Below, piece by piece: positions 1 through 35,747 of a DNA stretch of 35,747 nucleotides. Location: sequence record DRR723986_5735. One strand, written 5' to 3'. Every line of letters begins with the position of its first letter. Position 1 is the first letter of the stretch. Below the pieces are notes generated by a model, which saw only the letters and a list, made by a program, of their open reading frames with translations, did not search any database and had not been told where the DNA came from. The translations under genes were made by a program, and so were the position numbers.

Positions 1-21
1 TGCGGCTGGATCACCTCCTTT
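1..21 (+). rRNA. rrs: 16S rRNA, 3' terminal fragment (gene continues upstream of the window)
   Basis: TGCGGCTGGATCACCTCCTTT is the universal bacterial 16S 3' end, including the anti-Shine-Dalgarno CCTCCT. Confidence 0.97.
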
Positions 22-123
22 CTAAGGAAACTTGTTACTCCAGCAGCAATGCTGGGTAACCAAAGTGGACACAACCAGGAGTCTTCGGACTCTGTGAGAG
101 CTTATCGCCAGATTTCAAATATG

Positions 124-155
124 CCCGCTGTAGGCTCGCCTACAGCGGGTTTTTT
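124..155 (+). terminator. Intrinsic terminator ending the 16S transcript
   Basis: Perfect 12-bp inverted repeat CCCGCTGTAGGC-TC-GCCTACAGCGGG followed by TTTTTT. Confidence 0.9.
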
Positions 156-491
156 CGTGCGCATTTTCATCTACTGCACCAGCCAATATCTACTGCACGT
201 AGTCAGTTGGTGTCCGATCAATGGCCACGAGATGAACAGAACGTTTGGCGACGTCATTGTTCTTGCGCGGAATCTTGGACTCAATCGAATTCAGAACACT
301 CAGAATCTTGGACTGATTAGATCCAGGCATTGTTCGCAAGCGGCGGGCAGCAGAAAGTGCCGGAGATAATGACGCAGCCAAGGGCCTTCGCGATCGCTCC
401 TTCGAGGAGTTTATCAATCGCTTGGCCCCATAGATTGTGACTGTGGTGCTTTTTTGCGGAGTTGTAGTTTGGTTGCGGTAATGGGAGCCGC

Positions 492-1493
492 TTAGTTACC
501 ACCAGCTCGATGCGGCACTGCACCTGTGGTCGGCACAACGCCCGGCCGAATTCGTGGTTTTTCAATTCTTGTTGGTGGTGCGGGCAGTCCACGAACGGTG
601 CCGAGTGTTCGAGCGGTCGACTTATTCACTTGCTGGCCAGTCGATAGAGACGCAGCCGGTGCACTAGGCCCGGGCGTCGCAACACCTTGACCACCAACAA
701 TTACGCTCGACGGCGCAGTTTCATTTCCAGCTCCAGTCGAAACAGTTTGTTGCTCGTTCCCAGTTGTTCCACCAAGAGTGAAGGACGTCGCTCGTTTTCG
801 AGTAAGGCTGGATTCTCTAGGCACGGCAATTGTCGTTGTACGAACTCCGCTTGAATTCCTCATCCGAGAATTATCCAATGCGGAAGTTGTTTCTCTTCGA
901 TAGGAAACCTGTTGCATCGCAGACTTTGGCCTCGGTAGTTCGCCGCTTTCTGCAGTTGGAGCCTTTCCTGGCAACATTAGCTTCGCCGGTGCCCCCTGAA
1001 CTACTTTCCCTTCAGCAGATTTGAACGTTGCGACTAGGCTGAGTTCTTTTCGGGTCCCTCCGGCAGCGTCCCAGGGCACCCAAATGCTGTAGCTTGCCCC
1101 CAATTCCGACGGACTAAAATGACCGGTGAGTTCTTCCTTGGAAAAACGGAAAGTCTTATCGGCCGCTGGATCTCCTTTGGCAACGTCACCCGCTTTCTCG
1201 AAACCGTGAACGACTAAGTCACCTTGGACAGGAATCGTCTGGCTTTTCTCGTTATAGAAGAAAACCCTTCCGCCGAATCCTCGCATCGGAGGCTGTCCGC
1301 TTACAGTCAACGTATCCGGCGACCAGATTACAGCCACCGATACTGGATTTTGGTACTCTTCTTCAAACCAAGTCTTGGGTGACCAGATGTTTTTCTTACC
1401 TGGCTCCGTCTTCGTGCTTAACGTACTGCACCCGGAAAAGCAGGTGGCAGTTAATGCCAAGCCAAGGGCAATCTGTTTTGCGTTCCTTCGCAT
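492..1493 (-). CDS. Conserved planctomycete-type lipoprotein downstream of the secretin gene (function unknown, pilotin-like candidate)
   Basis: 333-aa ORF with signal peptide and lipobox (LALTATCFSG|C), a beta-rich globular domain (MRGFGGRVFFY...YSIWVPWD) and a low-complexity S/T/P tail; co-oriented with the secretin. Confidence 0.8.
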   Translation of the reverse strand: MRRNAKQIALGLALTATCFSGCSTLSTKTEPGKKNIWSPKTWFEEEYQNPVSVAVIWSPDTLTVSGQPPMRGFGGRVFFYNEKSQTIPVQGDLVVHGFEKAGDVAKGDPAADKTFRFSKEELTGHFSPSELGASYSIWVPWDAAGGTRKELSLVATFKSAEGKVVQGAPAKLMLPGKAPTAESGELPRPKSAMQQVSYRRETTSALDNSRMRNSSGVRTTTIAVPRESSLTRKRATSFTLGGTTGNEQQTVSTGAGNETAPSSVIVGGQGVATPGPSAPAASLSTGQQVNKSTARTLGTVRGLPAPPTRIEKPRIRPGVVPTTGAVPHRAGGN

Positions 1494-1640
1494 GATTCAA
1501 TACCTACGGGTTGCGTTCGTGAATGTTGAAGTGGTTCAATAGTCGTTTCCGAGCAAGACAGGCGGTGGTCTTAAAATGCCTGATCTTTTTCGGTCACCAA
1601 CAAGCCGGCTCAATAACATGAGCCGCCAAGTTGTCGCTCA

Positions 1641-1663
1641 AGGCTTTTCGTCTGCAAAAGCCT
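1641..1663 (-). other. Stem-loop just downstream of the secretin stop codon
   Basis: AGGCTTTT-CGTCTGC-AAAAGCCT, an 8-bp inverted repeat with no strong U-tract; could be an mRNA-stabilising hairpin or a weak terminator. Confidence 0.4.
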
Positions 1664-1668
1664 CGAAA

Positions 1669-4600
1669 TTATCGGTTCCGAAAACTGGCTGTCTGGAACG
1701 CGGATGGCACGCTTGCGTTCGATGCCTCAGCCGGCGCGACTGGTTCGATCGGGATCGCGGGAGATTCGATAATCGTAGGTGCCGAATTCATGTTGATATC
1801 TTCCATGATCATCGGCTGTCCGAATTCTGCCTGCTGCCGTGGTACTGAACGATCGTCAATCGAGCTCGGCTGCATGTCTGGATAGATCGTTGAACTTCTC
1901 GCAGGCCCCCATAGACCATTGCCGCCCGATAGTCCGACATCACCATGAGCATTCAAGACATCTGACAGACACCAACTCATCCGCGAGCTTTCAACTTCCT
2001 TGATGATCTCATAGTCTTCATCAGTGTTGATGATCCGTGGTGTCAGCACGATCAAGAGTTCTCGTCGTTGCTCGGATTCGACATCAAATCGGAAGGCAGG
2101 TCCAATCAGTGGCAAACTGCCCAAGATTGGCACTTGAGTACGAGAGCTGGATCGCGACTTGCTGATCAACCCGCCAAACACAACGGTCTGCCCTGAATAT
2201 GCGGAAACAGTTGTATTCGCATTGGTTGTTTGAATAATGGGAGAACGAATGACTTCACCGTTCTGCCCGAATCCGATTGGAATCCCGCTGTCGGAATCAC
2301 CGATGCTCGAATTTTCAACTGCAACCTCGCAGACAATCAATCCGTCTGCATTTACACGCGGAAGAATCTGTAGGATCAATCCTACCTCCGCATCGTTGGT
2401 GATAATCTGCTGTGGGTTGAGTCCAGTGGCCTGTGAAACGGAGGTAACCCGTGGTACCAACTGCCCCACCTGAGCCGACGCGATACGGTTTTCAATCGTC
2501 GTGATTGTTGGACGGTTTAGGATCTGAGCGCGGTTAGCTGTTTGCAGCGCCCGCAGCAGAACTCCGACCGCTTCACTGGAAGCGCTGAGGATGATTCCAC
2601 CTGGCCCAGATGTGCTTGCCCGACCGACACCGAAGGAGCTAAGCACTTGTCCAGCAACGTTTTGTGTCTGTCCAGCCCCACCCGAAGGTCCTGTTATTGG
2701 ATTACCAAGATTGAATACCGAGGAGCCTAGAGTTCCACCGGTGGATGCTTGACGGTCAAACAGCAGTCCGTCCTGCAATCCCCATTCTGTACCGAGTTCG
2801 AACTGGTCGTCCAGTTGCACTTCGGCGACCAAAACTTGAATAGCAATCATTGGTGGACGGCGGTCTAGTCGCTCAACCAGACGCATAGCCTCTTCAAAAT
2901 TCTTTTCATCGGCACTGATAAGAATGCTATTCGTTGCTTCTTCAGCGACAACAAGAACCCGACGATTCGCCAGTTCAGCGGCACTAATGATCTGCTGCTG
3001 AATCAAAGACTGCTCATTCTGAAACAACTGGTCAAAATAGGTCGAAAGCGCCGCCTGAACATCAACGGCAGTGGCATTCCGCAACCACACAACCTCAGAC
3101 AGTCGCCTGTCGACGATATCTTCATCCAACCGAAGGATCAAAGCTTCGATAACCTGCAGGTCGGACTCTGAACCGCTGACGATGATGCTATTGGTTCGCC
3201 CCTCCGGTGCAATCTGGAGCTGAATTAACGAGCTCTCACCCCCGGTGGAAATATTGTTCCGAGTCGAATTATTCAGGAAGTTACCAGTTGCACTTTGGCC
3301 AGCCGTTACTGCCAAACCGAACAGCCCCTGAAGAGACGCTGCCATGGTGGTAGCGTCTCCGTTAACAAGCTGGAAGACTTTGATGCGTGCTTCAGCTCCT
3401 GGCGGCTGGTCTAATTCGCTGATCAAATTCCCAATCAGTACCATGCTCTGCGACGGAGCACGAACAATAAGTTGGTTATTGTTCACATCGGCCGAGATCA
3501 CAACACCAGCCAGAATCCCCGATTCAACTCGGTTTCCATTGACGGTGACCAGGCTAACCTTGCCACTTGGTGGAGTAGCTTGCGAGCCGTCGTCGACGGT
3601 TGTTTGGCCACCAATGATCTCTTCTAGAACTGTTTGCAGTTCTTCCGCGAGAGCATTCTTCAGCTTAAACACTTGAACGTCATTTGCCGCTGCGGCGGTT
3701 TCGACGTCCAGTTTTGCGATCAACTGCTCGACTTCAATCAGCTCTCGTGGTGAAGCTTGAACGATCAAAGAATTCGTGCGATAGTCGCCAAGAATGATGA
3801 CTCGTGTCGCAAGGCCTGGCCGCGTATCCCCACCGTCTCCATCGACTGTGAAGAAACTTCGAACGCGTTCTTCGATATCAACCGCGGATGCATGCAGTAG
3901 CGGAATGACCTTTAACTGGTTCTGAGGGTCAAGTGGAACATCGATCTTCTCAATGAGTTCCTGGACCGTTTGTACAACTTCAGCACGACCGATTAGTAGA
4001 AGAGCATTCGGCTGCACCAGCGCCGAAATGCTGATGTTGCCTTGCCGAGCGGCATAGACCTCTTCGTAGAGTTCGGAGACGAGTTGTTCTACCGCTTCGC
4101 CATTCGCGTGCTTGAGCGGGTAAACGACAATCTCGGGCTGAGTCTTCTCGGCTTGCTCCTTGATACGCTCGATAACTTCGAGCGTTCGTTTCACATCATC
4201 TTTGCTACCGCGGATGATAACCAGGTCGATCTCTTCGATGAACTCAATTTGCACGTCACCGAACAGCCCACTGCCGGCACCGAGATCGTCCAAGGTACCC
4301 ATAGCGGTGGCAGGCTCGTCGCCGTCAACGTTGACTTCCGCCTGAGCTTGGCCACCTTGTTGCTCCTGAATGGTTGCCTTGACCATTTGGAAAGCTTGCT
4401 TGACCTTGCGTGGCGCGGCCGGTGCAAGTGGGACGACGTGGGTGGATCGAATTGGATCGGCTTGCCCCTGGTCCAAAGTACGGACAACTTGGGCCCAGCC
4501 TGCAATCTCCTCGCTATCACCGATCATGTTAATCGTATTGTTGCGACGGTCGATTTGCAGAATGTCGCGGCCCCCACGACGATTGGCGATCTGCAGATTG

Positions 4601-5163
4601 ACGACTTCGCCATTGCGATCCGTCGTCAATGCCAGTTTCGAACCGCTGAGGCGGACGAGCGCGTCTTCCATCTCACGCCAGCTCAGGTTTCTGAGAGTGT
4701 ATGCGCGAGAGAAAGCCGATGCCAGGCTACCAACTTCACCGGTGGTGATGTTGTTTTGCTGCATAAGCTGCGCAAACTGCACTGAAAGTTCTTGGTGCAC
4801 CGCCGGAGGCGCCATGACCATCAACGCGCCGGAATTTGGGTCTGTCGTTACTCTGACACTTGGATTGGAGTGGTACTTGACTTGGAGCTGTGCTCCAACG
4901 CTTCCAACCAACCCCGCGGGCAAGTTGTAGGTCTTCAAGCTCGCCTGCGACGCTGGCGCCACCGTATTTCGTGCTGATTGCTCAGCGCCTGTTGGCAGTG
5001 GAGCAAACTGGGTTTGCTGGGCAGGTGCAGAGTAGGGCGAAAATCCTGGTTGCTGGCCAGTCGCGGTTGAACCAGCTGTTGAGAGGCCACCGAGTAGACT
5101 CGCGAGAAACAGCTTCCTAGCCCAATTGCGAGATGATTTGCGATTGCGAGATTTCTTGAGCAT
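1669..5163 (-). CDS. Large secretin (type II/III secretion system protein D family) with multiple Secretin_N repeats
   Basis: 1164 aa; signal peptide; repeated units such as D.RTNSLIV....EL..VEQLI.KLD; C-terminal secretin core (MIAIQVLVAEVQL, ILNRPTITT, GLILQILPRVN, SGQTVVFGGLI, VPILGSLPLIGPAFR, ELLIVLTPRII). Confidence 0.93.
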   Translation of the reverse strand: MLKKSRNRKSSRNWARKLFLASLLGGLSTAGSTATGQQPGFSPYSAPAQQTQFAPLPTGAEQSARNTVAPASQASLKTYNLPAGLVGSVGAQLQVKYHSNPSVRVTTDPNSGALMVMAPPAVHQELSVQFAQLMQQNNITTGEVGSLASAFSRAYTLRNLSWREMEDALVRLSGSKLALTTDRNGEVVNLQIANRRGGRDILQIDRRNNTINMIGDSEEIAGWAQVVRTLDQGQADPIRSTHVVPLAPAAPRKVKQAFQMVKATIQEQQGGQAQAEVNVDGDEPATAMGTLDDLGAGSGLFGDVQIEFIEEIDLVIIRGSKDDVKRTLEVIERIKEQAEKTQPEIVVYPLKHANGEAVEQLVSELYEEVYAARQGNISISALVQPNALLLIGRAEVVQTVQELIEKIDVPLDPQNQLKVIPLLHASAVDIEERVRSFFTVDGDGGDTRPGLATRVIILGDYRTNSLIVQASPRELIEVEQLIAKLDVETAAAANDVQVFKLKNALAEELQTVLEEIIGGQTTVDDGSQATPPSGKVSLVTVNGNRVESGILAGVVISADVNNNQLIVRAPSQSMVLIGNLISELDQPPGAEARIKVFQLVNGDATTMAASLQGLFGLAVTAGQSATGNFLNNSTRNNISTGGESSLIQLQIAPEGRTNSIIVSGSESDLQVIEALILRLDEDIVDRRLSEVVWLRNATAVDVQAALSTYFDQLFQNEQSLIQQQIISAAELANRRVLVVAEEATNSILISADEKNFEEAMRLVERLDRRPPMIAIQVLVAEVQLDDQFELGTEWGLQDGLLFDRQASTGGTLGSSVFNLGNPITGPSGGAGQTQNVAGQVLSSFGVGRASTSGPGGIILSASSEAVGVLLRALQTANRAQILNRPTITTIENRIASAQVGQLVPRVTSVSQATGLNPQQIITNDAEVGLILQILPRVNADGLIVCEVAVENSSIGDSDSGIPIGFGQNGEVIRSPIIQTTNANTTVSAYSGQTVVFGGLISKSRSSSRTQVPILGSLPLIGPAFRFDVESEQRRELLIVLTPRIINTDEDYEIIKEVESSRMSWCLSDVLNAHGDVGLSGGNGLWGPARSSTIYPDMQPSSIDDRSVPRQQAEFGQPMIMEDINMNSAPTIIESPAIPIEPVAPAEASNASVPSAFQTASFRNR

Positions 5164-5567
5164 CTGAGTCCCTCTGCATGCCGCACTGTGGCGAGTGCTT
5201 TGTCACACCGCGTCACCCGTGACACGGCGTCGATGTTGCATCCGATTGATAGCATCAGAGCGCTGCGGGAAGCGCTCCTCACGATTGTTTCAATCGGCAG
5301 AGGCCCTACGATCCTGTCGCAATAGTGGTCCACATAACGAACGTGTAATCTCTACTGCTGTTTGTTCTTACGCAGCCGGAACAGATTAACGCGCACGCCG
5401 AGATGAAACCGACATCGCACTTCAATAACAATTCTGCTAAACGTCAATTTCGTCGGGCACCGTTCACGTTTTGCGGCCAGTGGCATATGCGAATATGCCC
5501 CGCCGCAATGACAGTGAGACTTCATACCCGTAGATGAACACAAAAATCGTACCTGGGAGACGCCCAT

Positions 5568-6740
5568 ATGCCGCGCCAAACCAAACTGCTACGCCGGAGT
5601 GCAATTCTTGGATTGCTAGCAAGCTCAGCAGTGGCAACACCTGCCTTTGCCGACCCACCTTCGATTTTCAATATGTTTCGCAAGAAAGCTCCGGTACCAA
5701 CTGGGCCTTATGAACTGAAACCGGAGCACGGTCCGTGGCTTGTCATGGCTACGGTTGTCACCCACGGCGACCAGGTTGCCCAAGCAAAGAAGCTGGCCGA
5801 GGAGATTCGCCAGAGCCTGCGATTGCCGGCCTTTGTCATGCAGCGCGAGGGCGGCACGCCCGAACGCTTAGGCTCCGGGCAACGTGTACGCCAAGATTTC
5901 AGTGGCCAGTTCCGAACTTCAAGGGTTGAGGCGAAGTACATCCATGGCGGGGTGCAGCGTGGAGCTGCAGTTCTCGTTGGCGAGTTCGCATCGGATAAAG
6001 ATCCACGCATCGCAGAGGTGCTGAAAAAGATTCGCAGTTTCAAACCCAACACGCTGTCGCCAGTGCAGCTTGCCAGTGCAACGAGCGAGGTAAACGTGGA
6101 CGCTGCCGTTCAGTTGCACAGCTCTCGTCTACGCGCAAACTACGACAAGAGTGCAAGCATGTTGGCGCGAGCCTTTGTCACTCGAAACCCACTTCTCCCG
6201 GATGAGTACTTTCTTGAGTCGCCCGTTTTGGATGACTTTGTTGCAAACCTGAACAAAGGCGTGAAATACTCGCTGCTTGATTGCCCCGGCAAGTACACCG
6301 TTCGGGTTGCCAGCTTCACTGGGAAAGAGATTACTGGCTTCGGCAAGCCCAAGGCCAGCACAATCAAAGAAACTACTGACATCCTCGATCGCGCTGCCCT
6401 CAGGGCGCATCAACTTACTGTAAAGCTCCGCGACAAAAACGTCGAAGCTTACGAGTTTCACGACAAATACGGTAGCTATGTTTCGATTGGAAGCTTTGAC
6501 TCCATCGGACAAGAGGTCAACGGTCAGTTCCAGTACAACCCAGAGATGGCTCGAATTGCCCAGAAGTATTGTGGTTACAAGCTCGTCAACGCTCGCGACC
6601 CGCGAACCGGTGCAGTCCAACAGATGCGGACCTTGAAGGACGAAGGGAAAATCCCGTTCGATCCAGAGGGCAAGCCAATGATCATCCCCCGTCGCGCTCA
6701 ACGCGTCTACGGCGGTGCTCTACTCGGCGGCCGTCGTTAA
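5568..6740 (+). CDS. Exported conserved hypothetical protein with two possible SPOR-like repeats
   Basis: 390-aa ORF with GGGAG RBS and a signal peptide ending AFA; divergent from the secretin; repeats GPWLVMA...AKKLAEEIR...AVLVGEF and GKYTVRVASF...AHQLTVKLR...YVSIGSF. Confidence 0.8.
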   Translation: MPRQTKLLRRSAILGLLASSAVATPAFADPPSIFNMFRKKAPVPTGPYELKPEHGPWLVMATVVTHGDQVAQAKKLAEEIRQSLRLPAFVMQREGGTPERLGSGQRVRQDFSGQFRTSRVEAKYIHGGVQRGAAVLVGEFASDKDPRIAEVLKKIRSFKPNTLSPVQLASATSEVNVDAAVQLHSSRLRANYDKSASMLARAFVTRNPLLPDEYFLESPVLDDFVANLNKGVKYSLLDCPGKYTVRVASFTGKEITGFGKPKASTIKETTDILDRAALRAHQLTVKLRDKNVEAYEFHDKYGSYVSIGSFDSIGQEVNGQFQYNPEMARIAQKYCGYKLVNARDPRTGAVQQMRTLKDEGKIPFDPEGKPMIIPRRAQRVYGGALLGGRR

Positions 6741-6864
6741 GTCGTTCAGAGTGCTTGCCCAGCGCCCAGCTATTCGTTGGGGCTGGCAATCACATGATGA
6801 ACAGAGACATACGTCGGTGCGATTCGTAACGACTCTACATTTCGTCTGGACCGCTACTCCGGAA

Positions 6865-8028
6865 ATGTCGCAACTACCCTGCAAATATCCAGGCCGCCCG
6901 TGTGCAGTCATGTTGCTTGCAATCATTGCTGCAAGTACTGGTTGCTCACGTCTTGCCCCAATTCATGTTTGGCAACCGGCTGGCAATCCGGTGTCAGCCT
7001 CGGCGCGACTCGCTATCGGGCCAGTATCCGGTTCCCCTGGAGTCGGTGCTCCTGAAATTGGCGCGCGGTTGGAAGAAGAACTATTCCAGCAGCGACCTGC
7101 AGCCCGCGCCGACATTGCCATGATCGCACCGGATCAACTGCTACATGTCAGCCCAATGCGACTCGCTTCCACTGCGGCGCTGTCACATGATGCCGTAGCC
7201 CTTCAAGCGGCTCGAAAAGCCCACGCAGAGCTGCTCTTGCAAGGACAGATTCTCTCGGCGGATATCCCGAGTGCGGAGCCAACGCAACAGGACAATGGGC
7301 CAGTCAACTACAACCAACTGTACTTTGCTCCTCCACAAGAAGATGTACCCGAACAGTCAATCGTGGTCTCATGGAGGATAATCGACGTCGCGACCGGAAA
7401 GACGATCGGCACGCATAACGTTAACCTGCTGCGATCGGAAGCAATCGCGAAGTATCCAGATCTGGCCGCGGTCGAGCAATCCGGGCGTAACGCTTTGCTC
7501 GCTTCTGTCGCACGAGAAACCTGGAATTCGCTCGCTCCGGCGGTGTTGGAAGACCAAGTCGAACTTGCCAGTGCAGTTGGACAACCTGGAGCGATTAGCA
7601 TCGCGATCGGAAACCGCGTTGCACGCCGCGGCAACTGGGCAGCCGCACAAAAACACTGGGAACGAGCAACGCGATGGTTCCCATACAGCTCGGCAGCACA
7701 ACACAATCTAGCCCTTGCCCGAGTCGCCCAGGAAGACTTCGAAGGAGCCCGCGAAGCAATGAGCCGCTCTAACGGCCTCTTCTCCTACTCCGTGCCCGAC
7801 GACTCTTTATTCTGGCTCGATCAGACCCACCGAAACTACGTCGAAGCGCACAGACTTCCCGCCCCAGACGAAGGTTTCCTATTCGAAAGCCCAACATCAA
7901 CGGTTCAAGATGCGGAATTCGTGGAGCCAGTCAGCATTGATGAATTGCCGTGGTGGACTGCAATTCCATTTGCGAAGCCACCGGGCTGGACCTGGAAAGA
8001 CTGGTTGACGCAACCGGTTGTATTCTGA
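6865..8028 (+). CDS. Lipoprotein with a CsgG/TolB-N-like domain and C-terminal TPRs
   Basis: ATG 6865 preferred over 6715, which would overlap the upstream gene; lipobox ASTG|C; ALQAARKAHAELLLQGQI and VSWRIIDVATGKTI resemble the CsgG-like fold; TPR GNWAAAQKHWERA...SAAQHNLALA. Confidence 0.72.
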   Translation: MSQLPCKYPGRPCAVMLLAIIAASTGCSRLAPIHVWQPAGNPVSASARLAIGPVSGSPGVGAPEIGARLEEELFQQRPAARADIAMIAPDQLLHVSPMRLASTAALSHDAVALQAARKAHAELLLQGQILSADIPSAEPTQQDNGPVNYNQLYFAPPQEDVPEQSIVVSWRIIDVATGKTIGTHNVNLLRSEAIAKYPDLAAVEQSGRNALLASVARETWNSLAPAVLEDQVELASAVGQPGAISIAIGNRVARRGNWAAAQKHWERATRWFPYSSAAQHNLALARVAQEDFEGAREAMSRSNGLFSYSVPDDSLFWLDQTHRNYVEAHRLPAPDEGFLFESPTSTVQDAEFVEPVSIDELPWWTAIPFAKPPGWTWKDWLTQPVVF

Positions 8029-8127
8029 TGATAGTGCATAGTTGCATGTATTCTCAGCACCAGCAATCTGTGGAACTTTCGTAGATTTTGCGAGCCGCGG
8101 CCCACTCCTAGTCCCATCGGTGACACT

Positions 8128-9237
8128 GTGCTCAATCCGTTCGAACCACCTCAATCGGACTCGCCCCTTATCGGTACGCGAGATGTCGATTACGAAGTGA
8201 ACATTCGCCCCTACGATCTACGGTGCCGCCCACCGCTCTTTGTTCGTATCGTTTTGATTGCCTGCCTTGGCATGTCAATCTATTCCGCCGTCGTCGTGCT
8301 GCCTCGCTTAAACTCTATGTCCATCTCGACTCTGGTGTTTGCGGGGATGGGACTAGTGTTTACAGCGTGTATCGCGAGAATAACTTATCGATACGCTGGA
8401 CCTGGATTTGCCAAAGCTCGAATCGCAGTTAGTCCATCTTTGCTTGGACTACAACGCGGCACGCTTAGTAATCAATGGGTTACACGCGAGAACGAGGGCG
8501 GAAAAACTCGATATCGCTCAAGCTACTGTTCTTACGCTGCCATGCGGGGCGACGTACTAGAGCTCTCCTTTGATCGCGTAGGACTTGCGCTGCATGTCAT
8601 CCCCGGTCGGTGCATTTCACCCGAGGATATGCAGGCGCTGCGCAAGACGTTCCGTAGCTACCAAATCGAAAGCAAACAATACCGAACGGCCCTTGGAGAC
8701 CGCCGTAATCTTGAGGAGAATTGCGTTGAACCCGAGGGTGATGACGAGCTTGACAATGGCTCCGAACAAAGCGTTGAATTCTCGGGTGTCATCACTTCCG
8801 CGGACACAGGAAATCTGAGCAATCAAATACGGCGTGCCCAGCGAAAGATCTTACTCCTTATCGCTGGATTCTCGATATTCGCCATTGGAGTCGGCTTAAC
8901 GGTCGGCATGCTCATGTTCTGCTTTGCTGCAGCTCTAATCGTTGGAATAATCCTGTTGCGACGTTTGCTGATCATCCGCCGGTTCAGCAGCTCATCGGGG
9001 CACCCAATTACGAAGTTTCGTGGGAAGATTTCGCCCACTCACCTGACCGTAGCAACTCCAGGTTGTTGGTCTCAATCACCACTCGGAAAGTTCTCGTTTG
9101 CTGGGTCATCTGGCGATGTGCTGGCTCTAAACGTCCAAGGCAACAGCGGAGCGATGATCCTAATTCCACGACGCTTTTTCGATAGTGAAAGTGACTGGCA
9201 AACTGCTCTATCCCTTGCTGAATCAGGCTGCATTTGA
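8128..9237 (+). CDS. Membrane protein with two tandem YcxB-like units
   Basis: N-terminal NPFEPP motif; two repeats of a TM hairpin followed by a small beta domain ending LHVIPGRCIS and MILIPRRFFDSESDW. Confidence 0.72.
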   Translation: MLNPFEPPQSDSPLIGTRDVDYEVNIRPYDLRCRPPLFVRIVLIACLGMSIYSAVVVLPRLNSMSISTLVFAGMGLVFTACIARITYRYAGPGFAKARIAVSPSLLGLQRGTLSNQWVTRENEGGKTRYRSSYCSYAAMRGDVLELSFDRVGLALHVIPGRCISPEDMQALRKTFRSYQIESKQYRTALGDRRNLEENCVEPEGDDELDNGSEQSVEFSGVITSADTGNLSNQIRRAQRKILLLIAGFSIFAIGVGLTVGMLMFCFAAALIVGIILLRRLLIIRRFSSSSGHPITKFRGKISPTHLTVATPGCWSQSPLGKFSFAGSSGDVLALNVQGNSGAMILIPRRFFDSESDWQTALSLAESGCI

Positions 9238-9457
9238 ACACTCGTCGGTCAACTGTAGTGTCGTCAATCTTCTCGGCGTTCGGCGCTCCGAAAGTGTGAC
9301 GACCAAGACTCGGGTAAATATGGTCATTGCCCGACCCGCGATCAGCTCTCTGTCTGTGGAAACTTACCCTTCTATAGCTTACGATACGGTAACGCTTTTC
9401 ATTCAGTGTCGTTCACTCGAACCGCACTCAAATTATGGCACTTCACCACAAGTTGCT

Positions 9458-10927
9458 ATGCAATCGGCAGACCCCCAAGCCAGCGTCCGAACTACTTTTT
9501 CGTTGACCGTTCTATTCGCGGTGAGCGTTGCAATCGGCTGCAGTCAGACGCCAGATCCGCCACCACGTTCCGATGCAACCTCCAGCTCTGGCAACTCTGC
9601 CTCCAAGACGGACGACAAAGAAGCGGTCGCTGGTCCTACACAGCCTGGGAGCTTGAAAGCTGCTGACCAAGACCAGTCCCCCCAGTCGACGCTCCAAACT
9701 CAATCAACGGCGCAGGCGCCAACATCCTCTAAGCAAACGGCTGCATCCCCCACAAACGACATGGAGAATGATAGTGCCGCAAACAACGAGCGAACCGAGA
9801 TTACCGTCGCGGAAGAAGGGGATGTAGATGGACTATTCCAAGAGGCAATTGCGCGTGGCAAGGCACTCACCGAAGACTACCCCAATCTTCCCGACGCTCA
9901 AGAGCTACTTGCGAGGATTTATTGGATCACTGGACAGTTCTCTCAGGCGGAGGCAATCTGGACGAAGATCGTTGAGCAGACCCCCAGCTATGCGTACGCC
10001 CACCACGGCCTCGGGCAAGCCGCAGCGAAACGCGGCGATTTTGAACTCGCTGCAAAATATCACACAACTGCATCTGAGCTTCAACCATCCTATGAAGAGG
10101 CCACACTCTATCGTGCGGCTGCACTCACCAAAATCGGCGAAGTGGACACTGCGATCCAGGTACTTTCAGAATTCTTGAACCAACGTCCGTCAGTTTCTGC
10201 CCAGCTAAAGTTGGGGCAAGCCTACCTTGCCAGCAAGCACTTTGCCGAGGCAAAGGACACGTTCGAAGAAGTGCTTGAACGTGCCCCGGACAATCTAGAA
10301 TCACTATCAGGCTTGGCCATTGCCCAGTCTCGCACCGGACAGAGAGACAAAGCGATCGAAACGCGGAACCGCCTAGCTTTGCTCCGCAAACAACAACGAT
10401 CCACGACGATGGAATCTCGGAAGTCAACGAATGACTTCGATTTACAGCAAGAAGCGCTCGCCTCAAGACTCTTCTCCGTAGGGCAAGTTTATTTCTCGAA
10501 ACAGCGTTGGGCCAAGGCGGAAGAGGTTTGGAAACGCGCGTACGAACTGAACAAGCAAGACCGCTCGCCGCTTGAACAACTCGCTGCACTCTACATAGGA
10601 CTTGGCGATGCGGAAAACGCGCTGACTGCATGCACGAAACTCTACAATGCCGCACCAGAGAATCCAAACTACGCATTTAATTACGCAATGGTTCTCGACC
10701 GCACCGGCAAACAACTCGAGGCAATTGATGTCCTCAACAAAACGGCAGGTCAATCTCCATCGACTCAAGTTCTCGGCATGCTAGCTGACCTCCAGCTTCG
10801 CACCGGCAGCGTCGATGCCGCTGGAGAAACCGTAAGAAAAGCCCTGAAGCTTGCACCAGAAAACCCACAACTCAAATCTCTGCTAGCCAATATCGAAGCC
10901 GCTGAAGAAACAGACAAACCGCAATGA
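9458..10927 (+). CDS. TPR-repeat lipoprotein
   Basis: ATG 9458 precedes a signal peptide with lipobox VAIG|C; S/T/Q-rich linker; many TPRs (AHHGLGQAAAKRGDFELA, AQLKLGQAYLASKHFAEA); stop overlaps the next ATG (ATGA). Confidence 0.88.
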   Translation: MQSADPQASVRTTFSLTVLFAVSVAIGCSQTPDPPPRSDATSSSGNSASKTDDKEAVAGPTQPGSLKAADQDQSPQSTLQTQSTAQAPTSSKQTAASPTNDMENDSAANNERTEITVAEEGDVDGLFQEAIARGKALTEDYPNLPDAQELLARIYWITGQFSQAEAIWTKIVEQTPSYAYAHHGLGQAAAKRGDFELAAKYHTTASELQPSYEEATLYRAAALTKIGEVDTAIQVLSEFLNQRPSVSAQLKLGQAYLASKHFAEAKDTFEEVLERAPDNLESLSGLAIAQSRTGQRDKAIETRNRLALLRKQQRSTTMESRKSTNDFDLQQEALASRLFSVGQVYFSKQRWAKAEEVWKRAYELNKQDRSPLEQLAALYIGLGDAENALTACTKLYNAAPENPNYAFNYAMVLDRTGKQLEAIDVLNKTAGQSPSTQVLGMLADLQLRTGSVDAAGETVRKALKLAPENPQLKSLLANIEAAEETDKPQ

Positions 10928-12615
10928 AACGTTTTCGCCTTGGATTCTGCCTTCTGATCCTGCTGTGCCTGAATGGATTGTCCGCGTCAATCGGCATCCA
11001 TGCTCAGGGGGTAATCGCGACGAAGATGCACTTCGTAGATATCTCTAACTCGTGCGATTTAGATTTTGTCCACTCTGATGGTGGAAGCGGCGAGCGTTTC
11101 ATTATGGAATACGTTGCATCGGGCATGGCTGTTTTCGATTACGACGGTGATGGCCTTGAAGACATCTTGTTCTTGAGCGGCAGCAGGTCAGCCGTTGCGG
11201 GCGATGCTTTGGACAGTCCACTATCAACCGGCGAGTCCCCCAACCGGCTGTTCCGCAACCTTGGCAACTGGCAGTTTGTAGATGTCACCCTTCAAGCGGG
11301 CCTACATGACATTGCTCATTCCCTTGGCACGGCTGTCGCAGACTATGACAACGACGGTGACCAAGATGTCTTTGTGAACAATTTTGGCGTCAATGAACTG
11401 TATCAGAATCAGGGAGACGGCACATTCTCACCAGTCGAATCGTCGGCCCTGACGTCGATGTCCAATGTCGGTGCAGGAGCATGTTTCATCGATATTGACC
11501 GGGATGGAAATTTGGATTTATTCGTTGCCAACTACGTGCATTTTGATCGCGACACGCATCCCAAACGCACCTACCGAGGCAAACGCGTTTATCCAAGCCC
11601 ACAAGATTTTGAACCCGAACCAGACAACCTCTTTCGCAACAACGGCGATGGTACGTTCTCCGACGTTAGCCAGTCGAGCGGTATCCAAGATGTTGCTGGT
11701 ACCGGTATGGGAGCGATTGCCGCCGACTTCAACAATGACGGTGCTTGTGACATCTTCGTGTGCAACGACGTTATGGAGAATTTCTTGTACATCAACGACG
11801 GCGCTGGCCACTTTATCGAAGACGGTCTAATCTCTGGCGTGGCTCTCGACTTCGCGGGTCTTCGCCAAGGCAGCATGGGCGTCGACATGGGCGACATCAA
11901 CGGAGACCTAAGGGAAGACCTAGTTGTCACCAGTTTTCAAAGCGAAGCACCGGTCATCTACGAAAACGCCGGTGATGGGTTCTTCGACGATACGACACCA
12001 ACGTTCGGCGGATTGAGTGAGGCGACTCCGGAAGTGACCTGGGGCGTGTGCCTTGCTGACTTTGACCATGATGCAGACCTGGACCTGTTTATGGCAAGTG
12101 GGCACCTGATGGACAACATTAGGGCCACTGATGACACGCAGTCCTACGAATCGGGGGACCTGCTTTTTGAGAATGATGGTGAAGGTTTCACGCACGTTAC
12201 GCCACTTGCTGGCGATGCTTTTCAAGTCAAGAAAGTCTCACGGAGCGCGGCAGTCGCCGATTTTGATTCCGACGGTGACCTCGATATCATCGTACTCAAT
12301 CTAAACGCCCGTCCGAGCGTATATCGCAACGACTGCAAAGCCGGACCATCTATTCAAGTACGTTTGATCGGCCGACCTCCGATGAATCGCGACGCTATTG
12401 GTGCAACAGTAACGATTGAATCTCCAGTGAAGTCGCGCCGCACGATCCTCAGCGGCCAGGGTTATCAGAGTTCTTTTGGAAGACGACTCCATTTCGGCAC
12501 TCGCGAAAAAGACAGCCCTATAACTGTTCGAATCGAGTGGCCCGATTCATCCACATCAACGCACGAACTCTCGCCATCCCGACTGCCGCAAACGATCATT
12601 GCGACGGTCAAATAG
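10924..12615 (+). CDS. CRTAC1 family protein (FG-GAP repeats + ASPIC/UnbV domain)
   Basis: Repeated D.D.DG..D motifs (DYDGDGLED, DYDNDGDQD, DIDRDGNLD, DFNNDGACD, DINGDLRED, DFDSDGDLD); C-terminal NRDAIGATV...GYQS...LHFG...IEWPD. Confidence 0.93.
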   Translation: MKRFRLGFCLLILLCLNGLSASIGIHAQGVIATKMHFVDISNSCDLDFVHSDGGSGERFIMEYVASGMAVFDYDGDGLEDILFLSGSRSAVAGDALDSPLSTGESPNRLFRNLGNWQFVDVTLQAGLHDIAHSLGTAVADYDNDGDQDVFVNNFGVNELYQNQGDGTFSPVESSALTSMSNVGAGACFIDIDRDGNLDLFVANYVHFDRDTHPKRTYRGKRVYPSPQDFEPEPDNLFRNNGDGTFSDVSQSSGIQDVAGTGMGAIAADFNNDGACDIFVCNDVMENFLYINDGAGHFIEDGLISGVALDFAGLRQGSMGVDMGDINGDLREDLVVTSFQSEAPVIYENAGDGFFDDTTPTFGGLSEATPEVTWGVCLADFDHDADLDLFMASGHLMDNIRATDDTQSYESGDLLFENDGEGFTHVTPLAGDAFQVKKVSRSAAVADFDSDGDLDIIVLNLNARPSVYRNDCKAGPSIQVRLIGRPPMNRDAIGATVTIESPVKSRRTILSGQGYQSSFGRRLHFGTREKDSPITVRIEWPDSSTSTHELSPSRLPQTIIATVK

Positions 12616-12740
12616 CGTTCGATTTTGCAGCCGATCTTTGGTTGAGCCGGGTCGTCGCGATTGAGACGGCTTGAAACCGGTCCCGCGCCTCCCCCAGAAT
12701 AGCCAAAAACAACCCCCAATCTGAGAAATTCATAAAAAAC

Positions 12741-12769
12741 TTGACTAGGGGCTCAGAACTCCCTAAAAC
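12741..12769 (+). promoter_or_regulatory. Putative sigma70-type promoter for the DUF1559 gene
   Basis: TTGACT (12741-46), 17-nt spacer, TAAAAC (12764-69), preceded by an A-rich UP-like tract; the -10 box lacks the final T. Confidence 0.45.
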
Positions 12770-12818
12770 CAGCGTTAACGTTAGTCACGTCCACGCTATT
12801 CATTTTGGGGAATCGGTA

Positions 12819-13943
12819 ATGTCAAAACGTTCACAGAGGCCAGGTTTCACGCTGGTGGAATTACTGGTGGTCATTGCAATCATTGGAATTTTGGTGGGTC
12901 TGCTTTTACCCGCCGTTCAGGCGGCTAGAGAGGCGGCCCGAAGAATGCAGTGCAGCAACAATCTAAAGCAACTTGGATTGGCTGCACTCAACTATGAATC
13001 CACTTACAAGCGGTTTCCTTCACGACAGCAGGGAAGCGGAACGATTCGGACTCAGGGCCAGCGTTTGCGGTTAAGCGGTTTCGGTACCATGCTACCGTTC
13101 CTAGAGCAAACTCCTCTCTGGAATGCGATTGAAGCAAATCGAAATAGAAATCCCTGGAACAACTGGTTCCGTGCCAACGGTGGCCAGCTCTCATTCCTCC
13201 GCTGCCCAAGCGATCCGGGTTGGAGTCGTACTCGCGACCCCAACAATCGAACTTGGGACGGAAATGTATGTTATGCAATGAACGCAGGTGATTGTTACGC
13301 TCGTGCCGCCTGGCATGACCAAGGCGAACGGGACAACGCTGCTCTTTCGATCAATCGGCCGACCATCCACGTTCGCGGCGTCTTCGGTCGCCACACCTAC
13401 TACTCCATCGGAAGCGTCTCTGACGGAACAAGCAATACACTCGCATTTTCGGAACGCCGAATTCCAACGGACCAACAAGGCCGCGGTATGGTTGCATGGT
13501 CCTCAGGTGCGACAGATGTTTATGTGCCATTGGCGTGTCGTGCCCTTTGGTCAGGCAACCGATACAACCCCGATGCGGGATATGTTCGATTTAACCGTGA
13601 CACTCAGGCTGGTTACCGCTGGATTGACGGGGCTGCCTTCTTCCATGCATTCACGACAATCTTGCCTCCCAACACTGCTGTTTGCTTGATTGGTGCCAGT
13701 GATGACTGGCGGGCAACCGGCGGCCACTACGGCCCTGGAATCTGGACTCCGAGTAGCGAACACACCGGTGGCGTAAATACGAGTTACGTCGACGGTAGCG
13801 TTCACTTCATTAGCCAGAATATCGACTCCGGCAACCTCGGAATCGTTGCTCCAGGCGAAAATGGCAGTGGCCCAAGCCCATACGGTGTCTGGGGAGCCCT
13901 CGGCACTCGAGCTGCTGGCGAGGTTGTATCCGGCATCGAGTAG
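12819..13943 (+). CDS. DUF1559 domain prepilin-like protein
   Basis: [55 protein letters not shown] prepilin N-terminus; DGTSNT; C-terminal H-X9-DG motif ([18 protein letters not shown]); GGGGA RBS before ATG 12819. Confidence 0.95.
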
Positions 13944-13960
13944 ATCGCTGACGATTTTCC

Positions 13961-13997
13961 AAGCCGACCACACCTAGGTTGTGTGGTCGGCTTTTTT
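13961..13997 (+). terminator. Intrinsic terminator after the DUF1559 gene
   Basis: 13-bp perfect stem AAGCCGACCACAC / GTGTGGTCGGCTT with a 7-nt loop and T-run. Confidence 0.88.
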
Positions 13998-14029
13998 CAT
14001 TCTAAGAAACAGTTTTCCGGTGGAGAGAT

Positions 14030-14491
14030 ATGCTAAAACGTTGCCTTATAGCCTGTATGCTACTTTGCCTGCCTGCATGCAGTAATGTCCCTGATGGTCC
14101 GCGAACAGTTCCCTGCGAAGGCACTGTGTATTTGGATGGCGAGCCCGTTGATGGTGCAGTCGTTGTGTTCGTTTCAAGTGCTGGTACAGAGTACAGCGCT
14201 AGTGGTCCAGCAGATAAGAACGGCAACTTCAGTTTGAATGCCTTCCCCTACAAGTCTGGAGCTGTACCGGGTGAGTACATCGCGATGGTGAAAAAAGACG
14301 TTGAAATCACCAGCCAGCCTAAGGGGAAAGCCAACGCCGAGGAGAAAGAGCACGCTGAAGAGGGAGGCGGTGAGCAATTGGGTGTCAAGAATATCATGCC
14401 CGCTAAGTACGCTCAGCCGACTCCGCTGCTTTCCTTTACCGTTCCTGAGGACGGCGTAAAAGATCTGAAGATCGAACTGACTTCCGATTAG
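14030..14491 (+). CDS. Small lipoprotein with a carboxypeptidase-regulatory-like (transthyretin-like) domain, the typical DUF1559 partner
   Basis: GGAGAG RBS; lipobox LPA|C; motifs GTVYLDGEPVDGAVVVF, ADKNGNFSL, GAVPGEY, MPAKYA...L.FTV. Confidence 0.88.
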   Translation: MLKRCLIACMLLCLPACSNVPDGPRTVPCEGTVYLDGEPVDGAVVVFVSSAGTEYSASGPADKNGNFSLNAFPYKSGAVPGEYIAMVKKDVEITSQPKGKANAEEKEHAEEGGGEQLGVKNIMPAKYAQPTPLLSFTVPEDGVKDLKIELTSD

Positions 14492-14530
14492 TATCGAGAC
14501 TGTCGATAATTTAGCAGGAGTCATAAACGC

Positions 14531-16216
14531 TTGAGCTTTCGAATTGCTCCAAAGCGAATACTAAGCCTCGGCATCCAGCCGGGGCTTTTTTTCGTAGTTG
14601 CGGTCGTGGCAAGCTGGCCGTTGTCTGCGCACATTTGGTCAGCTATTCCGTCAGGGGATTCCCCCGTCGGTACTGTGCCAATGCTCAACAACTGGATTCT
14701 CTGGTGGAATACTGAGTTCATCTTGCATCCGAATAGTTATTGGAATGCTCCCGCGTTTCACCCGACCAAAGGAGCAATGGCTCTGTCGGAGCCACAACCA
14801 ATCTTGATCCTGCTTGCACCAATGGCTTGGCTGAGTGGATCTAACCTTCTCACTTACAACCTCTACTTGCTCGTAAACCTAACGCTCAATGGAGTAGCTG
14901 GCGCGTACTTTATCGCAACCATTGGAGGTTCGCGCCGGTTCCAACTTGTTGGCGGCATCTTGTTAACGATTCACCCTCTTGTTTGGCACAACTTGGAAGC
15001 CATTCAACTTACCGTACTTTCTCCATTTCTGTTGGCGTTTGCTTTTGCCATCCGCTGCGCAACCGACTATCGAAGCGGGGACATGTGTCGCGTGCTTGTG
15101 GCACTATCGATCGGAAGCTTGACCTGCCTGCACCACACGCTGTTTGCAATTCTAGTACTAGCCGGGACGACCGTCGTTTACCTCGCCATAAGCCCTGGTT
15201 GGTTGCCACAGTTACTGTCTAGGTGGTGGCAAACTCCGATGAAGACTAGAGCTATGCGAGTAGCAGCTCTATTTGTATGGCTGACGGTTCTCTTCTTGGC
15301 CTACATACAACCAATGCGCGTCATACTGGAACGTGAGACTAGCACGCGGAGTGCAGCCGTCACCCAGGCGCTGTCTGCGCGTGGAGCGGATTGGTTGAGT
15401 CCGGCGGGCGCGGGGCTCTCCTCTGCGTTCCAGTTTGAGGCAGATCTTCCATTGAGCCCAGGAATTCTTAGGACTTTACTAGCAGTCGTTGTTGTCATTC
15501 TTTGCTACAGGAATGCTCAGGTGCGCTTCATCGGAAGCGCCACTTTGATAAGTGTAATGCTTTCGTACGGTGCAAATCTTCAACTAGGAACTTTCCAATT
15601 GTGGGAAGCTGCTTCGGAGACAGTCTACGGGCTTTCTTCAATTCGCAGCCCCTATCGCTTCGCCTATTTTGCACAAGCTTTCATTCTCTTATTGGCGACT
15701 TACTCACTGCATGTAGTGTCCGCCCAACTGCGTCTGAATTCTCGCGCGCATCGAATTATGTTGCTTTCTATGATTGCAGTGTTGTTAGTCTGCGATAGCC
15801 TGCCTTCGCGGCCATTCATATACTTTCCGCCAAGTCGACAGAATGCCCCGCAGTGGCTGGCCAGCCTGAAAGATCTACCGGAGGAAACGCCGGTTTTATG
15901 TTTACCAGCAGCCAAGAGTGGCTCGGAGCTGGCGTTAGAACAAGATGCATTGTGGATGAACTTTGCGACTCTACACAAACGTCCTATCCTCAATGGCTAC
16001 TCGGGGTTCTCACCTACCGCATGGCGACGACTGCGGAGGGAACTGAATAACCCAGACTTGCGGGTCCAGGCCGTTATTGACTCACCTGCCAAAGTCGTCG
16101 TTATTGACCGCCTCGCGCCGTCAGTTTCTGGCATAGCCGATCAACTACACTCGGACTTCGACACGATCTATGACGATGGAAGAACACTTGTACTGCGCCG
16201 GGCAGTCGATCAATAG
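14531..16216 (+). CDS. Polytopic membrane protein, YfhO/GT-C glycosyltransferase-like; start uncertain
   Basis: About 11-13 hydrophobic segments; N.WILWWN, YWNAPAFHP...ALSE, IRSPYRF and C-terminal ILNGYSGFSP motifs resemble GT-C/YfhO-like membrane proteins; TTG start. Confidence 0.72.
   Translation: MSFRIAPKRILSLGIQPGLFFVVAVVASWPLSAHIWSAIPSGDSPVGTVPMLNNWILWWNTEFILHPNSYWNAPAFHPTKGAMALSEPQPILILLAPMAWLSGSNLLTYNLYLLVNLTLNGVAGAYFIATIGGSRRFQLVGGILLTIHPLVWHNLEAIQLTVLSPFLLAFAFAIRCATDYRSGDMCRVLVALSIGSLTCLHHTLFAILVLAGTTVVYLAISPGWLPQLLSRWWQTPMKTRAMRVAALFVWLTVLFLAYIQPMRVILERETSTRSAAVTQALSARGADWLSPAGAGLSSAFQFEADLPLSPGILRTLLAVVVVILCYRNAQVRFIGSATLISVMLSYGANLQLGTFQLWEAASETVYGLSSIRSPYRFAYFAQAFILLLATYSLHVVSAQLRLNSRAHRIMLLSMIAVLLVCDSLPSRPFIYFPPSRQNAPQWLASLKDLPEETPVLCLPAAKSGSELALEQDALWMNFATLHKRPILNGYSGFSPTAWRRLRRELNNPDLRVQAVIDSPAKVVVIDRLAPSVSGIADQLHSDFDTIYDDGRTLVLRRAVDQ
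14563..14592 (+). terminator. Terminator-like hairpin after the lipoprotein gene, overlapping the 5' end of the next ORF
   Basis: AAGCCTCGGC-ATCCA-GCCGGGGCTT (10 bp, one G-U pair) followed by a T-run. Confidence 0.7.
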
Positions 16217-16482
16217 CGTTCTCGAAACCAAAGCAGTCTGTCGTGTCGGCGAATAGCAGATGCCTGCGTACTCAAGCCAGACTTGTTACAATCAACTAGT
16301 GTTGACGTGGATTCCCGGGTTTGTTGTACAAGGCCCTGCAACAATTGAGCAAGCTGCGTTGCATTTATCTCAAACGAAGAAAACTCCCGTTTGACCTGGC
16401 GGAACTTTTCGGTTCACTAGTCTGTTCGTATTTCTATTTGAACCTTCAGACACCACACTTCCATTTGCCCTAGAGGTGTTTT

Positions 16483-17385
16483 ATGTCGCATGTACTCTTG
16501 GTTGAAGACAGTCCCACACAAGCACTGCAGATGAAAATGCTGCTTGAATCGGCTGAGCACGATGTTACGTGCTGTGACGATGGGACGGCAGCAGTAGAAG
16601 AATTGGCGAATGGAACCAGCGAGATCGTCGTCACCGATCTGGAACTGCCCGTCATGAACGGGCTTGAGTTGATCAAGCGGATGCAGGCTGATTTCCCAGA
16701 TGTCCCGGCAGTCTTGGTAACAGGCCACGGATCGGAACGCCTGGCAGCGGAAGCCTTGCAGGTTGGTGCAACTGCTTACGTTCCCAAGAGCATGCTCGAT
16801 GAGTTGCTGCTTGGAACAGTTGAAGACGTTTTGGGCGTCATGCGGACCGACCGCAGCTACGCCGAACTTATCGACTGCACCGAAGAAAATCGGCTTGTCT
16901 TCAACCTACCCAACAAACCGGCGCTCCTAACTGCTGCTATCGACCTGACGATGCAGATGGCTGCCGGCATGCAATTGCTCTCGGGCGTCGAACGTTTTCG
17001 TGTTGGAACGGCGTTGCGGCAAGCTGCTTCAAACGCGATCTACCGGGGGAATCTTGAACTCACTCACACCGAATGGAAGCAAACTTCCGCTGAAGAATCG
17101 ATCGATTCGACCGATGCCGCCGTGGTCGAAAAGCTCAATGATTCCGCGCTTGCAAATCGCAAGATCCACTTCGATGCGCGTGTCACTCGCGACTTTATTC
17201 GAGTCGTCATTGCCGATCAGGGTAAGGGATTTGACCATGCCAGCGTCATAGGAGCCGAGGGCAGCAATGTCGACGACTCACACGGTCGTGGCCTGGTCAT
17301 GATCAAGAATTTTATGGACAAGATATCATTTAATACGCGCGGAAACGAAATCACCCTCGTGAAACATTGCAAAGCGGACGCCTAG
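16483..17385 (+). CDS. Response regulator: REC domain + RsbW/SpoIIAB-like HATPase_c domain
   Basis: GAGGTG RBS; REC motifs LLVEDS, VVTDLELPVMNG, YVPK; C-terminal N-box (SNAIYRGN), DQGKGFD, GRGLVMI and GNEITLVK. Confidence 0.9.
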   Translation: MSHVLLVEDSPTQALQMKMLLESAEHDVTCCDDGTAAVEELANGTSEIVVTDLELPVMNGLELIKRMQADFPDVPAVLVTGHGSERLAAEALQVGATAYVPKSMLDELLLGTVEDVLGVMRTDRSYAELIDCTEENRLVFNLPNKPALLTAAIDLTMQMAAGMQLLSGVERFRVGTALRQAASNAIYRGNLELTHTEWKQTSAEESIDSTDAAVVEKLNDSALANRKIHFDARVTRDFIRVVIADQGKGFDHASVIGAEGSNVDDSHGRGLVMIKNFMDKISFNTRGNEITLVKHCKADA

Positions 17386-17453
17386 CGACTGGTAACCGCA
17401 TGGCCCAGCATTAGAACGACTTTCCAGCGAGTCATTCAAGTAAGTTAAACAGC

Positions 17454-20400
17454 ATGACAAGTCCGTTTGCGATCGACTCGGCCAAAGACTTACCTTCACA
17501 CAACGTACTTGACCGAATTTCTGATATCGCGTTTGTGATTACGTCCGACTTCGGTCAGATCGTGCACGCCAACTCTGCGGCTTCCAGCTTCCTTGGATGG
17601 CGACCTGCAGAGCTTGTAAGTTTTGAGTCGTGGCAGAATCACATCGTCGCACCGGATTCCCAGCCTGTTCTTGCTGAACTCTGCGCTGCTTGTCAAGCAG
17701 CCAGCGGTAGCGAGTCGATCGAAATCAATCGAACGTTCGACATCGAATTCCTGTCCGCCGCGGGATTCTCCCTATCGATCAGATTCAATTGCGCTATCGT
17801 TTCAGAAGGCCAGACCCTACTGCTGGGCCAAGAGCAGTTGTCCGATGAGCGCGCCGAAGAAGTCTTAAGACAAGTAAATGCTCGCTTTCGTTCCATCGTC
17901 GACAGCCTGTCAATAAATCTGGTCCTGAAAGATACCAGTGGGAAACGAATCTACGCAAACCAGGCATATCTAAAACATCGACGTCTTCAGCTCGGCGATA
18001 TTCTCGGCAAGAAAGACACAGACCTTTTTCCTGCAGACTTGGCGGAACAGTTCGCCAATGACGACCGGCAAGTTCTGCAGCATGGAAAGGTTATCCACAA
18101 GTTTGAGGAGAACATCAGCGCCGCGGGTATTCGCAAGTGGACAGAAATTATCAAGGGGCCTGTGCGCGATGCGGACGACGAGATCTCCGGAGTACAGATC
18201 CTTTTCTGGGATGCAAGTGACCGCAAAACGACCGAACTAGAACTTGAACGCGAGCGGTATCTGTTGCACGCGCTACTGGACAACATCCCCGATTCAATAT
18301 ACTTCAAAGACAAGGACAGTAAGTTCGTTCGCATTAGTCGCGGTATGGCTCAGAAATTTGACTTGGAGGATCCAACGGTTGCAATTGGTCGAACCGACGC
18401 GGACATATTCACAGAACAGCATGCTCTGCAAGCTCGGCGAGACGAACAGGAGATAATGGAGACGGGGCGTCCGGTTGTTGGATTAGTCGAACGCGAAACA
18501 TGGCCCGATCGCCCCGACACCTGGTGCTCATCTACAAAGCTGCCGTTGACCGACGCAGAAGGAAAAGTCGTAGGCACTTTTGGCATCTCGCGTGACGTCA
18601 CTGAACTGATCGAAATCGAGCAAAAGCTGCGGGAAGCCCGTGATCAAGCGGACCAAGCCAGCCATGCAAAGAGCGAGTTTCTTGCCAATATGAGCCACGA
18701 AATTCGCACACCGATGAACGGTATCATCGGCATGAGTGAGTTGCTCAGCCATACGTCGTTGACCGACACGCAAGCGTCTTACCTGAAGATGATTCAGCAA
18801 TCCGCGTCTTCACTGCTTCGAATCATTAACGACATCCTGGACTTTTCGAAGATTGAAGCGGGCAAGCTTGAGCTCGTTACGATCCCGTTCCAAATTCAAG
18901 AATGTATCGCCGATGCAGCGAAGGGATTAGCGATTCGCGCAGCCAAGAAAGGGCTACGTCTCGATTTACAAATTGACACCGATGTCCCGGAGACAGTTTT
19001 GGGTGACCCAGACCGTTTGCGGCAGGTGATCATCAACCTGGCAGGAAACGCGATCAAGTTCACAAGCGAGGGGCAGGTTGGCATTCGCGTCAAAGTCACT
19101 AGCGGACCGCCGGCGGACACGAATTACACACTACACTTCTCGATCAGCGATACGGGGATTGGCATTCCGGAAGCGAAACAGGCAGCGATCTTTGAAGCGT
19201 TTTCGCAAGCCGACGTGTCTACGACGCGGACTTACGGCGGGACCGGACTTGGACTTTCCATATCGACGCAACTGGTCGATCTTATGCGAGGCAAGATCTG
19301 GCTTGAGAGTGAACTTGGCAGTGGATCAACATTTCACTTCAGTGGAGTGTTTGAACCAGCCTCGTCACAGAACACCGACGTGCCACCCAACGCAAGCCTG
19401 CAGGACATCCATCTACTGTATGTCGCCTCCACTCCTCGCGAGCACCTGCAACACGGCCTTCAACGACGAGGCCTCAAGCTGACCGTTGCAACCGAGTTCA
19501 GCTCTGCCCCCGAACTGCTGCAGTCCATGCTGACGGCCGAACCCGAGCGAATCGCGGTACTGATCGACCTGGCCGATGCCGAAGCTGTTGGCGTCCAGCT
19601 CGCTGAAGACCTGCAAAGCCGTGCGCCTGATCGCATCAAGTCGACTTTACTGTTGTCCGATTCGCCAAATCCGGTCACGGCCAAGTCGTCCGAAAAACTA
19701 AGCAAAGCGCAAATTCTCCAGACGCCGGTGCTCGTGACAGAAATATGCCGAGTCTTGGCCCAAACTGACCACCCACCACAAACCGCGAAGGACGATGCAG
19801 CTACGACTGACCAACACCGCCTCAATCTACTGTTAGCTGAAGACGGCGAGGTGAACCGGGCAATCATGCTAGGCATTCTTGAAAAACTTGGACACTCAGT
19901 GACGTGGGTCGACGATGGCGACAAGGCGGTTAGCAAATGGGAAGAGGGCCAATTCGATGCCATCCTGATGGATATCCAAATGCCCGTCATGGATGGACTT
20001 GAGGCTAGCAAGGCGATTCGGCAGATTGAGCGGCATGGCGATCGGGCAAAGCAAACGCCCATCATTGCAATCACTGCGGGAGCTATGGAGAGCGATCGAG
20101 ATCAGTGCATTGCTGCTGGCATGAATGACTATTTGAGCAAGCCAATTGACTTCGCCCAGTTGGAAGATTTGCTGGACCGCCTACAAGCACACACACTTGC
20201 ACCGCAACCTGGATCAGTATTCGGCAGCTTCCAAGAAACAGGGGCTGCGGCAGCAACGCCAGAAGCGGCCCCCAACGAATCAACTATTCAAGACCGAGAC
20301 AATACGGATACGGAGCAGCCGCCAAAGGGCAAGCTCGATTTTGATGCCCCGGTAAGGAAATTCAAGAGCACGGCCGACCAGCAAGTTGCCTTGGTTAGCA

Positions 20401-20669
20401 CGCTTAGAAAGGAAATCGCCCAACGATTAGACGAATTGTCGGATGCGATTGATGGCCAAGACGGCAAGCTGCTGGTACGGGCGTCACACTCTCTGAAGAG
20501 CGCCGCAGCATTGTTCGGAGCCAGCGAAATCAAGCACCAATCTGCAACCATCGAGGCGGCCGCTCGAACGGGCGACTTCAGTGTTGCCAATAGTTCATTC
20601 GCTAGCCTACGCTTATTATGCCAGGAAGCGTTCGACGAGATCGATCAGTGGATTGAATCGCACACCTGA
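17454..20669 (+). CDS. Cytoplasmic hybrid sensor histidine kinase (PAS x3-HisKA-HATPase-degenerate REC-REC-HPt)
   Basis: PAS/PAC repeats; H-box [16 protein letters not shown]-box [38 protein letters not shown]...SKP; HPt [10 protein letters not shown]; no TM segments. Confidence 0.95.
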
Positions 20670-20728
20670 TTTCCAGCCTGCGGATGTCAGCCTGTAAACC
20701 AGTGGCACAACACACCTTGGTGCATCGA

Positions 20729-21664
20729 TTACTGTTTTGGACCCTGCTGGGTCTGCTCGGTGAAAGTACTCTCGAAAATCTTGTCCGCATTGCCTGCCTC
20801 AAACCCATCGCGGCGGTGCTCCCGCGTAATCTTGTCTGTGGGCATGTCGGAATACTCTGGTAGTATTCTTCTCTCTGCGAATTCAACGTAGCTGCCCGCT
20901 ATCAGATGTTTTTCGGGTTCGTCGGATGCCGCAAAGTCTGCCTCGACCATTTCCGCAACTGTTGAACTCTGCAGCAACAATCCATCTGGACTCTCTTTCA
21001 CTTTCCCGCCAGACGTATTGAGTCGCACGCCAGCCGCCTCGATCAACTCATTGAATTTGGCAACTCTATCATGCGGCGGCGGTAGGTTGTGAACACTAAT
21101 CGTAAAGTGGTTCAAGTAGTAGCGATTGTAGATCACCCAAGCTGCGTACTCGCTCTCAGCCAGCAGCGTTTCGTACTCATTCCAGCTCGGTAGTCGCCAA
21201 AGCGGGCGGTGGAGAAACCCATCAACCTCAGAAGCATCTCCCAGTTTCAAGTCATCAACGGGATCACTGGTAATGCCATCCGTAAAGGAGTGAATGATCC
21301 GCTGTGCTTCTTTCGAGAGCTCCTGGATTCGTAATTCACTGATGAAGATGCGAGGGAAACTCGGCTGAGGCGGAGAATACCAAAAAGCATCAAGCTTCTT
21401 GGCTTTAAAATGATAGCTATCGCGTCGTTCGTATCCGCAATGCAAGAAGATCTTTTCCAATGAGGCGATGCCGAGGTTTTCGACACCCAACGTACGAAAA
21501 GCAATGTGGTCGTTTTCAATTTCTTGCTCAGATTTGATGATCCCCGCAGCTTTCATCGCCTGAAGAACCCTAGCGACATCTGGTACACGCTCCGCATAGC
21601 GACTCATGAGTCCGTCCAGGATTTTCGCTAGCAAATGAATTCTATCTTCCACGACTGGGGTCAC
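20729..21664 (-). CDS. DUF1338 family protein (2-oxoadipate dioxygenase/decarboxylase-like, VOC fold)
   Basis: DHIAFRT, PRIFISEL, ESEYAAW, LNHFT, LLQSST, YVEFAER and RDGFEAGNADKIFEST motifs. Confidence 0.88.
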   Translation of the reverse strand: MTPVVEDRIHLLAKILDGLMSRYAERVPDVARVLQAMKAAGIIKSEQEIENDHIAFRTLGVENLGIASLEKIFLHCGYERRDSYHFKAKKLDAFWYSPPQPSFPRIFISELRIQELSKEAQRIIHSFTDGITSDPVDDLKLGDASEVDGFLHRPLWRLPSWNEYETLLAESEYAAWVIYNRYYLNHFTISVHNLPPPHDRVAKFNELIEAAGVRLNTSGGKVKESPDGLLLQSSTVAEMVEADFAASDEPEKHLIAGSYVEFAERRILPEYSDMPTDKITREHRRDGFEAGNADKIFESTFTEQTQQGPKQ

Positions 21665-21906
21665 CTTTACCTGGACAATTGGGATGTGCTACCAAAGATC
21701 TGATATCGCTGATCCAGATTTCACGAGGAACTTTGGCGTGTTTGCGGCAGCTTGTCGAACGGTGTCTTCATCCGCTAAAAACGAGTTGCTGCGATATACC
21801 ATCATAGAGGACATTTCTAGGGAATTGTCTGCATAGGCGACGCAATGCGTCACCACGAAAAAATTCATGTGAACTCTCATAGAGTTGGCCCCACCTTATT
21901 CCACTC

Positions 21907-22812
21907 ATGACGACTAACTCCACAATTGCTCCCACCCCAACCCGCATTCTTGCGGCACTGCTTCCAAGGCGTCTGCGTGCGCCCATCGCAAGAGTTTCAG
22001 TCGCAGCAGGACTACTGTCGATCCTAATGGCTGGGTGTGGGTCGACGAAAAGCTACACCGCGACCGAGCAATTACTGCTTAGCGACGCTGTGGACACAAC
22101 CATTGCCAAACTTGATTTTTCGCCCTTGCGTGACCAGAAGGTTTACCTTGACGTGACCTATTTGAAAACGCAGCGAAGTCAGATCTTGATAGATTCGGAC
22201 TACGTCATCAGTTCAATCAGACAACAGATGGTCGGTGATGGCGTGCGGCTGGTTGAAGGGCGAGACGAAGCCGAAATCATAGCAGAAGCTCGCCTCGGAG
22301 CCCTTGGCTTGGACGGGCATACGGTAACGTACGGCATACCGGCCAGCAATCTACTTCGTACGGCAAGCGCTGCATTTGCCAATGCTCCACCAGTTCCTGC
22401 GATCCCAGAAATGTCGTTTGCAAAGTATGAAAGTAAGCTCGGAGCTGCGAAAGTTGCTGTCTTCGCATACAAACGGCAAACGCGTGAACCGGTGTGGCAG
22501 TCGGGCATCGCTCACTCCAGTAGTAACGCAAAGGATACTTGGGTGCTGGGGATTGGACCGTTCCAGCGTGGTTCCATTCGCTCCGACACGAAGTTCGCTG
22601 GTGATGACATTGCGGCCACCGAGCTACTGAAGGATCCGAAAGCCGACATCCACGAATTAGAACCGTACAAGGACTACGAGCGCTCTCGGGTATTTCCCGC
22701 ATTGTTCGAAGGTTTGCAACGCCGTGAGCCTGGGGAGGGTGTCGTGCCCGCTACCGGCGAGGAAACTGCAACCGAAAGCCCACAGCCCAAGCCTGGCAAA
22801 CCCGCGAAATAG
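21907..22812 (+). CDS. Lipoprotein, probably DUF6655 family; first gene of the redox operon
   Basis: Lipobox LMAG|C, then TATEQLLLSDAVD...LDF...KVYLD, YVISSIRQ, EARLGALG and GAAKVAVFAY. Confidence 0.75.
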   Translation: MTTNSTIAPTPTRILAALLPRRLRAPIARVSVAAGLLSILMAGCGSTKSYTATEQLLLSDAVDTTIAKLDFSPLRDQKVYLDVTYLKTQRSQILIDSDYVISSIRQQMVGDGVRLVEGRDEAEIIAEARLGALGLDGHTVTYGIPASNLLRTASAAFANAPPVPAIPEMSFAKYESKLGAAKVAVFAYKRQTREPVWQSGIAHSSSNAKDTWVLGIGPFQRGSIRSDTKFAGDDIAATELLKDPKADIHELEPYKDYERSRVFPALFEGLQRREPGEGVVPATGEETATESPQPKPGKPAK

Positions 22813-22829
22813 CTTTACCGAATACGCCC

Positions 22830-24557
22830 ATGTCAAACGAATCTGTCGAAGTAGAAAGGCCGGAGCGTTGGGATCATCCGCTGGATCTCAACATGACTGA
22901 TGAAGTTGTTGCGCAGCTTCTTCAGTTCCCGCCGTTTTCGCAGATGGACAGCAAGAAGTTCGCAAGCAATCTTTCTTTAGCGGGTGTTCTTCGAAATGAC
23001 GCCCGATTGGTTGCTTTCGACGAAGGTGACTTCATTTTCCAGGAAGGCCAGTACGGCGGCACTGCCTATCTGGTCCTGGACGGCAACGTACGGATTGTCC
23101 TTGATCGCCTGGTGGCCGGAGCGGAAAGCCTTCGTCGAAAATGGACGGGGATGCAGTGGCTTTCGTTCTTTCGAAACAAAGAGAAAAAGAACGACAATCG
23201 TCCGGTTGTCGACATCGGCTACTCCGCCCGCGGCAGTGGAAAAGACACGCGACTGTATCTACAAGACATCCCGCGACTGGTTACAGAACACGCCACCAGC
23301 CAGGTAACCGCTGGAGAGATGTTTGGTGAAATCGCAGCCTTTAACCGGACACCTCGCGAATTCACTGCAGTGGCCGAGACCGCCTGCAAGATGCTCGAAA
23401 TCCGCTGGCAGGGCCTGAAGCTACTCAAGCAAGACCCAAGCTTTCGAGCACTGCTTGACGATCAATATCGTGGCGATTTACTGTCAGGCGAACTTCGCTC
23501 CCTAGAGCTCTTCAACTTCACACCGGAAGAAGATTTTGAACGTGTCGTTGCATCGGCAAAGATCGAGTCGTTTGGCAACCTGGAGTGGTTCGCCGACTAT
23601 CGAAAACGGCTCAGCAAAACAGCAAAAGAACAAATTGAATCCGAACCGCTAATTTGTGAAGAAGGCCAATACGTCACAGGGCTGTGGATCATACGAAGTG
23701 GCTTTGCACGCCTGAGCCGCCGCCAAGGCACTGGACACCGGACACTGGCCTACCTTGGTAAAGGGCAAATGTTCGGCCTCAAAGAACTCGCGCACAATCA
23801 TCATGCGTCGGCTGATGGCAAACCGTTGCCGTATCAGGAGTCGCTGCGAGCGATCGGGCACGTCGACGCTATCTGCATCCCCAAAGCAGAGGTCCTCAGG
23901 TACATCCTCCCTTATGTCCGTCGCAGTGATTTGCCACCAGAAATCGTCAATCCCCATTACGAATTCGGCCAGCCGATCGTTGATGCCGCGCTGGACGCCG
24001 CGCTGGGAAATGTGGAAACAGGCCTGCTGGAGTTCCTTGTCGAAAAACGGCTGATGAACGGTCGCGAGGCGATGGTGATCGACATGCACCGCTGCACACG
24101 TTGCGACGACTGCGTACGTGCTTGTGCGACTACACATGGCGGAACACCTGTGTTCGAACGCCACGGCCCCCAGTACGGAAAGTGGATGATTGCCCAGGCT
24201 TGCATGCACTGCGAAGACCCTGTTTGTATGATTGGCTGCCCAACGGGTGCAATTCATCGCAATCACGAAACTGGCATGGTCGACATTAACTCGTCAACCT
24301 GCATCGGATGCAAGACGTGCGCGGAAAGCTGTCCGTACGACAATATTAAGATGGTAACCGCCCAGGACAACAAGGGCAGGGCTAAGGTCGACGAACAAAC
24401 AGGCTTGCCAATTCTACAGGCCAGCAAATGTGACTTCTGCTCAACCGCAGGCGGCCAGCCGTCCTGCCAAGCAGCTTGCCCTCACGACGCTCTATATCGC
24501 TTCGATCTTAGTGACATCTCGGCGGTAGAAAAACTGATGGGGGGCAACAGTTCATGA
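22830..24557 (+). CDS. Tandem cyclic-nucleotide-binding domains fused to a four-cluster [4Fe-4S] ferredoxin domain (DmsB/NrfC-type Cys pattern)
   Basis: cNMP motifs GDFIFQEG...YLVLDG...GEMFGEIAAFNRTPREFTAVA and LICEEG...IIRSG...GKGQMFG; 16 Cys in CTRCDDCVRAC, CMHCEDPVCMIGCP, CIGCKTCAESCP and CDFC-x7-CQAACP. Confidence 0.92.
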   Translation: MSNESVEVERPERWDHPLDLNMTDEVVAQLLQFPPFSQMDSKKFASNLSLAGVLRNDARLVAFDEGDFIFQEGQYGGTAYLVLDGNVRIVLDRLVAGAESLRRKWTGMQWLSFFRNKEKKNDNRPVVDIGYSARGSGKDTRLYLQDIPRLVTEHATSQVTAGEMFGEIAAFNRTPREFTAVAETACKMLEIRWQGLKLLKQDPSFRALLDDQYRGDLLSGELRSLELFNFTPEEDFERVVASAKIESFGNLEWFADYRKRLSKTAKEQIESEPLICEEGQYVTGLWIIRSGFARLSRRQGTGHRTLAYLGKGQMFGLKELAHNHHASADGKPLPYQESLRAIGHVDAICIPKAEVLRYILPYVRRSDLPPEIVNPHYEFGQPIVDAALDAALGNVETGLLEFLVEKRLMNGREAMVIDMHRCTRCDDCVRACATTHGGTPVFERHGPQYGKWMIAQACMHCEDPVCMIGCPTGAIHRNHETGMVDINSSTCIGCKTCAESCPYDNIKMVTAQDNKGRAKVDEQTGLPILQASKCDFCSTAGGQPSCQAACPHDALYRFDLSDISAVEKLMGGNSS

Positions 24558-25390
24558 GTGGCCCCAAGTCGCAGAAAACCAGGCGAGCCCGAATGCTCGC
24601 TGTGGCATTCACAATCGTGGCTGCAGCGCTGTGCGCGTGGCTTTGTAAGATCATCGACCATAACCTGGGCGATACCGCCACCTTCACCGGCTTTGCCCTG
24701 TTCGCCGCAACGGCCAGTTTGTATCTGCTGTCAGCTCGAAAGAAGTGGATCACACTGCCCGTTGGTCCCGTTAGCGCTTGGCTGCAACTGCACGCGTACA
24801 CGGGAACCTTCGCCAGCATCATTTTCTTCTTTCATGTCCAATTCCCTCTCACTGGATATTTTGAAACACTTCTGGCCTGTTCATTCCTTTTCGTTGCTGG
24901 AACGGGTATTGCCCTCGGTTATCTGTCACGCTCAACCCCTCAACGCTTAGCCGCAATCCCCGGCGACAACCATCAAGACCTCATACCGGCTTTGCAAGCT
25001 AATGTAGCTGAGGAAGCACACGCGCGAGCACTCTCGAGCACGGCGCAGGGCGAGGGTGCGACGCTCGCCGAGTACTACCAACACAAGCTATTGCCCTATT
25101 TCCGCACGCCCCGAAGCATGGCGTATATCCTTTTGCCGACCGGCAATCTGCGACGTCGCCTACTTCGTGAACTAAGCGATCTCGACCGCTACCTTGGCCC
25201 GAGCGGACTCGCGGCTCGCCAGTCCTTGACCGCAATGGTCCAGCAGAAAGATGATCTCGACTATCAGTATGCGCTACAGTACCGCCTAAAACTTTTCTTC
25301 ATGCTCCATGTCTCGATGATTTGGAGCCTCGCCTTGATGATTGCCGTCCATATTGTCCTGGTCTACCGCTTTCAAGGAACGATCCATTGA
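24554..25390 (+). CDS. Integral membrane protein, putative diheme cytochrome b (ferric-reductase-like TM domain)
   Basis: About 5 TM helices; two helices each carry H-x13-H (H80/H94 and H252/H266); ATGA overlap with the upstream gene. Confidence 0.78.
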   Translation: MSGPKSQKTRRARMLAVAFTIVAAALCAWLCKIIDHNLGDTATFTGFALFAATASLYLLSARKKWITLPVGPVSAWLQLHAYTGTFASIIFFFHVQFPLTGYFETLLACSFLFVAGTGIALGYLSRSTPQRLAAIPGDNHQDLIPALQANVAEEAHARALSSTAQGEGATLAEYYQHKLLPYFRTPRSMAYILLPTGNLRRRLLRELSDLDRYLGPSGLAARQSLTAMVQQKDDLDYQYALQYRLKLFFMLHVSMIWSLALMIAVHIVLVYRFQGTIH

Positions 25391-27714
25391 ACGCAGGGCA
25401 AGGGAAACCAAGTGAAGATGCGGGTCAAGAACCACGCGAAGCGGCCACCGCTGGAGAGGCTAGCTGTGATTCGTCAGGCTGCCATCTATCTGGCTGCACA
25501 GGTGCGGCAAGTTGCTCGGCAGGTGGCTGCGGCAAGAAAACGGTCAGTTCGGTCCTGAAGAAGCGCTTTCGCCCGAACGCACGTTGGCGATGCGGCTACC
25601 AGTCAACCGGCATGGCCTGTAGCGAAGGCCCAACTGCCGATGGGCGTTGCTGCCAAGTTGCTTCCCAGGCAGAGACGGTGTCCGACTGTGCCGAGAATTG
25701 CTCCTGCGTAGAACAATGCGAACTGGCCAGCCTGCGAGCCCATCCACAACTGCCATCGCACCTTGACCTGGGGCCGTGCATGCCAAAGCGTTCACACTGG
25801 TACTCACGGCAGAACATTGCAATCAACCTGGCAATTCTAACCGGTGGCCTGCTGCTGCTTTCAATGTCCGTTCCCGGACGCGAACAAGTCTTCGTCCCTG
25901 GAGGCCTATCCACTAAGCACTCCCAGATTCTCAACAATCGATTGGTCAAAGACCGATGCAGCCTTTGCCATGCGAATCCGCACGGGGAATTTGCTGGCAC
26001 TACGCAGGACATGCTCTGCATGAACTGCCATCAGTCCCATATGCCGGATGCCTCGCTCCGCAGCCCTCACGACCTAACGCGCACTCAGCTTGTCGGCCTC
26101 CGGAGTGACCAGAAGAATCAACAAGGTCTTTCACAAACCCACTGTGCGAGTTGTCATAGCGAACACCACGGCACTGACCAAGACCTCAAGAAGATGAGCG
26201 ATGCCAGATGTCAGGCATGCCATGAGAAACAGTTCCAATCGCTGGTAGATGGGCATGCTGAATTTACGGACTATCCGTATCGGACGCGCCGAGTGATCGC
26301 GTTCGATCACAACTCCCATGCGACAAAACACTTCGCAGGCAAGAACCGTGAATTCCAATGCAATACCTGTCACTCTGGGGCGGCGACGACCGCGACAGGT
26401 ATTTCTCGAGGCGTCGATTACAACGTGGGTTGCGCGGATTGCCATGACCAGAGTCTGCGAAGCAAGTCACTCGACGGCTGGGCTGTCATTACACTTCCAA
26501 GTATCGAACCGTCGGATGCAGATTCTGGACAATTGGCAGATTGGCCAACGGCTTCCCAGTTTGGCTATGAAGGGATCGTATCGCTGCCGATGCGATACCT
26601 GCTTCAGTTTGCAGACACCGCTGGCGCAAATCGGCTTCTACCGGACAGTGGCGACCTATCACGGGTAGACAATGACAAGAAACAAGAACTCACTGTAGCC
26701 GCGGCCGTCTCAACACAAGAATTGATTGCGAGAGTTGCATCCGAAGGGCAAGAATACTGGAGACGACGCCTGGAAGAGCAGCTTGCATCCAAACTAGGTC
26801 GCGAACTTAATGAACAAGAACTTGCACTAACAGCTCAACTCACTCGAGGCATTTCGCCTGACTTGTTTCGTAAGATGCAGCGTGACTGGTTCAACAAGCC
26901 ATCGCAATTCACCAAAGCAACGCCAGTGAATCGAGAGTCCGTGGGAAGCGAGACCTCCTCAAACTCCCTTGTCACGCACTCCAACCGCTCTGAGTCCACA
27001 ACCGGCTCAAAGACCGCGGGCTCGGATGTACAAGATTTACCGCCATTGTCCGCTGATGAACATGTTAGTACCGGCGGATGGTTCGTCGACGACGAGTTCC
27101 TGAGTCTCAACTATGTACCGTCCGGCCATGCTGATCCAACTTTGGTTGCATGGATTGAGTATTCAATGTTGAGCGCGGCCGGGGAAGTCGAGCAGGGCAG
27201 GGGCCCCGCAACGTGGCTCCAATCCGATTCATTGCTACAAAGCTGTCTTGAGTGCCACCAGGGCTCCAGCCATAGCACTCCAGTGCAATCATTTGACTGG
27301 AAGTCTGCCGGTAGGCCAGCGGGCGTGAAGACATTCACCAAGTTCAATCACGGGCCGCACCTAAAGTTACCTGCGGTAAACCAATGCAGCTACTGCCACC
27401 AGCTCACCTCCGCGTCGGAGGCGATACAGGACGACCTGACCGCGGTCTCTGCGACAGCGGACGTTGCGCCGCACAAAGACTTTTCGGACATCAAGCTCGA
27501 CCAATGCACAGCTTGCCATCGCGAAGACGCAGCCCCCAATGACTGCACGACGTGCCATTCATACCATGTTGGCGACGAGGGTTTTGCCTGGTCCCGCCAG
27601 CGTTTTGCTGAAACACTCCGCCTAGCCGAAACAGAGCAAGTCGACCAGATTCTTCGGCTTGCGAAACGACGACAAGGCGCCGGAGAATCTCAGGAAACCA
27701 CCAGCCCGAAGTGA
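25387..27714 (+). CDS. Membrane-anchored decaheme c-type cytochrome (class III c3/c7-like motifs) with a Cys-rich N-terminus
   Basis: Ten CxxCH motifs (CSLCH, CMNCH, CASCH, CQACH, CNTCH, CADCH, CLECH, CSYCH, CTACH, CTTCH); FDHNSH and FNHGPH distal-ligand motifs; TM helix IAINLAILTGGLLLLSMSV; probable TTG start at 25387 overlapping the upstream TGA (ORF open from 25321). Confidence 0.9.
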   Translation: MNAGQGKPSEDAGQEPREAATAGEASCDSSGCHLSGCTGAASCSAGGCGKKTVSSVLKKRFRPNARWRCGYQSTGMACSEGPTADGRCCQVASQAETVSDCAENCSCVEQCELASLRAHPQLPSHLDLGPCMPKRSHWYSRQNIAINLAILTGGLLLLSMSVPGREQVFVPGGLSTKHSQILNNRLVKDRCSLCHANPHGEFAGTTQDMLCMNCHQSHMPDASLRSPHDLTRTQLVGLRSDQKNQQGLSQTHCASCHSEHHGTDQDLKKMSDARCQACHEKQFQSLVDGHAEFTDYPYRTRRVIAFDHNSHATKHFAGKNREFQCNTCHSGAATTATGISRGVDYNVGCADCHDQSLRSKSLDGWAVITLPSIEPSDADSGQLADWPTASQFGYEGIVSLPMRYLLQFADTAGANRLLPDSGDLSRVDNDKKQELTVAAAVSTQELIARVASEGQEYWRRRLEEQLASKLGRELNEQELALTAQLTRGISPDLFRKMQRDWFNKPSQFTKATPVNRESVGSETSSNSLVTHSNRSESTTGSKTAGSDVQDLPPLSADEHVSTGGWFVDDEFLSLNYVPSGHADPTLVAWIEYSMLSAAGEVEQGRGPATWLQSDSLLQSCLECHQGSSHSTPVQSFDWKSAGRPAGVKTFTKFNHGPHLKLPAVNQCSYCHQLTSASEAIQDDLTAVSATADVAPHKDFSDIKLDQCTACHREDAAPNDCTTCHSYHVGDEGFAWSRQRFAETLRLAETEQVDQILRLAKRRQGAGESQETTSPK

Positions 27715-27784
27715 TCTTCGCCCCGGTGAACTGCGTTGAACGACCAGACGCATGCGCGGCTTCTGGCCTCTAATTCTCTCTTTT

Positions 27785-27908
27785 GTAGGGTGTGCGAAAC
27801 CCACCAAAGCCAAGATGCTGGTGGCTGGCCTCTGATTGCTTGCTTTAGCAATGTAGGGTAGGTGAAACCCACCAAAGAATTCTTGTAGGTGGGTTTCACC
27901 CACCCTAC
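27785..27908. repeat. Three GTAG-family REP-like elements; two form an inverted doublet (REPIN/BIME-like)
   Basis: GTAGGGTGTGCGAAACCCACC (27785-27805, +), GTAGGGTAGGTGAAACCCACC (27853-27873, +) and GTAGGGTGGGTGAAACCCACC (27888-27908, -). Confidence 0.85.
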
Positions 27909-28157
27909 TATTTGCACCACGCTACATTTTCTCCCTCGGAAGCTATCGCGGTGCGTTCTACCGATTAGTCCGGTCGTTCGTGCTGGCGCCACTGGCTATC
28001 TTCTTCTGTACCATTGCGGTAATGCGAATTCTGCGCCCCGGCGGGGGATTTTGTCCTACCTTACTGCAGCCCTCGATTGCTAGCCCTGGCGATCCGGGAC
28101 GTCTGCCCAGCGTCAGCACGTTGTTTCAGCGGAAAATGCAGTCACGGTAATCACTCA

Positions 28158-29117
28158 ATGGAAATCTCCCTACCAATCCGACGCATCCTAGTTGGTGCGG
28201 GAGTCTGCGCCGTCTCCTGCTTAATCTCCTATGCAAGCTATGTCGCTGCCGGATGGGGAATGCTGGACGCAGCATACATGGTGGTCATCACCATTTTCGG
28301 GATTGGCTACGGGGAAGTTCACCCGGTCGAATCCCCGCTACTCAAGCTCCAAACGATGTCACTGATCATCGTTGGCTGCCTGTCAGGCCTCTATTTCTGC
28401 GGCGGCTTTATTCAGTTGATCACCGAAGGCGAAATTAACAGGGCCCTGGGCGCTCAGAAGATGAACCGAGGAATAAAGAAAATGAGAGACCACGCAATTA
28501 TCTGTGGCTTTGGCAGAGTGGGCAAAATGTTGGCCGACCGATTGAAGCGTGACAACATTGCGTGCGTCGTCATTGATAGCGACCTGCAGCGACTGGAACA
28601 AGCAGAGCAGGCGGGGCTAACGACCGTCTGCGGTGATGCGAGCAACGACGAAACGCTCGAAGCGGCCGGAATTACGCGAGCTCGAACGCTAGCAAGCGTG
28701 CTTCCGAACGATGCGGTCAATGTCTTTATTACGCTGACAGCTCGAGACTTAAACTCGCGAATCGAGATCATCGCCCGAGCAGAAAGTCCAACGACCGAGC
28801 GAAAACTGCGGCGCAGCGGAGCCAACCACGTCGTCCTACCGGCAGCGATTGGGGCACTTCGAATGGCTGAGATCATCAGCAACCTGCCACCGATAAAGCC
28901 AACTCGACGACTTGCAGACGCTCTGCCCGTCGACTTGAAGCGTGTCGCTATTGCCAGCGCCCGCGACCTGGAAGAACGCACTCTCTTGGAGGCCCGGAAC
29001 CTGCTAGCCGAAATCGGGCAAATCGTTGGCCTTCAGGACGGCAAGGGCGAGCTTGTTACCGAACTTGAGGATGAGCGACTTCTCAAACAAGACGATGTAC
29101 TGTTGCTAGCAAAGTAG
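28158..29117 (+). CDS. Two-TM potassium channel protein with RCK (TrkA-N) domain
   Basis: Pore helix LDAAYMVVITIFGIGYGEVHP (GYG filter); RCK motifs HAIICGFGRVG, GDASNDETLEAAGI, N.FITLTAR and GANHVVLP; ATG 28158 is the likelier start. Confidence 0.9.
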   Translation: MEISLPIRRILVGAGVCAVSCLISYASYVAAGWGMLDAAYMVVITIFGIGYGEVHPVESPLLKLQTMSLIIVGCLSGLYFCGGFIQLITEGEINRALGAQKMNRGIKKMRDHAIICGFGRVGKMLADRLKRDNIACVVIDSDLQRLEQAEQAGLTTVCGDASNDETLEAAGITRARTLASVLPNDAVNVFITLTARDLNSRIEIIARAESPTTERKLRRSGANHVVLPAAIGALRMAEIISNLPPIKPTRRLADALPVDLKRVAIASARDLEERTLLEARNLLAEIGQIVGLQDGKGELVTELEDERLLKQDDVLLLAK

Positions 29118-29301
29118 GTCGTTTCACTCGTAATGAAACGTTTTGTCGATACGAAGGTTGCTATCGACAGAATCGTTCAACTTTCACATTCCGACTTCCC
29201 GATATCCCTGCGTAGAGCGCCTCGCGGACTCTCTTCAGCCTAGTGCCATGTGCACGGTTGAGGACCGCGAAAGTGAATCATTCAACGCTAGGGGTTTCGC
29301 A

Positions 29302-31236
29302 ATGACATTGCGTAAGGCAAACGACCGTACACTTCGTCGCCGTATTTTTGGCTTTGCTCTGCGATCATCGCTGGCAGCCGTCGTGGCGACATCGGTAACT
29401 ACGAGCGTCAGTGCTCAACAACACGGTACTGCACTCGTCCTGCCTGCATTGCCAACTTCGGCACACTCCCAATGTGACGCCTCCGGTGGCAGTTGCGGAT
29501 CAGTCGACACGCTGCAAGCCCGGCGAGAACGCTTGGTCCAGCTACTCGGCCTACGAGATCAGCAACGAGTTGTGCACCGTGCAACCGCCTTGCCAGCACT
29601 TCCTGTTCTACCAACGGACAGCGTTGAGCAGACTGCGGCACTTCCTGCCTTCCCGAACTTCGACGACTCGGTTGAAGTCAAGCTTCCCACGCAAGCGCAA
29701 CTGCCCGTCGCTGCGGCGATCAGTACCAAGGTGGAAGTAAACCACCGGACGACCGTGCAACCTGTTGTTTGGCAACAGCCTACTCCAGAGGCGTCGGTAC
29801 AGACTGCTGCGGCAACTGAGAGCGTAACAACTCGCGTGACTGACGCGGGCAGCGAGAAAGTCACTGTTACGATCACTGGCGATCAGCCGAGCGACGAGTC
29901 TTTCGACTCGATTGAGATACCAATGTCTCTGAGCCTGGAAGCGTCCGCACCAAGCAACCTGCCTAGCCCTGCGACACCACAAGCAACTCTACCGCCCGCT
30001 CCAGCACAATTGCCAGCGATTGGTTTGGCTGCACCCGCTCTACCACCACTGCCGCCTGCAACGCAGCAAGAGTCAAGTCTCACCACTGAGCAGACCACGG
30101 TAACAGAGACGACCAAGAAGCAGGCTGTTCGACAAGTCAAGCCGCGGATTCGAGCACCTCAGATAGTCGCGAGCGGACCTGCGATGCAGTTGAGCTCATC
30201 GACCGAGCAAGAAGATGCATCAACGGCAGAGTTTTCGTTGTCGGATGCGAATCTGGATTCGCTTGTGAAGACAGATACTGTCACCGCGAAATCGAGCACC
30301 GCAAAAACACCAACGCCATCGATGGCTCAAACCAAGCCACAGAAGCAGAGCGCTCCGATGCTTCGCCCTGTCGAAGCTTCTGCATTGCCGTCCACGTCGT
30401 CTAGTCGCGGAGGCGCGATCAAAGTAACGGGGAATGCCGGCGGGCTGGCCAAATCAGAATCAACAACTTCGTCAACGATGCAGGTTCGTATCGACGGCGA
30501 AACACCGAAAGCGACGACGCAGAGCGTTCCGTTGGCCCTTAAACCGATGTCGTCTGAACCCAAGACGCTGGCCCCTTCGCCAACCGCTCCTCCGCCGCTT
30601 AGCCTTGCTTCACAAGCTCCCAAGCGATTCGCACTGCGAGATGCTCAAAGTGTGACAAAGTCCAAAACCGGTGTGAAGGCATCACTGACTTCGTCGAGCA
30701 AGTCGTTGCCAGATTTGAATTTCACCGACGATTCCACCAAGGTTTCCAGCCGCCATGGTAGCGAATCCACAGTTCAAGCTCCCAGCTACGAGATCACCTC
30801 ACGGGTGAAAGTAGTTGCAGAGCAATCAAGCCCCATTCAAGTGCGTGAGGCGATCCTTCAGACCAGCGTCGAGGATCCGAGTATCTGCAGGCTAATTCAG
30901 AGCGGCGACACTGGACTGTCCGTCGTTGGTCTGAAAGCAGGAACGACCCGCGTCGCGGTTGTGACCGCCGGGAAATTCGGCGAGCCCAAAGTAAACGTAC
31001 ACGAAGTGTCCGTCGGACACGGACACCAAGCCAGAATCGGCCTTACGGAATTGGCCGCTGGCATTGATGAAACCATCAACCGGCTTTACCCAACCAGCGA
31101 CATTCGTGTCTCGGCTGGCGAAGGAAAGTTAGTTGTTGCCGGAGAGGCTAGTTCGGAATCCGAAGCCAAGCGTGTGCTCGGCTTAGTACGAAGAACTTCA
31201 CTCCTGCCCGTTGTTGATCGACTGGACGTGCGATAG
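29302..31236 (+). CDS. Exported protein with a long P/S/T/A-rich linker, a CpaC/RcpA-type pilus-assembly N-terminal domain and a BON-like domain
   Basis: Signal peptide from ATG 29302; SVEDPSICRL...LSVVGLKAGTTRVAV (T2SS-T3SS_pil_N-like); INRLYPTSDIRV...LVVAGEASSESEAKRVL...VVDRLDVR (BON-like). Confidence 0.75.
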   Translation: MTLRKANDRTLRRRIFGFALRSSLAAVVATSVTTSVSAQQHGTALVLPALPTSAHSQCDASGGSCGSVDTLQARRERLVQLLGLRDQQRVVHRATALPALPVLPTDSVEQTAALPAFPNFDDSVEVKLPTQAQLPVAAAISTKVEVNHRTTVQPVVWQQPTPEASVQTAAATESVTTRVTDAGSEKVTVTITGDQPSDESFDSIEIPMSLSLEASAPSNLPSPATPQATLPPAPAQLPAIGLAAPALPPLPPATQQESSLTTEQTTVTETTKKQAVRQVKPRIRAPQIVASGPAMQLSSSTEQEDASTAEFSLSDANLDSLVKTDTVTAKSSTAKTPTPSMAQTKPQKQSAPMLRPVEASALPSTSSSRGGAIKVTGNAGGLAKSESTTSSTMQVRIDGETPKATTQSVPLALKPMSSEPKTLAPSPTAPPPLSLASQAPKRFALRDAQSVTKSKTGVKASLTSSSKSLPDLNFTDDSTKVSSRHGSESTVQAPSYEITSRVKVVAEQSSPIQVREAILQTSVEDPSICRLIQSGDTGLSVVGLKAGTTRVAVVTAGKFGEPKVNVHEVSVGHGHQARIGLTELAAGIDETINRLYPTSDIRVSAGEGKLVVAGEASSESEAKRVLGLVRRTSLLPVVDRLDVR

Positions 31237-31361
31237 CCTGCGGGTTCTCCCCGGCTGATCAAAACGGAAAGTCTACGCCCACGAAATCCGACGCAGAATC
31301 CTACCGGACCCTGCAACAGATTACCGTGAAATTTTGCAAGGATGCCAATTCGAGGATTGCC

Positions 31362-32561
31362 ATGCGTAATATCCTGACTCACACTCGCTTCGGAATTGCC
31401 ACTTCGGTCGCAGTTCTTCGCCGCGCCGCGACGACTGCACTCGGCTTTGGACTTGCAGTCACACTCTCAACCAGTGGTGTCATCGCTCAGATGAACCCCA
31501 CTCTTGCTCCGACAACGGCAGCAACTCGAGGAGGGGAACCGCTTGTACAGTTTGCTTCGGCAGGAGGTACATTGTCCAGCATCGCTGATGCTCCGACAAT
31601 GAATGCCAGCTACTCGGCAGCCAGAGATCACAGCTCGGTTCAACCAGCCAGCTTCTGTCTTCCCAAGACAGGCGGATTGGTTGGTGGAAATCCATGTTCA
31701 CCGGGCTGTGATGTAAATTACTACATCAGTTACGACGCTCTCTGGCTCCGTCGTGAAGACGACCGCCGCTTCTCAATGTCACGTGGGAATTTCCTGCCTG
31801 ACTTTGAATATGAATTCGGCGGCCGCTACACGGTTGGCACTCTGCAAGATTGCGTGAATGGCTGGGAAGCTAGCTATGTCGGTCCTTATGATTGGAATCG
31901 ACAAGCGGCAGTCACCGGAGCCAGTAACTTGCAGAGCAACCTGCAAGCTCTCAACGGCTACGTGCCTGCTCAAATCTCCGCATTCAACAATGCTGACCTG
32001 CATTCGCAAAGCTACCGAGCTCACATGCAGAGCTTCGAAGTGAACCGGAAGTGGTGGAGCTGGGACGTTCTTTCGACAAGCATCGGTGTCCGCTACGTTG
32101 ACTACGAAGAAGACTACGCATTCTTCTCTTCCAGCACTGCTGGAGGCGTCGGTTTGTTCTCCGACAGTGTGGATAACGAGCTGCTCGGCGTCCAACTCGG
32201 TGGCGATCTGCTTTACCCAGTCAGCCTGCGAGGCAACATGGGCTTCAAAGCCAAGGGTGGTGTCTACGCCAACTTTGCCGAACGAAACCACTTCATCTCC
32301 AACGCGGGCACAATGCTTGTCAACGCTGGCGACAACGAAGTCGACGTAGCCGGAATCATCGAACTCGGCGTGTTCGGCAACTATCACATCGTTCCAAGCG
32401 TTCGACTGACGGCTGCATACGAATTCTGGTACATGCCAGGTGTCGCAACGATTCCTGATCAGAATTCTTCGATCGTCACGCCTGCTTCAGGCACCTCAAT
32501 CTCGCTTCACGACGAAGTGTTGTTGCACGGCGGAAGCGTCGGACTACAGATTCTGTTCTAG
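31362..32561 (+). CDS. Planctomycete outer-membrane beta-barrel protein (BBP7-like)
   Basis: GAGGA RBS; signal peptide; Cys-containing linker; amphipathic strands (YDALWLRR, GGRYTVG, GWEASYVG, GVRY, NELLGVQLG, RLTAAYE); ends LLHGGSVGLQILF with terminal Phe. Confidence 0.82.
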   Translation: MRNILTHTRFGIATSVAVLRRAATTALGFGLAVTLSTSGVIAQMNPTLAPTTAATRGGEPLVQFASAGGTLSSIADAPTMNASYSAARDHSSVQPASFCLPKTGGLVGGNPCSPGCDVNYYISYDALWLRREDDRRFSMSRGNFLPDFEYEFGGRYTVGTLQDCVNGWEASYVGPYDWNRQAAVTGASNLQSNLQALNGYVPAQISAFNNADLHSQSYRAHMQSFEVNRKWWSWDVLSTSIGVRYVDYEEDYAFFSSSTAGGVGLFSDSVDNELLGVQLGGDLLYPVSLRGNMGFKAKGGVYANFAERNHFISNAGTMLVNAGDNEVDVAGIIELGVFGNYHIVPSVRLTAAYEFWYMPGVATIPDQNSSIVTPASGTSISLHDEVLLHGGSVGLQILF

Positions 32562-32613
32562 TTGCCCGCGTCCCGCTTGGGCAGCTTGCAAAGACAGAGC
32601 ATTGAATAACAAG

Positions 32614-32642
32614 AACGCAGCCGATTAGGCTGCGTTTTTTTT
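32614..32642 (+). terminator. Intrinsic terminator after the beta-barrel gene
   Basis: AACGCAGCC-GATTA-GGCTGCGTT followed by a T-run. Confidence 0.88.
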
Positions 32643-32850
32643 GGTACCCGCGACCAGGTTTGAATTTGCCCACCACGTTGCGTCTAAATCTGACCAGTCT
32701 TCGCGCTGGGCGTGCCGACCGGGTATAATTGTAGGACTCCTCTCGCTAGAGGCGGTCTGGGCCAGCCGACGCATTTGAACCTACAATGCAAACTGCTCGG
32801 TTGACCTTCGTTGGATTCTTACACCGCTTGTCACGCAACATATTACGCCC

Positions 32851-33480
32851 ATGCCCAACGTGAAGAAGAGCTCTTGGAGGCGGAATCATGGCAACAAGCT
32901 GATTGCATTGGGGCTGGTCGTTGGGGCAGCGATGTCTGCCGTAAGGCATTTTGATCTACTGCCTGAAATTGAATTCATCAACGAGCCGACTCCGGCAATT
33001 CCTCAATTGATCGGGCCTCAGATCAAGCGGAGCCAACTAGTAGTTGTTGTCACGGGACCGAGCGAGTTCAACGGAAAGCCAGTTCGGGGCTCTGCCGTTG
33101 TGTATCCAGCCGAAGGCAAGTTATCGCCTGACACAACCGCGATACTCGCCCAGGGCTTCGAGCTCGACCAGGAAGGCTATGCCACGCTGGCGATAGACAT
33201 ACCGCAATTGCGAACACTAACAATCGCTTGCTACCTGGATCTGAATGATAACGGACAGCTCGACTACTCCGGTGATGGCGTTCCCGCCGAGCCGTTGCGT
33301 CTATCCGCCCGGCCGACTTCAACGCCAAAGCTGCTCGACCTAGAAAGCGAAAGCGTTACCGCGCCACAGTCCACAATGTTGATCGTCCACATGGTTTTCC
33401 CCAAAGAGAAAATTGCGCTCGACACCATGGAACGTGCTCAGCGGCCGGCAGCCGGCCGCTCAGGTTCACCAGCTAGATAG
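32851..33480 (+). CDS. DUF2141-like membrane-anchored protein
   Basis: N-terminal TM; IACYLDLNDNGQLDYSGDGVPAEPLRLS resembles the DUF2141 D.N.NG.LD...G.P.E motif. Confidence 0.65.
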   Translation: MPNVKKSSWRRNHGNKLIALGLVVGAAMSAVRHFDLLPEIEFINEPTPAIPQLIGPQIKRSQLVVVVTGPSEFNGKPVRGSAVVYPAEGKLSPDTTAILAQGFELDQEGYATLAIDIPQLRTLTIACYLDLNDNGQLDYSGDGVPAEPLRLSARPTSTPKLLDLESESVTAPQSTMLIVHMVFPKEKIALDTMERAQRPAAGRSGSPAR

Positions 33481-33507
33481 AACGATAATATTAACGAGCG
33501 ACATCCG

Positions 33508-33921
33508 TCAAGCGTTTGCAGATTTGTACTGTGACTCGTCAATAATCGTTAGCGTTTCATCGACGTAGACCTTGCCAGCTATTTCAATCGTCAGACGCCA
33601 AGGGCCCAGCTTGTCATCAATGGGTGCCCAAATTGTGTCACCTAGAAAAAAATCCCAGTCGTTTGATTTGGCGTAGACTTGCCCATCAAATGGCTGCCGA
33701 ACCTTGCCATCGTCGCCAACGATCCCAGGGTGGTAGATGCAGTAGTCGATGGGCTGGTTCTTTGCTTTTCGAATCCGCGCAATCAGTCCGAATTCTATGT
33801 CGATCCGAGCGGGCACACTCTTGGTGAACTCCACGATCTTAGGCAGTTCCTTCGAGGCGGATTCCCACTGAGTGTAGATCCCCCAACTCCGCAGTTCGAC
33901 CTCGGGCTTCTGGCGTGCCAA
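33508..33921 (-). CDS. DUF3859-like protein
   Basis: AAGGAG RBS before a TTG start; motifs SWGIY, VPARIDIEFG, YCIYHPGI, PFDG, NDWDFFLGDTIW and GPWRLTI. Confidence 0.78.
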   Translation of the reverse strand: MARQKPEVELRSWGIYTQWESASKELPKIVEFTKSVPARIDIEFGLIARIRKAKNQPIDYCIYHPGIVGDDGKVRQPFDGQVYAKSNDWDFFLGDTIWAPIDDKLGPWRLTIEIAGKVYVDETLTIIDESQYKSANA

Positions 33922-33958
33922 TAAAGTTCTCCTTCAAGCGTCATCGAATGTGGGCGAA

Positions 33959-34780
33959 CTAGGCAATGATCTGACCGGTACCAATTTTACGCGAGGCTTG
34001 CCGGTACTCGGAGATTGCATCGGGCAGCAGCTTTTCGAGGTCCGATGCGCGTCGGTCGTCAGCCGGATGCGTCGACAAAAACTCAGGCTGCTTAGGCCCC
34101 GAACCGGCTGCACCAAATCGTGTCCAGAACTTGGGCGCCTCAGTGGGGTCGTATCCCGCTTTGGCCATCAACATCACACCAATATGATCCGCTTCAGTCT
34201 CATGTTTGCGGCTGTATGGCAGGACCACTCCATACGTGGTGGCCATTCCGTAGGCCTTCATCCAGATGTCTTGCGAAACCTGCTCCTTGTTGCGAAGCAC
34301 GTACGACATCGCTGTCTTGGCACCATTCACCGCCGACTGCTGGCTCATTCGTTCACCGCCATGGCGAGCCATCACGTGCGCGACCTCATGCCCAAGGACT
34401 ACTGCAAGTCCCGCTTCGTTTTGGCAAACGGGAATGATGCCTTCATAGACTACAATTTTCCCGCCGGGCAAGCAGTAAGCATTCTGTTCGCTACTTGCTA
34501 CAACCCGTGTTTCCCATTCGTACTCGTCGCGGCCGCTGGCCCGCGCGATGTCCATTGCAACTCGCTCAACAACTTCCTGATAGCGGCTCGGCCCAGACGA
34601 TTCTTGCTGATCGACAACATCGGCAAATGCTTGTTTGCCCATTGAAACCTCCTCCTTTTCCGGAATCAGCATCAATTGCTTCCTCCCGGTAATCGGAGCG
34701 GTCTTGCACCCAAGGCAGCCACAGCCCATGGCCATCGAGCCAAGCACCCAGTTTCGGCGATCCATCGCGGTTTTCTCCAT
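33959..34780 (-). CDS. M48 family zinc metallopeptidase, lipoprotein (possibly Tat-exported)
   Basis: NAYCLPGGKIVV, LAVVLGHEVAH (HEXXH), YSRKHETEAD and FLSTHP; N-terminus MDRRNWVLG...CLG|C; start at 34780 or 34765. Confidence 0.93.
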   Translation of the reverse strand: MEKTAMDRRNWVLGSMAMGCGCLGCKTAPITGRKQLMLIPEKEEVSMGKQAFADVVDQQESSGPSRYQEVVERVAMDIARASGRDEYEWETRVVASSEQNAYCLPGGKIVVYEGIIPVCQNEAGLAVVLGHEVAHVMARHGGERMSQQSAVNGAKTAMSYVLRNKEQVSQDIWMKAYGMATTYGVVLPYSRKHETEADHIGVMLMAKAGYDPTEAPKFWTRFGAAGSGPKQPEFLSTHPADDRRASDLEKLLPDAISEYRQASRKIGTGQIIA

Positions 34781-35114
34781 CGAGCTGTTCGTTCCTTTGA
34801 AAGGGATTTCTAGATGGCTATTTGTCATCGGGCCGTTCACACGTGGCCTAAATCTCAGCGATCAAACTGATTCTCAACGGCCTCACGCTAGCCAGCATGA
34901 TTCAATTCTGCCCAATCAATCCAACGGCGTGAAGAGAGATCGAAGGCATCAAATTGCTAGCGTTTCCGGTAGCCACCCAAAACGCGCCCTTTGAACCAAC
35001 CAACTCAGGTCACAACCGGACAAAACACTGGCTCCGCAGCGGAAAGTCCAAGGGCTTTTCGACAGGGCGGACGATGATTACACTTAGGCTCCTTGCCAAT
35101 TTGCTTTGGCTGTT

Positions 35115-35188
35115 CGGGCTGTGGCGTAGTCTGGTAACGCGCTACACTGGGGGTGTAGAGATCGCTGGTTCGAATCCAGTCAGCCCGA
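35115..35188 (+). tRNA. tRNA-Pro (anticodon GGG), CCA not encoded
   Basis: Acceptor stem CGGGCTG/CAGCCCG + A; D-arm GCGT-AGTCTGGTA-ACGC; anticodon stem CTACA/TGTAG with loop CT-GGG-GG; T-loop GTTCGAATC. Confidence 0.96.
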
Positions 35189-35525
35189 CTATTCTTAGAA
35201 ATGAGCCCTTCGGCGAGTACGTCGAAGGGCTTTCTTATTGTGGGGACGAGGTTTACGTCATCCAGAACGCAGTTCAAAATGACAATCATCCATGATCCGA
35301 CGTTTTTCTGACACATCTGCACTAAGCCATTTGTTTTAAGGCTTTGCGAGAGTTCAAGAACTCGACATTGTCGTCGTGTGACCGATCCAGAACTTCAAGC
35401 TGAATCTGAATTTACACCAAGCGATAACGGAACTCGGTCTGCTTGGTCGCAGATGTTTCTTCGTCAATCTCCCCAGCGATTCGAAGATTGAGCAGCCGAT
35501 CTTGCTGGCTGACAATCAGCTTCTC
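35189..35525 (-). pseudogene. Degraded C-terminal part of a putative site-specific recombinase (large serine recombinase-like)
   Basis: Minus strand reads EKLIVSQQDRLLNLRIAGEIDEETSATKQTEFRYRLV*IQIQLEVLDRSHDDN; after frameshifts VLELSQSL / KWLSADVSEKRRIM / IVILNCVLDDVNLVPTIRKPFDVLAEGLISKNSR; in-frame TAA at 35412-35414. The family call is from recall of coiled-coil recombinase C-termini. Confidence 0.65.
35204..35239 (+). terminator. Hairpin/terminator downstream of tRNA-Pro
   Basis: AGCCCTTCGGCG-AGTA-CGTCGAAGGGCT (12 bp, one G-U pair) followed by TTCTTATT. Confidence 0.65.
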
Positions 35526-35569
35526 CTATCGCTGTAGCCCCTGGCATTGTGCAAGCGCGAAAAGGTCAG

Positions 35570-35747
35570 TCATTGCCGAATCGCTTTCGAAGTGAATTCT
35601 GGGACGTTGTTGCTATGGATGTGCTCCGGCGTCCCAAACATGGCAAACAGTTCCGACAAACCGTTGATAATGTCTTCAGACTTGAAACATCGCGATACAT
35701 CCAAGGTCATGCACCGGCGAGTATACTCGTCAATCACAACAAACATC
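35570..35747 (-). mobile_element. IS3-family transposase (rve integrase core) pseudogene fragment, truncated by the window end
   Basis: MFVVIDEYTRRCMTLDVSRCFKSEDIINGLSELFAMFGTPEHIHSNNVPEFTSKAIRQ*; matches the IS3 pattern IDEYTREC...G.P..IRSDNGPEF; catalytic D appears as N and the usual W codon is TGA. Confidence 0.82.

Follow-up and report, generated by a model that had tools for sequence, protein, structure and literature searches.

Related Electron-Transfer Systems

Two described gene clusters come closest to the locus presented here. PCC4 is reported from Hyphomicrobium and from Zetaproteobacteria that oxidise Fe(II), with Planctomycetes also listed, and its function is hypothetical; in the portions of the source drawn on here, its definition includes a porin as well as a pentahaem cytochrome, and cytochromes of 4 and 10 haems are present (He et al., 2017, Front Microbiol, PMC5566968). 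Of the five helices of its membrane protein (IMP), the third and the fifth each bear W-x3-H-x13-H and the fourth an SGxxG-type motif, and comparison with the ferric-reductase domain led to the proposal that the protein holds two haems b; electrons are modelled as moving inward, with extracellular Fe(II) as donor and the quinone pool as acceptor (PMC5566968). The second cluster, ptdABCDEFG, is described in a preprint, passages of which list Planctomycetes among the carriers and call its function "completely unknown" (bioRxiv 10.1101/2023.11.21.568154). In these passages, PtdE combines a CNB domain with 4Fe-4S clusters, of which two are counted, PtdF is a membrane protein resembling ferric reductases, PtdG is a decahaem cytochrome of the periplasm, PtdC is an FAD/NAD(P) oxidoreductase, PtdD is tetrahaem, ptdA is pentahaem, and ptdB is a porin (bioRxiv 10.1101/2023.11.21.568154).

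Other systems share parts of this layout. Members of the NOX/STEAP/MsrQ superfamily (PF01794) pass electrons from NAD(P)H via flavin to a stacked pair of bis-His haems b, held by helices 3 and 5, and on to an outside acceptor. The Tmc, Hmc, and DsrMKJOP complexes of sulfate reducers combine a periplasmic multihaem cytochrome c, a membrane cytochrome b of the NarI type, and a cytoplasmic Fe-S protein with a CCG domain; they are linked to quinone or DsrC and lack a nucleotide-binding domain. A wire of such a general layout therefore has precedent.

Organization of the Locus

The window, the whole 35,747-nucleotide stretch of DNA that was analysed, contains four co-oriented genes:

21907..22812, + strand: p1, 301 aa, DUF6655 lipoprotein
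22830..24557, + strand: p2, 575 aa, PtdE-like cNMP/4x[4Fe-4S] protein
24554..25390, + strand: p3, 278 aa, PtdF-like membrane protein (PCC4 "IMP")
25387..27714 (alternative start 25321), + strand: p4, 775 aa (797 aa), PtdG-like decahaem cytochrome c

Read directly from the sequence, p1 and p2 are separated by 17 nt, p2 and p3 overlap by ATGA (24554-24557), and the TTG of p4 at 25387 overlaps the TGA of p3. The start of p4 is uncertain because a second in-frame TTG, at 25321, is also possible. A previous sequence-only reading had reported these four genes, over 21907..27714, with the same gap and ATGA and TTGA overlaps, and re-reading bears it out. The pattern is far above chance, and the order p2-p3-p4 is conserved.

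The order p2-p3-p4 is that of PtdE-PtdF-PtdG, and PtdC and PtdD, as described in the preprint passages, match genes found ahead of the module in 28 and 27 related loci, respectively. Likewise, in PCC4 subgroup II, as far as described in the portions used, an Fe-S gene of pfam13247, a family also matched by p2, lies directly 5' of the five-helix IMP; p2, p3, and p4 would be the counterparts of that subgroup's Fe-S protein, IMP, and decahaem cytochrome. The module is therefore a planctomycete PtdE-F-G/PCC4 member, identified as such by architecture and published descriptions, and not a new layout. The sequence-only reading had known of no characterised complex of this kind, while allowing for earlier mention; the layout is in print under both names (PMC5566968; bioRxiv 10.1101/2023.11.21.568154).

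The locus nevertheless differs from both descriptions. The window lacks ptdA and ptdB, and neither ptdC nor ptdD adjoins the module, whose upstream neighbour is a DUF6655 lipoprotein gene. PCC4's porin and pentahaem cytochrome are likewise absent from the window, and no porin or pentahaem gene (PtdA/B) adjoins the module in any locus examined. Whereas two 4Fe-4S clusters are counted in the preprint passages, the p2 sequence has ligands for four. In p3, helix 5 carries F-x3-H rather than W-x3-H, and helix 4 TGxxxG rather than the SGxxG-type motif. Nucleotide gating is not proposed in the preprint passages, and the term "cyclic nucleotide" occurs 0 times in the main text of PMC5566968.

Linkage of the Module and the Lipoprotein p1

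Among 80 related loci, a p2 homologue lies 5' of p3 in all 75 with room for it, and a p4 homologue lies 3' of p3 in 69 of 70. Of the four genes, p2 to p4 thus stay together as a conserved module, whereas p1 does not: its homologue precedes p2 in 20/78 loci, all 20 in the group closest to the window, and in other Pirellulales genomes (G004, G005, G006) the DUF6655 gene is distant from the module. The earlier view of the lipoprotein as a core component is accordingly not supported.

p1 belongs to Pfam DUF6655 (PF20360; E 6.5e-69); its signal/lipobox with Cys44 leads into an alpha/beta core, and the C-terminal tail is disordered. The lipoprotein assignment made previously is upheld by the lipobox, with Cys44 invariant across 19 aligned sequences. 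The AF2 model has a mean pLDDT of 66, with 10-residue blocks of at least 90 in the core. Foldseek matches include LptE (5ixm_D, E 9.5e-5) and CsgG (4uv2_F, E 3.7e-4), at low TM scores of 0.17-0.30. This LptE/CsgG-like lipoprotein is probably an accessory or a mere neighbour rather than a core part.

The Predicted Dihaem Membrane Protein p3

p3 is a membrane protein of five helices; the two H-x13-H helices noted before are helix 3 (W-x3-H80-x13-H94) and helix 5 (H252-x13-H266). The four His residues are invariant in a 20-sequence alignment and kept in 149 of 151 sequences (the window protein and 150 representatives at 50% identity), in a family of 2702 clusters at E<=1e-3. p3 is predicted from these ligands to bind two haems b. 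The AF2 model (pLDDT 89.7, pTM 0.79) gives no clear Foldseek match, although the structural matches with the widest coverage include STEAP1 (146 aligned, Z 10.3) and STEAP4 (148 aligned, Z 10.0). p3 reaches no Pfam family cut-off and has no sequence relative among solved structures. Weak matches recur among 20 family members (Ni_hydr_CYTB 14/20, DUF4405 11/20, PepSY_TM 8/20, Ferric_reduct 2/20), and hhalign aligns the H-x13-H helix with that of three planctomycete FRD proteins (prob 31%, E 5e-4). The recurrent dihaem cytochrome b family matches, this helix alignment, and the STEAP matches all point to a haem-b protein.

p3 shares the H-x13-H spacing with the NOX/STEAP/MsrQ superfamily, but has five helices, not six, falls below the Pfam cut-off with the low hhalign probability just given, and carries a helical domain of ~110 residues between helices 4 and 5, which is probably cytoplasmic. 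In addition, a Ptd-type system has its flavin domain, together with a [2Fe-2S], in a protein of its own, places four [4Fe-4S] clusters in between, and would deliver electrons to a decahaem cytochrome instead of O2 or a metal chelate.

The Decahaem Cytochrome p4

p4 contains exactly 10 CxxCH, in agreement with the previous count, arranged as blocks of 6 and 4 split by a haem-free insert of ~265 residues, and matches Pfam Cytochrome_C7 and Paired_CXXCH_1. Exactly 10 CxxCH are found in 68 of 70 related cytochrome ORFs >650 aa. The TM anchor, also recognised earlier, is a single hydrophobic segment at residues 144-162, numbered from the 25387 start. It is preceded by ~140 Cys-rich residues with a conserved Cys motif, a segment absent from the earlier reading and presumably cytoplasmic. 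Elsewhere in the phylum, the cytochrome of paralogous membrane-protein/cytochrome pairs carries a signalling domain of the FHA type, as at L096.

The Predicted cNMP-Binding/Ferredoxin Protein p2

p2 begins with a conserved RPxRWDHPL motif, followed by two cyclic-nucleotide-binding-type domains (approximately residues 40-200 and 250-370); the C-terminal part is a 4x[4Fe-4S] ferredoxin domain (~410-560). Sixteen of its 19 Cys lie in four clusters (422-432, 458-470, 491-501, 534-550), all 16 invariant in 21 sequences, which substantiates the 16-Cys ferredoxin proposed earlier. Fer4 families are matched, including Fer4_11 (PF13247; E 9.8e-10), whereas the NCBIfam matches DsrO, DmsB, HydN, and NrfC all lie well under their cut-offs. 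In particular, DsrO, at 68 bits where the cut-off is 200, marks only a generic ferredoxin relation to Tmc/Hmc/DsrMKJOP, which are built from other protein families.

The solved structures closest by sequence are HycB3 (7qv7_A, 2.5e-15), FdnH, and HycB (7z0s_B, 3.9e-13), and the 16-Cys, four-cluster pattern aligns with the HycB/HycB3 proteins of formate hydrogenlyase and HDCR. HycB3 and HycB are cytoplasmic; unlike p2, they lack CNB domains, and they pair with catalytic subunits that are soluble or peripheral, where p2 would have a dihaem membrane protein. p2 is itself a predicted cytoplasmic protein: it has no signal peptide, as previously stated, and a hydropathy scan found 0 hydrophobic segments.

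Contact between p2 and p3 is favoured by natural PtdE-PtdF fusions, in which cNMP_binding and Fer4 domains precede the membrane domain (P0192, 843 aa; P0262, 856 aa; and P0387, 843 aa, 85% identical to P0192). A fused Fe-S/IMP gene has also been noted in Oceanospirillum beijerinckii, in the part of the PCC4 paper drawn on here (He et al., 2017, PMC5566968).

p2 matches cNMP_binding in 3 stretches and, with 86.5 bits, is well over the threshold of 27.5. In CNB domain 1, F165-G166-E167 and R173 are present in 75/75 sequences and G162 in 74/75, while the canonical Arg176 is kept in 59 and replaced in 16, in 10 of them by His. In CNB domain 2, Leu317 replaces the canonical cassette Glu in 65/75, and the cassette has a variable-length insertion, with up to 3 alignment columns gapped in 29-41 of the 75 sequences. 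CRP/FNR-type domains can bind ligands besides cAMP or cGMP. A real conduit whose CNB-type domains bind another small molecule, or act as a scaffold or docking surface, e.g., for the reductase, free of second-messenger control, would fit the substitutions in both domains and the cassette insertion. The invariant domain 1 residues and the Pfam score oppose this alternative, which is rather unlikely, though not negligible; cyclase genes, described below, bear on it from both sides.

Reductase, Tetrahaem Cytochrome, and Cyclase Genes

In 28 of 78 loci, a reductase with FAD_binding_6, NAD_binding_1, and C-terminal Fer2 domains is encoded upstream of the module in the same orientation, and a tetrahaem cytochrome gene is upstream in 27 of 78; both share an operon with the module in the sister clade. 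In L059 (Myxococcota), the reductase gene lies directly 5' of p2. This set of domains is typical of reductases that oxidise NAD(P)H, phthalate dioxygenase reductase being one example. Within the window's own clade, no reductase or cyclase gene adjoins the module. A reductase homologue is found away from it in G001, G002, and G003, with a tetrahaem gene confirmed beside it in G001 and G002; in G001 the tetrahaem gene is 243 kb from ptdEFG.

A divergent class III nucleotide cyclase gene (Guanylate_cyc, E 5.4e-16) neighbours 25 of the 28 reductase-bearing loci, but these 25 come from one related Pirellulales genome group and are not independent events, so the arrangement may have been inherited once. 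The N-terminal parts of the sister-clade cyclases look FHA/GAF-like, as judged by eye. This neighbour and the phosphate-binding FGE...R signature of domain 1 strengthen the case for gating by a cyclic nucleotide, and so weigh against CNB domains devoted to other ligands or to docking. That alternative gains from the window's clade, in which no cyclase gene neighbours the module and the best cyclase relatives in G001-G003 are only 33% identical and located elsewhere. Control of the conduit by a cyclic nucleotide is thus put forward tentatively.

p2 could instead belong to a redox sensor, not a metabolic conduit, in which the periplasmic decahaem cytochrome signals the redox state outside through the haems b to the FeS clusters, and the oxidation state of these clusters changes p2's nucleotide affinity, so that p2 buffers or relays cNMP. 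Its lack of a catalytic domain, the FHA/GAF-like parts of the neighbouring cyclase, and the FHA domain on a paralogous cytochrome fit this scheme. However, Pfam finds no HTH, kinase, or cyclase output domain in p2, and a chain of ten haems and four clusters, served by an NAD(P)H reductase and a tetrahaem cytochrome of its own, exceeds the needs of sensing. This makes the sensor highly improbable.

Direction of Electron Flow

Inward uptake on the PCC4 model would take electrons from an outside donor, e.g., Fe(II) or Mn(II), through periplasmic cytochromes and p3 to quinone, or via FeS and the reductase to NAD(P)+. PCC4, in the portions of the source used, is found in Fe(II) oxidisers and drawn with flow to quinone (PMC5566968). 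The p3 family also weakly matches quinone-reactive cytochrome b families (the Ni_hydr_CYTB matches above), and p3 may have a quinone site. Against this, the operon reductase, where present, has the presumed NAD(P)H-oxidising domain set, NAD(P)+ reduction from haem c would be strongly uphill, with inward electrons opposing the membrane potential, and the quinone route leaves the four-cluster cytoplasmic FeS protein and its p3 fusion without a role. Moreover, Pirellulales are not recognised as iron oxidisers. Inward uptake thus appears improbable, and the domain content of the reductase suggests that flow is probably outward.

A Model for the PtdEFG Conduit

p2 to p4 are very probably the core, at the inner membrane, of an electron conduit. 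The wire drawn earlier, in which electrons run from cytoplasmic FeS via a pair of membrane haems b to haems c in the periplasm, is supported by gene linkage, conserved ligands, the FeS-membrane fusions, and the sister-clade reductase/tetrahaem operon. In the proposed mechanism, NAD(P)H would most likely feed electrons in via a PtdC-like FAD/[2Fe-2S] reductase, with a PtdD-like tetrahaem cytochrome as the next carrier; in the window's clade this pair would be encoded at a separate locus. The four-[4Fe-4S] chain of the p2 C-terminal domain would dock on the cytoplasmic face of p3, whose two bis-His haems b would move electrons across the membrane, with His80/His252 on the cytoplasmic side and His94/His266 on the periplasmic side. 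Electrons would then reach the periplasmic, membrane-anchored p4. Through its two N-terminal CNB domains, p2 would make this flow depend on cAMP or cGMP, a sensible arrangement, since a conduit left open would cost the cell reducing power and membrane potential.

The net result would be NAD(P)H-driven electron export to a periplasmic or extracellular acceptor, by a conduit resembling a split NADPH oxidase that ends in a haem-c wire instead of O2. Taken as a whole, an NAD(P)H-fed, outward PtdEFG conduit with cNMP dependence is the best explanation and a reasonably probable one. The find is not new, the system being already named in print, but it is real and of interest as a member of a widespread putative electron conduit.

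The Four-Gene Region and Its Surroundings

Four genes, designated p1 to p4, make up the region:

21907-22812 (+): p1, ORF of the DUF6655 family
22830-24557 (+): p2, ORF matching the cNMP_binding and Fer4 families
24554-25390 (+): p3, ORF with His80/His94 and His252/His266
25321/25387-27714 (+): p4, ORF with ten CxxCH motifs; two in-frame TTG starts are possible

Direct reading of the sequence places a 17-nt gap between p1 and p2, an ATGA overlap joining the p2 stop to the p3 start, and a TTGA overlap between p3 and p4. This confirms the coordinates and junctions proposed in a sequence-only reading of the window, and each motif reported there was verified in its gene, namely the lipobox of p1, the 16 cysteines and cNMP-binding domains of p2, the two H-x13-H helices of p3, and the ten CxxCH of p4. 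The region is uniform in base composition. A scan for promoters and terminators was uninformative (one promoter-like site versus 3.4 expected; 12 terminator-like sites versus 7.2 expected).

DUF1559/N-methyl genes and a secretin give the window a planctomycete-like character. The locus nearest to it is L001, from a Pirellulaceae MAG, in which the p3 homolog is 85% identical. The following genes were also observed around the region; the annotation of the first and last is ordinary:

1669-5163 (-): secretin of 1164 aa with five Secretin_N stretches
16483-20669 (+): just 5' of the region, a gene for a response regulator with a fused HATPase_c_2 domain; after it comes a hybrid histidine kinase of 1071 aa that has PAS, HisKA, receiver, and Hpt domains
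20729-21664 (-): HGLS (2-oxoadipate dioxygenase/decarboxylase), divergent from the DUF6655 gene, as it is in 14 related loci
28077-29117 (+): TrkA-N/ion-channel protein, directly 3' of p4

Assignment to the PCC4/Ptd System

As described by He et al. (2017, PMC5566968), PCC4 combines a porin and cytochromes of 4, 5, and 10 haems with a conserved inner-membrane protein of five helices; this protein has two W-x3-H-x13-H motifs and is compared there to the ferric-reductase domain. Subgroup II of PCC4 includes Planctomycetes and has a pfam13247 Fe-S gene upstream of the gene for the membrane protein (PMC5566968), and p2 likewise precedes p3. The same system has been named ptdABCDEFG in a preprint, in which PtdE is a CNB-domain/4Fe-4S protein and the function of the cluster is called completely unknown (10.1101/2023.11.21.568154). 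Two PtdEFG features recur in the region: a CNB domain on the Fe-S protein (p2) and a decahaem gene directly 3' of the gene for the inner-membrane protein (p4). Matched by architecture and published description, the predicted p2–p3–p4 products are thus the PtdE–F–G/PCC4 subgroup II inner-membrane module. The layout, for which the sequence-only reading knew of no characterized complex but allowed for an earlier comparative-genomic mention, is already known under the names PCC4 (PMC5566968) and ptdABCDEFG (10.1101/2023.11.21.568154), and the locus is, as judged from its sequence, a real and well-conserved member of that system. Further carriers have been reported, including marine nitrite oxidizers and iron oxidizers (PMC5566968; 10.1101/2023.11.21.568154).

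A porin or pentahaem gene (PtdB or PtdA) was recognized neither in the window nor beside the module in loci with clustered flanks, and for this reason the window is assigned to the inner-membrane module and not to a full porin–cytochrome complex. A search of five related genomes for PtdA-like proteins of the NrfA family (PF02335) gave weak partial matches in three of them (E 1e-4 to 1e-3).

Conservation and Spread of the Module

Of 185,579 species genomes searched by pattern, 258 encode a p3 relative, and 80 loci were retrieved. Wherever at least 1.7 kb is available upstream (75 loci), p2 is present there in the same orientation, and p4 lies downstream in 69 of the 70 loci that have at least 2.3 kb on that side. 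The exception is L061, in which other genes occupy the place of p4; among the ORFs at L061:8820-12056 is a minus-strand one of 615 aa with an outer-membrane-protein-like C-terminus ending in RWKF.

Among 1.84 billion representative proteins, a p3 profile search found 2702 at E ≤ 1e-3; tightening the threshold to E ≤ 1e-10 left 1200, and to E ≤ 1e-30, 420. Of 301 genomes sampled evenly from the phylum, 47 match p3 at E ≤ 1e-10; about 23 of these matches are near full-length and the others belong to a shorter paralogous family. The p3 family extends to Alphaproteobacteria, and a metagenome scan with an alphaproteobacterial PtdF (P0119) yielded a single locus, L111, which again has the order E-F-G and stands at the start of its contig.

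A paralogous membrane protein family of 313–320 aa in Planctomycetota matches the p3 profile over helices 2–4 and the final helix. In two of the three loci in which it was seen (L096 and L098), a multihaem cytochrome c gene follows directly, and similar porin-less pairs are mentioned by He et al. (2017; PMC5566968). The three loci are:

L096:1697-2638, paralog, with 2649-4001, cytochrome bearing an N-terminal FHA domain
L098:1929-2891, paralog, with 2937-4499, cytochrome
L097:1525-2487, paralog

Fe-S Protein p2

The p2 protein matches PF00027 at 86.5 bits (cut-off 27.5) in three stretches and PF13247 (Fer4_11) at E 9.8e-10. Its 16 cysteines form four cluster motifs and are invariant in 21 sequences; the nearest solved proteins to the C-terminal domain are the polyferredoxins HycB3 and HycB, and FdnH. 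Scores fall far under the NCBIfam equivalog cut-offs for DsrO (68 versus 200), DmsB (68 versus 214), and NrfC (60 versus 378). By these profile scores, p2 is a predicted member of the broad DmsB/NrfC/HycB four-cluster ferredoxin fold family and of no named subunit family. Neither a signal peptide nor a hydrophobic segment was found in p2, and the protein is therefore predicted to be cytoplasmic.

All 75 sequences compared conserve the FGE motif and Arg173 of CNB domain 1; its canonical Arg176 is present in 59 of them. CNB domain 2 has Leu at the Glu position in 65 of the same 75 sequences and an insertion of variable length in its cassette, and Arg340 is retained in all. A separate motif, R-P-x-R-W-D/x-H/x-P, occupies residues 10–17 (window 22857-22880) and is (near-)invariant in 21 sequences, with Arg10, Pro11, Arg13, and Pro17 invariant and Trp14 present in at least 90%. 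This N-terminal motif may be a docking site.

Membrane Protein p3

The p3 protein has the five-helix W-x3-H-x13-H/SGxxG pattern described for PCC4 (PMC5566968), apart from Phe248 in helix 5, where distant members have Trp. W76-x3-H80-x13-H94 and H252-x13-H266 are invariant. Helix 4 has Thr117-Gly118, of which Gly118 is invariant, at the position of the consensus SG. All four His residues are retained in 149 of 151 sequences, the exceptions being P0246 and P0256, the latter frameshift-like. With two His pairs on two helices and a spacing within the 12–14 range used for the dihaem cytochrome b superfamily, these residues are predicted haem ligands.

Profile matches of p3 itself are below all Pfam cut-offs, including those of PepSY_TM (14.5 bits versus 28.8) and DUF4405 (10.4 versus 26.7). 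Weak matches (E ≤ 1) among 20 family members were to Ni_hydr_CYTB (14 members; best E 1.2e-5), DUF4405 (11), PepSY_TM (8), and Ferric_reduct (2), which we take to be haem-b membrane families of one Pfam clan. Comparison by hhalign with three planctomycete proteins of the ferric-reductase domain aligned the H-x13-H helix at a probability of only 31%. Searches against solved structures gave chance-level rows alone by sequence (E 1.5 and 3) and nothing at E ≤ 1e-3 with Foldseek. A wide structural search (VIA) matched STEAP1 (Z 10.3) and STEAP4 (Z 10.0) over 146–148 residues, scores within the range of generic helix bundles; generic or designed bundles head the list.

The AlphaFold2 model of p3 is confident (pLDDT 89.7), and its helices fit five membrane spans and an insert. 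Together with the positive-inside rule, these helices suggest that p3 crosses the membrane five times, starting from a cytoplasmic N-terminus. By their odd numbers in the model, helices 3 and 5 would be parallel. His80 and His252 are predicted to ligate one haem close to the cytoplasm, and His94 and His266 a second close to the periplasm; a helical domain of some 110 residues would lie in the cytoplasm.

At least three different proteins (P0192, P0262, and P0387; 843–856 aa) are natural fusions of a p2-type to a p3-type protein, each a single chain of two CNB domains, a four-cluster ferredoxin, and a dihaem-type membrane domain. P0387 is 85% identical to P0192 and equal in length, and the fusion is therefore no sequencing artifact. 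These fusions argue for direct contact between p2 and p3, in which the Fe-S domain would meet the N-terminal (cytoplasmic) face of p3. P0256 (886 aa) was considered as a PtdF–PtdG fusion and rejected; it lacks the final His helix and looks frameshifted.

Decahaem Cytochrome p4

The p4 protein has ten CxxCH motifs, arranged as six plus four, after a single hydrophobic anchor. Exactly ten are present in 68 of 70 relatives longer than 650 aa, and six in the other two. The segment preceding the anchor (window 25387-25860), which is predicted to be cytoplasmic, contains RPNxxWxCG, C-x2-GP, and G-x-C(C), followed by GPC-x-P-x-R just before the anchor. This Cys motif is also found in loci L001, L005, L033, L035, L044, L047, and L059 and is absent from L038 and L072. 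The motif is a possible binding site for a metal or an additional cluster on the cytoplasmic side.

Neighborhoods of the Module

Clustering of flanking ORFs, with Pfam searches and HMM recounts, resolved 78 loci with p2 into three architectures. In 28 of the 78, a reductase with FAD_binding_6, NAD_binding_1, and Fer2 domains is encoded upstream in the same orientation. A cytochrome gene stands between the reductase and p2 in 27 of these 28 loci, with four CxxCH in every case (27/27), and 25 of the 28 have a divergent gene for a Guanylate_cyc protein of some 594 aa. In L059, from a Myxococcota MAG, the reductase directly precedes p2. An enoyl-CoA hydratase gene was seen near the module in nine loci of the sister clade, which has the reductase and tetrahaem genes upstream, and in the Myxococcota locus (L038:11294-12250 (-), L059:2245-3693 (-)).

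The DUF6655 gene is upstream of the module in 20 loci, all within the 34 closest to the window, and is missing in eight loci of the closest group despite more than 1.2 kb of upstream sequence. The other 30 of the 78 have none of DUF6655, reductase/cytochrome, or cyclase adjacent; nine of these are cut short upstream. Assignment of p1 to DUF6655 (PF20360) is clear (232.5 bits versus a cut-off of 27; E 6.5e-69), and its lipobox Cys is invariant in the alignment of relatives. The model of p1 is partly confident (mean pLDDT 66, core 10-residue blocks at 90 or above), with structural matches to the outer-membrane lipoproteins LptE and CsgG at E 1e-4 to 1e-3 and low TM scores. In genomes of the sister clade, DUF6655 is far from the module and, in two loci with readable flanks, beside an HTH gene; linkage to the module is therefore clade-specific. 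On these grounds a dedicated DUF6655 subunit was set aside, and the lipoprotein, counted initially as a core part, is probably not one. The literature search found no paper containing the term 'DUF6655'.

Neither the reductase nor the tetrahaem cytochrome is encoded within the 35.7-kb window. A reductase homolog is present elsewhere in three genomes of the window's clade (G001, G002, and G003), and in G001 and G002 the tetrahaem gene adjoins it, at 243 kb from ptdEFG in G001. The system therefore appears to be split in these genomes and not lost. This analysis adds four observations: that cyclase and reductase genes neighbor the module in Pirellulales, that the arrangement is split in the clade of the window, that the fusions are conserved, and that PtdG has a Cys motif in its predicted cytoplasmic segment.

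Predicted Electron Path and Its Possible Control by Nucleotides

Linkage of the genes, conservation of the cofactor ligands, and the natural fusions support the proposed wire from Fe-S clusters through haems b to haems c. Electrons would enter from NAD(P)H through the FAD and [2Fe-2S] of the PtdC-like reductase, pass to the four [4Fe-4S] clusters of p2, then to the two haems b of p3, and leave through the ten haems c of p4 and the tetrahaem cytochrome to an acceptor. The outward direction is suggested by the type of reductase and by energetics, since export of electrons follows the membrane potential and their inward passage to NAD(P)+ would be uphill. Such a chain would dissipate both reductant and membrane potential, and a switch would therefore make sense. 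In the PCC4 model, electrons flow inward to quinone (PMC5566968), and the two papers on the system disagree on the direction (PMC5566968; 10.1101/2023.11.21.568154).

Control of the electron flow by cyclic nucleotides, the other main proposal of the sequence-only reading, is plausible from the CNB residues and the neighboring cyclase in one clade. Circumstantial support comes from the conserved residues of CNB domain 1 and the cyclase in 25 of 28 reductase loci, whereas domain 2 is divergent and the cyclase neighborhood, seen in one clade, may reflect one inherited event. Nucleotide gating of Ptd/PCC4 is proposed in no paper found in the literature search, and the term 'cyclic nucleotide' is absent from the main text of He et al. 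(2017; PMC5566968). The same search found no paper describing post-translational nucleotide control of a transmembrane redox wire.

A specific form of this control can be suggested tentatively, and we hold it possible but not probable: PtdCDEFG would act as a second-messenger-gated, NOX-like 'electron valve' in which binding of cAMP or cGMP to the tandem CNB domains switches the export of electrons from NAD(P)H to the periplasm. The valve would contain one flavin, one [2Fe-2S], four [4Fe-4S], two haems b, and fourteen haems c, and its signal in Pirellulales would come from a dedicated cyclase encoded on a divergent gene.

The planctomycete loci form a compact comparison set, in which the reductase, tetrahaem cytochrome, PtdEFG, and cyclase are together in one clade and the system is split in another. 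If NAD(P)H electron export is indeed under nucleotide control, it would give bacteria a new means of controlling redox balance or extracellular electron transfer, and would matter for the cycling of metals and nitrogen in sediments and in waters deficient in oxygen.
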